The translations under genes and the position numbers were made by a program. A stretch of 64,000 bases of DNA, taken from the NCBI GenBank assembly GCA_038212275.1, contig JBBQUR010000008.1, positions 1 to 64,000 on the forward strand, given 5' to 3'. Positions 1-64,000 of the stretch are shown piece after piece (the stretch's first letter is position 1; every line of letters begins with the position of its first letter). Under the pieces are notes generated by a model. It made no database searches. It was not told the DNA's origin and worked only from the letters and a program-made list of their open reading frames with translations. The DNA comes from Planctomycetota bacterium. Lineage in GTDB: Bacteria; Planctomycetota; B15-G4.

Positions 1-1
1 G

Positions 2-100
2 AACTACGTCATCGCGACACTGGGCGTGTACCTCAGCCTGTACAACGTTTTCCAGAACCTCCTGGTGCTGCTCGGCGTGTTCGGCGGGCGCGACGAGTAA
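2..100 (+). CDS. yccA: Bax inhibitor-1/YccA family membrane protein, 3' end only
   Basis: Frame 2 reads NYVIATLGVYLSLYNVFQNLLVLLGVFGGRDE*, matching the BI-1/YccA C-terminal helix (NY..AT..LYL..YN.F..LL). Confidence 0.85.
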   Translation, partial: NYVIATLGVYLSLYNVFQNLLVLLGVFGGRDE

Positions 101-151
101 CCTGCGGCGATCCGGGGTTGCTTCACGCTTCCCAGCCTTCCGCGCCATCCC

Positions 152-1645
152 TCAGAACGCGAACCCCACGCCCAGGTTCAGCGAGTTGCCCAGCGTGAAG
201 TGCTCGTCGGCGTCCGGCAGCTTGTGCTGGCGGTAGTCGCGGTAGTCGGCCTTCAGCACGATGCCTTCGCCGATGAACAGGCTGGCGCCCACCGTCACGA
301 TCTTCTCGTCCGGCTGCTTGATGCCGCCGGCCGCCACCGGCAGCGCGCCGAAGCCCGCCGCGGTGTTCAGCACCTCGTAGCGCGCGAACGGCGTCAGCCT
401 GTAGTCGCCGGCCAGCGGGATGTTGTACGCGGCCTGCACGTAGCCGCCGTAGAACAGGTGCGGCACCAGCGTCGGCGAGGCGAACTCGCCCGTGGACAGT
501 TGCTCGTTGAAGCGCGTGGCGCCGTTGATCTGGCCGCGCACGGCCTCGGCCGCCAGGTCAAGCCCGCCGACCTGGTAGCGGGCGTGGCCCTCCACCATGA
601 ACAGCTTGGCGCCGTTGCCGGCGAAGCTGGCCTGGCTCTGGCCGATGTTGTCGAACACCACGGAGCCGCCGAGCCACAGGCCCGGAACGCCGCGCCAGTT
701 GAGCGCCGCCACGGTGCCGAACGTGCGCGCGGCCGCGAACTGGCCTTCGCCGTGGATGGACTGCAGCGGGCCGCGGTCGCGCGCCTCGGTGGAGCTCGCG
801 TCCCAGCCGGACAGGTTCGGCGCGGTGGTGACGGCGACGTCCCAGTTCACGCCGTTGCCCAGGTCGCCATTGAGTCCCAGGCCCACTTCGCGCCAGGTGC
901 TGGGGATGATTTTGGTGTCGGTGTCCGGACGATAGACGCCGTAGTAGGCCGTCGGCTCGTGATACTGGTTGAGCAGGCCCACGGGCATCAGGAACAGGCC
1001 GGCGCGGCCTTTGACGCCGTTGTCGAACTCGCGCTCCACCCACAGCTGTTCCACCTCGGACTCGCCCGAGTCGTCGGCCGAGGTGATGGCGTGTTCCCAT
1101 TCCCATTCGGCCACCATCTTCGTGCGGTCGTCGAAGCGATGCTGCATGCCGATGACGGCGCGCTGCACGTCGGCGTTGGACGCGCCGACGTCCTTGGTGG
1201 GGCGGCTGTAGCCGATCTCGCCGTAGCTCGACACGGTGGTGTTGGCGGCCCAGCCGGCACGCTGGGTGGCGCTGGTGTTGGCGGCCACGGCCTGCTGCGT
1301 GGCGGCCACGTTGGCGGCGTCGGCCTTGACCGCGGCCTGGTCCTGCGCCACGGCGGTGGCCTGGGACTGGATCTGCGCCGACTGCTGCCGCACGAGGGCG
1401 GCCTGCTGCGTCGACTGGGTGACCTGCGCCGCCTGCGCGTCTTCGAGCTTCGACACCTTGTCGGCCAACGACCTGTTCTGCGCCACGAGCGCGTCGATCT
1501 TCTTCTCGAGGTCGGCCAGCGTGGCGGACTCCTCGGGGGTCTTCTTCTTCGGCGCGGCGGCCGCCTGGCCGCTGGCCAGGAGCATGCAGGCGAGGCCGGC
1601 CGAGGCCAGCGCGATCGTCAGGGGGCGGAGCTTGGGGGCGTGCAT
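152..1645 (-). CDS. Outer-membrane porin-like protein (OprO/P-like barrel with N-terminal coiled coil)
   Basis: Signal peptide (MHAPKLRPLTIALASAGLACMLLASGQAAA), Q/A-rich coiled coil, YGEIGY, EWEHA..GESEVEQ, GLFLMPVGLLNQYHEP..IIPSTWRE, and terminal GVGFAF beta-signal; start taken at ATG 1645. Confidence 0.75.
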   Translation of the reverse strand: MHAPKLRPLTIALASAGLACMLLASGQAAAAPKKKTPEESATLADLEKKIDALVAQNRSLADKVSKLEDAQAAQVTQSTQQAALVRQQSAQIQSQATAVAQDQAAVKADAANVAATQQAVAANTSATQRAGWAANTTVSSYGEIGYSRPTKDVGASNADVQRAVIGMQHRFDDRTKMVAEWEWEHAITSADDSGESEVEQLWVEREFDNGVKGRAGLFLMPVGLLNQYHEPTAYYGVYRPDTDTKIIPSTWREVGLGLNGDLGNGVNWDVAVTTAPNLSGWDASSTEARDRGPLQSIHGEGQFAAARTFGTVAALNWRGVPGLWLGGSVVFDNIGQSQASFAGNGAKLFMVEGHARYQVGGLDLAAEAVRGQINGATRFNEQLSTGEFASPTLVPHLFYGGYVQAAYNIPLAGDYRLTPFARYEVLNTAAGFGALPVAAGGIKQPDEKIVTVGASLFIGEGIVLKADYRDYRQHKLPDADEHFTLGNSLNLGVGFAF

Positions 1646-1720
1646 CGTGAGGACTTTCTCTTGTTGATTCATGAGGCGGAGGCCGTCGGCGGCCCCTACC
1701 GTGCGTGGGGCGTGCATGGG

Positions 1721-3130
1721 TTACGGCGCCGGGTAGCGCAGCACGCCGAACAGGCCGTCGGCCTCGTCGTTGGGCGCGGACGCGAAGTACAGGGCGTTGG
1801 CGTCGCCGAGCGTGTCGCCGTTGCCGAAGGTCATGCCCCAGATGCCGGCGATCAACAGCGGCGTGCCATCGGGATTGCGGGCCACGTTGACGGCGCGGCG
1901 CGAGCCGGTGTCGAAGGCGGTGATGGCGCCCTTGTCGCCGCCGTCGTCGTAGTCGCCGAAGTTGCCCACCAGCAGCGTGTTGGACAGCCCGCCGAAGTCG
2001 GCCGGCGCCAGCGCGATGCCCCACGGGGCGTTGAGCGTGCCGCCGTCGTTCCAAACGGCCACCAGCTTGCCGTCGAGGTCGAACTCGGCCAGCCGGCCGG
2101 CGCCCGGCGCGTGCACCTCGTTGGCGGGCCACGGCGTGCCCACCGGCTGGGCGGGATCCTGCTGCACCTGCGCGAACATCACGAACAGGTGGGTGCCTAC
2201 CAGCTGGATGTTCCAGGGCACGACGTCGCCGGCCACGACGTGTGCCGCGTCGGCCGCGAACGGGTTGGTGAACGCGTGGCCGCCGTTGACCGTGCTCGTG
2301 ATCTCCTGCAGCCTGCCGTCGCCTCCCAGCGTCTTGTCGAACACGCGGATGCGGAAGCTCTGCGACACGCTGGCGATGGCCGGGGCGTTGTTGCAGGCGG
2401 CGCGGGTGTCGCGGCCGAAGTCGGCGGCGTACAGGCGGTCGGACGTCGGGCTGATGGCCAGTCCGTAGAACTGGCCGCAGTCGGTGCTGTCGTCACGAGT
2501 GTCGAACACCTTGACGGCGGTGTCGGCGCGGTCGTAGCCGCTGCCGTCGGCGTGCTTGCGTTCCGTCCACGCGTAGATGGCGCCGAAGTTGGTGGCGAAC
2601 AGGAACTTGGCGCCCGCCGTGATCGACGTCGTGTTGGCGCTGGGGGCCGAAGGCGTCTGCGTGATGACGAAGCTGGTGGCCGTGCCGTTGAACACGACGC
2701 CGGTGGAATGGTTGTTGGCGATGTCGGGGTTGCCGGTGGCGATGTCCACCGGCCAGCCGGGGAAGGTCACCGTGTTGGCGGCCAGCGGCGCCAGGTCGGC
2801 GCACAGCGCGCCGGCGGTGGTGCAGGGCGCCACGGTCTTGCCGGTGACGTCGCCCACGTACTCGTAGGTCTTGTTGCCCGCCACCACCCAGAAGTGGCCC
2901 GGGATGCCGGCCGGGCGGATCGCGATGCCCCAGGCGTCCTGGAAGGCCGGGTCGGCGGCCAGCGTGGGCGAGTACGCGGCCGCGTCGTTGGCGACGAACG
3001 GCGTCATCACGTACGAGTCGGCGCGTTGGTGACCGGAGTCGGTGGGACTGCCGCCCCCGCCGCAGGCGGACAGCCAGAGCGCCGCCGCGAGGGCGGTGGT
3101 GGTGCGTGAGAAGCGGGCAATGCGGGCCAT
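1721..3130 (-). CDS. TIGR03118 family beta-propeller lipoprotein
   Basis: Lipobox LSAC-GGGG; motifs AWGIAI, LNAPWGIALAPADFG, LLVGNFGD, GIWGMTFGNG, LYFASAPNDEADGLFG. Confidence 0.8.
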   Translation of the reverse strand: MARIARFSRTTTALAAALWLSACGGGGSPTDSGHQRADSYVMTPFVANDAAAYSPTLAADPAFQDAWGIAIRPAGIPGHFWVVAGNKTYEYVGDVTGKTVAPCTTAGALCADLAPLAANTVTFPGWPVDIATGNPDIANNHSTGVVFNGTATSFVITQTPSAPSANTTSITAGAKFLFATNFGAIYAWTERKHADGSGYDRADTAVKVFDTRDDSTDCGQFYGLAISPTSDRLYAADFGRDTRAACNNAPAIASVSQSFRIRVFDKTLGGDGRLQEITSTVNGGHAFTNPFAADAAHVVAGDVVPWNIQLVGTHLFVMFAQVQQDPAQPVGTPWPANEVHAPGAGRLAEFDLDGKLVAVWNDGGTLNAPWGIALAPADFGGLSNTLLVGNFGDYDDGGDKGAITAFDTGSRRAVNVARNPDGTPLLIAGIWGMTFGNGDTLGDANALYFASAPNDEADGLFGVLRYPAP

Positions 3131-3170
3131 GTCTTTCCTCTTTGGTTTCATGTTGTTTAAGTGAAGCGCA

Positions 3171-3187
3171 AATGCGACGTATTCGCA
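3171..3187. promoter_or_regulatory. Fur-box-like operator upstream of the TIGR03118-porin operon
   Basis: AATGCGACGTATTCGCA in an AT-rich patch; identical to 3770-3786; resembles the AATGAGAATnATTCTCATT-type Fur box. Confidence 0.6.
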
Positions 3188-3262
3188 GAACCCAGGTGAG
3201 CGGCCCTGATGGTCTTGGCGATGCGGTCGCCCCCGGCATGCGAGATCCGCGTTTCAGGGCGG

Positions 3263-3643
3263 CTAAATGGCCTGGGCCAACCCTTGCAGGAAGCCCGGCA
3301 CGCAGGTCTTGTCGAGCTGAAGACATCGCACGCCAAGCCGCGCACGATGCGACTGCACTGCCTGGCAGGCGCTCTGGTTGGCGAAGGCGGGTTGCAGGAT
3401 CACGAGATCGGCGTCCATCAGCGCACTCCGAAGCGCCGCGAGCCCGACGGAGGTGCCGTCGACATGGGTGAATCGCCCGCCTGCCCGCTCCACCAGCTCG
3501 CGGTACACCGGCACCTGGCGGGCGCGTCCGCCGACGCAAGGCACGCGCCGGGCGACCAGCGAAGCCGGCGCGGGCGAGGTGAGCAGGTCGCGGGCGGCGG
3601 CCGGCGCGGTCTCCCTGACCAGGAGCTCGCCACGCGGCCGCAT
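3263..3643 (-). CDS. DUF2325 domain protein
   Basis: CVGGR...YRELVERAGGRFTHVDG...ADLVI...ACQAV pattern of DUF2325; start uncertain. Confidence 0.7.
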   Translation of the reverse strand: MRPRGELLVRETAPAAARDLLTSPAPASLVARRVPCVGGRARQVPVYRELVERAGGRFTHVDGTSVGLAALRSALMDADLVILQPAFANQSACQAVQSHRARLGVRCLQLDKTCVPGFLQGLAQAI

Positions 3644-3769
3644 CCGCGACAGGCGGCGCGGGTGGCGCTCGGCGGGGCGGCGGGGCGGCGGGTCATGCGC
3701 TGCGGCGAACCGGAGTGGCCGGAAGGGAGGGGCGAGGCGTAACGGGGAGGCAGCTCATGCAATGAGTGT

Positions 3770-3788
3770 AATGCGACGTATTCGCATT
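3770..3788. promoter_or_regulatory. Fur-box-like palindrome upstream of the DUF2325 gene
   Basis: AATGCGA-CGTAT-TCGCATT, a perfect 7-5-7 inverted repeat of 19 bp. Confidence 0.65.
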
Positions 3789-3833
3789 CTCAGGTGCCGA
3801 CCACGAACAAGGGGCCACGAAGACGGCTTCGGC

Positions 3834-4331
3834 TCACACCCCGTCGGGCGGCGTCTCCTGGCGCAACGCCTCGAAGCGGGCGCGATACTCCGAGCGCAGC
3901 ACACGGCGCAGCTCCGCCGTGGCGAAGCGCCGGCGCTCGTCGGCCGTCCTGGGCTCGAGCGGCGGCACGGCCACCGGCTTGCGGTCGTCGTCGAGCGCCA
4001 CCATGGTGAAGAAGCAGCTGTTGGCGTGGCGCACGCGCTGGGTGCGGATCTCCTCGGCCATCACCTTGATGCCCACTTCCATCGAGCTGGTGCCGGTGTG
4101 GTTGACCGATGCGAGGAAGGTGACCAGCTCGCCCACGTGAATGGCCTCGCGGAACATCACCTGGTCCACCGACAGCGTGACCACGTAGCGCCCCGCGTAA
4201 CGGGCCGCGCAGGCGTAGGCCACCTGGTCGAGCAGCTTCAGGATCGTGCCGCCGTGCACGTTGCCCGAGAAGTTGGCCATGTCGGGCGTCATCAGCACCG
4301 TCATCGAGAGTTGGTGTTTCAGGGAGTCCAT
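3834..4331 (-). CDS. Acyl-CoA thioesterase (hotdog, YciA-like)
   Basis: MTVLMTPDMANFSGNVHGGTILKLLDQVAYACA...VVTLSVD...TGTSSMEVG. Confidence 0.92.
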   Translation of the reverse strand: MDSLKHQLSMTVLMTPDMANFSGNVHGGTILKLLDQVAYACAARYAGRYVVTLSVDQVMFREAIHVGELVTFLASVNHTGTSSMEVGIKVMAEEIRTQRVRHANSCFFTMVALDDDRKPVAVPPLEPRTADERRRFATAELRRVLRSEYRARFEALRQETPPDGV

Positions 4332-4348
4332 GCGGGCGCCTTCGGTTG

Positions 4349-5098
4349 TCAGTCTTGTGGCGGGGCCACCGTGGCGCCCGCGACGGCATGGCGGGCCATG
4401 GCCTCGGCGACGAAGCCCGAGGCCTTCATCTCCTCGATGAACGCGGCCAGCGCGGCCTCGGCGGCCGGTCCGCGGCGGCGCGCGAGGCCCATGGCCTGGC
4501 GGATCACCATGAAGTGGCCCGGGAGCACGCGCAGGCCCGGAGTGCGCTGCGCCACCTCCAACAGCACCTGGCGGATGCCGCCGGCCACGTCGGCGCCGCC
4601 GGCGGCGAGCGTCTGCACCACCTCGGACGCGCCGGGCACGCGCAGGAGGGCGGCCGCATTGAGCTCGCGGGTGAGGAACAGGTCGTACGCGCTGCCCTTG
4701 CCGACGACGACGGTGGTGCCCGCGCGGTCGACGTCCTCGTTGGCCTGGCAGGGCGAGTCGTCGCGCACCAGGTAAGCGCCTGATATCAGGAGGTAGGCGT
4801 CGGTGAACGCGATCTCGGCGCCGCGCAGCGGGTCGATGGCGAAGAAGCCGACGTCGGCCGAGCCGGCGGTGACGGCGTCCACCGACTTCGTCGCCGCGGG
4901 AAACCTGAGGGTCTCGAGCGGAACGCCCAGCCGCGCGGCCAGCGCACGCGCCAGGTCGACCGACACCCCGCGCGGCTCGCCCGTGGCCGGGTCGGTGCCG
5001 GCCAGGATGGGATTGCCGAGGTTGATGGACGCGCGCAGGCGGCCGCCGGGGGCCAGCAGCGCGATGGTGGCGGCATCGGGTTCGAATCGCTTGCTCAT
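4349..5098 (-). CDS. Substrate-binding protein family 3 (ABC-type), no signal peptide
   Basis: LAPGGRLRASINLGNPILA, GVSVDLA, FFAIDPLRG..I.FT.AY, GSAYDLFL, EEMKASGFVA. Confidence 0.8.
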   Translation of the reverse strand: MSKRFEPDAATIALLAPGGRLRASINLGNPILAGTDPATGEPRGVSVDLARALAARLGVPLETLRFPAATKSVDAVTAGSADVGFFAIDPLRGAEIAFTDAYLLISGAYLVRDDSPCQANEDVDRAGTTVVVGKGSAYDLFLTRELNAAALLRVPGASEVVQTLAAGGADVAGGIRQVLLEVAQRTPGLRVLPGHFMVIRQAMGLARRRGPAAEAALAAFIEEMKASGFVAEAMARHAVAGATVAPPQD

Positions 5099-5290
5099 CG
5101 GGATATTCTCCACGCATCCGCCGCAGGCCCGGCGCCGTATTGAACCTATGCCGCCCGGCGGGGTCATAAACGCTGCACCGGGACGACTCAGCCTCGTGCA
5201 TCGCAAGATCCGGTCCGCGGCCCCGCCGTGTAAGGAACCCGGGCCTCCCGACGACAGACTCTCATCCCGCAACGACTTCCGGACCCCGCC

Positions 5291-6307
5291 ATGACTTTCG
5301 CCCGCCGATCCGCCCTCCTGTCCGGCGCCCGCCTGCTGCTGGGCGGCAGCCTGGCCGCGCTGGCCTCAGCCTGCAGCCGCGCCGGCGCCGCCACGCCCGC
5401 GCCCGCCCAACACTTCGAGGTCGAGATGACCGACGAGCAGTGGAAGGCCAGGCTGCAGCCGCGCGCCTACGCGGTGCTGCGCCACGAGGGCACCGAGGTG
5501 CCGTTCACGAGTCCGCTCAACGACGAGCATCGCAAGGGCACCTTCACCTGCGCCGGCTGCGCGCTGGCGCTGTTCGCCTCGCAGACCAAGTTCGACAGCG
5601 GCACCGGCTGGCCCAGCTTCTGGCAGCCGCTACCCGACGCCGTCAACCAGCGCGTCGACAACTCGATCGGCATGACGCGCGACGAGGTGCACTGCCGCCG
5701 TTGCGGCGGCCACCTGGGCCATGTGTTCGACGACGGCCCGAAGCCCACCGGCCTGCGCTACTGCCTGAACTCCGCGTCGCTCGTCTTCACGCCGAAGACG
5801 CGCCTCGCCACGGAGCCGGAGCTGGCGCACCAGCGCTCGGTGGCGGTCTTCGCGGCGGGCTGCTTCTGGGGCGTCGAGGAAACCTTCCGCTCCACGCCCG
5901 GCGTGCTGGCCACCGCGGTCGGCTACACCGGCGGCGCGACGGACAAGCCCACCTACAAGGAGGTCTGCACCGACACGACCGGGCATGCCGAGGCCGTGCG
6001 CGTGGAGTACGACCCGCAGCTGGTGAGCTACGAGCAGCTGCTCATGATCTTCTTCCTGAATCACGACCCGACGCAGGTCAATCGACAGGGCCCGGACTTC
6101 GGCAAGCAGTACCGCAGCGGCATCTTCGTGCGCAGCGAGGAACAGCGCGCCGAGGCGCAGGCCGTCAAGGACGAGCTGCAGAAGAGCGGCCGCTTCGTGC
6201 GGCCCATCGCCACGGAAATCACGCCGGCCGGCGAGTTCTTCATGGCCGAGGACTACCACCAGCAGTACCTGGCCAAGCGCGGACTCTCGCATTGCAGCAC
6301 GCCGTGA
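5291..6307 (+). CDS. msrAB: Peptide methionine sulfoxide reductase MsrB-MsrA fusion with Tat-like signal
   Basis: RR signal; Msr[34 protein letters not shown]; Msr[29 protein letters not shown]. Confidence 0.92.
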
Positions 6308-6458
6308 GCCTGCGCCGCGCGGCGCGCTGAGGCCCGCGGCAGGACAGGCCGAGGGCTGCGTGTCGAGCGGCGCGTGGCCGCCCCCGCCGACGCGGGGCTC
6401 GTGACCGGAGCGGGTGGCGGACTACAATCCCCGCCCCCTCGCCCGTTGGAGCACGCCC

Positions 6459-7136
6459 ATGACCGCCGGTGGCCACGACCTGCTTTCCGTGATGCTGACG
6501 TCGCGCGACATGAAGCGCGCCGTGAGCTTCTACCGCGACACGCTGGGCTTCGTCGTCGAGGCTGCGTGGCCCGACGACAAGCAGCCGATGTGGGCGAACC
6601 TGCAGCTCGGCCGCCAGTCCATCATGCTGGGCGCGATGATGGCGCCTGAGGACGCCGTCAAGATGTGCGGCGGCGACGAAGGCGCGCGGGTCTACATGGA
6701 GACGCTGGCAAAGGAGTTCGCCGCCAACCGCAACGGCGTCGGCGTCGTGATCTACATCGGCGTGGACGACGTGGACAGTTTTCACGCCGGCCTCGTGAAG
6801 AAGGGCCTGAAGAACCTGCCCGCACCCAAGTCGCAGTTCTACGGCATCCGCGACTTCGCCCTCGAGGATCCGGACGGCTACCGGCTGATCATCTACACGG
6901 CCATCAAGATGGCCAACTGCCAGTCCTGCGGCATGCCGCTGGCCGATGCCGCGCCGGGCCAGATGTACTGCGCCTGTTGTCTCGACGAGAAGGGAATGTT
7001 GAGGCCGTACGAGGTGGTGCTCGAGGGCACGACCACCGGCTACTTCATGCACATGCAGAAGCTGCCGCGCGATCAGGCCGAGAAGGCCGCACACGAACAC
7101 CTGTCGAAAATGCCCGCCTGGGTGTCGAGGAAGTGA
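6459..7136 (+). CDS. VOC/glyoxalase protein fused to a C-terminal zinc-ribbon domain
   Basis: AVSFYRDTLGF, VDDVD, FYGIRDFALEDPDGYRL; then CQSCGMPL...YCACC. Confidence 0.75.
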   Translation: MTAGGHDLLSVMLTSRDMKRAVSFYRDTLGFVVEAAWPDDKQPMWANLQLGRQSIMLGAMMAPEDAVKMCGGDEGARVYMETLAKEFAANRNGVGVVIYIGVDDVDSFHAGLVKKGLKNLPAPKSQFYGIRDFALEDPDGYRLIIYTAIKMANCQSCGMPLADAAPGQMYCACCLDEKGMLRPYEVVLEGTTTGYFMHMQKLPRDQAEKAAHEHLSKMPAWVSRK

Positions 7137-8443
7137 TGCTCGAAACACTGCTCAGGCGTGCCGCGCTCGCTCTCGCCGGCGTCGCACCCGCGCTCCCTGC
7201 CGCGGCACTCGTCCCTCCGGCGCCAGCCTCGCCGCACGCCGTCGCGGCGCCGGCGCCGCTCGCCGACACGCCCGATGTCGTGACGCTGGCCAAGGGCTCG
7301 CCGCTCAAGGGCCGCGTCGTCTATGAGGACAAGGACATGCTCCTGCTGCGCGTCGGCACGAAGGAGAAGCAGATCGCGCAGGCCGACATCACCGCGGTGG
7401 AGAGCATCACGCGCAGCCTGAACGAACTGCTCGACAAGCTCGGCGCGCTGGACAGCGGCATGACCAGCCAGGCGCAGGTGGCCGGGCTGCTCGAGCTCGC
7501 GAAGTTCGCGGCGGCCAACGACCTCCCCGGCGAAGCGCGACTGCTCTTCCTGCGCGTGCTGCTGGAAGATCCGGCGAACGCCGAGGCCAACGCCGCCCTC
7601 GGCAACCGCCAGAAGGACGGCAAGTTCACCTTCACGCACAACAAGCGCAACTACTCCACCACCGAGCTGGCCAGCCTCGGCAAGGACTGGGGCGACCGCT
7701 GGACGCTCGAGACCACGCACTACAAGCTGCTCAGCAACCTTGACCTCCCCACCGCGATCGACGCGGCCTTCGACCTCGAACGCGAGTACCGCGCCTTTTA
7801 CGGCCTGCTCCAGGAGCACCTGCGCCTGCTCGACATCGTCGAGGAGAAGATGCTCGTGCAGCTTCACGGCGACAAGGGCAGCTACCCCGAACCGGGTGAC
7901 GGGCGCAGCGGCTACTACGACAAGGAGTCGTTCTCGCTGATCGTCGACGGCTCGTCCGGACTCGACCGGGGCACGCTGGCCCACGAAGGCTCGCACCAGA
8001 TCGTGTTCGTCACGACGCAGCGCACGCGCGGCGCCAAGGGTGAGGTGCCCGCATGGCTGGACGAAGGACTGGGCGAGTACTTCAAGGCTGCGCTGAACGG
8101 CAGGGCCGGCCACGCGAGTTTCAACTTCGGCACGCCCGCGCCGGAACACTTCAAGCACATGAAGCAGGCCGACAAGCTGCTCGACCTCAACCGCGTGCTC
8201 ACCTTCGAAGCCACCGACTTCCTGGTGTCCACCGACGGGGCGCTCAAGTACGCCGAGAGCTGGGCGCTGCTGCAGTACGGCCTGCATGGCGCCGACGGCA
8301 TCTACCGCGACGCGACGATGGAGTTCATCAAGCGCGCCTGGCAGGGCAAGTCCTCGATGAGCGACTTCAAGAAATGCATCGAGCCCGTGGACCTGGCCGA
8401 CTTCGAGAAGGCCTACTTCGCCTGGGCCGAGAAAAACGCCTGA
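7136..8443 (+). CDS. Secreted DUF1570-type zincin-like protein
   Basis: Signal peptide; LAHEGSHQ (HExxH), PAWLDEGLGEYF, YAESWAL; ATG overlaps the upstream TGA. Confidence 0.75.
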   Translation: MLETLLRRAALALAGVAPALPAAALVPPAPASPHAVAAPAPLADTPDVVTLAKGSPLKGRVVYEDKDMLLLRVGTKEKQIAQADITAVESITRSLNELLDKLGALDSGMTSQAQVAGLLELAKFAAANDLPGEARLLFLRVLLEDPANAEANAALGNRQKDGKFTFTHNKRNYSTTELASLGKDWGDRWTLETTHYKLLSNLDLPTAIDAAFDLEREYRAFYGLLQEHLRLLDIVEEKMLVQLHGDKGSYPEPGDGRSGYYDKESFSLIVDGSSGLDRGTLAHEGSHQIVFVTTQRTRGAKGEVPAWLDEGLGEYFKAALNGRAGHASFNFGTPAPEHFKHMKQADKLLDLNRVLTFEATDFLVSTDGALKYAESWALLQYGLHGADGIYRDATMEFIKRAWQGKSSMSDFKKCIEPVDLADFEKAYFAWAEKNA

Positions 8444-8445
8444 GC

Positions 8446-8530
8446 CTCAGGGGAGGCCGAGGCTCACGGGAGGCCGAGGCTCACGGGAAGCTGAAGCTCA
8501 GTGCAAACCAAAGCTCAGGGGAAGATGCCC
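8446..8530. repeat. Five degenerate 17-bp tandem units; the last is the gdh 3' end
   Basis: CTCAGGGGAGGCCGAGG / CTCACGGGAGGCCGAGG / CTCACGGGAAGCTGAAG / CTCAGTGCAAACCAAAG / CTCAGGGGAAGATGCCC. Confidence 0.75.
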
Positions 8531-9945
8531 AGCTCCGTGTAGCTCTGCGCCACCTTGCGGATGGCGACGACGAAGGCCGCCGTGCGCAGATCGCGGATGG
8601 TCGCGTCCTGCTCCCGCGCCAGGCGCATCTCGGCGAAGGCGTCGATCATCGTGGACTCGAGTCCCGAGCGCACGAGGTCCTGCTCGGACGGCCCCGCACC
8701 GAGCCCGGCGCGCTTCTCCGGCGGGATCAGCTTGCCGGTCGCGTACTCGATGAGATTGAGCTGGCGCTGCTCGCGCCCCGTCTCGAAGCGCTGGCCCATG
8801 CGACCGAAGCGCATGTGGCTGATGTTCTTGGTCCACTCGAAGTAGCTGACCGTCACGCCGCCGGCGTTCGCGTAGATGTCGGGCACGATGGTCACGCCCT
8901 TCTTCACGAGGATGTCGTCGGCGCCGGGCGTCGTCGGGCCGTTCGCGCCCTCGACGATGAGCTTCGCGCGCACCCTGGCGGCGTTGGCCATCGTGATCTG
9001 GTTCTCGAGCGCGGCGGGAACGAGCACGTCGCAGTCCGTCTCGAGGCTGTCGAGACTGGAGGGGAGCTCGCGACAGCCATGGCCGAAGCCCTGGATGTAG
9101 CCGGTCTTGCTTCGGTGCTCCCAGAGCGCGTCGATGTCGATGCCCTCGGGGTTGTAGATGCTGCCGTTGTATTCGCCGATGGCGACGATCTTCGCCTTGC
9201 CCTCGTGCTGCAGGATGTGCGCGGCGTGGTAACCGACGTTGCCGAAGCCCTGCACCGCGACGCGCTGCCCCTCGGTACCCGTCTGGAGGCCGAGGCGCTT
9301 GCAGTCGGCCTCGTCGGAGAGCGCCTCGCGCGTCGCGTAGTAGACGCCGCGCCCCGTCGCTTCGCGCCGGCCCGCGATGCCGCCCTGCGACACGGGCTTG
9401 CCCGTCACGCAGGCCATCGCGTTCAACTCGTCGTGATGGATCGCGCCGTAGGTGTCGGCGATCCACGCCATCTCGCGCTCGCCCGTGCCCATGTCCGGCG
9501 CCGGCACGTTGATGCCCGGGCCGATGAAGCCCTTGTGCGCCAGCTCGAAGGTGTAGCGGCGCGTGATGCGCTCCAGCACGTCCACCGGCGTGCGCCACGG
9601 ATCCACCTTCACCGCGCCCTTGCTGCCGCCGAAGGGCACGTTCACGAGCGCGCACTTGTAGGTCATGAGCGCGGCGAGGGCCATGACCTCGCTCTCGTCC
9701 ACGTGCAGGCTGTAGCGGATGCCGCCCTTGAGCGGCTTGCGGTGATGACTGTGCTCCGCGCGCCAGCCCTGGAAAATCTGCAGGCCGCCGTCCACCTTCA
9801 CCGGAAACTGGAATGTGTAGAGGTTGTTGCAGGCCTTGATCTGCGCCAGCAAGCCCTCGTCATGCGGCAGGTGCTTCGCCGCGCGGTCGAACTGGTCCGA
9901 GACGATGTGGTTGAAGTTCAGATCTTCGCTCGGCGAATGGCTCAT
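8515..9945 (-). CDS. gdhA: Glu/Leu/Phe/Val dehydrogenase (glutamate dehydrogenase)
   Basis: KGGIRY, MTYKCA, VPFGGSKG, VPAPDMGT, GREATGRG-like, VQGFGNVG, EGANGP, ANAGGVTVSYFEW. Confidence 0.95.
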   Translation of the reverse strand: MSHSPSEDLNFNHIVSDQFDRAAKHLPHDEGLLAQIKACNNLYTFQFPVKVDGGLQIFQGWRAEHSHHRKPLKGGIRYSLHVDESEVMALAALMTYKCALVNVPFGGSKGAVKVDPWRTPVDVLERITRRYTFELAHKGFIGPGINVPAPDMGTGEREMAWIADTYGAIHHDELNAMACVTGKPVSQGGIAGRREATGRGVYYATREALSDEADCKRLGLQTGTEGQRVAVQGFGNVGYHAAHILQHEGKAKIVAIGEYNGSIYNPEGIDIDALWEHRSKTGYIQGFGHGCRELPSSLDSLETDCDVLVPAALENQITMANAARVRAKLIVEGANGPTTPGADDILVKKGVTIVPDIYANAGGVTVSYFEWTKNISHMRFGRMGQRFETGREQRQLNLIEYATGKLIPPEKRAGLGAGPSEQDLVRSGLESTMIDAFAEMRLAREQDATIRDLRTAAFVVAIRKVAQSYTELGIFP

Positions 9946-10163
9946 GAACGCGTGCTCCGGTGGCTCGGTGAAAAGAGGTCGCGGATTCTAGCCGCGCTGC
10001 CGCCGGAAACGACCCGTCAATGCGCCCCCGGCCGCGACCATCGGCCTGGCTTCGACCTCGATCGGCGGTCCCGGGCGCTGCCGGCCGGACGGCGGCCCGC
10101 CCTCGTGCTGCGCCGGCACGGCACGTTGAGTCGCACGCGCCACAGGCTACGATCCGGCGCACC

Positions 10164-11339
10164 ATGCAATTCCAGGAATACTACGAGGTGCTCGGCGTCC
10201 CGCGTAAGGCGAGCGCCGACGACATCAAGAAGGCCTATCGCAAGCTTGCCTTGAAGTGGCACCCGGATCGCCACAAGGGCAAGGCTCAGGCGGCCGCCGA
10301 AGCGCGCTTCAAGCAGATCAGCGAAGCCTACGAAGTGCTCTCCGACGGCGAGAAGCGGTCCAAGTACGACCGCTTCGGCGAGCACTGGAAGCACGGCCAG
10401 GAATTCGCGCCGCCCGGCGGCGGCGCAGGCGACGCGCGCGGCTCCGGCAGGCCGGGAGGCGCCGGCGCGGGCCGCACGCTGACGCCGGAGGAATTCGCGC
10501 GCATGTTCGGTGGCGCCGGGCGGCGCGGCCCCGGCGCTGGCGCCGGAGGCTTTCCGGGCAACGGCGCCCCGGGCGCCGGCGGCGGCTTTTCCGATTTCTT
10601 CAGCAGTCTTTTCGGCGACGAGTCCGGCGAGCCGGGGCCTGGCCGCGCTCGCGGCGGACGCGGCGCTCCCTCCGGCCCGCAGCGCGGCGCCGATGCACGC
10701 GCCGAATTGTCGCTGGCCGTGAGCGATGCGATCCGCGGCGGCAAGCGCAGCTTCGAGATCCCGGTGCGCACGACGTGCCAGCGTTGCGACGGCACCGGCT
10801 TCCTCGGCGAGCACGTCTGCCCCATCTGCGTCGGCGTCGGCACGCGGGCCGGCAGCAAGCACGTGGACCTCACCATCCCCGCCAGCGTGCGCGACGGCCT
10901 CACGCTGCGCCTGCGCGGACTCGGCGAGCCAGGCGAGCGCGGCGGCCAGAGCGGCGACCTCTACCTCACGCTGCGCCTCGAGGACGACGACATCTACCAT
11001 CTGCACGAGGGCGACCTCGTCGCCGACGTGCCGATCGCGCCGTGGGAGGCGCTGTCCGGCGCGCGCGTGGACGTCCGCACGCCGCACGGCGTCGCCACGC
11101 TGACGGTTCCGCCGAACACGCGGTCCGGCGCGCGGCTCCGGCTGCGCGGACAGGGCCTGGCCGACGCGACCGGCGGGCGCGGCGACCTGCTGGCCGTGCT
11201 CCGCCACGCACTGCCGACGGAACTCTCTCCGCGCCAGCGCGAACTCATCGCGGAGCTGGGCCGCGCGGGCGGCGAAGGCGCCCCGGGCGTCACCGGCGGT
11301 GCGCGCGAACCAGGCCGCCCGCACGGAGGCGCGGCATGA
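10164..11339 (+). CDS. cbpA: DnaJ-class co-chaperone CbpA-like
   Basis: J domain with HPD, G/F-rich region, one zinc module ([16 protein letters not shown]), DnaJ C-terminal domain; followed by cbpM. Confidence 0.85.
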
Positions 11340-11611
11340 AGGATCAGGCGGGAGAGTTCGAGGTCGTGCTGCACGGTGAGATCTTCATCACGCTCTCGGG
11401 CGTGGCCGCACGCTTCACGCTGCAGCGCACGTGGGTCCAGGAGGTCTACGACTTCGGTCTGCTCGGCGAAGGCGAACACGTCGGCGACGAGATCGCCATC
11501 GCCGCCGCGCTGCTCGATCGCGTGGCGAAGATCCGCCGCCTGCGCGACCAGCAGGGCGTGAACCTGCCCGGCATCGCAATCATCCTGGACCTGATGGAGG
11601 AACAGCCGTGA
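11336..11611 (+). CDS. cbpM: Chaperone modulator CbpM-like (MerR-like)
   Basis: ATGA overlap with cbp[21 protein letters not shown] motif. Confidence 0.8.
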
Positions 11612-12156
11612 CGGCCACACCGCCCCCGCAAGGCTCCGAGCCGCTGCCCGGGGCGGGCTCCGCGCCGGGCACGGAGCAGCCATCGCCCGGCACCGCGGGC
11701 CCATCGCTGCAGGAGCGTTACGCGCCGCACAATGCATGCTTCGGCTGCGGACCGGCCAACGAAAAGGGCCTGCGCATCCGCAGCTTCTCGGTCGGCGACG
11801 AGGTCGTCGCGCGCTGGAGCGCCGAGCCGCAGCACGAGGCCTTCCCCGGCATGGTCAACGGCGGCATCCTCGGCGCGCTGCTCGACTGCCACTCGAACTG
11901 GACAGCCGCTCATCACCTCATGCTGCAGGCCGGCGCCGCATCGCCGCCCTGCACCGTGACCGCCTACTTCAACGTGACGCTCAAGCGCCCGACGCCCAGC
12001 AATGCGGAGCTGCTGCTGCGCGCTCGCGTCGTCGAGAGCAGCTCGGACCGCGCGATCATCGACGCGACGATCGAAGCCCATGGCAAGGTCACTGCCACGT
12101 GCCGCGGCCTGTTCGTCGCCGTGAAGGAAGGGCACCCGGCCTACCACCGCTGGTAG
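11608..12156 (+). CDS. PaaI family thioesterase
   Basis: CFGCGPANEKGLRI, HEAFPGMVNGGILGALLDCH, AVKEGHPAYHRW; GTG start overlapping the cbpM stop. Confidence 0.85.
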   Translation: MTATPPPQGSEPLPGAGSAPGTEQPSPGTAGPSLQERYAPHNACFGCGPANEKGLRIRSFSVGDEVVARWSAEPQHEAFPGMVNGGILGALLDCHSNWTAAHHLMLQAGAASPPCTVTAYFNVTLKRPTPSNAELLLRARVVESSSDRAIIDATIEAHGKVTATCRGLFVAVKEGHPAYHRW

Positions 12157-12300
12157 CGGCCGCGCGGCGCCGCACGGAATCTCTTCCGCGTCGCCCAACA
12201 CGGCCCGAGATCGTCGCGTGCTCACCCGCGACGATCCGGCGTTTCTCGCCGGGCACCCTGGTGGTGCGGCGCGCTCGGATCGGCTTTTCGAGGAGTGAGC

Positions 12301-13089
12301 ATGCTTCCGCGACACATCGTTCCCGCAGCCTTCCTGGCTGCCAGCCTCTTTGCCGTTCCGTCCGTCGTTTCCGCACAGGCATCCGCGACGAAGCCGGCGC
12401 CGTCGACCACGACGCCTGCGACCGGGCAGAACGCCGCCACGCCGAAGGTCGCCGCACCTGCCGTCAAGGCGAAGGAGGCACCGGCCGAACACCCGAAGAT
12501 TCACATGACGCGCGGCGCCGAGGCCATCGCGGTGCCGGTCACCGGGCTCAGCAAGGAGACGTCGGCGCCGGTCATGACGGCACTGACCGGCCTTTCGGAG
12601 GGCTTCTACGAGTGCCCCGGCTGCAAGCACGAGCAGGCCGACGCCGGCCATTGCACAACCTGCGACAAGGATCTGGTCGCGCAGCACGCCTTGCTCCTGC
12701 GCGACGTCAGCGTCGATGCGACCAAGGGCAGCGTGAGCTTTCAGGTCGCGCCGCACCGCAGCCTGCACCTGCACGCGCTGACTCAGTCGCTGAGCACGGC
12801 GGGCGTCACGCTGACGCGCGACAAACTGACCACGAGCGAAGCCGGCAGCCTCGTCGTCACGGGCGTCACGGCGGATACGGCCGCGAAGCTCGTGACCGCA
12901 CTCCGCGACACCAGGCTCTTCGAGACTGTCAGCGGCCACTTCGACACCGCGAGCAGGGAGCTGGTGCTCACGATTCTCAACGGGCCCGTCTCACCCGCAC
13001 TGGCCCGCGTGGACGAGGCCCTCGCGAAGGCCGACCCCGCGGCCAGGCTCACCGACCTGGTCTGGAGCGGGCCGACAGTCGTCGGCTGA
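12301..13089 (+). CDS. Secreted protein with two HMA-like folds and an inserted CxxC..CxxC metal-binding motif
   Basis: Signal peptide ending VSA-Q; YECPGCKHEQADAGHCTTCDKDLV; AGGAG upstream. Confidence 0.65.
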   Translation: MLPRHIVPAAFLAASLFAVPSVVSAQASATKPAPSTTTPATGQNAATPKVAAPAVKAKEAPAEHPKIHMTRGAEAIAVPVTGLSKETSAPVMTALTGLSEGFYECPGCKHEQADAGHCTTCDKDLVAQHALLLRDVSVDATKGSVSFQVAPHRSLHLHALTQSLSTAGVTLTRDKLTTSEAGSLVVTGVTADTAAKLVTALRDTRLFETVSGHFDTASRELVLTILNGPVSPALARVDEALAKADPAARLTDLVWSGPTVVG

Positions 13090-13213
13090 GCCTTCCGAGC
13101 CATCGACGTGCACCCGCCCCGTGGCAAGTCTTTGCCACCGGACGGGTGCCGCTTGCTCGGCCGCGCCGCGCTCGCGCAGGCTGCTCGCCGTGCGCCCGGA
13201 GGCGCCTGGGTTC

Positions 13214-13441
13214 TCACGGAATCGGAGTCTCGGTGCCGTGCCGCTCCCAGCCGCCGGCGCCACCAGCGAACTTCCCGAGCCGCCACGACACGAGTGCCAC
13301 CGGAGCCAGGTAGAAGAGCGAGAAGCTGAACTCGATCCCGGTCAAGTGGTCCAGCACTCCGATGAACGCCAGCAGCAGCGCCGCCGCGGCGATCGCGAAT
13401 GAGAGGCTGGAGCGGTCGAGCCGCGCGAGCGGACGGCGCAT
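13214..13441 (-). pseudogene. Truncated membrane-sensor N-terminus (DUF4118-like, as in GGDEF/kinase sensors)
   Basis: IGVLDHLTGIEFSFSLFYLAPVALVSWRLG, then loss of similarity and a stop; no output domain. Confidence 0.55.
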
Positions 13442-13862
13442 CAGCTGGGTGGGCCTCGGGAGTCCCGGGAACCGCCTTGGATCAGGCCAAGGCACGTCGC
13501 CGATCGTCCACTTCGCGCACGCCGGTTCCACCGCTTCAGCGGCCAGCGCCTCGGCGGCCACAGCCTCCCCGGCCCGCGGCTGCGCCGAGCCAAAGTTGCC
13601 CGTTCCGGATCTCGCCCGAAAGTGAATGGGGGCCCATGAGCGTCGAGCCACTCACGACACTCATTTCCTGCTTCGACTCGGGATTCACAAGCAGCCGTCA
13701 ACTTTGGTTTGCGAGGGGGATCCCACAAATTCCCGAGGGGGAGTACAGTTTGCCCCGTTCCTGGGAACCACCGCAGCTGCGATCGACAAACGTCCGTGAC
13801 ATGGCCCCGAAAACCATCACGACGTTGATCAAGGCTGACCCCCAGCTGGAGCATGTCCTCAC

Positions 13863-15389
13863 CTGAAGCTTATTCCAATTCTCTCAAGTGCCATTGTCAT
13901 CGCGTGCGCGAGTTCGTTCGCATCCGCGCAGCAGGTCTCATCCACGGCGGAGTTCGGCGCTGCTTATCTCAAGCCTGCCGACGTCACGACCGTGCACGTC
14001 AACATCGATCAGGCGGCCGGGCCGATGTACTTCCTGCTCGTCTCCGCCAACAACTTCAAGACGCTGCCCCTCCTGCTGGGCCCGCTGCCCCTGGATGAAA
14101 ATGGCAGCGCGCAGCTCATCGCGGACATTCCGGCCGACGTCGAGATGATGCTGCCCGACATGTACAAGTTCAGCTTCCGGCCGCTGTTCCTCGACGGTCA
14201 CTACGTGAAGACGACGCAGGCCGCCTCCATCGTGATGAACGACGCCGGCTGCGAGCCGATCGACTTCGACTTCAAGGCCGGTGGCGCACCGACCGTCGCG
14301 GGCGAGCAGGTGCTCGAGCAGTGGGGCCCCATCGGCCTGCACATCACCTGCAACAGCCACCAGGTCTTCGAGCCGAACAAGTGCATCGTGTTCGACTCGA
14401 CCAACCCGTCGATCGCCGACCCCGACCTCATCACGCCCGGCTACGGCCCGGACAACGACACGTCCCTCGGCAAGCTGCTCATCATCGCGGAGAACGACGT
14501 CGACGCGAACAACGACGGCCTCGTCGATGTTCCCGACGACGCCTTCGACGGCGGCATCATCCACTTCAACTGGGATTCCGCGGTCGACCTCTGCTCGGTC
14601 ACCTTCGTGGACGTCGATGACGAGGATGGCCAGGGCATCACGCGCCTGCGCTTCTGGAGCGACAACGCCGGGACGGCTTTCCTCGGGTCGATCATCTGCC
14701 CGGAAGGCCCCGACAACAACGTGAAGACGCTGTACTTCAAGGTCGCGAACGTCCGCCGCATGGACATCGTCATGGGCGGCTCGGGCGCCATCGGTGCGGT
14801 GAGCTGGTGCCCGACCTGCATCAACTTCGACGAGACCGGCAAGGGCATCGCCCTGAACCTGCCGGCCGGCACCGAGATCAAGGAGCAGTTCGCCAACCTC
14901 GGCTTCCACGTGTCCGCGGTCAACCACGTCGCGACGCACCCGAACAAGGCGATCATCTTCGACTCGGCCAACCCGACCGGCAACGACGGTGACCTGATCA
15001 CGCCCGGCTACGGCGTCGGCAACAACGTTGCGGAAGGCAAGATCATCATCATCGCCGAGAACGACACCGACGCGAACAACGACGGTCTCGTCGACGATCC
15101 GAACGATGAAGCCTTCGGCGGCAACATGTTCTTCGACTTCGACTTCCCGGTGCTGATCAACGATCTCACCTTCATCGACGTCGACGGGCTCGAGGCGTCC
15201 TTCGTGCAGTGCATCAACCCGAGCAATCAGGTCGTCGGCACGGTGCCCCTCGCGAACCTGGGCGACAACTCGCGCCAGACCATCGCGATCTTCGTGCCCA
15301 ACGTGACCCGGTTGAAGGTTCACTTCGGCGGATCCGGCTCGGTGGCCGGCTTCTGCTTCTGCTCGAACCCGCCGGAGATCGGCAACTGA
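13863..15389 (+). CDS. Secreted protein with two tandem ~170-aa repeats carrying DxNxDG motifs; probable CTG start
   Basis: The frame of ORF 13992 extends to CTG 13863 giving (M)KLIPILSSAIVIACASSFASA-QQ; in-frame TGA at 13836; repeated PNKxIxFDSxNP..DxDLITPGYG..IIAENDxDANNDGLVD. Confidence 0.8.
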   Translation: MKLIPILSSAIVIACASSFASAQQVSSTAEFGAAYLKPADVTTVHVNIDQAAGPMYFLLVSANNFKTLPLLLGPLPLDENGSAQLIADIPADVEMMLPDMYKFSFRPLFLDGHYVKTTQAASIVMNDAGCEPIDFDFKAGGAPTVAGEQVLEQWGPIGLHITCNSHQVFEPNKCIVFDSTNPSIADPDLITPGYGPDNDTSLGKLLIIAENDVDANNDGLVDVPDDAFDGGIIHFNWDSAVDLCSVTFVDVDDEDGQGITRLRFWSDNAGTAFLGSIICPEGPDNNVKTLYFKVANVRRMDIVMGGSGAIGAVSWCPTCINFDETGKGIALNLPAGTEIKEQFANLGFHVSAVNHVATHPNKAIIFDSANPTGNDGDLITPGYGVGNNVAEGKIIIIAENDTDANNDGLVDDPNDEAFGGNMFFDFDFPVLINDLTFIDVDGLEASFVQCINPSNQVVGTVPLANLGDNSRQTIAIFVPNVTRLKVHFGGSGSVAGFCFCSNPPEIGN

Positions 15390-15421
15390 GGAGACCTGCA
15401 CCAGGCAGATCCTGACCCTTT

Positions 15422-15473
15422 GCAGCCCGGCCACGGCGAGTCCGCATCACGCGGTTCGCCGTGGCCGGGTTGC
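15422..15473. terminator. Long GC hairpin between convergent ORFs
   Basis: CCCGGCCACGGCGA...TCGCCGTGGCCGGG inverted repeat; no clear U-tract. Confidence 0.55.
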
Positions 15474-15559
15474 TTGAGTGACAGGCCTGGCGTGGGCGTC
15501 CGCGCCAGCGCCCGCGTCGCCTGCGCACGCCTCGACGGCCCGCGGGCCGGGAGGAGCCG

Positions 15560-15745
15560 TCAGTAACCCAGCGTGACGTGCAGGCCGTTGGTGATGGCCG
15601 ACGAGCGGTCCGATGCGCGCACGAGGAAGGCCTGCAGCGCGAAGCCCACACCGACGAGCGCTGGCTCCGACGGCACCGCGACGGACACCGTCGAGAAGCC
15701 GAAGCTGTCCGTGACGACCGGCGCCACGACGAAGCGCGTGGCCAT
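15560..15745 (-). pseudogene. Isolated half of the shared C-terminal module (61 aa), gene remnant or small protein
   Basis: TDSFGFSTVSVAVPSEPALVGVGFALQAFLV...ITNGLHVTLGY resembles the C-termini of 46757-48082 and 58638-60245; in-frame stop two codons upstream of the ATG. Confidence 0.5.
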
Positions 15746-15857
15746 TTCTCAAGAACACGCATGACTGCCTCCGTGTCGACCCGTTTCCGCGCTGGATGAT
15801 ACGGCCGCTCCCTCATTCCTGCCGCTGCGCCTGCTGCGCCTGCCGCAGCGGAACCAC

Positions 15858-16430
15858 TCAGCGCTCCAGTTCGCGCGCCAGCCAGGCGCGGGCGAGATTC
15901 CAGTCGCGGCGCACGGTGCGCTCCGAGATGTCCAGCGCCGCGGCGGTTTCCTCCAGCGAGAGGCCTGCGTAGAAGCGCAGGTGCACGATCTCCGCCATGC
16001 GCGGGTCGATCACCAGCAGCTTTTCCACTGCGGCGTCCACGGCCAGCACGTCGTCCTGGTCCGCGTCCGCAACGAGGTCCAGCAGGCTCAGCGGCACCTG
16101 ATGGCTCCCGCCGCCGCGCTTGCCCGCACCGCGCCGGCGAGCGTGCTCGATGAGGATGCGACGCATGGCGCGCGCGGCCGCACCGAAGAAGTGCGCCCGG
16201 TTCTCCCATGGAAGTGACGCATCACCGGCCAGGCGCAGGTAGGCCTCGTGCACGAGCGCCGTCGCATTGAGCGTGTGGTTGGCTCGCTCCTGCCGCAGTC
16301 GCTGCTGCGCGATGGCCCGGAGCTGCTCGTACACCAGGGGGAGCAACGCGTCGGACGGCTGAGCCCGGCCCGCAGAGACGTCCTGCAGAAGTCGGGTCAG
16401 GTGGCCTGCGTCCGGCGGTTGATCCCCCAC
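15858..16430 (-). CDS. ECF sigma-70 factor, TIGR02999 family
   Basis: LLPLVYEQLRAIA, HTLNATALVHEAYLRL, NRAHFFGAAARAMRRILIEHAR, TVRRDWNLARAWL; GTG start after GAGGTGA. Confidence 0.92.
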   Translation of the reverse strand: MGDQPPDAGHLTRLLQDVSAGRAQPSDALLPLVYEQLRAIAQQRLRQERANHTLNATALVHEAYLRLAGDASLPWENRAHFFGAAARAMRRILIEHARRRGAGKRGGGSHQVPLSLLDLVADADQDDVLAVDAAVEKLLVIDPRMAEIVHLRFYAGLSLEETAAALDISERTVRRDWNLARAWLARELER

Positions 16431-16703
16431 GGCATCACCTCTCAGGCTCTCATCCCTTGCTTCCACGATCCGGATTGTAGGACAGCCCGCGCCAGGGTCA
16501 CGACCGCGATCGCTTGTCGGGGGCGACCTCCGGGCGACCTCCGGGCGGCGGTCGCGCGGCGGTCGCGTCGCGAGCCTCATGCGCGAAGTGCGCACGGGCC
16601 CGGACATCGATTTCCGAACAATTCTCCAGCCGCTAGAATCCGCCCATGACCGAGGCCCCTCTGGTCGGGACGCCTCGCGGCTCCGCCCCTGATCGGGAGA
16701 TGC

Positions 16704-20252
<3,549 letters not shown>

Positions 20253-20291
20253 GCCGGCTCGACGCCCTTCGCCGTCGGCGACGACCGCCGC

Positions 20292-21614
20292 CTACGTCCG
20301 CTTCAGTCGTGACACCGCCAGGCGGTAGGCGAAGGCAACCAGTGCCGTGAACAGCACCAGCGCGCCGGCGGCGAGCGCGGCGCGGTCCACGATCGCGCGC
20401 GCGCTCGCCTCGGTGTCGACCAGCAGCGCGGGCGGTTGCGCGCGGTTCGACAGGCCATCGGCCTGCGTGAGCAGCACGCTCAGCGCCTTGGCCGTCTCGG
20501 TCAGCTTGTCTGCGACGCGGCCGTAGTCGTTGATGTCGAAGGGCGGACCGGCCTGACCCGGCGGTGTCGGCGCGGCGTTCGGATCGGGTTCGAAGGTGGC
20601 CATGACCTTCGTGAAGCCGTCGAAGGTGCCGGTGAGGGTGCTCCCCATCGCCTGCACCGCCTGCGCGGTCTTCTGCGAGGTCTCCAGCGTCGAGCTGGCC
20701 TCGCGCAGCGTCGCCTGAAGTTCCGACTGGGGCCTGGCCAGATCCTCCGCGAAGGTGGTGAGCTGCGTGCGCAGGGCCTCGGGCAGGGCCTTCGCCGTCG
20801 CGGCCAGGCTGTCGGCGCTCGTGCCGACCTGCGCCACGCCGGCGGTCATGGCCGCGAGATCGAAGCGCTCCTCGATCTCCATGAGCAGCAGCTGCGTGTT
20901 CCAGCGCATCTCGCTCGGCAGGTAGGCAAGTTCGGTGCGCGCGCGGCTGAACTCGTCCGAGAAGTTCTGCACGGCCAGGGCCGTGTCCGACAGCCCGCTG
21001 GTCGGGTTCAACGAGGACAGCGGAGCCTGGATGACCTCGAGCGGCTTGTGCAGGATCGCACTCAGCGATTCGCTCCACGAGCCGGCCGCCTCGGGCGTGG
21101 GCTGCAACCCTGCCCGGGTGACATTCCCCTCGACATACTCGTGGATCTCCTGCTCTGCCAGCGTGACCTGCTGCGGCGTCAACAGCGTACTGGCCAGATT
21201 CCGCGCCCGCTCCTCGATCTCCGTGGTGGCCGTCCGGGCGATCGATTGCTGGTCACCGAACGCGAGACTGTCAGTGGTCTCGAAGACCTGCCTCTGCGCT
21301 TCGCAGATCAGCCAGAGCTGGACCGCCGCGGCCTGGTTGTCCGCGATGAGCAGCGCCGCCTGCGCCGAGGGGATCGCACGCATCTTCCAATAGACCGTAT
21401 TGCGGGCGACGGAAGGATCATGGGTCAGCTGCGCGATCTCGTCCGCGGCACGCTCGACGCGCACCGAGAAATACTGGACGAAGCGGTTCAGCGCGATCCG
21501 GTCAGGTGTCGTGTCGTTGGCGATCGCGGTCTGGGGAGCGCGCGAGGCGCAGCTCGCGGCGATGGCCACGAGGAGCGTGCAGCCGAAGATGCTTCCGAGG
21601 TACCTGCCGCTCAT
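20292..21614 (-). CDS. Hypothetical helical lipoprotein with C-terminal TM anchor
   Basis: Lipobox AASC; RVERAADEI, YWKM, LPSEMRWNTQLL, FDINDY; C-terminal hydrophobic helix plus basic tail. Confidence 0.7.
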   Translation of the reverse strand: MSGRYLGSIFGCTLLVAIAASCASRAPQTAIANDTTPDRIALNRFVQYFSVRVERAADEIAQLTHDPSVARNTVYWKMRAIPSAQAALLIADNQAAAVQLWLICEAQRQVFETTDSLAFGDQQSIARTATTEIEERARNLASTLLTPQQVTLAEQEIHEYVEGNVTRAGLQPTPEAAGSWSESLSAILHKPLEVIQAPLSSLNPTSGLSDTALAVQNFSDEFSRARTELAYLPSEMRWNTQLLLMEIEERFDLAAMTAGVAQVGTSADSLAATAKALPEALRTQLTTFAEDLARPQSELQATLREASSTLETSQKTAQAVQAMGSTLTGTFDGFTKVMATFEPDPNAAPTPPGQAGPPFDINDYGRVADKLTETAKALSVLLTQADGLSNRAQPPALLVDTEASARAIVDRAALAAGALVLFTALVAFAYRLAVSRLKRT

Positions 21615-21757
21615 GCGTGTTCCTTGCTTCCGCGAGAGTCGTGGATCCGGGCGGACATGGTGCCTTCCAGGTCGTCACAGCGTCCACTGCAGCGCCTGCT
21701 CCCGGCGCGCGAGGCCCGCCGCACGACGGCGTGATCGCCGCGTGCCGCGCCCGCCGA

Positions 21758-23455
21758 TCACTTGACCAGAGGGCGGTAGCGCTGCGGGTCGGCGAAGAAG
21801 CGGCCGGGGCAGTCCTTGCAACAGAAGCCCACGACGCGCCCTTCGTCCACGATGAGAAATGCAGGATTCACCGGCTCCCCCGACACGGGACACATCGCGT
21901 TCACCGGCGTGAGCGCCGGCGTCGGGGCCGCCGCAGCGGCCTTCGCCACCGCGACAGGAGGCTCGACCTCGAGCGCAAGGCTCTCGCCATCGCTGTCTGC
22001 ATCGATGTCGAGGCCGGGGCGCGCCGCCGCGAGGCGCTGCAGCGCCGCGGCATCGAGGCCCGCGCCCCAGAGCCGCACGGAGCGCAGCGCCGGCAATGCC
22101 AGCAGCGCATCCACCGCAGTCGCATCGAGCGAGGTGCGCGCGAGCACCAGCTCCGCCAGCGCCGGATGGCCGGCCAGCGACGTCAGGCCCGCGGTCGTGA
22201 AGCGCGTGTCGCACAGGTCCAACCGCTGCAGGCGAGGCATGCGTGCGAACAGCGGCGCGAGCGCGTCCCCCACCTCGCAGCGCGCAAGCGACAGGTCGAC
22301 GAGCTGCTCGCGCACCGGCTCGAGCAGGGCCGTCGCGCCGGCATCCGTTGTCGCGCGACTTGCTGCCGCGAAATCCACCCACAGCAGCGGCGATCCCGCC
22401 GCCACCGACTGCACGTGCACGAGTGCGTCGCGCAAGGCCGCGAGCGCCGAGGCCGGGGCCGGCGTGGGAGCAGGCACCTCCGCCGGAGCGACATCGGTCG
22501 CGGCGGGCACTGCGTTCTCCGCACCCGCCGACGCGTGCAGCACCGGCAGGTCGAGGAAGGCGCCGAGTGCGGGCACATGCCCGGTGAACGGTGCGCCGGC
22601 GCCGATCCACGCGTCCACCGCGTCGATCTCGCGGGGCTCCGGCTGCGGCTTGCCTTCCGGCGGCATGTGATCGTCGTCGTCGAGCGGCAGTTGCATGCGC
22701 ACGAGCAGATGGCTTTCGACGGGCTGGCCTGCGACGAACACCGGCCCGTGCTTGCCTCCCGCCGCGATCCCTTGCGGCGTGTGCAGGTCCAGCCCGGCGC
22801 GCTGCCGGGTCGCGCCGTGGCAGTTCGCGCAGCGCGCGACGAAGATCGGCTCGATGACCGTCGCGAAGTCCGCGAGCGGCGCAGGCGGTGCGGCAGCAGA
22901 CGCCGTCGCGACGCCGGCCGGGTGCGCCTCGACGAGCGCACGTTCACCCGCGCGGGCATCGCCCGTCGCGTTGGCCGTCGCGCCGTCGGCGCCGTCCGCG
23001 TCGGCCGCGCTGAACAGCGCAGCGAGCGGCTTCGTCAGCCAGTTCTCGCCGTGCGTCAGCGAGGCGCCGAGATGTCCGGCCGGGATCAGGAGCGCCAGCG
23101 CAAGTCCGAGGAGCACGCGATAGGCGCGCGGCCACTTCGACGCGGTCGTCGCCACGAGCACCGCGGCGCAGGCGAAGGCGATCCCGGCGCGCTTGTGCCA
23201 GTAGAAGGTGTCGCCGCCGTCGGCTTCCTCCTCGCCGAGCGCAAGGCCGGTGGCGGCGGTCACGATGGCGAAGAGCGCGAGCAGCCACGCCAGGCAGACG
23301 CGCACGCGCGACAGGTCGTCGCGTCGGCGCAGCACCTCGAGCGCCGCGAGGCCGACCGCAAGCCCGATCGGCAGGTGCAGGACGAGCGGGTGCAGGCGGC
23401 CGGCAAGCACGAGCAGGCGCTGCAGCACGTCGGGCGTCGCGACGAGTCCGATCAC
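21758..23455 (-). CDS. DUF2231-like membrane domain + planctomycete cytochrome c + LRR + YHS-like domain
   Basis: [39 protein letters not shown] ([18 protein letters not shown]), CPVSG..GFCCKDC; GTGA overlap with DUF1501. Confidence 0.82.
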
Positions 23456-25005
23456 GCGAGCAGCTCCCGCACGACGCGGCCCTCGACATCCGTGAGCCGG
23501 AAGTCGCGGCCCTGATGGCGCCACACGAGGCGTTCGTGGTCGAAGCCCAGCACGTGGAGCAGCGTCGCGTGCAGGTCGTGCACGGAGACGGGGTTCTCGA
23601 CGATGTTGTAGCCGTAGTCGTCGCTGCGGCCGTAGCTGATGCCGGGCTTGATGCCGCCGCCCGCCATCCACGAGGTGAAGCAGCGCGGGTGATGGTCGCG
23701 GCCGTAGTTCGTCGCGGAGAGCTCGCCCTGGCTGTACACCGTGCGCCCGAATTCACCTGACCAGGTGACGAGCGTGTCGTCGAGCAGGCCGCGCCGGCGC
23801 AGGTCGCGGATGAGCGCGGCCTGCGGCTGGTCCACCGCGGCGCACTGGCTGCGGATCTCGCCGGGGAGGTTGTTGTGCGCATCCCAGCCGCGCATGTAGA
23901 GCTGGATGAAGCGCACGCCGCGCTCCGCGAGTCGACGCGCGAGCAGGCAGTTGGCGGCGAAGCTGCCGGGCGTGCGCACGTCGGGGCCGTACATCGCCAG
24001 CGTCTCGTCGTCCTCGCCGGAGATATCCGTCAGCTCCGGCACGGACATCTGCATGCGGTAGGCCATCTCGGCCTGAGCGACGCGCGCGCGGATCTCCGGG
24101 TCCAGCGTCCGTGCGAACTCGGCCTCGTTGAGCTGCGCAGCGAGGTCCAGCGCCATGCGGCGATCGGCGCGCGACACGCCCGCCGGATCGGAGAGGAAGA
24201 GCACCGGGTCCTTGCCGGAACGCAGCTTGCAGCCCTGATGCTCGCTGGGCAGGAAGCCGTTGCCCCAGAAGCGCGCCGAGAGCGCCTGCATGTTGCCGGT
24301 GCCCTGCGTGATGAGCACCACGAAGGCCGGCAGGTTGGCGTTGGCGCTGCCCAGCCCGTACGACATCCACGACCCGAAGGAGGGCCGCCCCGGCTGCTGG
24401 CTGCCGGTCTGGAAGAAGGTGATGCCCGGCTCGTGGTTGATCGCGTCGGTGTGCATCGAGTGCACGTAACACAGCTCGCGCGACATCGCGCCGGTGTGCG
24501 GCAGCAGTTCGGACACCCACGCGCCCCCTTCCGCATTGGGATAGCGCGAGAAGCGGAAGATCGACGGCGCGACGGGAAAGCGCGTCTGCCCGGAGGTCAT
24601 GCCGGTGAGCCGCTGACCCTGGCGGATGGAGTCCGGCAGGTCCTCGTCGAAGCGCGCGCGCAGCCCCGGCTTGTAGTCGTAGAGGTCGAGGTGGCTCGGA
24701 GCGCCCTCCATGTGCATGGAGATGACGCGCCGCGCGCGCGGCGGAAAGTGTGGCCCCGGCGCGAGGAGCGCCGAGCAGGTCACGCCCGCGCCGGGCCCCG
24801 CCGTGCCGCCCGCACCCGCCCCGCCGACTCCGGGCGCTCCCGCCGACGCAGCGCTGTCGCTGCCGAGCATGGCGGCGTGCGCATTGCTGCCGCCGAGCAG
24901 CGAGTGCAACGCCGCCACGCCGAGCCCGGCGCCGACCGTCGCGGCCGCGCGTCCCAGAAAGCGCCGTCGCGTCAGCTCGAGGCCACGTTCCTCGGCGGGA
25001 TTCAT
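23452..25005 (-). CDS. DUF1501 domain Tat-exported protein
   Basis: [70 protein letters not shown]. Confidence 0.92.
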
Positions 25006-25154
25006 CGGTGGTGTCTCCGGCCGGTCCTGCGGCTGCGTGAGGTCGCGTCGCGTGCGGCGTCGCGTGCGGCGTCGCGTGCAGCGTCGCGTGCAGCGTCGCG
25101 TGCGGCGGCTTGTGCGGCGGCTTGTGCGGCGGAAGCGTCGGTCGTCACGGTCAT
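25002..25154 (-). CDS. Putative 50-aa Ala/Arg-rich small ORF built on 12-bp repeats
   Basis: ATG overlaps the upstream stop (TGATG) and its TGA overlaps the DUF1501 ATG (ATGA). Confidence 0.3.
25045..25131. repeat. 12-bp tandem repeat GCGTCGCGTGC[GA] x5 plus GCGGCTTGTGCG x2
   Basis: Directly visible between the PSD1 and DUF1501 genes. Confidence 0.85.
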
Positions 25155-28100
25155 CAACTCCGGCACAGCGTGGCGTCGAGGCTCAGCATCGTGTTGGCCA
25201 GCAGCGTCCATGCGGCCAGTTCGGCGGGCGACACGCGCGCCGGCACGAGCTCCATCGGCACGGGCGATGCCCCCACGGCCAGCAGTGCGGCGGCGTCGGC
25301 GGGCGCGGCGGCGTAACGCTCGCGGCAGCCGGCCAGCGTGCCGGCCAGCGCCGCGGCCTCGGCCACATCCGGCGCACGACTCGTGCAGCGGCGGAACAAC
25401 TCCGACAGGCGGCTGTCGTCATCTCCCGGCGCGGCCAGCGTGCGCTGCGCCAGCACGCGCGCGGCCTCCACGAATTGCTCGTCGTTCCAGAGCACGAGCG
25501 CCTGCAGCGGCGTGTTCGTCGTCGCGCGACGCACGGTGCACGTCTCCCGCGTCGGCGCATCGAAGGTCATGAGCGACGGCGGCGGGCACGCGCGCTTCCA
25601 GTAGGTGTACAGGCTGCGGCGCCAGAGGTCGGAACCGGAGCCGCGCTCGTAGAGACGCGTGTTGCTCGCCGGCATCGCGACTTCCTGCCACAGCGTGTCG
25701 GGCTGGTAGGGCTTCACCGACGGCCCGCCGAGTTGCTCGACCAGCAGGCCGGAGACGTAGAGCGCCTCGTCGCGGATCTGCTCGCCGGTGAGGCGCCGCC
25801 GCGGAAAGACCGCCAGCAGCCGGTTGTCCGGGTCCAGCTCGCGCAGCTCGGGCCTCGACCGCGACTCCTGCCGATACGTGGCGCTCGTCACGATGAGCCG
25901 CAGCAGGGCGCGCTGGTCCCAGCCGTTCTCGCGCAGCTCCACGGCCAGCCAGTCCAGCAGCTCCGGGTGGCTGGGCGATTCCCCCTGCAGGCCGAAGTCC
26001 TCGCTGCTCGCGACGAGGCCGGTGCCGAAGATCAGCTCCCAGAGCCGGTTCACCGCGACGCGCGCAGTGAGCGGGTTGTCGGGCGCGAGCAACCATTGAG
26101 CGAGGCCGCGTCGATCGAGCGGCGCATCGGCCGGCCACGCGCCGAAGGCCGCGGGCACCGCGCGCGTGACGGGCCGTGCCGGGTCGGGGTGGTCGTACTG
26201 GCCGCGCTGCAGCAGGAAAGTGGGCCGCGGCATGGCGAGTTCGTGCATCACCATCGTCCGCGGGATCTCGCGCTCCAGCTCGGCCTGACGGCGCTGCACG
26301 TCGGCGAGATGCTCGCTGCGTTCGCGGAAGGTCGGCGAGAAGGCCACGCGCCACGCCTGGCGCAGGCGCGACTGCAGGGCGCCGGCTCGCAGCTCCGCAG
26401 GCAGCAGCGCCAGCGCGACGTCGCCGCTGAGCGTGCCGTCCTCGGGAAGCGTGCGCTCGTAGAAGCCCGCGTCGCCGCCGGTGTTCACGACCTTGGCCAC
26501 CAGCACGTTGAGTCCGGCGTGCAGGTTCAGCGTGACGCTGTCCTGGTCGGCCGCCAGCGAGCGGTCCAGCTTGCGCTCGAGCACGAGCGCGCCGTCGTGG
26601 TAGAGCTGCAGGCCGTCGTCGCTGCCGAGCGAGAGCGTCATGCTCCGCGCCGTCGGCGCGAAGACGCGCCGGCCGACGTAGGTCGCTCCGGTGCCGGTGG
26701 GCAGCTTCCCCAGCGTGGCCTCGCGAAGGTCCGGCGCGAAGGTCCAGTGCTGGTTGCCCGCGCCGAAGTTGCGGCCCGGGTCGATGCTCGCGTCGCTCTC
26801 GGGGCCGGCCGCCAGCGCGTAGGCCGCCGCCCCGTCGTCGGTCGGGAAGGGGCCGACGAGGTGAAACGCGCTGGCGACGGCGGGCAGCGCCGCCGCGCCG
26901 TCCTCGGAGAGCCGCCCCACGCCGAGCCGCACGCGGCCCAGCACGTGCCGTGCGTAGACGGATCGGTATTGCAGCGTGACGGTCAGCTCGCTGCCGCCCT
27001 CCGCGCCGAAGGCCTCGTCCGCGAGCAGCAGCGCCACCCGGCCGTCGCTGCGCCGGTGGGCATCCACCGCCCAGCCCGCGCCGGTCTTCGGCGCGTCGGG
27101 CGCGTCGGGCGCGCCGGGCGCCGGCAGTCCGGACGCAGGGCGCAACGACGCGAGCGCCGCGTTCAGCACGCCGAAGTCGCCGTCGGGCTGCTCGTGATCG
27201 GCCCAGGCCCAGCTGAATCGCAGCGGCCGGCTGTCGTCCGGATGCGCGAGGGAACGCACGGCCACCGTGAGACCCGTCAGGACCGCGTTGCCGTTGTCCG
27301 CGCGCCCGACGCGCCCGTCGACGAAACTGTCGTCGGTCAGCGCTTCCAGGCGCAGCAGGCGCAGGTCGCTGGCGTCGGTGCGCAGCACGATCACGTGCTC
27401 GTCGGTGTCGGGGTTGGCGCCGGAGGCGAGCACCGACCCGTCGGCCTGCACGGTCAGCGTCGCGCCCTCGCGGGAGCTCGCCGACACGGGCTGCAGCGGC
27501 GCCCAGGAGAGGCCGGTGCGCGCAGGCAGCTGTTCGAGGAAGTCGTCGAAACGCGCGTCGTCCGCGGGCGCCGGTTCGTCCAGCGCGGCACCCGCCGCGA
27601 CGAGCTGCACGGCCAGCTCCTGCTGCTCGGCCTGCTGGGCGGCGTCCGGCACGGCGAGGAAGGGCTCGAAGGCGCGCTTGTTGTCGACCTCCTGGCTGTA
27701 GAGGCCCGGCTCCTCGATCGAGTTGAAGAAGGCGTACAGGCCGTAGAAGTCCTGCTGCGTGAACGGATCGAACTTGTGGTCGTGGCAGCGCGCGCAGCCC
27801 CACGTGAGGCCCATGAACACGGAGCCCGTGGTGGCCGCGCGATCCACCGCGTATTCCACGAGGTATTCCTCGGCGATCGCGCCACCCTCGTCGGTGGTCA
27901 CGTGGTTGCGGTTGAAGCCGCTGGCCACCACGTCGGCCTGTGTCGCGCCGGGCAGCAGGTCTCCCGCGAGCTGCTCGGTGAGGAAGTCGTCGAAGGGCTT
28001 GTTCTCGCGGAACGCGGCGAGCACCCAGTCGCGCCAGGGCCAGATGGAGCGGCCCGCGTCGGTGTGGATGCCGCTCGTGTCGGCGTAGCGCGCGGCGTCG

Positions 28101-28891
28101 AGCCATGGCGAGGCCATGCGCTCGGCGTGGCGCGAGAGATACGGCTCCTGCGTGAGCAGCCGGTCGACGAGTTGCTCGGTGCGGTCGGCGCGCGCGTCGG
28201 CGAGATACGCGTCCAGTTCTTCCGGCGTCGGCGGCAGGCCGGTGAGGTCGAGAAAGAGGCGCCGGGCCAGCGTCGGGGCGTCGGCCTCCGGCGAGGGACG
28301 CAGCCCGTGCCCGGCCAGCGTGGCCAGCACGAAGCGATCGATCGCATTGCGCGGCCAGCCGGGCGCGGGCGCGGCGAGCGCGGGCACGGGCGGGCGCCGC
28401 GGCGGCACGAAGGCCCAGTGCGGTTCGTAGCGAGCGCCGTCCTCGATCCATGCCCGCAGCGTGGCCAGCTCGCCCGCGCTGAGCGGCGGCTTGCGGCTGT
28501 CGGGCGGCGGCATGAGCTGCTCCTCATCACCGCTGGTCACGCGCCGCCACACCTCGCTCTCGTCCGCGCTCCCCGCGACGATCGCCGCGACGCCGTCGCG
28601 CACGTCCTTGGCGCTCTGCTCCTCGTCGAGGCGCAGCGACGCCTGGCGCCGGGCGCCGTCCTGCCCGTGGCACTGCAGGCAATGCGACGCAAAGATCGGG
28701 CGCACGTCGCGCCCGTAGCTCACGGCTGCGGCGGACCGGGCTCCGCCCGGCGCTGCGTCGCCCGTATCGCCCGCGGTCCCTGCGGCGACCGGGGCCCCCA
28801 CCGGGCGGGCGGGCGGCTCGTCACGCACGGAGGCCGCCGCCGGCACGAGCGCGGCCGCGCCAAGCACCAGCAGACAGCGGGCGATCCTCAA
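25154..28891 (-). CDS. PSCyt1 + PSCyt2 (DUF1549) + PSD1 (DUF1553) planctomycete cytochrome c protein
   Basis: [75 protein letters not shown]. Confidence 0.93.
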
Positions 28892-28981
28892 CTCGGCGCT
28901 CTCCGGGGCGGACGCGGCAACAGGGTTGCGCGATTCTAGCCACCAACTGCCGCGTGCAGGCCCCCGATTCGGCGTGCCGCG

Positions 28982-31825
28982 TCAGGCCGGGGCGCCGCCC
29001 GGGGACGCCTCGGGCACGTCGCCTCGCGCCGCGCCGCGCCACTCGGGCGGAATGCTGCGGATGTGGATGTCGCGCTGGGGGAAGGCGATCTCGATGCCCG
29101 CCTCCCGGAAGGCAGCATCGATCGCGAGGTTGATGCTGTGCCGCACCGCGCGGAAGGCCGTCGGCGACGCGACGAAGACGCGCAGCTCGAAGTTGAGCGA
29201 GCTGTCCCCGAAGGCCGTGAACAGGACCGACGTCGGCGGATCGTCCAGCACGAGGTCTTCGTCCTTCGCGATCTGCCACAGCAGCTTGCAGACCATCGCC
29301 GTGTCGCTGCCGTAGGCGACGCCGACGCTGATGACCACGCGCAGCACCGAGTCCGACAGCGTCCAGTTCACGACCTGCCCCGTGATGAACTCCTTGTTGG
29401 GCACGAGCAGTTCGCGCCGATCCCAGTCGGTGATCGTCGTGGCGCGCATGCGGATGCGCGCCACGTCACCCGTCACGCCGCCGACGGTGACCGTGTCGCC
29501 CACGCGGATGGGCCGCTCGAGCAGCAGGATGATGCCCGCCATGAAGTTGGCGAAGATCTCCTGCAGGCCGAAGCCGAGTCCGACCGTGACCGCCGCCGCC
29601 AGCCACTGGACGTCGCCCCAGGCCACGCCGAGCGCGCCGAAGACGGCGACGATCGAGAGCACGATCAGCACGTAGCGCGCGAGCGTCTTGGCCGCATAGC
29701 GTCCCGCCGCTCCGATGGGCAGTCGCCGCAGCACCGCCAGCTCGAGCAGGCTCGGCACGTTGCGCGCCGCGATGACACCCATGGCAGCAGCCAGCAGTGC
29801 GGCCAGCAGGTTCACCAGCGTCACCGCCTGCTTCACGGGGGCCATGCCCAGCTGCGGCTTGCCCGAGGCATCGAGCAGCGCTCGGCCGCCGGCGTCCAGC
29901 ATCGGCATCGGCTGCGCCCCGGCCGCCGCGTGCTCCCACAAGGTGACGCCGTTGAGCGCATCGAAGGCTGGCAGCACGTCCGCCCAGATGCGCCACGTGC
30001 CCAGCATGAGCGCCAGCGCGAGCACGGCGCGCAGCAGCTTGCGCGTCTGCGCATCGACGAGTTCGAGGTCCAGAGGCGCATCTTCGTCCTCGGAGACCGG
30101 CGGCGGAGCATCGGCCGACTCGCCCGCGGCGGCCGCCAGCGCCTCGGCACGCCGCGCCGCGCGCGCGGTGGCCAGCGCGAGCTGGCGTCGCGCCACCGTC
30201 ATCCAGCGCAGCAGCAGCGCATAGGCGACGGACAGCGTGACGGTCAGCCACAGCGTCGCCTGCAGCCGCGACTGCAGCACGAGCCCCGTGTAGAAGTAGC
30301 CGCTCAGCGCGAGCAGTGCGCAGACCAGCGGCAGCAGCATGATGAGCCCGCGCCACACGTGCCGCAGCCGCCAGCTCCAGCTGTCGCGCCGGATCGCGCC
30401 GACCGCCTGCATGATGCTGCCCGTCGGGCGCAGCACGCGCCGGCAGATGAGCGTCGTCGCGATCGCCGCGAGCACGAAGGTCAGGCGTCCAAGCGACTCC
30501 TCCCAGGCATCGTTGCGGTGATGACTCAGGACCGCGGTGACGAACATCGCCGGCAGCCAGATCAGCGTGAGCAGCCGCACCGTCCAGCGCAGCGAACGCG
30601 TGACACCGGGGGCCCAGTGAAAGTGCGCCTCGCCCAGCCCGCGCGGCCGGCAGAGCTTGTGCACGAAGGCGAGGCCGAACGCCGGCGTCACGAGGTGCCT
30701 CAGCGCGGCGCCGATGGACTGCTCGAAGTCGCCGCCCGTGGCGCACACCGACAGCCGCCAGGAGAACAACCACCAGACCACCGGCCAGGCCAGGGCGAGC
30801 ACCAGCGTGCACGCCAGTGCCTCCAGCGTGAGCGCGAAGGAATCCGTCGCGCTGCGCGAGACCAGCGTCGCCACGGACTCGAGGCGACGGCGCATCGGCC
30901 AGCGCAACCGCACCAGCAGCGCGATGAGCGCCAGGCAGCATGAGGCGACCAGCGGGCGATGGCGCGCATCGGCGACGAGGGCGGCCAGCAACCCGGACCA
31001 GTTGCGCGGATGGACAAGCCAGCGCAGCGCGTCCCAGCTGTCGGTCAGCACCTTGCGGGGCGACACGCCATCGAGCGGCGTCGCGCTGCGCAACCACATC
31101 ACGTGCGTCGTGATGAAGTTCCGGAAGGCCGCCGTCTCCTCCGCGACGCTGCTCTGGCGGGCCTCCACGTCGAGCAGCACTTCCAGGTACCGGCGCCCCA
31201 GGTCGCGCAGCTCGGTGAGCAGGCGCACGCGCTCGGCCAGCAGCAGGCGCAGCGCGTCGTCGAATGGCGCCCGCTGGGCTGCGGACACGCTCGAGGGCAG
31301 GAGCTCGAGCTGCTCCGCGGCGCGCGCCTCTGCGTCGTCGGCCGTCAGGGCCTGCTCGTCGTAGTCCAGCAGGCGCAGCTGCAGCTCGCCGAGCTGATCG
31401 CGCCGCCGGCGCAGGCCCTCCTGCAGGCTCTCGTCCGAGGGCAGCCCCGCACGCTCGCGCCAGAGCAGCAGGCCCACCGACTCGGTGGCGCCCGCCACCG
31501 CCACGCGCGCCTCCACCTTGGAGCGTTCCGCACGCAGCGCGGCAAGCTTCTGGTCCAGTGCGACGAGTTCGAGCTGCGCGGCCTTCAGTCCCGCGTCGAG
31601 ACCCGCCGAGCCGTCGAGCTGCTGCGCGAGCAGGTCGTTGGCGCCGCGGAAGCGCGCGAGCGCCGCCGCGGCCGCTTTGTCGACGACCTTGCCGGCGGCC
31701 TTGTCGACAGGCGGCGGAGCGGCCTGCACGACGGCGAGCAGCGGAGCAGGCTCCGAAGCGCGGACGGCCGGCGAGGCGACGAGCAGCGCCGCGCACAACC
31801 ACCAACACGCCCGGCCGCCTCTCAT
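28982..31825 (-). CDS. mscK: Large MscS-family mechanosensitive channel (MscK-like)
   Basis: Periplasmic coiled coil, multiple TMs, VGLGFGLQEIFANF, ERPIRVGDTV, IRMRATTI, VPNKEFIT, GIEIAFPQRD. Confidence 0.88.
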   Translation of the reverse strand: MRGGRACWWLCAALLVASPAVRASEPAPLLAVVQAAPPPVDKAAGKVVDKAAAAALARFRGANDLLAQQLDGSAGLDAGLKAAQLELVALDQKLAALRAERSKVEARVAVAGATESVGLLLWRERAGLPSDESLQEGLRRRRDQLGELQLRLLDYDEQALTADDAEARAAEQLELLPSSVSAAQRAPFDDALRLLLAERVRLLTELRDLGRRYLEVLLDVEARQSSVAEETAAFRNFITTHVMWLRSATPLDGVSPRKVLTDSWDALRWLVHPRNWSGLLAALVADARHRPLVASCCLALIALLVRLRWPMRRRLESVATLVSRSATDSFALTLEALACTLVLALAWPVVWWLFSWRLSVCATGGDFEQSIGAALRHLVTPAFGLAFVHKLCRPRGLGEAHFHWAPGVTRSLRWTVRLLTLIWLPAMFVTAVLSHHRNDAWEESLGRLTFVLAAIATTLICRRVLRPTGSIMQAVGAIRRDSWSWRLRHVWRGLIMLLPLVCALLALSGYFYTGLVLQSRLQATLWLTVTLSVAYALLLRWMTVARRQLALATARAARRAEALAAAAGESADAPPPVSEDEDAPLDLELVDAQTRKLLRAVLALALMLGTWRIWADVLPAFDALNGVTLWEHAAAGAQPMPMLDAGGRALLDASGKPQLGMAPVKQAVTLVNLLAALLAAAMGVIAARNVPSLLELAVLRRLPIGAAGRYAAKTLARYVLIVLSIVAVFGALGVAWGDVQWLAAAVTVGLGFGLQEIFANFMAGIILLLERPIRVGDTVTVGGVTGDVARIRMRATTITDWDRRELLVPNKEFITGQVVNWTLSDSVLRVVISVGVAYGSDTAMVCKLLWQIAKDEDLVLDDPPTSVLFTAFGDSSLNFELRVFVASPTAFRAVRHSINLAIDAAFREAGIEIAFPQRDIHIRSIPPEWRGAARGDVPEASPGGAPA

Positions 31826-32967
31826 GCCTGCTCCCTGTCCGTCCCGGGCCGAGGCGGAGGCACGAGCATCTCGCGTCCGAGCCAGCCGCGCCTGCGGAAG
31901 TAGAGCAGCAGCGCGACCGCCGTGGCCAGCATCACCAGCATCACCGCCGGATACCCGTACTCCCAGCCCAGTTCGGGCATGTTCCAGCGCGACACATGCG
32001 TGTCGAAGTTCATGCCGTAGATGCTCGAGATGAAGGTCAGCGGAATGAAGATCGTGGCGATGATGGTGAGCACCTTCATGATCTCGTTCATGCGGTTGCT
32101 GACCACGGAGAGGTAGACCTCCATGAGGCCGGCGCCGATGTCGCGGTAGTTCTCGACGAGGTCGATGAGTTCGACGACGTGGTCGTAACAGTCGCGCAGG
32201 TAGATGCGCGTCTCGGCGGTCACGAAGGTGTCGGTGTCGCGCCCCAGCGCAGCGACGACCTCGCGCAGCGGCCACAGCGAGCGGCGCACGGTGAGCAGGT
32301 CGCGCCGGATGGTGTGGATGGCGGTGACCGTGTCGGGACGCGAGTGCTGCAGGATCTCGTCCTCCAGCGCATCGAGGCGGTCGCTGCAGGACTCGGCCAC
32401 CGGATAGAAGGCATCCACGAGGGCATCGAGCAGCGTGTACACGAGGTAGTCTGGGCCCGCGCCGCGGATGCGGCCCTTGCCCTCGTGCAGCCGCCTGCGG
32501 ATGGGATCGAAGCAGTCGCCCTCGCGCTCCTGGAAGCTCAGCACGAAGTCGGGCCCGAAGAAGACCGAGAGCTGCTCCGTGCAGAAGGCTCCGTCGCGCA
32601 GGTCGGGCATGCGTGCCACGAGGAAGGCGTGGTCCGCATACCGCTCCAGCTTCGGACGCTGATGCACGTTGATCACGTCCTCGAGCGCCAGCTTGTGCAG
32701 GCCGAAGAGCGTGCCCAGCGCCTCGAGCACGGCCGCATCACCCAGGCCGTTCACGTCGACCCACAGCACCGGCCACTTGCCGCGCAAGGCGCGCAGTTCC
32801 TCGGGGCGCGTGACGGCCTGTTCGTGCACGGTGTCGGGGCCGTAGGCGATCACGTGGATCACCGGCTTCGGCGCGTTCGGGTCGGCGACGACGAGGCCGG
32901 GCGACGCACCGATCGTCACGCGCCGGCGCTTGCGCTCGCGGCGCGGCTTGTTGCGATGTGCGGCCAT
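31822..32967 (-). CDS. corA: Magnesium/cobalt transporter CorA
   Basis: LALEDV...QRPKLE, NEIMKVLT, YGMNF, NMPEL. Confidence 0.95.
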   Translation of the reverse strand: MAAHRNKPRRERKRRRVTIGASPGLVVADPNAPKPVIHVIAYGPDTVHEQAVTRPEELRALRGKWPVLWVDVNGLGDAAVLEALGTLFGLHKLALEDVINVHQRPKLERYADHAFLVARMPDLRDGAFCTEQLSVFFGPDFVLSFQEREGDCFDPIRRRLHEGKGRIRGAGPDYLVYTLLDALVDAFYPVAESCSDRLDALEDEILQHSRPDTVTAIHTIRRDLLTVRRSLWPLREVVAALGRDTDTFVTAETRIYLRDCYDHVVELIDLVENYRDIGAGLMEVYLSVVSNRMNEIMKVLTIIATIFIPLTFISSIYGMNFDTHVSRWNMPELGWEYGYPAVMLVMLATAVALLLYFRRRGWLGREMLVPPPRPGTDREQA

Positions 32968-32978
32968 GGCAGCTCCTC

Positions 32979-34169
32979 TCAGGATTCGAAGAACACGTCC
33001 ACGCGCTGGCGCGCGATGTCGAGCACGCAGCACACGGCCACGATGCTGGCCACGAGCGACGAGCCGCCGTACGACACGAAGGGCAGCGTCAGCCCCGTCA
33101 CGGGGAGCAGGCCCGTCGCGATGGCGAGGTTCACCAGCGCCTGGCCCCCGAGCAGCGCCGCCACGCCGACGCAGACCAGCCGCCCGAAGGGTTCGCGCGT
33201 GCGATACGCGACGGCGAGGATGGCGGCGAGCAGCCACGCATAGAGCAGCACCACCGTCGTCGTGCCGAGCAGTCCCCACTCCTCGCCGATGATCGCGAAG
33301 ATGAAGTCCGCGTGCCGCACGGACACGCCGTAGCTGCGGTTCTGCAGCCCTTGCCCCAGACCCTGGCCCGCCAGGCCGCCGCTACCGAGCGCCATCACGG
33401 AATAGAACTGCTGCCGGCCGATGCCGAGGCGCAGGCGCGAGATGTCCGCCTCGATCTCCTGCGCGGCCTCGTGCTGACGGTCCTGGCGCAGCTCGCGCGC
33501 CTCGTCCATGAGCGCGGGGATCGGGCGCAGCCAGGAATCGAGGCGCTGGCGCTGGTAGTCGCGCAGCACGCCCGGCACGAAGTACGCCGCCGGCAGCAGC
33601 ACCGCGACGGCGCCCGCCAGCAGCAGGACGTGCGCCAGGCGCGCGCCGCTCACCGTGACCAGCGCGACGAAGATGGGCAGCATGACCATCGCGCTGCCGA
33701 GGTCGGGCTGACGCACGACGAAGTACCACGGCACCGCGGTGATGAGGAAGGGCCCCGCGTAGCTGGCCCACGTGTCGGTGACGCCGCGGTGCTGCAGGTG
33801 CCGCGCGAGGACGAGGATGAGCCCCAGCTTCATGAGCTCCGAAGGCTGCAGTTTGAAGCCGAAACCCAGCGAGATCCAGCTGTCCGTGCCGTTGCTGCCG
33901 TCGGACAGCAGCGGCATTGCCATGAGCAGCGCGAGCAGCCCGAGATAGGCGGGCCACGCGAGCCCGGCGAGCTGCCGCACGCCGAGGCGCATGACAGCGA
34001 GGCCGATGGCCAGGCCCGCGGCCACCGAGATCAGCTGGCGCCCCGCGAGCGGCGTGGCATTGTCGTGCGTCGTGCTCCACACGAAGGCGACGCCGATCGC
34101 CGTGAGCAGCAGTGCAGGGAGCGCCACGCTGAAGGCGATCTGGCTTGCCAGCGAGTGGTCTCGGCTCAT
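32979..34169 (-). CDS. rodA: SEDS peptidoglycan glycosyltransferase RodA
   Basis: QPSELMK, QPDLG, ALGSGG..GQG, HADFIFAIIGEEWG, PVTGLTLPFVSYGGSS; downstream of pbp2. Confidence 0.9.
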   Translation of the reverse strand: MSRDHSLASQIAFSVALPALLLTAIGVAFVWSTTHDNATPLAGRQLISVAAGLAIGLAVMRLGVRQLAGLAWPAYLGLLALLMAMPLLSDGSNGTDSWISLGFGFKLQPSELMKLGLILVLARHLQHRGVTDTWASYAGPFLITAVPWYFVVRQPDLGSAMVMLPIFVALVTVSGARLAHVLLLAGAVAVLLPAAYFVPGVLRDYQRQRLDSWLRPIPALMDEARELRQDRQHEAAQEIEADISRLRLGIGRQQFYSVMALGSGGLAGQGLGQGLQNRSYGVSVRHADFIFAIIGEEWGLLGTTTVVLLYAWLLAAILAVAYRTREPFGRLVCVGVAALLGGQALVNLAIATGLLPVTGLTLPFVSYGGSSLVASIVAVCCVLDIARQRVDVFFES

Positions 34170-36568
34170 GGTTGCGACACCCGCAGCAGCTCGTCGTGCA
34201 CCGCGCCGCTGGCCAGCAGCTCGTTGAGCACCGGCACGCAGGCATCGCCGCCGTGCCGGCCGGTGTGCTCGAGGAGAATCGCGAAGGCGAGCCGCGGCCG
34301 CTCGCGCGGCATGTAGCCGGCGATCCAGCTGTGGTCCGGCTTGCCTCCCACCTGCGCCGTGCCGGTCTTGGCCGCGATGGTGAGCCGCGAGAGGTCCGCC
34401 GGCAGCGCCACGTCGTGTGCCGTGCCGCGTGAGCTGTCCACGACGCTGGCCAGTCCGTCGCGCACGATGGCCAGCGCGGCGGCGCTGTACGGCAGGGGGC
34501 GCGCGGCGCGCGGCGGCAGCGCGCCGTAGCCTTCCACTGCCGCGATGAGAGACGGCGGCCGCAGCTCGCCCGTGCCGACCGCCGCGAAGGCGACCGCGAT
34601 CTGCAGCGGCGTCACGTCGTCCAGCGCCGACTGCCCGATCCCGAGGCGCGCCGTCTCGAGCCGCGACAGCGGACCCGCGCGCGGTGCCAGCGAGGACTCG
34701 CGCACGCCGGACGCGGTCGTGATGCCGTAGGCCGCCAGCACCTCGTTGCCGGACAGCAGGCCCGTCGGCCGATCGAGCCCGAACGTGGACACTGTGTCGC
34801 GCAGCACGTCGGCTCCCAGGCGCTCCGCGAGGTGATAGAACCAGATGTTGCACGACTGCGCGAGTGCGTGATTCACGTCGATGTCGTGGTGCAGTCCGGT
34901 GCAGCCCAGCTCGGTCTCGCCGAAGGACAGCTTGCGCTCGCAGTCGAAGGTCGTGTCCGCCGACACGACGCCGAGCGTCAGGCCTGCCAGCGCCGCGAGC
35001 GGTTTGAAGGTGGAGCCCGGCGGCGGCAGGTTGCCGCTGGCGCCGGGGCCGAGGCAGCGATTGCAGAGCAGTCCCAGCCGGTGGCTGTCGCTCAGCAGCG
35101 TGCCGTAGGACTCCGTGAGTTGCGCGCGCGTCGGGCGCGGCGAGGTGGCGAGCGCCAGCACGCCGCCGGTCTGAGGATCGAGCAGCACGATCGCGCCGGG
35201 CCAGGCCGAGGGTCGCCCGAAGTCGTCGTTGCCCATCTCGCCCGCCTGGAAATGCTCCAGCGCGCTCTCCGCGGCGCGCTGCATCGCCATGTCCAGCGTC
35301 AGCGTGACGTTGAGGCCGCGCTGCGGCGGCACGGACTCCACGCGGCCGCCTTCCTCGCCGTCGGCGAGCGGCGTCGTCGCGATCCAGCCGCGCTTGCCGC
35401 GCAGCAGCGGCTCGAGCGCGGACTCCAGGCCGAGCCGGCCGAAGTCATCCTGCACGTCGTAGTCGATTTCGCGCACGCGGATGCGCAGCGTCTCGAACTC
35501 CTCCATCTCGGCGTCGGTCGGATCCTCGAGACTGGCGAGGTCGGCGAGACGCAGCCGGTCGCGGTCGCCCGCCTCGGTGCTGCGCGTGTCGGCCGCGCCC
35601 AGCGTGCCGATGAGCAGCGGCGCGACGTCGGCCGCGGCTTCCGGATACACGCGGCGGCGATTGCTGCCCACCGTGAAGCCGGGCAGTTGCTGCCCGCGGA
35701 TCGCGACGAGCGTCTGGCAGGCGTAGGACACGCGCTGCAAGAGCAGCGCCGACACGTTGTCCTGCTCGGCGTGCATCGAGCGGCTGCGGCCGAAGGGATC
35801 TTCATCCGGAGGATTGCGCGCGAGCCGCGCCTCCACTTGCGCATCGTTGCCCGCGATGACGGCGTCCATCGCGCCGCACAGCGTGGACAGGCTGCAGCCC
35901 GCGGCGTCCGCCAGGTCGCCCAGCGCGCGGCGCTGACCGGCGGCGAGCGCCTCCGCGCGCGCGCGGCCTTCGACAAAACCGGGCAGTTCGCCCAGCGTCG
36001 GCGAGCCGGCGCTGCGCACGGAGGACGAGCCGCGCGCGGGCGGCAGCTGCCCGGCGCCCGCCCCCGCCGCACCGGACGGCTGCGACGAGAGCGCGGAGGT
36101 CAGTGACGCGGCGAAGGTCTCGCCCAGCAAGCCCTTCAGAAAGGTGCGCGCGTCGAGCTGCCGCTGGCGCGGCTGCACCGCGACGAGGGCAGACACCGGC
36201 AGCGTGGCGAGGTCCGACAGGTCGGCGGGCAGCTCGTCGAGCAGCGCGCGCGTCGTTCGCCGTTCGCCGTCGAGCAGCCAGAGCAACGCGCCCAATTGTC
36301 CGGCGGCCGCGCCGCGTTTCCAGTGGCGCCAGTCGCGGAAGCGGAAGCGCAGGTCGCGCACCTCTTCGGTGCGCGCGAAGGGCTCGCCGTTGCGGTCGAG
36401 GATCCAGCCGCGCTCGAAGGGCAGCGCTTCGAAGGTCATCGTGGTGCGCTGGCTCTCGGCCCCCCAGACGGATGCCTGCAGCACCTGCAGCTTGACGAGC
36501 CGCCACTGCAGCGCCGCGAACCCGGCGAGCAGCACCGTGAGCACGACGAGCACGCGCTGCCGCCTCAC
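34166..36568 (-). CDS. mrdA: Class B penicillin-binding protein (PBP2/MrdA-like)
   Basis: N-terminal TM, RGWILDRNG, RVYP, GLE, SxxK (GSTFK), SxN (SCN), KTG; GTGA overlap with mreD. Confidence 0.88.
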   Translation of the reverse strand: MRRQRVLVVLTVLLAGFAALQWRLVKLQVLQASVWGAESQRTTMTFEALPFERGWILDRNGEPFARTEEVRDLRFRFRDWRHWKRGAAAGQLGALLWLLDGERRTTRALLDELPADLSDLATLPVSALVAVQPRQRQLDARTFLKGLLGETFAASLTSALSSQPSGAAGAGAGQLPPARGSSSVRSAGSPTLGELPGFVEGRARAEALAAGQRRALGDLADAAGCSLSTLCGAMDAVIAGNDAQVEARLARNPPDEDPFGRSRSMHAEQDNVSALLLQRVSYACQTLVAIRGQQLPGFTVGSNRRRVYPEAAADVAPLLIGTLGAADTRSTEAGDRDRLRLADLASLEDPTDAEMEEFETLRIRVREIDYDVQDDFGRLGLESALEPLLRGKRGWIATTPLADGEEGGRVESVPPQRGLNVTLTLDMAMQRAAESALEHFQAGEMGNDDFGRPSAWPGAIVLLDPQTGGVLALATSPRPTRAQLTESYGTLLSDSHRLGLLCNRCLGPGASGNLPPPGSTFKPLAALAGLTLGVVSADTTFDCERKLSFGETELGCTGLHHDIDVNHALAQSCNIWFYHLAERLGADVLRDTVSTFGLDRPTGLLSGNEVLAAYGITTASGVRESSLAPRAGPLSRLETARLGIGQSALDDVTPLQIAVAFAAVGTGELRPPSLIAAVEGYGALPPRAARPLPYSAAALAIVRDGLASVVDSSRGTAHDVALPADLSRLTIAAKTGTAQVGGKPDHSWIAGYMPRERPRLAFAILLEHTGRHGGDACVPVLNELLASGAVHDELLRVSQP

Positions 36569-37020
36569 AGGCGCCTCCGCGCCGTGCGGCCCGCGCGTCG
36601 CAGCAGGCCGGCGCAGGGCAGCACGCACAGCGCGCCGACGAGCAGCGGCAGCCCCGCGGTGACCGGCGTGCCGAAGGAGGCGCGCAGCACCCACGCACTG
36701 CCGCAGAAGGCCAGCGCCGCGAGCAGCGCCGCGAAGAGCTGGCCCGACGGCTTGTCGCGCTCGAAGGCCTCGCGCTGGCTGGCGACGAGGGCGAGCGCGA
36801 GCCAGACGCAGAGCACGTGCGCGCCGGCGCTCTCGGTGTGCAGCACGCCGCGCGACCAGCCCAGCGCCAGCGCCGCGAACGGCAGCGAGGCCGCCGGCCA
36901 GAACAGCGCCGCATAGGCCGCCACGACGATGAAGGGATCGGGCAGCCAGGCGCCGACCCACGCGACGCTGAAGGCGTGCAGCTGGCCGAGCCCGAGCGTG
37001 ATGAGTATGAGGCCGATCAT
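36565..37020 (-). CDS. mreD: Rod shape-determining protein MreD-like
   Basis: 151-aa polytopic membrane protein with early PD motif, between mreC and pbp2. Confidence 0.65.
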   Translation of the reverse strand: MIGLILITLGLGQLHAFSVAWVGAWLPDPFIVVAAYAALFWPAASLPFAALALGWSRGVLHTESAGAHVLCVWLALALVASQREAFERDKPSGQLFAALLAALAFCGSAWVLRASFGTPVTAGLPLLVGALCVLPCAGLLRRAGRTARRRL

Positions 37021-37024
37021 GCGC

Positions 37025-38251
37025 TCACGGCCCGATCACCGTGACGTCGAGGCGCGGGTCGGGGCGCAGGCGCTGCGCGACGATGCCGTCCCCGTCGAGG
37101 CCGGCCACGCGACCCGCGACGAGTCCGCCGGTGAACACGCTGCCCGTGGCGAGCAGGTCGCCGCGCGCGGGCTCCCAGTCCGAGGGCCAGCTCTCGCGCG
37201 CCTCGTCCGCCGCCACGACCTCGCCCGCCTGCGACATGACGAGCAGCGCGCCGCGCGGCACGTCCACCGACAGCAGCGACGAAAACGGCGCGACGACATC
37301 CACGACGCCGACGAAGAGATGCCCCTGCACGACCCAGTCGCCGCGCTGCACGCCGCGACGACTGCCGACGTCCAGGCGCAGGCGCGTGGCGCCGGCCGTC
37401 GAGCCCGAGAGGCGGGCGGTGGTCGCGCGCGCGGTGAGCGCGCTGCCGGGCGCAACCTCCAGCGCGGCGAGCGGCTGGCTGTACGGATCGAGCAGCGGCA
37501 CGAGCGGCGTCTCCGTGCCGCCGGCGTCCATCCAGCCGCCGCCGTGAAGCTCCGTGCCGCGATCACCCACGGCGCCGAGCAGGAGGCCAGCGGGCAGGTG
37601 ATCGCCCAGCGCGCTCACGTCGCGCGTGCTGACGAGCTGCCCCGGCACGGGCACGACGCGGCTCGACGCGCTGCCCATGTGCAGCGTGTGGCGCTGGCTC
37701 TCGGTCGGGCCGGCGTTCGAGCCGGAGACGAGCACCTCCACCGCACGCCCGCCCGGCGCCGCGCACCACTGCGCTGCGACTGGCCGCAGCGACGGCAGAC
37801 CCAGCAGCGACACGCTGGCGCGCAGCCCGTCGGCGGACAGCTCGCGCACGAAGCCGAGCAGCACGCCGCGGCACGACACGACCGCGCCCGGTTCGACGGC
37901 GGCGCTGCCCGCGCCGGCCGCCTCGCCTTGCGGCGCCGCGAGGAGCAGCTCGTGCTTCTCAGCGTCCGCGCCGAGCACCGGCACGAGCAGCGTTGTGCGC
38001 CCCGTCGCCGCGGCGAGCACCGTCCCCAGCACGGCCTTGCCGTGGGCATGGAAGGCGCGCGCTGCCGGCTCGGCCAGCGTGTCGATCCACTCACGATCTT
38101 CCTGCGCGGGCAGCAGATCCGTGAGCAGGCCGTCCAGCGGGATGAGCGCTGGCGCCAGCCACTCCTCGGCGGAGCGCACGGGCCCCACGCCGATGAGCGA
38201 CAGCACACACGCGATGGCCACGGCCCCGCCAGCCCAGCGATTCTTGCCCAT
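37025..38251 (-). CDS. mreC: Divergent MreC-like protein with two MreC-type modules
   Basis: Position after mreB; VEPGAVV..GVLLGFV...LPAGLLLGAV and LDVGSRRGVQRGDWVV..FVGVV...FTGGLVAGRV. Confidence 0.65.
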   Translation of the reverse strand: MGKNRWAGGAVAIACVLSLIGVGPVRSAEEWLAPALIPLDGLLTDLLPAQEDREWIDTLAEPAARAFHAHGKAVLGTVLAAATGRTTLLVPVLGADAEKHELLLAAPQGEAAGAGSAAVEPGAVVSCRGVLLGFVRELSADGLRASVSLLGLPSLRPVAAQWCAAPGGRAVEVLVSGSNAGPTESQRHTLHMGSASSRVVPVPGQLVSTRDVSALGDHLPAGLLLGAVGDRGTELHGGGWMDAGGTETPLVPLLDPYSQPLAALEVAPGSALTARATTARLSGSTAGATRLRLDVGSRRGVQRGDWVVQGHLFVGVVDVVAPFSSLLSVDVPRGALLVMSQAGEVVAADEARESWPSDWEPARGDLLATGSVFTGGLVAGRVAGLDGDGIVAQRLRPDPRLDVTVIGP

Positions 38252-38295
38252 GATCTGCCCCGCACCGCCGCCTCAGCGCCGCGCGGCGTCGTGTC

Positions 38296-39351
38296 TCAGG
38301 CCGCGTCCTCTCCGGAATCGAGCACACGGCTGTAGAGGTCGAGCTGGTTGAGGAACTCGCCCGTGCCGCGCGCGACGCAGGAGAGCGGATCGGCCGCCGT
38401 GCGCACGGGCAGCTGCACTTCCTGCTCGATGACCTGCGCGATGCCGCGCAGCAGCGCGCCACCGCCGGCCATGATGATGCCCTGCTGCACGAGGTCCGCC
38501 GCCAGTTCGGGCGGCGTGTGCTCGAGCGTGGAGCGAATGGCCTGCACGATGGACATGATCGGCTCGAGCAGCGCTTCGCGGATCTCCACCGAGGAGACCA
38601 TCGTGCGGCGCGGCAGGCCGATCATCATGTCGCGGCCGGCGACCTCGATCTCCAGCTCCTTCTCGAGCGGCGCGGCCGAGCCGATGGCCATCTTGATGCG
38701 CTCGGCCGTCTGATCGCCGATGAGCAGGTTGTAGTTGCGGCGCATGTAGTTGACGATCGCCTCGTCCATCTCGTCGCCGGCGATGCGGATGGACTCGCAG
38801 TGCACGAGGCCGAAGAGCGACATGACGGCCACCTCGGTCGTGCCGCCGCCGATGTCCACGATCATGCTGGCCAGCGGGTCGGCCACGGGCAGGCCCGCGC
38901 CGATGCCGGCCGCCATGGGCTCGGCCACGAGGTAGACCTTGCGGGCGCCGGCGCGCTCCGCGCTGTTGATGACCGCGCGGCGCTCGACCGCGGTGATGCC
39001 GGACGGAATGGCGATGACCACGCGCGGCCGCACCATGAAGGTGCGGTTGTGCACCTTGCGGATGAAGTAGCGCAGCATCTTCTCGGTGATCTCGAAGTCG
39101 GCGATCACGCCGTTCTTCAGCGGGCGGATGGCCTGGATGTTGCCCGGCGTCTTGCCGAGCATCTCCTTGGCCGCGAGGCCTACTGCATCACCGTCGAGCA
39201 GCACCTCGTTGGTGCCCTTGCGCACCGCCACCACCGACGGCTCGTTGAGCACGATGCCCTCGTTGGGGATGCACACCAGCGTGTTCGCGGTGCCGAGATC
39301 GATCCCCATGTCGATCGAGAACTTGCCGATCATCCATTCGTACGCCTTCAT
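38296..39351 (-). CDS. mreB: Rod shape-determining actin-like ATPase MreB
   Basis: DMGIDLGTANTL, NEPSVVA, IRPLKNGVIADF, VDIGGGTTEVAV, TPPELAAD, GGGALLRG. Confidence 0.97.
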   Translation of the reverse strand: MKAYEWMIGKFSIDMGIDLGTANTLVCIPNEGIVLNEPSVVAVRKGTNEVLLDGDAVGLAAKEMLGKTPGNIQAIRPLKNGVIADFEITEKMLRYFIRKVHNRTFMVRPRVVIAIPSGITAVERRAVINSAERAGARKVYLVAEPMAAGIGAGLPVADPLASMIVDIGGGTTEVAVMSLFGLVHCESIRIAGDEMDEAIVNYMRRNYNLLIGDQTAERIKMAIGSAAPLEKELEIEVAGRDMMIGLPRRTMVSSVEIREALLEPIMSIVQAIRSTLEHTPPELAADLVQQGIIMAGGGALLRGIAQVIEQEVQLPVRTAADPLSCVARGTGEFLNQLDLYSRVLDSGEDAA

Positions 39352-39702
39352 CGATTCCACTCCCTTTGCGGACCCCGTGCGCGACGGGCCGAGCGGCACC
39401 GGGAACGATGCGGCGCCGCGCGACCCGGCCGGTGATCCGACCGCCGTCTGTTGTTGCAGACCCCCCCAGTTGCCATCTCCTCAGGAAGCCCACACCCGGC
39501 CCTGGCCCCGCGGGAGACCCGCAAAACCCCGGCCAGCCATGGCTCCTGCGAGCCGAAGCGGTCCGGAAGCGATTGGACCAGCGCGTCAAGACAGCCCGAA
39601 ACGGAATGCCCGCAAAGACTTCCGGCGATGTGACGCGAGTGGCTCAAATGAACCACTCGCGAACAGCCCCCCCGCGGCCCGACTGCCGGCTGCGCGCCCC
39701 GT

Positions 39703-40020
39703 TCACCGGTGCGACGCGCGCAGCGAGGGATGCTGCCGCGTGATCCACGCCTCGACGACGGATCGAAGCTGCCTCGCCCGCCGACGCAACTCCTCGGAGT
39801 CCGCCCGCGACACGGCGATCGACGGTCCGGACATCACGTCGTTCCGGAGGTCGCGGCAGCGATCGAAGTAGGCCGCGAGTGCAGCCACCTCCGGACCGAT
39901 GGCCACTTCCAAGGCTCGAAATATCCAGTCGTGAGCCCCGGACCCGCTCCTCAGTCGGTATCCCGAGGTGCGGACGGCCAGGACGGCGGTGCGCCGAGCG
40001 GCGTCATAGGCGTGGCCGGC
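39703..40020 (-). pseudogene. 5'-truncated HEPN-domain gene remnant
   Basis: HAYDAARRTAVLAVRTSGYR..GAH...YFDRCRDLRND...VEAWITRQHPSL; no in-frame ATG/GTG/TTG between the upstream in-frame TGA and the AYDAA motif. Confidence 0.55.
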
Positions 40021-40042
40021 ACGGCGCGGGAGGCCTCCGCGT

Positions 40043-40750
40043 TCATCGCACGGGATTCGCGACCTCGCCGGGCCCAGAAGGCGCCAGGTCAGCGCGAGGC
40101 TCCAGCCCCGGCATCCCGTAGTCGAGCTGGGCCATCATCTCGCGCAGGACGGCCACGCACGTGCCGAAGCCGGGATGATCGGCATCGCCGCCGATGCTGT
40201 GCACGCCCCAGCACGGATCGGAGGCGCTGAAGATACGCCCGTCATGCGTCCTGATGAGGATCTTCACGGACGCGATGTCGAAGCAGCTGCTCAGGCTGCC
40301 GCTCGCGACGCGGAAGTAGCCGGTGCCCAGCACGCGGGCGAGCGCCCGCTCCCACGTGGGAGAGTAGAGGTCGCACGAGTCCACGCGCTCCTGTCCCGCG
40401 GGAAGGTCGGGGGAGGTGGTGCGACGTACGACGTGACCGTCCGCCCCGAAGCTGGTCGTGATGGACAGCATCGAGAAGCCGCCGAAGAACTCCATGAACT
40501 CCAGGCTGTCCACGTCGGCGACGGCCGGCTCATCGCCGGTGGGCGCGACATGGCAGGCCGCACAACCCCAGGCATCGGGGCCCGGCAGGCCCTTCTCGAA
40601 GGCCGCCACCTCGCGGACGGCGCGCTCAGACAGGCGTGGAGGCTTCGGCGCTTCGGGTGCGCACGAGCCGAGCGCCAACGCGCCGATGCAGAGGGCGCGG
40701 CGCACGGCCAGCCACCGCCGCTGCGCGTTCGATGTGAGTTGCTGTGTCAT
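40043..40750 (-). CDS. Hypothetical lipoprotein with a single CxxCH motif
   Basis: Lipobox LGSC; CAACH; start uncertain (40750 or 40759). Confidence 0.55.
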   Translation of the reverse strand: MTQQLTSNAQRRWLAVRRALCIGALALGSCAPEAPKPPRLSERAVREVAAFEKGLPGPDAWGCAACHVAPTGDEPAVADVDSLEFMEFFGGFSMLSITTSFGADGHVVRRTTSPDLPAGQERVDSCDLYSPTWERALARVLGTGYFRVASGSLSSCFDIASVKILIRTHDGRIFSASDPCWGVHSIGGDADHPGFGTCVAVLREMMAQLDYGMPGLEPRADLAPSGPGEVANPVR

Positions 40751-40878
40751 GCGGCGCATTTCCTTCAGGAGTGGGCCACCAAGGACAGGTCCGCGGCCAG
40801 GCCGGAACGGCAGGCCCCGCGTGCTTGTCCATCCATGACTCCCGGCGATCGCGCCCCTCCAACCACCGGCCGCTCGCA

Positions 40879-43800
40879 TCATTCCGGCGAACTGGCGGTC
40901 CCCGGCACGATACCCGTCGATGCGCCCCTTGTCGCCGATGACGGCCCGTGTGCCACGGCACCGGTGGCCGTTGCTCCGTGCACGACGTCACCCGTGGCGG
41001 CCGCCGCGGGCACGGCTGCGCCGTGCGCGGCGCGCCTGCCGAAGCGATGCGCCAGTCCATCCATGAGCACGTAGATCACCGGCGTGACGTAGAGCGTCAC
41101 GATCTGCGAGAAGAGCAGGCCGCCGACGACGGCGAGGCCGAGCGGGCGGCGCGACTCGGCGCCGGCGCCGTAGCCCAGTGCGATCGGCAGCGTGCCCATG
41201 AGCGCGGCCATCGTGGTCATCATGATCGGGCGGAAGCGCACGATGCAGGCCTTGTAGATGGCCTCCGCAGCGGGCAGGCCGTCGTTGCGCTCGGCCTCCA
41301 CCGCGAAGTCCACCATCATGATGCCGTTCTTCTTCACGAGGCCGATGAGCAGGATCACGCCGACGAAGCCGTAGAGCGACAGCTCCACGCGGAAGAGCAT
41401 CAGCGTCGCGATCGCGCCGAAGCCGGCGAAGGGCAGCGCGGAGAGAATGGTCAGCGGGTGGATGAAGCTCTCGTACAGGATCCCGAGAATCAGATACATG
41501 ACCAGCACCGCCATGAGCAGCAGCATGCCCAGCCCCTGCAGCGACGACTCGAAGACCTGAGCCGTGCCCTGGAAGCTGGTGGAGATCTGCGGCGGCAGCA
41601 TGCGGCCCGCCAGCGCATCGACGGCCTTCACCGTGGGGCCGAGCGAGGTCCCCGGCGCCAGGTTGAACGAGACCGTCACGGCGGGCAGCTGCCCGAGGTG
41701 GTTCACCGTGAGCGGGCCGACGCCCGTCGTGCGCGTGGTCACCGCCGCCAGCGGCACGAGCTTGCCGGTGTTGGCGCGCACGTAGACCTGGTCGAGCCAT
41801 GACGGGTCCGCCTGGAACTCCGGCGCCAGCTCGAGGATGACCTGATAGGAATTCGTCGGCGCGTAGATCGTCGACACCTGCCGCGTGCCGAAGCAGTCGC
41901 TCAGCGTGAGCTGCACCTGCTCGGGCGTCACGCCCAGCGACGCGGCCCTGTCGCGGTCGATTTCCACCTGCAGCTGCGGGTTCTTGAGCTGCAGGTCGGT
42001 GCTGACGTCCTGCACGCCGGGCAGCGCGGCGATGGCGTCGGCCAGCGGCGGCACGTGCTCGATGAGCGGCGCGGTGTCCGTGGCCTGCAGCGTGTACTGG
42101 TACTGGCTCCGGGTCACCTGCCCGCCGATGCGGATGGGCGGCAGGCTCTGCGGATAGCAGCGCAGGCCGACGATCGTCGCGAAGCGGCCGCGCAGATCCT
42201 GGATGATCTCGGCGGCCGACTTGCTGCGTTCGTCGCGCGGCTTGAGGCGCAGGAAGAGCGAGCCGGTGTTCGTGGCCAGCGCCTGCGCCCCGCGCGCGCC
42301 GATGCTGGACATGAAGCCATCCACGTTCGGGTCGGCCTTCACGATGGCGGCGGCCTGAGCCTGCAGCGCCACCATCGCCTGGAAGGAGGTCCCCTCGGCG
42401 GCCTCGGTGGGCACGGAGATGCGGTTGGTGTCCTCGTCGGGCAAAAAACCCTTGGGAATCGCCTCGAACATGAACACCGTGGCGACGAGCACCGCCACCG
42501 AGAAGAGCAGCGTGAGCACGCGCCGGCGCAGCGCCCATTGCAGGCTGCGGTCGTAAACCGCAAGCATGGCATTCATGCCGCGCTCGGTCGCCCGGTACAT
42601 CCGGCCGTGCGTCTCCTCTTCCGGCGGGCGCAGGAAGCGGCTGCACAGCATCGGCGTGAGCGTCAGCGAGACGACGCCCGAGATGAGGATGGCCACCGCG
42701 ATGGTCACCGCGAATTCGTTGAGCAGCCGCCCCACGAGCCCGCCCATGAACAGCACCGGGATGAACACCGCCACCAGCGACACCGTCATCGACAGGATGG
42801 TGAAGCCGATCTCCCGGCTGCCCGCGATGGAGGCCTCCAGCGGCCCCTTGCCCAGCTCCATGTGCCGCACGATGTTCTCGAGCACGACGATCGCGTCGTC
42901 CACGACGAAGCCCACGCTGAGCGTGAGCGCGAGCAGCGAGAGATTGTCCACGCTGAAGCCGAGCACGTGCATCACGGCAAAGGTGCCGACGATGGAGAGC
43001 GGCATGGCGAGGCTGGGGATGAGCGTGGCGCGCGGGCTGCGCAGGAAGAGGAAGATGACCGCCACCACGAGCGCGAGCGTCAGCACGAGCGTGAACTTGA
43101 CCTCGTCCACCGAGTCGCGGATCGAGGCCGAGCGGTCGTACAGCGTCCGGATCGAGACCGATGCGGGCAGTACCGCGCGAAAGGAAGGCAGCAGCTGCTG
43201 CACGGCCTGCACGACCTCCACGGTGTTGGTGCCCGGCTGCCGCTGCACGGCGAGGATCATGCCGCGCTCGTCCGTGAACCACGCCGCGGTGCGGTCGTTC
43301 TCGACGCTGTCCACGACGTGGCCCAGCTCCTCCAGCCGCACGGGGTTGCCGTGGCGCCACGCGACGATGGCCGGCCGCCAGTCCGCCGCCTGCGGGAGCT
43401 GCCCGTTGCTTCGGATCGTGAAGGACTTGTCGGCGCCCTGCAGCAGGCCCGTGGGCCGGTTCACGTTGAGGTCCGCGACCGCCTGCGCCACCTCATCCAC
43501 GCCGAGGCCGCGCGAGGCCAGCTCGCGCGGGTCGAGCCGGATGCGCACGGCGTGCTTCTGCGCGCCGTAGACCTGCACCTGCGCCACGCCGTTGATCATC
43601 GAGATGCGCTGGCTCATCAGCGTCTCGGCGTATTCGTCGAGCACGGACAGCGGCAGCGTGGGCGAGGTCACCGCGAGGTAGAGCACCGGCGAGTCGGCCG
43701 GATTCACCTTCTTGTAGCTGGGCGGCGTCGGCATCTCCTGCGGCAGCTCGCGACCGGCGCGCGAGATGGCGGCCTGCACGTCCTGCGCGGCCGCGTCGAT

Positions 43801-44100
43801 GTCACGGTCCAGCGCGAATTGCAGCGTGACCTGCGTGCTGCCCTGCAGGCTGCTGCTGTTCATCGAGTCGATGCCGGCGATCGTCGAGAATTCGCGCTCG
43901 AGCGGCGTGGCCACGGAGCTGGCCATCGTCTCCGGACTCGCGCCGGGCAGCGCCGCCGTGACCTGGATGGTCGGGAAGTCCACGTTGGGCAGGTCGCTCA
44001 CGGGCAGCAGCCCGTACGCCAGCAGGCCGAAGCCGAGGATGGCCAGCATGACCAGCGTGGTCATGACCGGCCGCCGGATGCACAGCTCCGAGACGTTCAT
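40879..44100 (-). CDS. RND efflux permease (MdtB/MdtC-like)
   Basis: IRRPVMTTL, LPNVDFPTI, GFVVDDAIV, VKKNGIMMVDFA, RFRPIMMTT. Confidence 0.95.
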   Translation of the reverse strand: MNVSELCIRRPVMTTLVMLAILGFGLLAYGLLPVSDLPNVDFPTIQVTAALPGASPETMASSVATPLEREFSTIAGIDSMNSSSLQGSTQVTLQFALDRDIDAAAQDVQAAISRAGRELPQEMPTPPSYKKVNPADSPVLYLAVTSPTLPLSVLDEYAETLMSQRISMINGVAQVQVYGAQKHAVRIRLDPRELASRGLGVDEVAQAVADLNVNRPTGLLQGADKSFTIRSNGQLPQAADWRPAIVAWRHGNPVRLEELGHVVDSVENDRTAAWFTDERGMILAVQRQPGTNTVEVVQAVQQLLPSFRAVLPASVSIRTLYDRSASIRDSVDEVKFTLVLTLALVVAVIFLFLRSPRATLIPSLAMPLSIVGTFAVMHVLGFSVDNLSLLALTLSVGFVVDDAIVVLENIVRHMELGKGPLEASIAGSREIGFTILSMTVSLVAVFIPVLFMGGLVGRLLNEFAVTIAVAILISGVVSLTLTPMLCSRFLRPPEEETHGRMYRATERGMNAMLAVYDRSLQWALRRRVLTLLFSVAVLVATVFMFEAIPKGFLPDEDTNRISVPTEAAEGTSFQAMVALQAQAAAIVKADPNVDGFMSSIGARGAQALATNTGSLFLRLKPRDERSKSAAEIIQDLRGRFATIVGLRCYPQSLPPIRIGGQVTRSQYQYTLQATDTAPLIEHVPPLADAIAALPGVQDVSTDLQLKNPQLQVEIDRDRAASLGVTPEQVQLTLSDCFGTRQVSTIYAPTNSYQVILELAPEFQADPSWLDQVYVRANTGKLVPLAAVTTRTTGVGPLTVNHLGQLPAVTVSFNLAPGTSLGPTVKAVDALAGRMLPPQISTSFQGTAQVFESSLQGLGMLLLMAVLVMYLILGILYESFIHPLTILSALPFAGFGAIATLMLFRVELSLYGFVGVILLIGLVKKNGIMMVDFAVEAERNDGLPAAEAIYKACIVRFRPIMMTTMAALMGTLPIALGYGAGAESRRPLGLAVVGGLLFSQIVTLYVTPVIYVLMDGLAHRFGRRAAHGAAVPAAAATGDVVHGATATGAVAHGPSSATRGASTGIVPGTASSPE

Positions 44101-44113
44101 CGCGGCCGCCTGC

Positions 44114-45277
44114 TCACGTGTCGAAGCTCACCGCGGCGCCGTCCACGAGGCGCAGCTGGCCGTCAGTCACGACGGTCTCGCCCTCCGTCACGCCCTCGGC
44201 AAGCAGCGTGTCGGCGCCCGCCGTGCGCTGCACGGTCACCGCGCGCAGCGTGACGGTGCCGTCGTCGCGCACGACGAAGACGAAGTCGCCCTGCTGGCCT
44301 GTCTGCACGGCGCGCGCCGGCACCACGAGCGCGCCGACGTCGGTGCTCAGCTCCAGCGCGATGTCCACGTACTGGCCCGGCCACAGCGCGCGGTCGGCAT
44401 TCGCGAAGGTGGCCATGAGGCGGATCGTGCCCGTGCTGCTGTCCACCGCGTTGTCGATGAAGCTCAGCGTGCCGTTCACCGCCGCGCCGCCGCCGGGCGT
44501 GGCCACTGCGGCCAGCGGCGCCTGCCGCTGCTGCGCGCGGATCTCGGGCAGCCTGTCCTGCGGCACGGCGAAGGAGGCGCGGATCGGGACCACCTGGCTG
44601 ATCGTGAGCAGCTCCGTCTCGTTGGCCTTGACCACGCTGCCGACGCGCACGCCCAGCAAGCCGGTGCGCCCGTCGAAGGGAGCGCGCAGCGTGCAGTAGT
44701 CCAGTTTCAGCCGCGCGGTCTCGAGCATGGCCTGGTCGGCGGCCACGACGGCGCGTGCGGCGTCCGCCGAGGCGTGCGCCTGCTGCTGCGCGCGCTCCGA
44801 GACGGCGCGGGCATCCTTCACCGACGCCATCTGCTCGACCTCGAGCGCGGCATCCGCGGCCGTGGCCTGGTCGCGCGCGAGCGATGCTTCGGCGAGCTGC
44901 ACGGCGGAGCGCGCCGGGCGATCATCCAGCACGACGAGCACGTCGCCGGCCTTCACGTCGTCGCCCTCGTCGAAGCGCACGCCGACGACGCGGCCCTCCA
45001 CCTGCGGCTTGAGCACCACCGACGCCGGCGACACCACCATGCCCACCGCGTGCAGCCGCAGCGGCACGTCGCGTCGCTGCACCTTCGCTACGGACACCGG
45101 CGCGACGGACACCGGCGCGACGGGCGCCGCGGTCGTCGCTCCCGCGGACGACTCGCCACCTTCGCCACCTTCGCCGCCGCAGGCCGGCAGCCACGCGAGC
45201 AGCAGCCCGAGCGCCGGGAGCGCATGTCGCAAGTGGCCTCTCGCGCCCGACATCCCGCCCCACATCCGATGCCTCAT
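44114..45277 (-). CDS. RND periplasmic adaptor (MdtA-like)
   Basis: Lipobox LPAC; FDEGDDVKAGD, APFDGRTG, IDNAVDSSTGTI, LWPGQYV, VVTDGQLRL; start uncertain. Confidence 0.9.
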   Translation of the reverse strand: MRHRMWGGMSGARGHLRHALPALGLLLAWLPACGGEGGEGGESSAGATTAAPVAPVSVAPVSVAKVQRRDVPLRLHAVGMVVSPASVVLKPQVEGRVVGVRFDEGDDVKAGDVLVVLDDRPARSAVQLAEASLARDQATAADAALEVEQMASVKDARAVSERAQQQAHASADAARAVVAADQAMLETARLKLDYCTLRAPFDGRTGLLGVRVGSVVKANETELLTISQVVPIRASFAVPQDRLPEIRAQQRQAPLAAVATPGGGAAVNGTLSFIDNAVDSSTGTIRLMATFANADRALWPGQYVDIALELSTDVGALVVPARAVQTGQQGDFVFVVRDDGTVTLRAVTVQRTAGADTLLAEGVTEGETVVTDGQLRLVDGAAVSFDT

Positions 45278-45663
45278 GGCCAGAGTCTCCGTCCACCGTC
45301 CGCGGCTGCCGTCCGTCGCGCGGCGCGATGCGGCGCGTCACGGACGGACGCGTCCGTCCGAACAGCCTGCCCGAGAGCCGCGCCGCACGCAATGATTCAC
45401 TGCGGCCGCCCCTCCGGAGCAAGGGGCGCAGCGTGCAGGCTCGCAGGCTGAAGCTGCACGCCGAGGGGCGAGCGCAGCAGGGGCGTGGCATGCGGTCGGA
45501 TGACGAGAGCGAGGCGCACGGGATGAGGCACGCGGGAGGAGGCCGAAGTGCACCAGCAGCGCACCGTCACACCGCACGCGACGCCCCCGCGGCGCTCATC
45601 GGCATTGATCGCACCGCCGGGTGATGATTCACTCACGGGCAACAACCCCGTTGAGGACATGGC

Positions 45664-46620
45664 ATGGCATTGCATTCGATGAGCACGACCGAGATCCGCC
45701 GCGAGCTGGAGCGTCGCGAGGCCGGCGCGAAGAAGCTGCTGGATCAGCACGCCTGGCTGTCGACGCGCCTGGCCGAACTGGCGACGAAGCTCGATGAGCT
45801 TGGCGAGGCGGCGGACCGTCCCGCGCGCCGCGGCCGCAAGCCCGGTCGTTCGAAGGGCGGCGCCTCCGCGTCGGCCGGCAGCACGGGCAAGGCGCCGTCG
45901 GGCGGCAAGCGCGCGAAGAATTCGATGAGCCTCGTCGATGCCGTGAGCAAGGTCGTGGCCGCAGGCCGCACCGTCTCCCCCGCCGACGTGCTGGCCTCGG
46001 TGAAGTCGATTTACAAGTCCACCAGCAAGAACCTCGGCATGATGGTCGCGAACACGCTGGCCAAGCATCCTGAGTTCAAGCGCCTCGGTCGCGGACAGTA
46101 CCAGCGCCTCGTCGGCAAGGCTCAGCCGGCCGCCGCAGCGAAGAGTGCCGCGAAGCCGGCGAAGAAGGCACAATCGGCAACGAAGCCAAAGCGCGCGAAG
46201 GTCGCAAAGGTCGCAAAGGTCGCAAAGGTCGCAAGGGTCGCAAGGGTCGCAAAGGTCGCAAAGGTCGCAAGGGTCGCAAACGTCGCGAAGGTCGCGAAGG
46301 TCGCGAAGCAGGCACCCAAGGGCGGCAAGGCCACGTCGGCGAAGAAGGCCGACACGCCGAAGGCGGCCCGTGCCGCGCAGCCCGCGAAGCCCGCAAAGCC
46401 CGCGAAGACGAGCGGACCGGCGAAGGCGACAAAAGCAGCGAAGACCGGCAATCCGCCCCGCAAGGCGAAGGCGGCGAAGAAGACCCGCTCGAACAAGAAG
46501 CCGCGGGCAGGCAAGTCAGCGCCGAAGTCCACGCCGGCGACGTCCGCCGCGTCGACAAGCGTGGCCGTGAAGCCGGCACTTTCGGCGGCCACACCGAAGC
46601 TGCTCGACATCTCCACCTGA
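45664..46620 (+). CDS. Highly basic nucleoid-associated protein candidate (coiled coil + wHTH-like + H1-like tail)
   Basis: STTEIRRELERR coiled coil, RRGRKPGR, KNSMSLVDAV..YKSTSKN..FKRLGRGQY, long K/A/P tail; GAGG RBS. Confidence 0.75.
   Translation: MALHSMSTTEIRRELERREAGAKKLLDQHAWLSTRLAELATKLDELGEAADRPARRGRKPGRSKGGASASAGSTGKAPSGGKRAKNSMSLVDAVSKVVAAGRTVSPADVLASVKSIYKSTSKNLGMMVANTLAKHPEFKRLGRGQYQRLVGKAQPAAAAKSAAKPAKKAQSATKPKRAKVAKVAKVAKVARVARVAKVAKVARVANVAKVAKVAKQAPKGGKATSAKKADTPKAARAAQPAKPAKPAKTSGPAKATKAAKTGNPPRKAKAAKKTRSNKKPRAGKSAPKSTPATSAASTSVAVKPALSAATPKLLDIST
46195..46308 (+). repeat. 9-bp tandem repeat GC[AG]A[AG]GGTC (~12 copies) encoding (AKV/ARV)n
   Basis: Directly visible. Confidence 0.9.
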
Positions 46621-46635
46621 GCGTCGCGTGAACGA

Positions 46636-46678
46636 GACATCGCGTCGGGCCGCGCTCGCGCGGGCCCGACGCGATGTC
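46636..46678. terminator. GC hairpin between convergent genes
   Basis: GACATCGCGTCGGGCC...GGCCCGACGCGATGTC. Confidence 0.55.
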
Positions 46679-46756
46679 CTGCACGGCGCCGTGTCCTGCG
46701 TGCCTCGGTCCGCGGCGCCCGGGCGAGTGGCCCGACCCTCCGCGCGGCACGCACGC

Positions 46757-48082
46757 TCAGCTTCCGATGACTTCCTTCAGGCCGTTGGAAGCGGACACGC
46801 CATGCGCTGCCTGCGGGTCGGCGGCGAAAACCTGGTGGTACAGCTCCAGTCCGACGAGGTTGGGCTGAGTCGGGACGACGAACTGCATCGTCGCGTCGCC
46901 AGCGCCGGCACCGACGCCGGGCAGCGCGAACGCCAGCGGCACGAAGAGCGCGCCCGACGGATCCACGAGCAAGGACGCGCCCTTGAGCTTGGCGGCGCCC
47001 CGCGGCAGCGAGCCCGTTCCGATGAACATCACGGCCGGCGCGCCGCCGACGAAGTCCAGCAGCTCGAAGCCGACGGTCTGGCCGCCGCACGGCGAGAAGA
47101 TCGCGCGGAACTTCGGCGTCAGCCCGCCACTGCCCGGCTCGCCCTGGCCGTACATGCTGAAGCGGCCGGTGCACGTCGTCACGTCCTCGGGCGCGGACAC
47201 GCCGTCGAGTTCGCCGATCGCCGGGTCGCTGAAGATGACCGTCATGTTGCCGAGGGCATCGATGCGCACGACCTTGCCGGGCCGCCCCGACACGATGAGT
47301 CCGCCGGAGCGCGAGAGTTTGATGTCGTTCGGGTTGTGGATCTTGTCCGGGTCGGCCGGCACGAAGATGTCGCCCTCGCCGGTGTCGATGCGGAAGCGGG
47401 CGATCGTCGACGTGCCGTAGTTGGCGAGGAAGAGATTGCCCGCGCCGTCCAGCGCGAGGCCGCCGGGCTGCGAGATGAAGTCGGCATCCGAGAAGAGCGT
47501 GGCGTGTCCCTGCGCATCGATGCGGATGATCGTGTCGTCGCCGAGGTTCGCGACGAAGAGATTGCCCGCATCGTCGTAGGCCATGCCGTCCGGGATGTTC
47601 AGCAGTCCGTCGGTGGACACCGCGTCGTGCATGAGCACCTGACTGCCGTCGTAGCCGATACGCAGGATCATGCTGGCCGCCATGTCCGACACGACGAAGG
47701 CCCGTCCATCGGGCGACGGGATGCACGTGACCGGCATCTGCAGGTGGCCGCCGCTGCTGAGCACCGAGCGCGTGCCGTCCGGCGCGATCTTCATGATGGC
47801 CACGAAGCCGCGATCGGGCACGTAGAAGTTGCCGTCGGGAGCAACCCAGCCGTAGTGCGGAATGTCCATCGGGTGCGCCCACGCGGCGCCGACGCCCGTC
47901 TCGCCGTCCACGCGCCAGATGGCGCCGACGCTCGGCGCGGACAGCAGCAGGTCCTTGGGGCCGAGCTGTGCGCCGGCGCCCTGAGCATCGGCGCCCTGGG
48001 CGCCAAGAGTTGCCGCCATCAGGCCGGCAAGGATCGGGACACCGCAGGCACGAAGGCCGACACGACACGAAGTGAACTGCAT
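46757..48082 (-). CDS. Secreted NHL/SMP-30-like beta-propeller with the shared C-terminal module
   Basis: Signal peptide; PDGMAYDDAGNLFVAN and PGGLALDGAGNLFLAN repeats; C-terminal YHQVFAADP..SASNGL. Confidence 0.8.
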   Translation of the reverse strand: MQFTSCRVGLRACGVPILAGLMAATLGAQGADAQGAGAQLGPKDLLLSAPSVGAIWRVDGETGVGAAWAHPMDIPHYGWVAPDGNFYVPDRGFVAIMKIAPDGTRSVLSSGGHLQMPVTCIPSPDGRAFVVSDMAASMILRIGYDGSQVLMHDAVSTDGLLNIPDGMAYDDAGNLFVANLGDDTIIRIDAQGHATLFSDADFISQPGGLALDGAGNLFLANYGTSTIARFRIDTGEGDIFVPADPDKIHNPNDIKLSRSGGLIVSGRPGKVVRIDALGNMTVIFSDPAIGELDGVSAPEDVTTCTGRFSMYGQGEPGSGGLTPKFRAIFSPCGGQTVGFELLDFVGGAPAVMFIGTGSLPRGAAKLKGASLLVDPSGALFVPLAFALPGVGAGAGDATMQFVVPTQPNLVGLELYHQVFAADPQAAHGVSASNGLKEVIGS

Positions 48083-48211
48083 GACAGCATTCTCCCGGGA
48101 CTGGTGAGCAGGCGTCGGACAGGCGCGCAAGCGGGCCACCCGTCGACGACGACACGGGTTCTCACCGGGAGCGCACCGCGGGCGTCACACGCCCGTCGAC
48201 GCGGAGCCGCC

Positions 48212-48550
48212 TCAGTGCAGCACCAGCCAGAGCAGGATGCAGATCACGAGCAGCAGGCACACGGCGGCCACCTGCCGCTTGCGCAGCGCAGCGCGTGAGG
48301 GGCGACGGTCGTCGCTCAGGCCTTCGTTCCGCAGAAAGTCCTCGTAGTCGGCCTGCTCGTCGCCGTCTTCTTCGTCTTCTTCGTCGTCGTCACCTGTCGC
48401 GCCGTATCCGACGGGCAGGTCTCCCGCCCAGGCCTCGGCGTCCTCCGACCAGCCGCTCTGCGCGTCCGAGCCGCATGCGGCGCACGCGAGCGCTCCCGAA
48501 GCGACCTGCGCTCCGCAATGCGGGCAAGGGAAGGTCCTGCGTCGTCTCAA
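48212..48550 (-). CDS. Small zinc-ribbon protein with acidic linker and C-terminal TM
   Basis: CPHCG..ACAACGSD..GWSE, DYEDFL; TTG start overlapping the upstream TGA. Confidence 0.7.
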   Translation of the reverse strand: MRRRRTFPCPHCGAQVASGALACAACGSDAQSGWSEDAEAWAGDLPVGYGATGDDDEEDEEDGDEQADYEDFLRNEGLSDDRRPSRAALRKRQVAAVCLLLVICILLWLVLH

Positions 48551-49146
48551 CAGGTCTCGTGCTTCCAGTGGCGGCGCTTGCCGGCGGCCATCCACTCCAT
48601 GGCCTGCGCGATGCGGCGGGCGCGCGTCTCGTCGCGCCTGGCCTCGGCAATCCACTCGAGGTACTCGCGCTGGCAGCTCGGAGGAAAGCCGTCGAAGCAT
48701 GCACGCGCCTTCTTGTTCCCGGCGAACGCGGCCTTCAGCTCGGGGTGCATCGGCAGCGCCTTCTTCGGCAGCGTCTTGCCGCGCTTCACAGCGATGCCCT
48801 CGTCATTGAGCTTCGCGGCCTTCCTGAGGTAGCCGACGAGCACCTTCTTCGAGGGCAGGTCGGACAGCGTCTTCAGGCTGCCGAAACTTCCCATCGCCTC
48901 GCGCGCCTTGCCGTCGTCTCCCACGACGAGCGCGTGCTTCCAGAAGCCGAAGGCGGCGTGCTGCTTGAAGGCGGCCATGTGGCAGAAGGGGCCCTTGTAC
49001 TCGAAGGCGGGCATGCTCCACTTCACGGTCTCGACGACGTCCGGGCACGCCGCGTGCACCAGCTCGCGCAGGTGCCGCAGGATCGGCTGCGCGAAGGGCG
49101 CGGCCTTGCTGATGTAGGTGTCGACGCGCTTGTCCCGGCTTCCCAT
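48547..49146 (-). CDS. YdeI/OmpD-associated family protein (DUF1801)
   Basis: FAQPILRHLR, ETVKWSMP, AAFKQH..FGFW, REYLEWIAEARRDETR. Confidence 0.9.
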   Translation of the reverse strand: MGSRDKRVDTYISKAAPFAQPILRHLRELVHAACPDVVETVKWSMPAFEYKGPFCHMAAFKQHAAFGFWKHALVVGDDGKAREAMGSFGSLKTLSDLPSKKVLVGYLRKAAKLNDEGIAVKRGKTLPKKALPMHPELKAAFAGNKKARACFDGFPPSCQREYLEWIAEARRDETRARRIAQAMEWMAAGKRRHWKHETC

Positions 49147-49164
49147 GAACGATCCTCCCCGAGT

Positions 49165-50187
49165 TCAGCCGCGCAGGTGCGCGAGCACGTGTTCCACTTC
49201 CGCGGTGCTGCCGAGGATCACCGGCGTGCGCTGGTGAATGGCCGTGGGCTGCACGTCGAGGATGCGCTGATCCGGCGCGACGAAGGCGGCGCCGCCGGCC
49301 TGCTCGATGAGCATCGCCATCGGGTTGGCCTCGTACATGAGGCGCAGCTTGCCGGACGGCGACTTCTTCGTCGGCGGGTACATGAAGACGCCGCCCTGCA
49401 GCAGTACGCGGTGCACGTCGCCCACCATCGCGCCGACGTAGCGGCTCGAGTAGCCGTTGCCCTGCGCCCAGGCGAGGTAGCGCTGGTAGCCGTCGGGCAT
49501 CGAGAGCCGGTGACCCTCGTTGACGGAGTAGGTCTTGTTCACGGCCGGAATCCGCAGCTGTCGCTCCACGAGCACGAAGGCGCCGATGGCCGGGTCCAGC
49601 ACGAAGAGGTCCACGCCCGAGCCGAGCGTGAGTGCGAAGAGCGTCGAGGAGCCGTAGATCACGTAGCCCGCCGCCACCTGCTGGCAGCCTGGCTGCAGCA
49701 GCGAGTCCTCCGCGCGCTTCGCGCGCCGGTCGTGCTTCAGGATGCTGAAGATCGTGCCGACGCTCCCGGCGATGTCCAGATTGGACGAGCCGTCCAGCGG
49801 ATCGAACAGCACGCAGTAGCCGCGCGGCCCCTCGGCCAGCTCGCGGATGATGACCGGCTCGTCGTTCTCTTCCGAGGCGACGATGGCCACGCCCTCGCGC
49901 CCGCCGAGCGTGCGCAGCAGCACCTCGTTGGCGATGACGTCGAGCTTCTGCTGCTGCTCGCCCTGCACGTTCTCCGCACCCGCGCCGCCGAGAACGTCCT
50001 CGAGCCGTGCCCGACGCACGCGCGACGCGATGATCTTGGCGGAGATGGACAGCGCCGAGAGAATCCACGACAGGGTGCCTGTCGCCTCCGGATGCGTGGC
50101 CTGCTGCTGCAGGATGTGCCCCTGCAGCGTGACGATCTGGCCGTAGCGGCCTGCCAGCGCGGAAGCCTGGTCCGGGGCGGCGCTCAT
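49165..50187 (-). CDS. fbp: Class 1 fructose-1,6-bisphosphatase
   Basis: NVQGEQQQKLDVIAN, ASEE, FDPLDGSSN, RYVGAMVGDVHR, GKLRLMYEANP. Confidence 0.95.
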   Translation of the reverse strand: MSAAPDQASALAGRYGQIVTLQGHILQQQATHPEATGTLSWILSALSISAKIIASRVRRARLEDVLGGAGAENVQGEQQQKLDVIANEVLLRTLGGREGVAIVASEENDEPVIIRELAEGPRGYCVLFDPLDGSSNLDIAGSVGTIFSILKHDRRAKRAEDSLLQPGCQQVAAGYVIYGSSTLFALTLGSGVDLFVLDPAIGAFVLVERQLRIPAVNKTYSVNEGHRLSMPDGYQRYLAWAQGNGYSSRYVGAMVGDVHRVLLQGGVFMYPPTKKSPSGKLRLMYEANPMAMLIEQAGGAAFVAPDQRILDVQPTAIHQRTPVILGSTAEVEHVLAHLRG

Positions 50188-50356
50188 GCGAGGACTCCGT
50201 GAAAGGTGCGGGACGAGGCCTGTCTGCCTGACCGATGCGGTGCACACCCCGCTGCCGGAGATCGGTCGCGCAGGTTCTCGCACACTCCGGCGAGGTGGGC
50301 AACACCAGCGTCACGACCCGGCCCGCGCGAACGCCTCCACCCGGCGCGCCTCCACC

Positions 50357-50902
50357 TCACTTCGGCTTGCGGAAGCGCCACAGCATCCAGGTGACGACGG
50401 CCATCATCGCGAACAGGTAGGCGCCCATCAGCGGAAGGAAGGGCGTCGAGAGGTCGGGCGCCGCGACGGCGCCCGACCCGCTCGCGTCGCCTCCCGTGCC
50501 GCGCGCGATCTCGGCATTCAGCGCGAAGAGACCCTGAAAAATCACGAGCAGGAGCAGCAGCGTCGTGCATCCGATGGCCAGCAGCCCGGAGGCCATGTGC
50601 GCCAGGGACTCCGCGCGATGCGGCGGCGCGAGCCAGTAGTCCTTGTGCGGCAGGTTGATGAGGGCGTCGGGGATCTTCTCCAGCAGCAGCGGCAGCACGA
50701 GGAACATGCCGGCCATGAACACGTCCAGCCCGAGCGTCACCGCGAGGAACTCCGTGCGGGACATCCAGCCGTTCACGCGGTTGTCGAGGTCGAAGTGCGA
50801 GGCGATCCGCTCGGGGAGCTGCGGCCACCAGTAGGCGACCTGCACGAAGAGCGCCAGCGCGAGCAGGCACATCAACAGGGTCAGCACGCGTTTCAGGGGC
50901 AT
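50357..50902 (-). CDS. DUF1648 membrane protein
   Basis: LPERIASHF..NGW, INLPHKDYW. Confidence 0.8.
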   Translation of the reverse strand: MPLKRVLTLLMCLLALALFVQVAYWWPQLPERIASHFDLDNRVNGWMSRTEFLAVTLGLDVFMAGMFLVLPLLLEKIPDALINLPHKDYWLAPPHRAESLAHMASGLLAIGCTTLLLLLVIFQGLFALNAEIARGTGGDASGSGAVAAPDLSTPFLPLMGAYLFAMMAVVTWMLWRFRKPK

Positions 50903-50912
50903 CGGGCCCGGC

Positions 50913-51233
50913 CTACAGGGTCACGGGTTCGAAGTGCGGGAACATCTCCGCGGATTCGGCGAGATCCGAGAGCTTCACGCAATCGCTGAGTGCGAAGAAG
51001 CGGCTCCAGATCGCCTGCACGCCGACATTGTGGTGCGCCGCCGCCACGGCCTCCTCGGACTTCCACTCGAAGAGTTCGAGCAGCGTGCCGTCGCCTGCGC
51101 GCAGCACGACGGAAGGCCGATCCGTCGCCAGCCCCTCCTTGCGCAGCGCGGGCAGGTGGTCTCGGACGCAGTTCAGCAGCGCCGCATCCTGGCCGGGCTT
51201 CGGGCGATAACACGCGATGACGAGATGACCCAT
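50913..51233 (-). CDS. Conserved hypothetical protein (dimeric alpha/beta-barrel-like)
   Basis: VIACYRPKPG, H.PALR..GLATDRP, ELFEWKS, AH.N..VQ.IW. Confidence 0.7.
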   Translation of the reverse strand: MGHLVIACYRPKPGQDAALLNCVRDHLPALRKEGLATDRPSVVLRAGDGTLLELFEWKSEEAVAAAHHNVGVQAIWSRFFALSDCVKLSDLAESAEMFPHFEPVTL

Positions 51234-51336
51234 GGCAGCACATCCTCCCGGGAGAGGCCTGCGCGGGCTCGGGCGACATCGACCCGGCGGCAGGCGGACC
51301 TGCGCGACATGATGCGTGCTGCCGCGCTCCCGATCC

Positions 51337-52932
51337 ATGGCGGGACGGCGACCCCCGGCAGTACCATCCGCCGCCGTGCCTGCCGCCCTGCTCGCCATCC
51401 TCCTCGCGTGCTGCACCGCCACCGCGTCCGCGGCGGCCGCCTCACTGCAGGCGCCGGTCGGCACACCGGCGGTCGGCACATCGGCGGACGTGCTCGTCTG
51501 GGGCGGCGATGCCGAGGGCGGCGCGCCCTACGTCGAAGCCGATGCGGACGACCCGACGAAGGTCGTGGGCTTCGACGTGGAGATCGCGGAGCTCATCGCG
51601 CGACAGTCGGGGCGCACTGCGCAGTTCCTGCAGGTGGCCTACGCGAGCCTCGACCAGTCCGCGCAGCGCGGCGATTTCGAACTCGCGCTCAGCGGCATCG
51701 AGGACATCCCTTCACGGCGCGCGGAGCTCGCGGCCAGCATTCCTTACTACGAGTTCCGTGAAGTCCTCACCGTGCGCGAGGCCGACCGCGACCGCTTCGG
51801 AACGCTGGCCGACCTGCGCGGCAGACGCGTGGCGACGCTCGGCGGCACGCTCGCCTACGACCTGCTGCTGCAGGCCGAGGACAGCTGCGGACTGACGGCC
51901 GTCTCCTACGACGACGACGTGCACCCCTACTCGGACCTCCTGCTCGGGCGCGTGGATGCCGTGCTGCTCGACAACGTCCTGGCCGAGCGTGCCATGCGCC
52001 GCGACGAAGGCCTGTTCACCCAGCCCGGATCCGTGGCCACCGGCCACTACATCATCATCTCGGCGAAGGCCAACGCGGAGCGCATGGCCCGGGTGGACGA
52101 CATCCTGCGCGCCGCGATGGCCGACGGCACTCTGGAGACGATCTTCCGCAAGTGGAAGTCGTGGAATGACGACCAGAGCCCGCTGTACGCGCGACTGCTC
52201 GCCGGCTCGGAGACGGGCGCGGGCACTGGCACCAGTCCGTCCGCGACGGGCGGTCCCGGCGGACTTGACGGCGCCGCCGCACGCACGAGCGCCGTCGCGT
52301 GGCGCTATCTGCCGTCGCTGCTGCGCGCGGCGGCGATCACGCTGCTGCTCTCGTGCGCGGCGATGGCGCTGGCGATCGCGCTCGGCGTGGCCATCGCCAT
52401 CGGCCGCGTCTACGGCGGCCCGGTGGTGCGCGTGCTGCTCGCGACCTACGTCGAGGTGATGCGCGGCACACCGGTGCTGCTGCAACTCTTCGTGATCTAC
52501 TACGGGGCCGCATCGGTCGTGAGACTGCCGGCCTCTCTCGCGGCGCTGCTGGGGCTCGGCCTCAACTACGCCGCCTACGAGAGCGAGATCTATCGCAGCG
52601 CGCTGTCGGCGGTGCCGCGCGGGCAGCTCGAAGCGGCCGCCAGCCTCGGCTTCACCCGCGCACAGACGCTGCGGCTGATCCGCGCGCCGCAGGCCTTCCG
52701 CTTCGCGCTCGCGCCGATGACCAACGACTTCGTCGCGATGCTCAAGGACTCCTCGCTGGTCTCCGTGCTCACCGTCGTGGAGCTCACCAAGCAGACGCAG
52801 ATCTACGCCACCAACGTGGGCAGCTGGGTGCTGCCGGGCCTGCTCTGCGCGGCGCTCTACCTCGCGATGTCGCTGCCCCTCGGGCAGCTTGCGCGCCGGC
52901 TGGAAGCGCGCTGGAAGGCTCCCGGCGCATGA
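51337..52932 (+). CDS. Polar amino-acid ABC transporter, fused substrate-binding + permease
   Basis: WGGDAEGGAPY, GFDVEIA, RGTPVLLQL, NYAAYESEIYR, GQLEAA, LKDSSL. Confidence 0.92.
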   Translation: MAGRRPPAVPSAAVPAALLAILLACCTATASAAAASLQAPVGTPAVGTSADVLVWGGDAEGGAPYVEADADDPTKVVGFDVEIAELIARQSGRTAQFLQVAYASLDQSAQRGDFELALSGIEDIPSRRAELAASIPYYEFREVLTVREADRDRFGTLADLRGRRVATLGGTLAYDLLLQAEDSCGLTAVSYDDDVHPYSDLLLGRVDAVLLDNVLAERAMRRDEGLFTQPGSVATGHYIIISAKANAERMARVDDILRAAMADGTLETIFRKWKSWNDDQSPLYARLLAGSETGAGTGTSPSATGGPGGLDGAAARTSAVAWRYLPSLLRAAAITLLLSCAAMALAIALGVAIAIGRVYGGPVVRVLLATYVEVMRGTPVLLQLFVIYYGAASVVRLPASLAALLGLGLNYAAYESEIYRSALSAVPRGQLEAAASLGFTRAQTLRLIRAPQAFRFALAPMTNDFVAMLKDSSLVSVLTVVELTKQTQIYATNVGSWVLPGLLCAALYLAMSLPLGQLARRLEARWKAPGA

Positions 52933-53630
52933 GTCCCGTCCTGCACGTTGCCGGCCTGAGGCTCCGCCGCGGCGGGCGCGAGATTCTCCGCGGCGTGGAC
53001 CTGACCGCCGACACGGGCGAGGTCGTCGCGCTCATGGGGCTCTCGGGCTCCGGCAAGACGACGATCCTGCGCGTCATCGCGGGCCTGGAGCCGGCCGACG
53101 CGGGCGACGTCCGCTGCGGCAAGGCCGGCATGGTCTTCCAGTTCCACTGCCTGTTCGAGCATCTCCCGGCGTTGGACAACGTGATGCTCGCGCCGCTGCA
53201 CGTGCAGCGCACGCCGCGCGACGAGGCCGAGCGGCGCGCGCGGCAGCTGCTGGAACAACTCGGCGTCGGCCACCGCGCCGGGGCGCTGCCGCGCGAACTC
53301 TCGGGCGGAGAGGCGCAGCGGGTCTCCATCGCCCGCGCGCTCGCCGTGGACCCGGCGCTGCTGCTGCTCGACGAGCCCACCGCCTCCCTGGACCCCGCGC
53401 GCCGGAACGACCTCGGCGACGCGCTGGCCGCCCTCGCCGCGGCGGGCCGCACGCTGGTGCTGACCTCGCATGACGCCGACTTCGTGGCAGCGCACGCCAC
53501 GCGCGTGCTCATCCTGAGCGAAGGCCGGGTCGTCGAGCAGGGCGACCCGCGCGAAGTCCTCGTCCGGCCGCAGCACGCGGCCACGCGCGAGCTGCTTCAG
53601 TTGGAGCGAGACAGGGCCCGCTCGTGGTAG
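52929..53630 (+). CDS. Amino-acid ABC transporter ATP-binding protein
   Basis: GLSGSGKT, LSGGEAQR, LLLDEPT; ATGA overlap. Confidence 0.92.
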   Translation: MSPVLHVAGLRLRRGGREILRGVDLTADTGEVVALMGLSGSGKTTILRVIAGLEPADAGDVRCGKAGMVFQFHCLFEHLPALDNVMLAPLHVQRTPRDEAERRARQLLEQLGVGHRAGALPRELSGGEAQRVSIARALAVDPALLLLDEPTASLDPARRNDLGDALAALAAAGRTLVLTSHDADFVAAHATRVLILSEGRVVEQGDPREVLVRPQHAATRELLQLERDRARSW

Positions 53631-53734
53631 CGTGCGTGCGCCGTCGACGGCGCGCGTGATCCCCCGACCGCGCGCCTCCCCCACGCCGCTGCGATGTCCC
53701 GCATCGGCGCGATGGCATGCGCCGGCGCTTTGAC

Positions 53735-56700
53735 ATGCACCGGCGCGACACTCCCGCATCGGCGCTGGCTCCAGCGTCGGCGCCGCAGCCAGCATCGAGG
53801 AGAGACAGCTTGTCGTTCGCCTTATCCGGCCCGGTCCATCGGGCCGGCGCCCGCTTTCGTCCTGCCGCATCGAATTCCCTGCTGCGAAAGCCTCCTGCGC
53901 AGACAGCGGCGCCGCGCGGCGCCGTGCTCGCCGCCATCACGACGCTTGCCGCGATGCTCGTGCCGGCGACGCGGGCCGCCGCGCAAGTGCCCGCGACCGT
54001 GGACGCGCTGGTCGGCCAACTGGCCACCAAGGCGCATCTGTCCGGCAAGAAGGACCAGCCGGAGAACTTCGACGTGTTCCGGCTGGGCTGGTCGCTGTGG
54101 GACACCAACGAACTGGCTGCCGGCTACCAGGGCGCGATCGCGGAGCTGGTCAAGTCGGCCACTGCGGCCGGTCCGAGCATGTCGCAGCATTACCTTGACG
54201 TTGACGCGATGGTGCCTTGCTCGCTGCCCTATCTGGATGCCGGCGGCGCGATCCACCCGCAGATGAAGGCCTTCTACGACGTGGTGATGAACTCGTCCTT
54301 CTCGCGCTTCGACATGCCCGGCGACCTCGCGCCGGCCCTCGGCACGCCGGGCATCAACCTGCTCGCCATCCAGGACACGGTCTTCTCGCCGGTGCGCGAC
54401 CCCGCAACCGGCGTGGTGACGACGTGGACGTATCCAGGCCTCGCCGGGCTCGTCGCGCAACTGCCGCCCGCCACCGCATGGCCCGGCATGCGCCTCATCC
54501 AGAACATCGGCTTCGCGAACAATCCCGGCTTCCCGGTCGGCGATTACGACTACGCCTTCGAGCACCCGCTGCTCACCAAGCCCGGCACGCCCGAGCCCGT
54601 GTCCGGCACCGATGCGCTGGCAGTCTACGTGCAGTCCGACATCGTGGACGACAAGCTCGACGGCAGCGGCAACGTGATCGATCCGGGCGTGATCACCAAG
54701 CTCTTCTACTACCTGCCGCTGAGCATGCTGCACCCGGATGTCGCCGCGCTGCTGGCGCAGTCGATCCGCGAGCGCGTCACGGCCACTCCCGACGGCTACG
54801 CCTCGTCGTTCAGCGTGGGCGGCGAGTTCTCGTTCGCAGTGCCGATCAAGGCGGCGTGGCCGGTCGGCTGCACGCCGGTGGACACGCCCTGCGACCAGCC
54901 GCCCGGCGCCTCGGCCGTCGACACCTATTACTGCCACCTGCCCGACAGCGACTACTCCGTGTATTCGCTCGATCACTTCCGGAGCTGGTTGCAGGATCGC
55001 TACGGCACGCTCGCGGCTCTGAGGACCGCATGGAATGCCGCGATTCCCGCGGTCTGCACGAGCATCGTGGCCTGCCCGAAGGTGAGTCCGCTGGCGGCCG
55101 TCGCCTACCAGCCGCTCGGCGCCGGGCCGGTGTCCTGGTCGACCATCCTCGCCGACTGGAACGAGTTCCAGGCCGCGCAGCTCAGCGCGGCGCGCGTCTT
55201 CCAGTACGTGGCGGCCAAGCAGGAACGGCCGCTGCAGTCGATGCGCCTGTATGAGAGCGATCCGCGCGGCGCCGACGAGGCGGCGCAGCTGTCCGACGGC
55301 GTGTCGCTCAGCACCTTCCTGCCCCCGACGACGCCGCTTGGCGAACTGCCGTCGCGCCTGAAGAAGGTCGCGCTGCACGGCGCCTCGTACGGCGAGCCGG
55401 CGGACTTTCCGCTGTTCGGCATGAAGCAGGACCTCGCCGCGGGCTTCTCGGGCGGATCGGCCGACTGGCCCACGGCGTTCCTGCCCGCCACCTTCCACGA
55501 GAACCACGCGCGCCGCATGCTCGGCGAGTTCCTCACGCTGGGCGTGAATGCCGTGGGACTCGCCTACTTCGAAGCCATCGGCAACTGGAACATCAAGGAC
55601 GGCGTGTTCACGCACGACTGCCCCGCACTGCCCGGCAAGCAGGACCTGAACATGGCGCAGTGCCTCGGCGCGGAGGTGGACGCGCTGCAGGACCCTCTCG
55701 CCTTCATGACGCCATGGCGCTCGCCGCTGCTGATCCACACCGGCTCGTGGGCCGGCAAGCTGACCAACGCCGACATCTACGACTCCTACACGGCGGCGCC
55801 GATCTCCTCGCTGATGACGGTGCTCGCCGACGAGCAGGTGCAGTTCGCACCCTTCACGCGGGACGACGGCTTCGACGACCTGTGGCTGCCCTCCACGCGC
55901 CAGGTGCTGCTCGTGCCTTTCCTGCCCGAGCTCGACAAGCCCCGGCTGCGCGACTACCAGGACTTCGCCGCCTCGCACCAGATGCACCTGCTGCTGCTCA
56001 TCGACGCAGCCAAGGAAGCCGCGCTGAGCATGCCGGTCTGCTACACCCTCAGCTCGCCGGGCGCCGACTATCACGTCGCGTTCACGCCCGTGCCCTTCCA
56101 GGCCGATTGCCTGACGCCACTCGTGCACGCCGCCATCGTCTACCACGGGACCGCCAAGGACGCCTCGTACGAGATGCTGCGCGCCTCGATCCAGCTGGCG
56201 GACGTGCTCGTCACGCGTCCGCTGCGGCCCGTGCGCGCCGAGTCGAGTCCCGGCGTGCTCGCGCACGGCGTGGACGTGACCGTCGCGACCGACGGCCTGA
56301 ACCTGCTCGCCTGCGCCACCAACACGCGGCCGAAGCCGCAGAGCTTCACGCTGGTCCCGGCCGTGCCCGGGTTCACCTACAGCATTCCCGACGGCGCGAC
56401 GCCCGCGGCTCCGCTGGCGCAGAGCGAGTCGATGCTGCGCTACCTGAAGGCCGACCTCCCGCCGAACGCGATCCCGTCGCTGGCGACGTCCCTCGATGCG
56501 GCCGTCGGCCAGGCCGGCGCCCGGCTGACCAACCTCGCCAGCGTGGCGCCGATTTTCGACACGGCTGCGGCGGAGCAGCTCCTGCTGCGGCTGCGCAACC
56601 TGTCGACGCAGACCGAACCGGAGAAAGTCCTCGCCGGCCTGGTGCGCCTGCAGCGCATGCCTTTCCTCCGCGTGGAGGGAAAGCCCGGCAACACCGTGCT

Positions 56701-56980
56701 GGTCTCCGTCGTGGCGCTCGATCGCACGCCGATCGGCGGCGCGCCGGTGCAGCTCGAGTTCGTCCTGCAGCGCCACGCGCGCCGCAACGGCGTCACGTCC
56801 CGGGGCAACGGCCCGAATGATCCCGGCGTGGGCAAGGTGCTGCTCTCCATCGCGCAGCCTGCGGACACGATCTGGGACTTCACGATTCCGGGCAAGTCGG
56901 TGCCTGCCGGCAACCTCGTCGAGGTGCAGGTGCAGCATCCGCAGAGCTTCAGTCAGTCGAAGCTGCTCTTCGTTCCCTGA
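53735..56980 (+). CDS. Large secreted protein, distant GH42/clan GH-A-like
   Basis: Signal ending RAAA-Q; DYS....HFRSWLQDRYGTLAALRTAW and ADWNEFQ motifs; start uncertain (53717-53924). Confidence 0.6.
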   Translation: MHRRDTPASALAPASAPQPASRRDSLSFALSGPVHRAGARFRPAASNSLLRKPPAQTAAPRGAVLAAITTLAAMLVPATRAAAQVPATVDALVGQLATKAHLSGKKDQPENFDVFRLGWSLWDTNELAAGYQGAIAELVKSATAAGPSMSQHYLDVDAMVPCSLPYLDAGGAIHPQMKAFYDVVMNSSFSRFDMPGDLAPALGTPGINLLAIQDTVFSPVRDPATGVVTTWTYPGLAGLVAQLPPATAWPGMRLIQNIGFANNPGFPVGDYDYAFEHPLLTKPGTPEPVSGTDALAVYVQSDIVDDKLDGSGNVIDPGVITKLFYYLPLSMLHPDVAALLAQSIRERVTATPDGYASSFSVGGEFSFAVPIKAAWPVGCTPVDTPCDQPPGASAVDTYYCHLPDSDYSVYSLDHFRSWLQDRYGTLAALRTAWNAAIPAVCTSIVACPKVSPLAAVAYQPLGAGPVSWSTILADWNEFQAAQLSAARVFQYVAAKQERPLQSMRLYESDPRGADEAAQLSDGVSLSTFLPPTTPLGELPSRLKKVALHGASYGEPADFPLFGMKQDLAAGFSGGSADWPTAFLPATFHENHARRMLGEFLTLGVNAVGLAYFEAIGNWNIKDGVFTHDCPALPGKQDLNMAQCLGAEVDALQDPLAFMTPWRSPLLIHTGSWAGKLTNADIYDSYTAAPISSLMTVLADEQVQFAPFTRDDGFDDLWLPSTRQVLLVPFLPELDKPRLRDYQDFAASHQMHLLLLIDAAKEAALSMPVCYTLSSPGADYHVAFTPVPFQADCLTPLVHAAIVYHGTAKDASYEMLRASIQLADVLVTRPLRPVRAESSPGVLAHGVDVTVATDGLNLLACATNTRPKPQSFTLVPAVPGFTYSIPDGATPAAPLAQSESMLRYLKADLPPNAIPSLATSLDAAVGQAGARLTNLASVAPIFDTAAAEQLLLRLRNLSTQTEPEKVLAGLVRLQRMPFLRVEGKPGNTVLVSVVALDRTPIGGAPVQLEFVLQRHARRNGVTSRGNGPNDPGVGKVLLSIAQPADTIWDFTIPGKSVPAGNLVEVQVQHPQSFSQSKLLFVP

Positions 56981-58401
56981 GCGCCCGGCTCGCGGGCGCG
57001 GAAGACGGGCCCGCTGGATCCGGGCCCGCGATCTGCGCGGCCGCGAACCTGCCAGGCATGCAGCAGCGTGGCGGCGGCCAGCAGCAGCGCCAGCGCGATG
57101 GCCTCCTCGCGTGAGGTGTGCGCGAGCAACCAGCAGAGGATGCCGATCGCGAGCAGCGGAATAAGCGGGCCGAAGGGCAGGCGGAAGGGCGGCGCCGCCA
57201 GGCGCACGTGCCGCGCGCGCAGGCGCAGCGTCGCGGCGCACACCGAAAGGTAGATCAGGATGCCCGTGCCCGCCGAGAAGACGGCGAGCTGTTCGAAGGC
57301 GCCCGTCACGGAGAAGAGAGCGGCAAGCGCGGTGTAGACCAAGATGGCCACGTGCGGCGTGCGGAAGCGGCCGTGAACGCGCGCCAGCGGCGCGGGCAGC
57401 AGGCCGTCGCGCGCGGCGGCGAAGAGCGTGCGCGGCGAAGCGAGCAGGTCGCCCGCGATGATGCCGGCCATGGACACCAGCGCGCCGACGAGCACGATCG
57501 TGCCGCCGGTCTCGCCAAAGACGGCGCGCGCGGCCGCCGCGAGAGGCGCTGCGGTCTCCTCGGCGAGCTGCGGCCCGAGCACGCCCTGCGACACGAACTG
57601 CAGCCCCGCGTAGAGCGCGACGACACCGAGCGCGCCGCCGAGCAGCCCGCGCGGCACGGTGCGGGTGGAGTCCCTGATTTCGCCGCTCGCGACGAGCGCC
57701 ACCTCGCCGCCCGCGAACGCGAAGAAGAGCACGAGCGAGGCGCTGCCGACGGCCCCCACCGGCGGCCAGGCCGTGAAGGCGAGCGGCCCGGCGCGCACGA
57801 CGAAGACTCCGACGCCGACGAGCGCGAGCAGTGGCAGCAGCTTGAGCACCGTCATGGCCTGCGCCAGGCGCGCGCCCTGCCGCACGCCGCGCACGTTGAC
57901 CACGGCGAGCGCTCCGAAGAAGGCCAGCAGCAGCGCGACGCGGGCGCCGGCTCCGCGCAGCGCGGGCACCGCCGCCGCAAGCCCGTCGTAGAGCGCGTTG
58001 GCAATGGCCGCGTCTCCCAGCACGCCGAAGCCGAACCACATGAGCGTGCCGACCAGGAAACCGGGCAGCGACCCGAACGCCGCCTCGACGTAGGCGTAGC
58101 CTCCGCCCGAGCGCTCCACGCGGCTCCCCGCCTCCGCGTAGCAGAGCAGCACGAGCAGGATGGCCGTCCCGCACACGGCGTAGGCGATCCACGCCATCGC
58201 GCCGAGCTGCGCGGCCACGAGCCCTGGCAGCGCAAAGATCCCGGCGCCGATGATGAGATTGGCCACGTTGCTCGCGAGCGCCATCGGCCCCATCGCGCGG
58301 ACGAGGCCCTCGTCGGTGGGCGCGGTGGGCGCGGTGGGCGCGGTGGGCGCGGCGGCGGACTCGGGCGGAGCAGGAGCGGGCAAGACAGCTCTCCGCGTCA
58401 C
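56953..58401 (-). CDS. APC family amino-acid permease
   Basis: IIGAGIFALP, CYAEAGSR..SGGGYAY, FFAFAGGE, PR.LFA.ARDG.LP, RFRTPHVAI; start uncertain. Confidence 0.9.
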   Translation of the reverse strand: MTRRAVLPAPAPPESAAAPTAPTAPTAPTDEGLVRAMGPMALASNVANLIIGAGIFALPGLVAAQLGAMAWIAYAVCGTAILLVLLCYAEAGSRVERSGGGYAYVEAAFGSLPGFLVGTLMWFGFGVLGDAAIANALYDGLAAAVPALRGAGARVALLLAFFGALAVVNVRGVRQGARLAQAMTVLKLLPLLALVGVGVFVVRAGPLAFTAWPPVGAVGSASLVLFFAFAGGEVALVASGEIRDSTRTVPRGLLGGALGVVALYAGLQFVSQGVLGPQLAEETAAPLAAAARAVFGETGGTIVLVGALVSMAGIIAGDLLASPRTLFAAARDGLLPAPLARVHGRFRTPHVAILVYTALAALFSVTGAFEQLAVFSAGTGILIYLSVCAATLRLRARHVRLAAPPFRLPFGPLIPLLAIGILCWLLAHTSREEAIALALLLAAATLLHAWQVRGRADRGPGSSGPVFRAREPGAQGTKSSFD

Positions 58402-58552
58402 GGCAGGGGCGTTCCCGACTCGCGATGCCCGATCACGCCCGGTGCACGCACTCGAGCCGGAACGCTCGCACGATGCGCGCGACGAGGCACCCGTTCAAGG
58501 GCGGGGCTGGTGCGGCATGCGGGAAGTCCGCGGCAAGGGGACGGCGAAAAGG

Positions 58553-58593
58553 GGCGGCATGCGCGGAGTGTCCGTGACTCCGCGCATGCCGTC
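58553..58593. terminator. Hairpin downstream of the choice-of-anchor L gene
   Basis: GGCGGCATGCGCGGAGT-GTCCGTG-ACTCCGCGCATGCCGTC. Confidence 0.55.
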
Positions 58594-58637
58594 AGGTGTC
58601 GATCACGCGGTGGCTCCTGCCGCCGCCCGGTCCGCGC

Positions 58638-60245
58638 TCAGGAGGTCACGCCGCGGAGGGCGTTGCTGGCGGCGTAGCCCTTGATTGCGGTCGAGTCCTG
58701 GATCCAGAACTGGAAGTAGAGCGAGGCGCCTGCCGGAACGCCCGCGGGGAAGAGGAACGGAAGACTGACGTTGCCGGTCGGCCCCGTGATCAGCGGAAGG
58801 ATGAGCAGCGGATCCGGAACCAGCACGCCGCCCTTGAACGGCGCGTTGAGCTGCGTGATGCCGAACATCAGCGCGGCGTTGGCCGACGCGTGGGCGTCCG
58901 ACACCTCGAGTGACGCGTCGTTGCCGCCGAAGAGCGCGCCATGTCCCGTGAGCGCCGGCAGGCCCTTGATGCCGGCCGTCGCGTGACCCAGATTCGTCCA
59001 GGTCTGCACGCCGGCGCCGACCTCGATGACCACCTCGCAACTGGTGACCTGGTTGATCTGATCCGTGGCCGTGAAGACGAGGTGATACACGCCCACGTCG
59101 GCGGCGGTGGGCGTCCACTCGAACTCGACCGAGACTTCGGGCGCCGGACCTGCCGGAACCGCCGGCGTGAACACGCCGCCCGCAAGCGGGACGGCATCAC
59201 CCGTGACGTCCACGGTCACGGCCTCTCCGGGCAGGCCGCTGGTCGCCAGGGCGTGCATCTCGAAACGGAACGGGAGGCCGGTCGTCGCCGACAGGATCTG
59301 GCCGCAGGGCGAGGGCGGATCGAAGGCAGGGCCCGGGCTGGCGCACGCGAAGCTCTGTCCGCGGATGAACACGTTGGTGTCGTAGACACCGTCGCCGCGG
59401 TCCGCGACGACGAGCTTGATGTGATTCGGGCCGGGATGCACCGTGCCCGTGGCGGAGAAGACGCTCGTGATGCCGTCCATCTCGGTGGCCAGGGCATTGC
59501 ACGGGTATCCCAGGCCCATCGAGTCGCAGTCGTTCGTCGTGTAGAGCGGGCAGTTGGGTCCGCCACCCGGCACCCACGGGTTGCCGCAGTTCACGTTGTT
59601 GATCGCGACGGGCGTGGTCGTGTTCGGGATGAGCGCGATGTTCTGCCCGTTGAGGAAGAACGCGAACACGTCGTTGTACTGGGTGTCCACCCACTCGTCG
59701 AACTCCTCCGAGGAGAAGACGTACTGAAAGGAGACGACGCTCGTGTTCGGGCACTCGAAGTCGAACTCGAGCACGCAGGCATCCTGCGTCAGGCCGGCCA
59801 CGAGACCGTCGAGGTCCGGGTCGCCGGGCCAGGCGTTGTCCGTGCTGGTGGAGCCGATGAGATTCTGTGGTCCCACGACTGAGGCGATGTCGCCGGAGCT
59901 GAGCACGACGCCCTGCGCGAAGCCGACGATGCCGGTGCCGCCCGAGAAGGTGCCGGCAGCCACAGGGGCTCCGTTGAACTGGATGTTGGTGACCGGCACG
60001 CCGGCGCCGATGAGCGCCGCGACCAGGCTGGCCGCATTCTGGCCGCCCGTCGCCATGTCCTGAGTGACGAGGCCCGCCGCCACGGCCTGCTGAGTCTGCG
60101 GAACCCTGAAGGACCCGCCACGCGGCAGCACCAGGCGTTGCTGCGCTGCAGCCAGGGACGTGAGGGCGCATGCGGCCAGCACGACAGCCGAGACACGTGT
60201 CGTGAGTCGACGAGCAGAGGCGTGAACTCCTTGCGCGGAAGACAT
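58638..60245 (-). CDS. Secreted choice-of-anchor L domain protein + Ig-like domain + shared C-terminal module
   Basis: Signal peptide; GVVLSSG, GDPDL, DACVLEFDF, YVFSSEE, YNDVFAFFLNG.NIALIP, INNVN, ADRGD..YD; C-terminal YFQFWIQD..AASNAL. Confidence 0.85.
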   Translation of the reverse strand: MSSAQGVHASARRLTTRVSAVVLAACALTSLAAAQQRLVLPRGGSFRVPQTQQAVAAGLVTQDMATGGQNAASLVAALIGAGVPVTNIQFNGAPVAAGTFSGGTGIVGFAQGVVLSSGDIASVVGPQNLIGSTSTDNAWPGDPDLDGLVAGLTQDACVLEFDFECPNTSVVSFQYVFSSEEFDEWVDTQYNDVFAFFLNGQNIALIPNTTTPVAINNVNCGNPWVPGGGPNCPLYTTNDCDSMGLGYPCNALATEMDGITSVFSATGTVHPGPNHIKLVVADRGDGVYDTNVFIRGQSFACASPGPAFDPPSPCGQILSATTGLPFRFEMHALATSGLPGEAVTVDVTGDAVPLAGGVFTPAVPAGPAPEVSVEFEWTPTAADVGVYHLVFTATDQINQVTSCEVVIEVGAGVQTWTNLGHATAGIKGLPALTGHGALFGGNDASLEVSDAHASANAALMFGITQLNAPFKGGVLVPDPLLILPLITGPTGNVSLPFLFPAGVPAGASLYFQFWIQDSTAIKGYAASNALRGVTS

Positions 60246-60572
60246 GATGAACTCCGTTGAGGGATGGCCGGCAGCCGGGATGGACTCTCCCGGTGAAGCG
60301 CCAGCTGGGTGTGCAACGTGCCGATTGCAAATCCCGCGCCGATGCGCGCGGCGCTCCCCCTCGGCGGCACGCACGGGCCGCGAGGGGCTCGGCCCGGTCG
60401 GGGCGTGACCCTTCGGTCATGCCGGCCGGCCTTGTCCGCAGTTGCGTGCGCACAGGTCCGCCCCGGATCCGTGCACGACGGAGGGAGCCGCCCGGCGGCC
60501 CGATGTCGTAGCCTGTGCCGCCCGCGCGGAACAACCGATCGCGGCCCGCCACCGGAGAGAGCACTCAGGCCG

Positions 60573-63200
60573 ATGACGTTGCGCATCGACACGGACCACC
60601 GCCGCACGCTCACGACTCCGGCGCCCGCACGGGTGCGCCCCGACTCCGGACCTGACCTGGCGGCCCGTGGCGTGCGGCGGCTCAGGCGGCGTGCGGCGCT
60701 CTTGCTCGCGGCCTGTCTCGGCGTCGTCGCCCTGGCGCGCGGCCAGCGCCTGCCCGAACAGCTGGACGCCGCGGAGATCCTGCACCGCATGCAGAAGCTG
60801 GAGGTCGTCGGCAGCGTGCTGTATCTCGCGGCGCACCCCGACGACGAGAACACGCGGCTGATCGCGTGGCTCTGCAACGGCAGGAAGGTGCGCACGGCCT
60901 ACCTGAGCCTGACGCGCGGCGACGGCGGCCAGGACCTGATCGGCCCCGAGCTGGGCGATGCGCTGGGCGTGCTGCGCACGCAGGAGCTGCTGCAGGCGCG
61001 ACGCATCGACGGCGGCGAGCAGTTCTTCACGCGCGCCGTCGACTTCGGCTACAGCAAGAGTCCCGAGGAGGCCCTCGGCAAGTGGGGAAAACAGGAGGTG
61101 CTCGGCGACGTCGTGCGCGTCATCCGGCAGTTCCGGCCCGACGTGATCATCACGCGCTTCACCACCGACGGCAGCGGCGGGCACGGTCATCACACGGCGT
61201 CCGCGCTGCTCGCGCAGGAGGCCTTCGATCTGGCCGCGGATCCGGCGGCCTTTCCGGAGCAACTCGCGGAAGGACTGGAGACCTGGCAGGCGCGGCGCCT
61301 CTACTTCAACGGCAGCACGTGGTGGCGCGCGGACCTCGCGGAGCAAGCCAAGAGCGACCCGGCGCACTGGGTCACGGTGGACGTGGGCGGCTTCGATCCG
61401 CTGCTCGGGTCGAGCTACTCGGAGATCGCCGGCCGCAGCCGCAGTCAGCACAAGAGCCAGGGCTTCGGGGCGGCCGAGACGCGTGGCGAGCAGCTCGAAT
61501 ACCTGCGCCTCGACAAGGGCGCCCCGCTCGAGTCGGCCGATCTCTTCGACGGCGTCGCGCTCGACTGGAGCCGGGTCGAGTCCGACGGCCGCGTGCGGGG
61601 CCTGCTGCGCGAACTCATCGAGGCCTACGACCCGGAGGCGCCCGAGGCGTGTCTGCCGCGGCTCACAGGCGTGGTGCACGCGCTCGACGCACTGGCCGCG
61701 TCGCCGGGACCCGAGCGTGGCTGGGCGCGCTTCCAGGCGGGCGAGGCCCGACGCCTGATCCTGCAGGTCTGCGGCGCCGTGATCGAGGTCAGCTCCAGCG
61801 TGCAGCGCATCGCGGCCGGCGACACGCTGCCCGTCACGCTGACCGCGTTGCAGCGCGCAACCGGGCCGGCGCTCGAGCTGGTCGACGTCGCGGGCCCCGA
61901 CGACGTCCGCACACCCGTGCACCAACTCTTGTCGTGGAATCATCCGCTCACGCAGGACTTTGCCTGGGTCGTTCCGGCCACGCAGCCGATCGACCAGCCC
62001 TATTGGCTGGCCGCGGCACACGGCACGCTCTACAGGCCCGACCGTGCGCGGTATGCCGGCATCGAGCCGAGCGTGCCCGGCGCGGCGTCCTTCGTCGTCG
62101 AGCTGCGGCTCCCCGACGGCTCGTCGCTGCGCGTCGACCGGCCGCTGATGCACACCTGGGTGGATCGCGTCGCGGGTGAACGCGCGCGCCCCGTCACGAT
62201 CACGCCGGTCGCGTCGATCGAGGTCGCGGACTCGGTGCTCCTCGTGCCCGGCGACCACGCGAGCCTCGCCGTGGATGTCCTGGCCCTGACCGACGACCTG
62301 AGCGGCGAGGTCAGCGCCTCCGTGCCGGAGGGCTGGTCGATCGAGCACGCGCCGTCGCCCGTCGCGCATCTGCGGCTCGGCGAGCGCGTCAGCGTGCAGC
62401 TGGAGCTGCAGCGCACGCCGGAAGCCGGGCGCGGCGTGATGCACGTCTCCTTCGCCGGGCCGAAGGGCTCCTCGGATCGCGCCCTGCACGTCATCGACTA
62501 TCCGCACATCCTGCCGCAGACCTGGTACACGCCCGCCGACGTGGTGCTCATTCCGCAGCGCATTGCGGTGAGTTCGAAGACGGTGGGATACATCGAGGGC
62601 GCGGGCGACGAGGTGCCCGAGGCGCTGGAGCGACTCGGCGTCGTCGTCGAGCGCATCGACCCCGGCAGCGCACACGCGCCGGACTTGTCCCGCTTCGATG
62701 CGATCGTCACCGGCATCCGCGCCTACAACACGGTGCCGGCGCTGGCGCGCTTCCAGGCGAGCCTGCTCGACTACGTTCGCGACGGCGGCACGCTGGTCGT
62801 CCAGTACAACACCAACGGCAGCGACCTCGTGCTGCCGGCCACGGAGATCGGCCCCTACCCGTTCGAACTGACGCGGCAGCGCGTGACGGTCGAGGAAGCG
62901 ACGCCGACCTTCCTCGCGCCGGAGCATCCGCTGCTCACGTTTCCCAATCGGCTCGATGCGAGCGACTTCGAGGGCTGGGTCCAGGAGCGCGGCCTGTATT
63001 TCGCGGGCAACCTCGATCCGGCCTGCGTGCCGCTCATCGCGTGGAATGATCCGGGCGAGGCGCCGCTCGACGGCGCCCTCATCGCCTGCGACTTCGGCAA
63101 GGGCCGCTTCATCTACACGGGGATGAGCCTGTTCCGGCAGCTGCCAGCCGGCGTTCCGGGAAGCTATCGCATCCTGGCGAACCTGATCGCGCGCCGCTAG
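60573..63200 (+). CDS. Secreted PIG-L/LmbE family deacetylase with C-terminal GATase-like domain
   Basis: AAHPDDE, TRGDGGQ, FFTRAVDFGYSKS, GHGHH, GIRAYN, VVQYN, WVQERGLYF, FRQLPAGVPG; start uncertain. Confidence 0.9.
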   Translation: MTLRIDTDHRRTLTTPAPARVRPDSGPDLAARGVRRLRRRAALLLAACLGVVALARGQRLPEQLDAAEILHRMQKLEVVGSVLYLAAHPDDENTRLIAWLCNGRKVRTAYLSLTRGDGGQDLIGPELGDALGVLRTQELLQARRIDGGEQFFTRAVDFGYSKSPEEALGKWGKQEVLGDVVRVIRQFRPDVIITRFTTDGSGGHGHHTASALLAQEAFDLAADPAAFPEQLAEGLETWQARRLYFNGSTWWRADLAEQAKSDPAHWVTVDVGGFDPLLGSSYSEIAGRSRSQHKSQGFGAAETRGEQLEYLRLDKGAPLESADLFDGVALDWSRVESDGRVRGLLRELIEAYDPEAPEACLPRLTGVVHALDALAASPGPERGWARFQAGEARRLILQVCGAVIEVSSSVQRIAAGDTLPVTLTALQRATGPALELVDVAGPDDVRTPVHQLLSWNHPLTQDFAWVVPATQPIDQPYWLAAAHGTLYRPDRARYAGIEPSVPGAASFVVELRLPDGSSLRVDRPLMHTWVDRVAGERARPVTITPVASIEVADSVLLVPGDHASLAVDVLALTDDLSGEVSASVPEGWSIEHAPSPVAHLRLGERVSVQLELQRTPEAGRGVMHVSFAGPKGSSDRALHVIDYPHILPQTWYTPADVVLIPQRIAVSSKTVGYIEGAGDEVPEALERLGVVVERIDPGSAHAPDLSRFDAIVTGIRAYNTVPALARFQASLLDYVRDGGTLVVQYNTNGSDLVLPATEIGPYPFELTRQRVTVEEATPTFLAPEHPLLTFPNRLDASDFEGWVQERGLYFAGNLDPACVPLIAWNDPGEAPLDGALIACDFGKGRFIYTGMSLFRQLPAGVPGSYRILANLIARR

Positions 63201-63203
63201 CCG

Positions 63204-64000
63204 ATGCATCCGATCGACTGGGCCATCCTGCTCGGCACGCTGGGCTTCATCGTCGGCTATGGCGTGTGGAAGACGCGCCGCGACAACACGCGCGAGAACT
63301 TCCTGCGCGGCGGCAGCGACAGCCGCTGGTGGAGCGTCGGCCTGAGCGTCATGGCCACGCAGGCCAGCGCGGTGACCTTCCTCAGCACGCCGGGCCAGGG
63401 CTACCTCGACGGCATGGGCTTCGTGCAGTTCTACTTCGGGCTGCCGCTGGCGATGATCGTGATCGGCGCGGTCTTCATTCCGCTCTACTACAAGTGGAAG
63501 GTCTACACCGCCTACGAATTCATCGGGCGCCGCTTCGACGGCCGCGCGCGCCTGCTGACCGCCGGGCTCTTCCTGATCCAGCGCAGCCTGGCGGCCGGCA
63601 TCACGATCTATGCGCCGAGCATCGTGCTGAGCAAGGTGCTCGGCTGGCCGCTGTCGGGGACCTGCGTCTTCATCGGCGCGCTGGTCATCGTCTACACCAC
63701 CGCCGGCGGCGCGCGCGCCGTGGGCGTCACGCAGAAGCAGCAGATGGCCGTGATGTTCCTCGGCATCTTCACGGCCTTCGCGCTCACGCTCCACGCCCTG
63801 AGCGACACGCTTTCGGTCCGCGAGAGCCTGGCCGTCGCCCGGTCGCTGGGCAAGCTGGAGGTCATCGATCTGTCCTGGAATCCGGAGGAGAAGTACACGC
63901 TGTGGAGCGGCCTCCTCGGCGGCTTCTTCCTGCAGCTGTCCTACTTCGGCACGGACCAGAGCCAGGTGCAACGCTACCTGAGCGGGCAGTCGATCCAGCA
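63204..64000 (+). CDS. Sodium:solute symporter, runs off the window end
   Basis: MHPIDW, SVMATQASAVTFLSTPGQ, TAYEF..RRFD, YFGTDQSQVQRYL. Confidence 0.92.
   Translation, partial: MHPIDWAILLGTLGFIVGYGVWKTRRDNTRENFLRGGSDSRWWSVGLSVMATQASAVTFLSTPGQGYLDGMGFVQFYFGLPLAMIVIGAVFIPLYYKWKVYTAYEFIGRRFDGRARLLTAGLFLIQRSLAAGITIYAPSIVLSKVLGWPLSGTCVFIGALVIVYTTAGGARAVGVTQKQQMAVMFLGIFTAFALTLHALSDTLSVRESLAVARSLGKLEVIDLSWNPEEKYTLWSGLLGGFFLQLSYFGTDQSQVQRYLSGQSIQ

Follow-up and report, generated by a model that had tools for sequence, protein, structure and literature searches.

Two proteins encoded in the window (the whole stretch of 64,000 nucleotides of Planctomycetota DNA analyzed here) end in a module that represents one type of copy within a superfamily, so far undescribed, of Ig-like beta-sandwich domains of about 120 residues. 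We consider that it serves as an envelope docking or sorting tag on Sec-exported proteins of a group of uncultured Planctomycetota, with a probability of about 0.55. Tagged cargo would be exported by Sec across the inner membrane; the folded domain would then bind a common receptor of protein or glycan nature in the outer region of the envelope, and this binding would bring or hold diverse cargo (enzymes, adhesin-like repeats and cytochromes among them) at the cell surface or the outer membrane. We infer the targeting role, the common receptor and the final location of the cargo.

The envelope of Planctomycetota is unusual, and little is known about how these bacteria place proteins on or beyond it. 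The proposed tag would provide a direct handle on this question. It would mark out the proteins that whole uncultured lineages probably secrete or display on their surface, among them proteases, sulfatases, nucleases and cytochromes of the type involved in extracellular electron transfer, and could serve as bait in a search for the receptor or translocon. In annotation, a family model would give a named domain to thousands of proteins now called “hypothetical” and would account for the content of the anchor slot in choice-of-anchor proteins of Planctomycetota.

Two window proteins with a common C-terminal module

Protein A (46757..48082, minus strand) has 441 amino acids from an ATG at 48082 to a stop codon at 46757-46759; its ORF extends over 46757-48139 on the minus strand, and 48082 is the likely start, judging from the ORF list, the start itself and the hydrophobic segments. 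It consists of a signal peptide, an SGL/NHL beta-propeller and the C-terminal module. The predicted signal peptide (48002..48082, minus strand; about 27 residues, MQFTSCRVGLRACGVPILAGLMAATLG...) was called by a crude rule, with an h-region of mean hydropathy 1.99, a putative cleavage site near residue 27 and a KD window at residue 8. The propeller body (SMP-30/gluconolactonase/LRE-like plus NHL repeats) was delimited by its Pfam stretches at 47261..47845 on the minus strand (residues 99-293 of a 460-aa frame), and exceeded the curated Pfam cut-offs for both SGL (PF08450; 5.1e-12, 46.4 bits, cut-off 26.3) and NHL (PF01436; 1.5e-5, 25.2 bits, cut-off 20). The module of A, a divergent family member, lies at 46760..47164 on the minus strand and comprises the profile envelope (E 6.4e-21; residues 341-472 of 475, DNA 46769-47164) and three tail residues.

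Protein B (58638..60245, minus strand; stop codon at 58638-58640) has 535 amino acids, as does the entry P0152 of the collection; its ORF covers 58638-60374 on the minus strand, with a likely start at 60245. A probable signal peptide (60138..60245, minus strand; MSSAQGVHASARRLTTRVSAVVLAACALTSLAAAQQ) was read by eye from KD windows at residues 14-16, having been missed by the automatic rule, which tested starts elsewhere. It is followed by a choice-of-anchor L domain (59349..60026, minus strand; residues 117-342 of a 578-aa frame) matching NF038133 over profile positions 3-219 of 219 (E 7.7e-70, 234.7 bits, curated cut-off 27). Homologues of B have a precomputed assignment to PF26766 and the NCBI name “choice-of-anchor L domain-containing protein”; two homologues of its body end in dockerin-like repeats, as judged by motif only. 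The middle region (59004..59348, minus strand) has no Pfam or NCBIfam match in B itself, and is probably an Ig-like spacer, given the weak Big_9/He_PIG matches of homologues at the equivalent place. The module of B, a typical family member, occupies 58641..59003 on the minus strand, with a profile envelope at 58647-59003 (E 6.9e-43; residues 472-590 of 592) and two tail residues.

The C-termini of the two proteins could be aligned over 106 residues with 29% identity (BLASTP E 5e-5, as a single comparison), and their modules were 27% identical in alignment A1. The direct link was not significant in a genome-wide phmmer search (module B to ORF A, E 0.51), so the pairwise likeness alone is marginal. 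The two tails are joined by the family profile, iterated on the ORFs of the window's own genome, which on sequence grounds firmly places them in one module family. A C-terminal membrane helix was absent from both proteins in hydropathy windows (KD19>1.6); beyond the N-terminal segments, the only other window above this value in either protein was borderline and lay inside the module of A. These results bear out the preliminary description of A and B as proteins with signal peptides and unrelated bodies (a propeller in A, choice-of-anchor L in B) that lack a transmembrane anchor and share a C-terminal module of about 120 residues; the profile envelopes also agree with the extents first proposed.

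A generic fold outside the named families

The module had been presented as belonging to no named family, and it retains this status: not more than one of 135 modules was matched by any single Pfam family and not more than two by any NCBIfam family, all with weak E-values. A module profile search matched no sequence of a solved structure (best E 0.39). An AlphaFold2 model of the module of B (mean pLDDT 96.6) has 11 strands and no helix, predicting a confident but generic Ig-like beta-sandwich. Its fold matches were likewise generic (best VIA Z 8.1; best query-normalized Foldseek TM-score about 0.5), and included carbohydrate-binding and adhesin domains.

Copy number, position and cargo in the host genome

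The family profile identified 136 ORFs with the module in the 4.65-Mb genome (about one gene per 34 kb), each with one significant copy, and the possibility that the module is rare is therefore refuted. The module ended 0-12 residues before the stop codon in 132 of these ORFs, and exactly five residues followed the SNxL motif in 74 of the 132 C-terminal copies. Signal-peptide-like starts, expected from the preliminary description to accompany the module, were indeed enriched, at 79/136 module ORFs versus 339/1531 control ORFs, by a rule that is crude, as its 22% background shows. The carriers have varied bodies, of kinds commonly seen in extracytoplasmic proteins. FG-GAP types accounted for 34 of the 136 carriers; other bodies included S8, M10 and M12 peptidases, sulfatases, nucleases, a phytase-like protein, a di-haem peroxidase, a 9-haem MtrC-like cytochrome without a lipobox, Kelch, NHL and WD40 propellers, and beta-helices, and 52 carriers had no Pfam family at 1e-5.

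Four of the 136 copies were not C-terminal. One directly follows the signal peptide of a metallo-beta-lactamase-fold protein, an architecture found in two other genomes; in each of two giant TIG/Kelch proteins, a divergent copy follows the signal peptide; and one is internal, with a further 173-aa domain after it. A further copy is joined through a (GA)n tether to the end of an inner-membrane enzyme, a polytopic GT-C protein. As this enzyme cannot leave the inner membrane, its copy, together with those that are not C-terminal, argues against a signal requiring a free C-terminus. We therefore prefer docking or retention to a strict C-terminal translocon signal, because of these rare conserved non-C-terminal copies. 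The non-C-terminal and GT-C copies would be fitted equally well by a general ligand-binding module.

Such a module (a lectin, a carbohydrate-binding module (CBM) or an adhesin-like domain), fixing proteins to an external polysaccharide, particle or cell with no role in sorting, seems an unlikely reading overall. It would account for a beta-sandwich resembling many CBMs and adhesin domains, for the tolerance of N-terminal and internal placement and for the many bodies that are adhesin-like repeats or hydrolases. CBMs, however, are not normally found as a single copy at the very last residues in more than 95% of carriers, nor on cytochromes, peroxidases, nucleases and propellers alike, and none of the 135 copies matched a CBM or lectin family.

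Occurrence in other genomes

Each of the 41 genomes searched in the window's class (42 genomes in all) contained the module, with a highest count of at least 106 matches per genome; the titled genome matches in this class were all metagenome-assembled genomes. In a sample of the phylum, 58 of 301 Planctomycetota carried it, and presence was all-or-none by family for the families tallied by name (30/98), in profile comparisons that are not independent across kin. The C-terminal bias anticipated in the preliminary description, already clear in the host genome, recurred in other genomes (82 of 84 module domains, from 80 loci) and in a public protein library, in which the module occurred on 18,528 cluster representatives and was C-terminal in 149 of the best 150. 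Related tail types fill the same slot in other Planctomycetota lineages. One of these, a Cys-rich relative of the CPC...YYRD type (the window type being PFKGG), is expanded in another family, and its cysteines would fit an oxidizing, extracytoplasmic location. The view of the module as lineage-specific needs to be broadened: the module is a member of a wider superfamily, which has different tails in other Planctomycetota.

In five picked homologues of B, identity was 52-69% in the tail and 78-88% in the body; lower conservation of the tail would be expected of a tag needing only its fold and a few motifs. The faster evolution of the tail would also suit an aid to folding or stability without a targeting role, such as an intramolecular chaperone, a protease-resistant cap or a PPC-like pro-domain, as would the C-terminal position on many secreted enzymes and the proline that ends 86 of the 132 C-terminal tails, which could protect against C-terminal proteolysis. 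We nevertheless regard this explanation as highly improbable: the bodies represent dozens of unrelated folds that fold elsewhere without such a domain, no PPC match was obtained on the module, and a chaperone role leaves the all-or-none distribution by family unexplained.

Search for a translocon or receptor

It is rather unlikely, on balance, that the module is a true C-terminal secretion signal, recognized by a dedicated outer-membrane translocon that passes the cargo, after which the domain is removed by cleavage or an anchor takes its place, on the model of type IX secretion (T9SS). The extreme C-terminal bias with a fixed short tail, the presence in each genome of over 100 substrates whose bodies are unrelated and the Ig-like sandwich fold, as in T9SS C-terminal domains (CTDs), are all consistent with this scenario. 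So is the presence of eight secretin genes in the genome, two of which form a cluster with two ExbD genes and TPR proteins. A comparable CTD-based route has, moreover, been proposed in another PVC bacterium, Akkermansia (PMC13524802). The conserved N-terminal and internal copies and the copy on an inner-membrane enzyme stand against a secretion signal, as does the failure to tie any candidate translocon to the module or to find a cleavage site or processing peptidase.

No receptor, translocon, processing enzyme or cleavage site for the module was found in the genome. Searches of this 91.1%-complete genome for SprA, PorV and PorU gave no match to TIGR04189, NF033710 and NF033707, with an SprA model that matched no control genome and PorV and PorU models whose control matches, in genomes without T9SS, all fell below the cut-off. 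TIGR04183 gave no match across the whole genome, and its control likewise matched nowhere. Neither PEP-CTERM (PF07589) nor exosortase (PF09721) was found in the genome, with a PF07589 control that also matched nowhere. Three candidate partners were rejected as machinery of the module. A partner co-distributed with the module, which the preliminary description had suggested seeking, did not emerge in the form of the 942-aa protein of the secretin-ExbD cluster: of the 301 genomes, 23 (of which 21 are carriers) had this protein, but it was found in 0/7 and 0/5 genomes of two carrier families.

A bolder proposal, which we put forward as a tentative and rather improbable one, is that the module tags the cargo of a pathway for secretion across, and attachment at, the outer membrane of Planctomycetota that has yet to be described. 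This pathway would be a type IX counterpart built from unrelated parts, with more than 100 substrates per genome, lineage-specific tag variants (PFKGG; Cys-rich CPC...YYRD) and, as its possible engine, the secretin-ExbD-TPR cluster coupled to the proton-motive force.

Comparison with known systems

The PPC domain (PF04151) resembles the module in being a C-terminal beta-sandwich of secreted enzymes, and is thought to aid secretion, but it matched none of the 135 copies at E≤1 and the cargo range of the module is far wider. The C-terminal domain of the Akkermansia muciniphila sulfatase Amuc0953, set beside the module by its description (PMC13524802) rather than by sequence, likewise comes from a PVC-superphylum bacterium without a described T9SS, but concerns one protein, versus more than 100 carriers here.

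“Choice-of-anchor” denotes surface proteins with alternative anchors, according to a passage on choice-of-anchor A (bioRxiv 10.1101/2023.03.06.531300). PEP-CTERM, IPTL-CTERM and LPXTG signals occupy the same slot as the module. The argument that this slot holds interchangeable sorting signals gains support from P0367, a close homologue of the body of B with IPTL-CTERM (TIGR04174) directly after choice-of-anchor L, at 20.5 bits, exactly the NCBIfam cut-off. Short CTERM signals consist of a motif, a membrane helix and a basic tail over about 25-35 residues, whereas the module is a soluble 120-aa domain without a helix.

The T9SS CTDs of Bacteroidota (type A, TIGR04183/PF18962 Por_Secre_tail; type B, TIGR04131) share with the module an Ig-like sandwich at the extreme C-terminus, signal-peptide-bearing cargo with unrelated bodies, many copies per genome and the slot after choice-of-anchor domains. 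They differ in sequence, with 0/135 copies matching TIGR04183, PF18962 or TIGR04131 at E≤1; the module is also larger (about 120 aa, 11 strands), and some of its copies are N-terminal or internal. In the structural comparison of the modelled all-beta sandwich, the PorU CTD (6za2_B) had a Z of 6.7, ranking 28th among 548 chains with Z≥5, within the generic range, and no CTD was among the Foldseek matches listed. The analogy originally drawn with the T9SS CTD is thus sustained by C-terminal bias, abundance and cargo, and weakened by the conserved copies after signal peptides, the internal copy and the GT-C copy. The roles of translocon signal and docking can coincide, as in T9SS.

For the way in which the module may work, the comparison used is the dockerin, a small calcium-binding helical module of cellulosomal enzymes. 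The dockerin has a different fold, PF00404 was not among the families matched by the 135 copies at E≤1, and no cohesin-like partner was found. Both, however, occur once per protein, mostly but not always at the C-terminus, on many unrelated secreted enzymes and, as with the dockerin, the module would bind a shared receptor holding its cargo at the cell surface.

A family of C-terminal modules in the genome

The tails of two exported proteins of the window, A and B, belong to a large family of modules of about 120 aa in the genome from which the window is taken (4.65 Mb in 40 contigs; 91.1% complete, 1.1% contaminated). A family profile of 119 positions, iterated from the tail of B over the ORFs of the genome, matched 139 ORFs at E<1e-3, 136 of them with a domain at an independent E<1e-5, including ORF A (6.4e-21) and ORF B (6.9e-43). 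The module envelope ended 0-12 residues ahead of the stop codon in 132 of these 136 ORFs, and two or three residues ahead of it in 110. There was one significant copy per ORF, and a single ORF of the 136 was a 90-aa fragment. The majority consensus of 135 aligned copies was W..LG.GL.G..G.P.L.G.G.L..G....L.L..A.....A.L..G......PFKGG.LVP.P......L.T...G.L.LP...P.G.P.G.....Q....D..A..G...SN.L....P. Gln102 was invariant across these copies and Gly81 and Pro90 were nearly so, with K61, D107 and N118 invariant in a 12-copy alignment, A2 (Gln102, K61, D107 and N118 in B module numbering). The final residue was proline in 86 of the 132 C-terminal tails; by regular expression, an SNxL motif followed by exactly five residues was present in 74 tails and the motif was absent from 33. 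Average-linkage clustering of the 135 copies gave a continuum, with no separate subfamilies.

In protein A (ORF 46757-48139, minus strand, likely start 48082), a signal-peptide-like start precedes a beta-propeller body of SGL/NHL type (Pfam SGL 5.1e-12, NHL 1.5e-5), and the tail is unassigned. Protein B (ORF 58638-60374, minus strand, likely start 60245) begins in a similar way and contains a choice-of-anchor L domain (NF038133, 7.7e-70); both its middle and its tail are unassigned. From position 60245 it measures 535 aa, the length of the public collection entry P0152. Neither tail had a Pfam or NCBIfam match at E≤1. The preliminary description had aligned the two tails, which were 29% identical across 106 residues (E 5e-5 in a single comparison). 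That alignment was correct, yet marginal by itself, because a genome-wide phmmer search with the B tail (29,233 stop-to-stop ORFs) reached ORF A with a non-significant E of 0.51. Among five hand-picked homologues of B, the tail was 52-69% identical, versus 78-88% for the body. In a soil metatranscriptome (one run, 6% of sampled words), contigs matched only short, diverged pieces of choice-of-anchor L and left the module uncovered.

Two other ORFs of the window may be recorded here. Just upstream of protein A lies a 318-aa Lys/Ala-rich ORF (45664-46620, plus strand) with an AKV/ARV repeat run (...KVAKVAKVAKVARVARVAKVAKV...), the translation of which appears by eye to resemble histone-H1-like or AlgP-like basic proteins. 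The genes on either side of a 1087-aa ORF (53717-56980, plus strand) encode an ABC transporter and an amino-acid permease.

Cargo and signal peptides

The proteins carrying the module are varied. A Pfam scan of all 136 ORFs at 1e-5 placed none of its listed best stretches within the module; it assigned no family to 52 ORFs and FG-GAP-type repeats to 34. The other cargo comprised WD40, NHL/SGL, Kelch and PD40 propellers, beta-helices, DUF7948, CHRD, Laminin_B, DUF642, GSDH, an ice-binding-like protein, lamin-tail plus endonuclease/exonuclease/phosphatase proteins (two), sulfatases (two), peptidases S8, M10 (three) and M12, a phosphoesterase, a phytase-like protein, a di-haem cytochrome c peroxidase and an MtrC-like cytochrome. 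The MtrC-like cytochrome, a multihaem protein (G000:C25:40935-43475, L067:6665-9205; G000 is the genome of the window, C-numbers are its contigs and L-numbers fetched loci) has nine CXXCH motifs, MtrC/MtrF-like domains, Big_9 and an ordinary non-lipoprotein signal peptide with no lipobox; its neighbours included no further haem protein.

Signal peptides were called with a rule of our own (a positive n-region, an 11-residue uncharged hydrophobic core and an AXA-like site) on starts close to the point where third-position GC becomes high; it replaced an earlier, looser rule that passed 600 of the 1531 control ORFs and was uninformative. The rule was positive for 79 of the 136 module ORFs versus 339 of the 1531 controls. 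It undercalls, because obvious leaders of the ...AxAQ type are visible by eye in many of its 57 negatives, including protein B. The preliminary description had proposed the shared tail as a sorting or surface-attachment signal, and the copy number, the C-terminal position and the excess of signal-peptide-like starts agreed with it.

Fold and relationship to named families

When the 135 copies were scanned singly, no two matched the same Pfam family (best E 0.0021) and at most two matched any one NCBIfam family, and the profile matched the sequences of all solved structures with a best E of 0.39. Public relatives of the module are annotated as "hypothetical protein" or take the name of their N-terminal domain, and their precomputed Pfam lists contained no common family; in the ESM Atlas, its neighbours are Planctomycetota clusters with neither a name nor a Pfam family. 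AlphaFold2, run on the 135-row alignment, predicted eleven strands and no helix (mean pLDDT 96.6, pTM 0.89). Foldseek against the PDB found no structure with E below 0.001, the best being PmoD (TM 0.49), and the highest Z in an exhaustive VIA-align search was 8.1, for Ig and macroglobulin-type domains, as is usual for a common arrangement. The predicted fold is thus an Ig-like sandwich of a generic kind, with no specific relative recognised among solved structures, given the lack of a match among solved-structure sequences, the Foldseek E values and the common-level Z.

Alternative tails in the same position

The best 120 homologues of the body of B were all choice-of-anchor L proteins of Planctomycetota type, and the names given were those of Planctomycetota. 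Only 19 of them had the module by profile, C-terminal in every case, and three further recurrent tails accounted for most of the rest. By regular expression, 41 of 113 homologues had a Cys-rich YYRD tail (CPC...YYRD...FNxTN..W.P), 25 an LGN tail (PGC...TDALG...LTLQG...DGLYLxLGN) and 10 an FTIQ tail (FNP...PLQxSNGL...FTIQ), although by eye more homologues belong to these three types than the expressions assign. Profile-profile comparison with the 135-copy alignment gave a probability of 97.5% for the LGN tail (E 5.5e-12, 118 aligned columns), 87% for the FTIQ tail (E 4e-6, 75 columns) and 75% for the YYRD tail (E 2.5e-5, 118 columns). By profile similarity, the LGN tail is clearly a relative of the module, and the FTIQ and YYRD tails are probably distant relatives. 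None of the three had a Pfam or NCBIfam family. Another homologue of the B body (P0367) had an IPTL-CTERM signal directly after choice-of-anchor L, exactly at the NCBIfam cut-off, and two ended in dockerin-like repeats (motif only).

The fuller form of the YYRD tail (CPC...GC.NS...FGDG.RC...YYRD...FNxTN..W.P) covers about 148 positions. In an even sample of 301 genomes of the phylum, it was found in eight, including six of the seven genomes of one other family (G044, G109, G133, G207, G269 and G284). This tail is itself very highly expanded (as many as 297 first-look candidates in a single genome), and the YYRD-rich family also gave weaker matches to the module profile.

Distribution across genomes

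In a representative library of 1.84 billion proteins, 18,528 matched the module at E≤0.001, 8,102 at ≤1e-10 and 1,351 at ≤1e-30. For 149 of the 150 best-matching proteins, the match ended at most 12 residues from the end of the protein; the exception had it at residues 29-152. The class of the window is represented in the collection by 42 genomes, all of one order; the module was found, at a permissive threshold, in all 41 of those searched, many of which had at least 106 scored matches. Across the 301-genome sample, 58 genomes had a match at 1e-8, with 14 candidates per genome scored. Presence was all-or-none in the families tallied by name (30 of 98): positive families had the module in 7/7, 6/6, 2/2, 7/7, 5/5 and 2/2 genomes, and negative families in 0/15, 0/15, 0/10 and 0/10. 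The other 68 families, pooled, had it in 27 of 187 genomes. Titled records with close copies were uncultured Planctomycetota MAGs. Three of the records with other titles were probed and had 1, 2 and 142 module copies. In the first two, the copies were confined to a single contig, consistent with mis-binning; the record with 142 copies is therefore a carrier genome, whatever its title.

Position of the module and its possible role

The module was not C-terminal in four of the 136 copies. One protein (G000:C7:48390-49715, L032) consists of a signal peptide, the module, a Pro-rich linker and a metallo-beta-lactamase-fold domain, a conserved architecture also found in other genomes, at L085:856-2697 and L086:1315-2706. 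Two adjacent giant proteins (G000:C4:144061-155149, L019; open frames of 1301 and 1771 codons) have a signal peptide, then a divergent, Cys-containing module, followed by TIG, malectin, GSDH and Kelch domains. In a protein of contig C28, the module is followed by a further domain of 173 aa. Elsewhere, 2 of 84 domains at 80 loci of other genomes were non-C-terminal, both in the module-metallo-beta-lactamase-fold architecture. The C-terminal module of a polytopic PMT_2 (GT-C) membrane protein (G000:C20:72769-75138, L062:4300-6669) sits on a long (Gly-Ala)n tether. From the conserved N-terminal architecture and the internal copy it follows that the domain can work when its C-terminus is not free, and from the copy on an inner-membrane enzyme that it can do so on a protein confined to the inner membrane.

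By analogy, the module behaves like known sorting or anchoring tags, because it is single-copy and almost always terminal on a large, varied set of exported proteins, occupies the anchor slot, drifts rapidly in sequence over a firm fold and is present clade by clade. A strict secretion signal, threaded through a translocon, would be one such tag; it fits poorly with the N-terminal, internal and inner-membrane-enzyme copies, and we consider it unlikely. A docking or retention domain, which would bind a shared envelope receptor, fits better, since the domain can work without a free C-terminus and on an inner-membrane protein. T9SS combines the docking and secretion-signal roles. We put the envelope-targeting reading as a whole at slightly better than even (probability about 0.55). 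The same Ig-like domain might instead bind an external ligand, a reading we regard as somewhat less probable than the strict secretion signal, or might aid folding or stability, which seems improbable indeed.

Candidate machinery

Type A T9SS CTDs, SprA, PorV and PorU were not found in the 91.1%-complete genome, in searches with weak controls, two of which had no match; PEP-CTERM and exosortase were not found in the genome either. The genome has eight secretin genes. Outside the window, a cluster on the minus strand (G000:C6:123441-135359, L162:7442-19360) has two genes for divergent secretins (882 aa, and 1150 aa with TPR) and two for ExbD, and also encodes a TPR/YfiO-like protein and a protein of 942 aa without a family. 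Its gene content suggests secretins coupled to a proton-motive-force motor.

Co-distribution with the module was assessed for three candidates in the same 301-genome sample. The enzyme part of the GT-C (PMT_2) protein was rejected as conserved machinery, as it was found in 3 of the 301 genomes and in none of the seven of the window's family (four candidates scored per genome). The metallo-beta-lactamase-fold protein was found in 14 genomes, all carriers of the module, but many carriers lacked it: this part was missing in 1/7, 2/6 and 2/2 genomes of families of the class and in 7/7 of another carrier family. This protein seems to be cargo rather than machinery. The 942-aa protein was found in 23 genomes, 21 of them carriers, and in 0/7 and 0/5 genomes of two carrier families, with a single, fast-evolving and insensitive query. 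Such profiles have little power, because the carriers are whole clades.

Comparison with known systems

A literature search, with most subscription journals outside its scope, found no paper describing such a domain in Planctomycetota. The C-terminal region of PorU, a T9SS protein, appeared at rank 28 (Z 6.7) in the VIA-align search with the module. A preprint applies the term "choice-of-anchor" (type A) to surface proteins that bear one anchor out of several alternatives (10.1101/2023.03.06.531300). The closest published description that we found is of the Akkermansia sulfatase Amuc0953, the last domain of which is said to resemble T9SS CTDs, with a comparable system suggested (PMC13524802).
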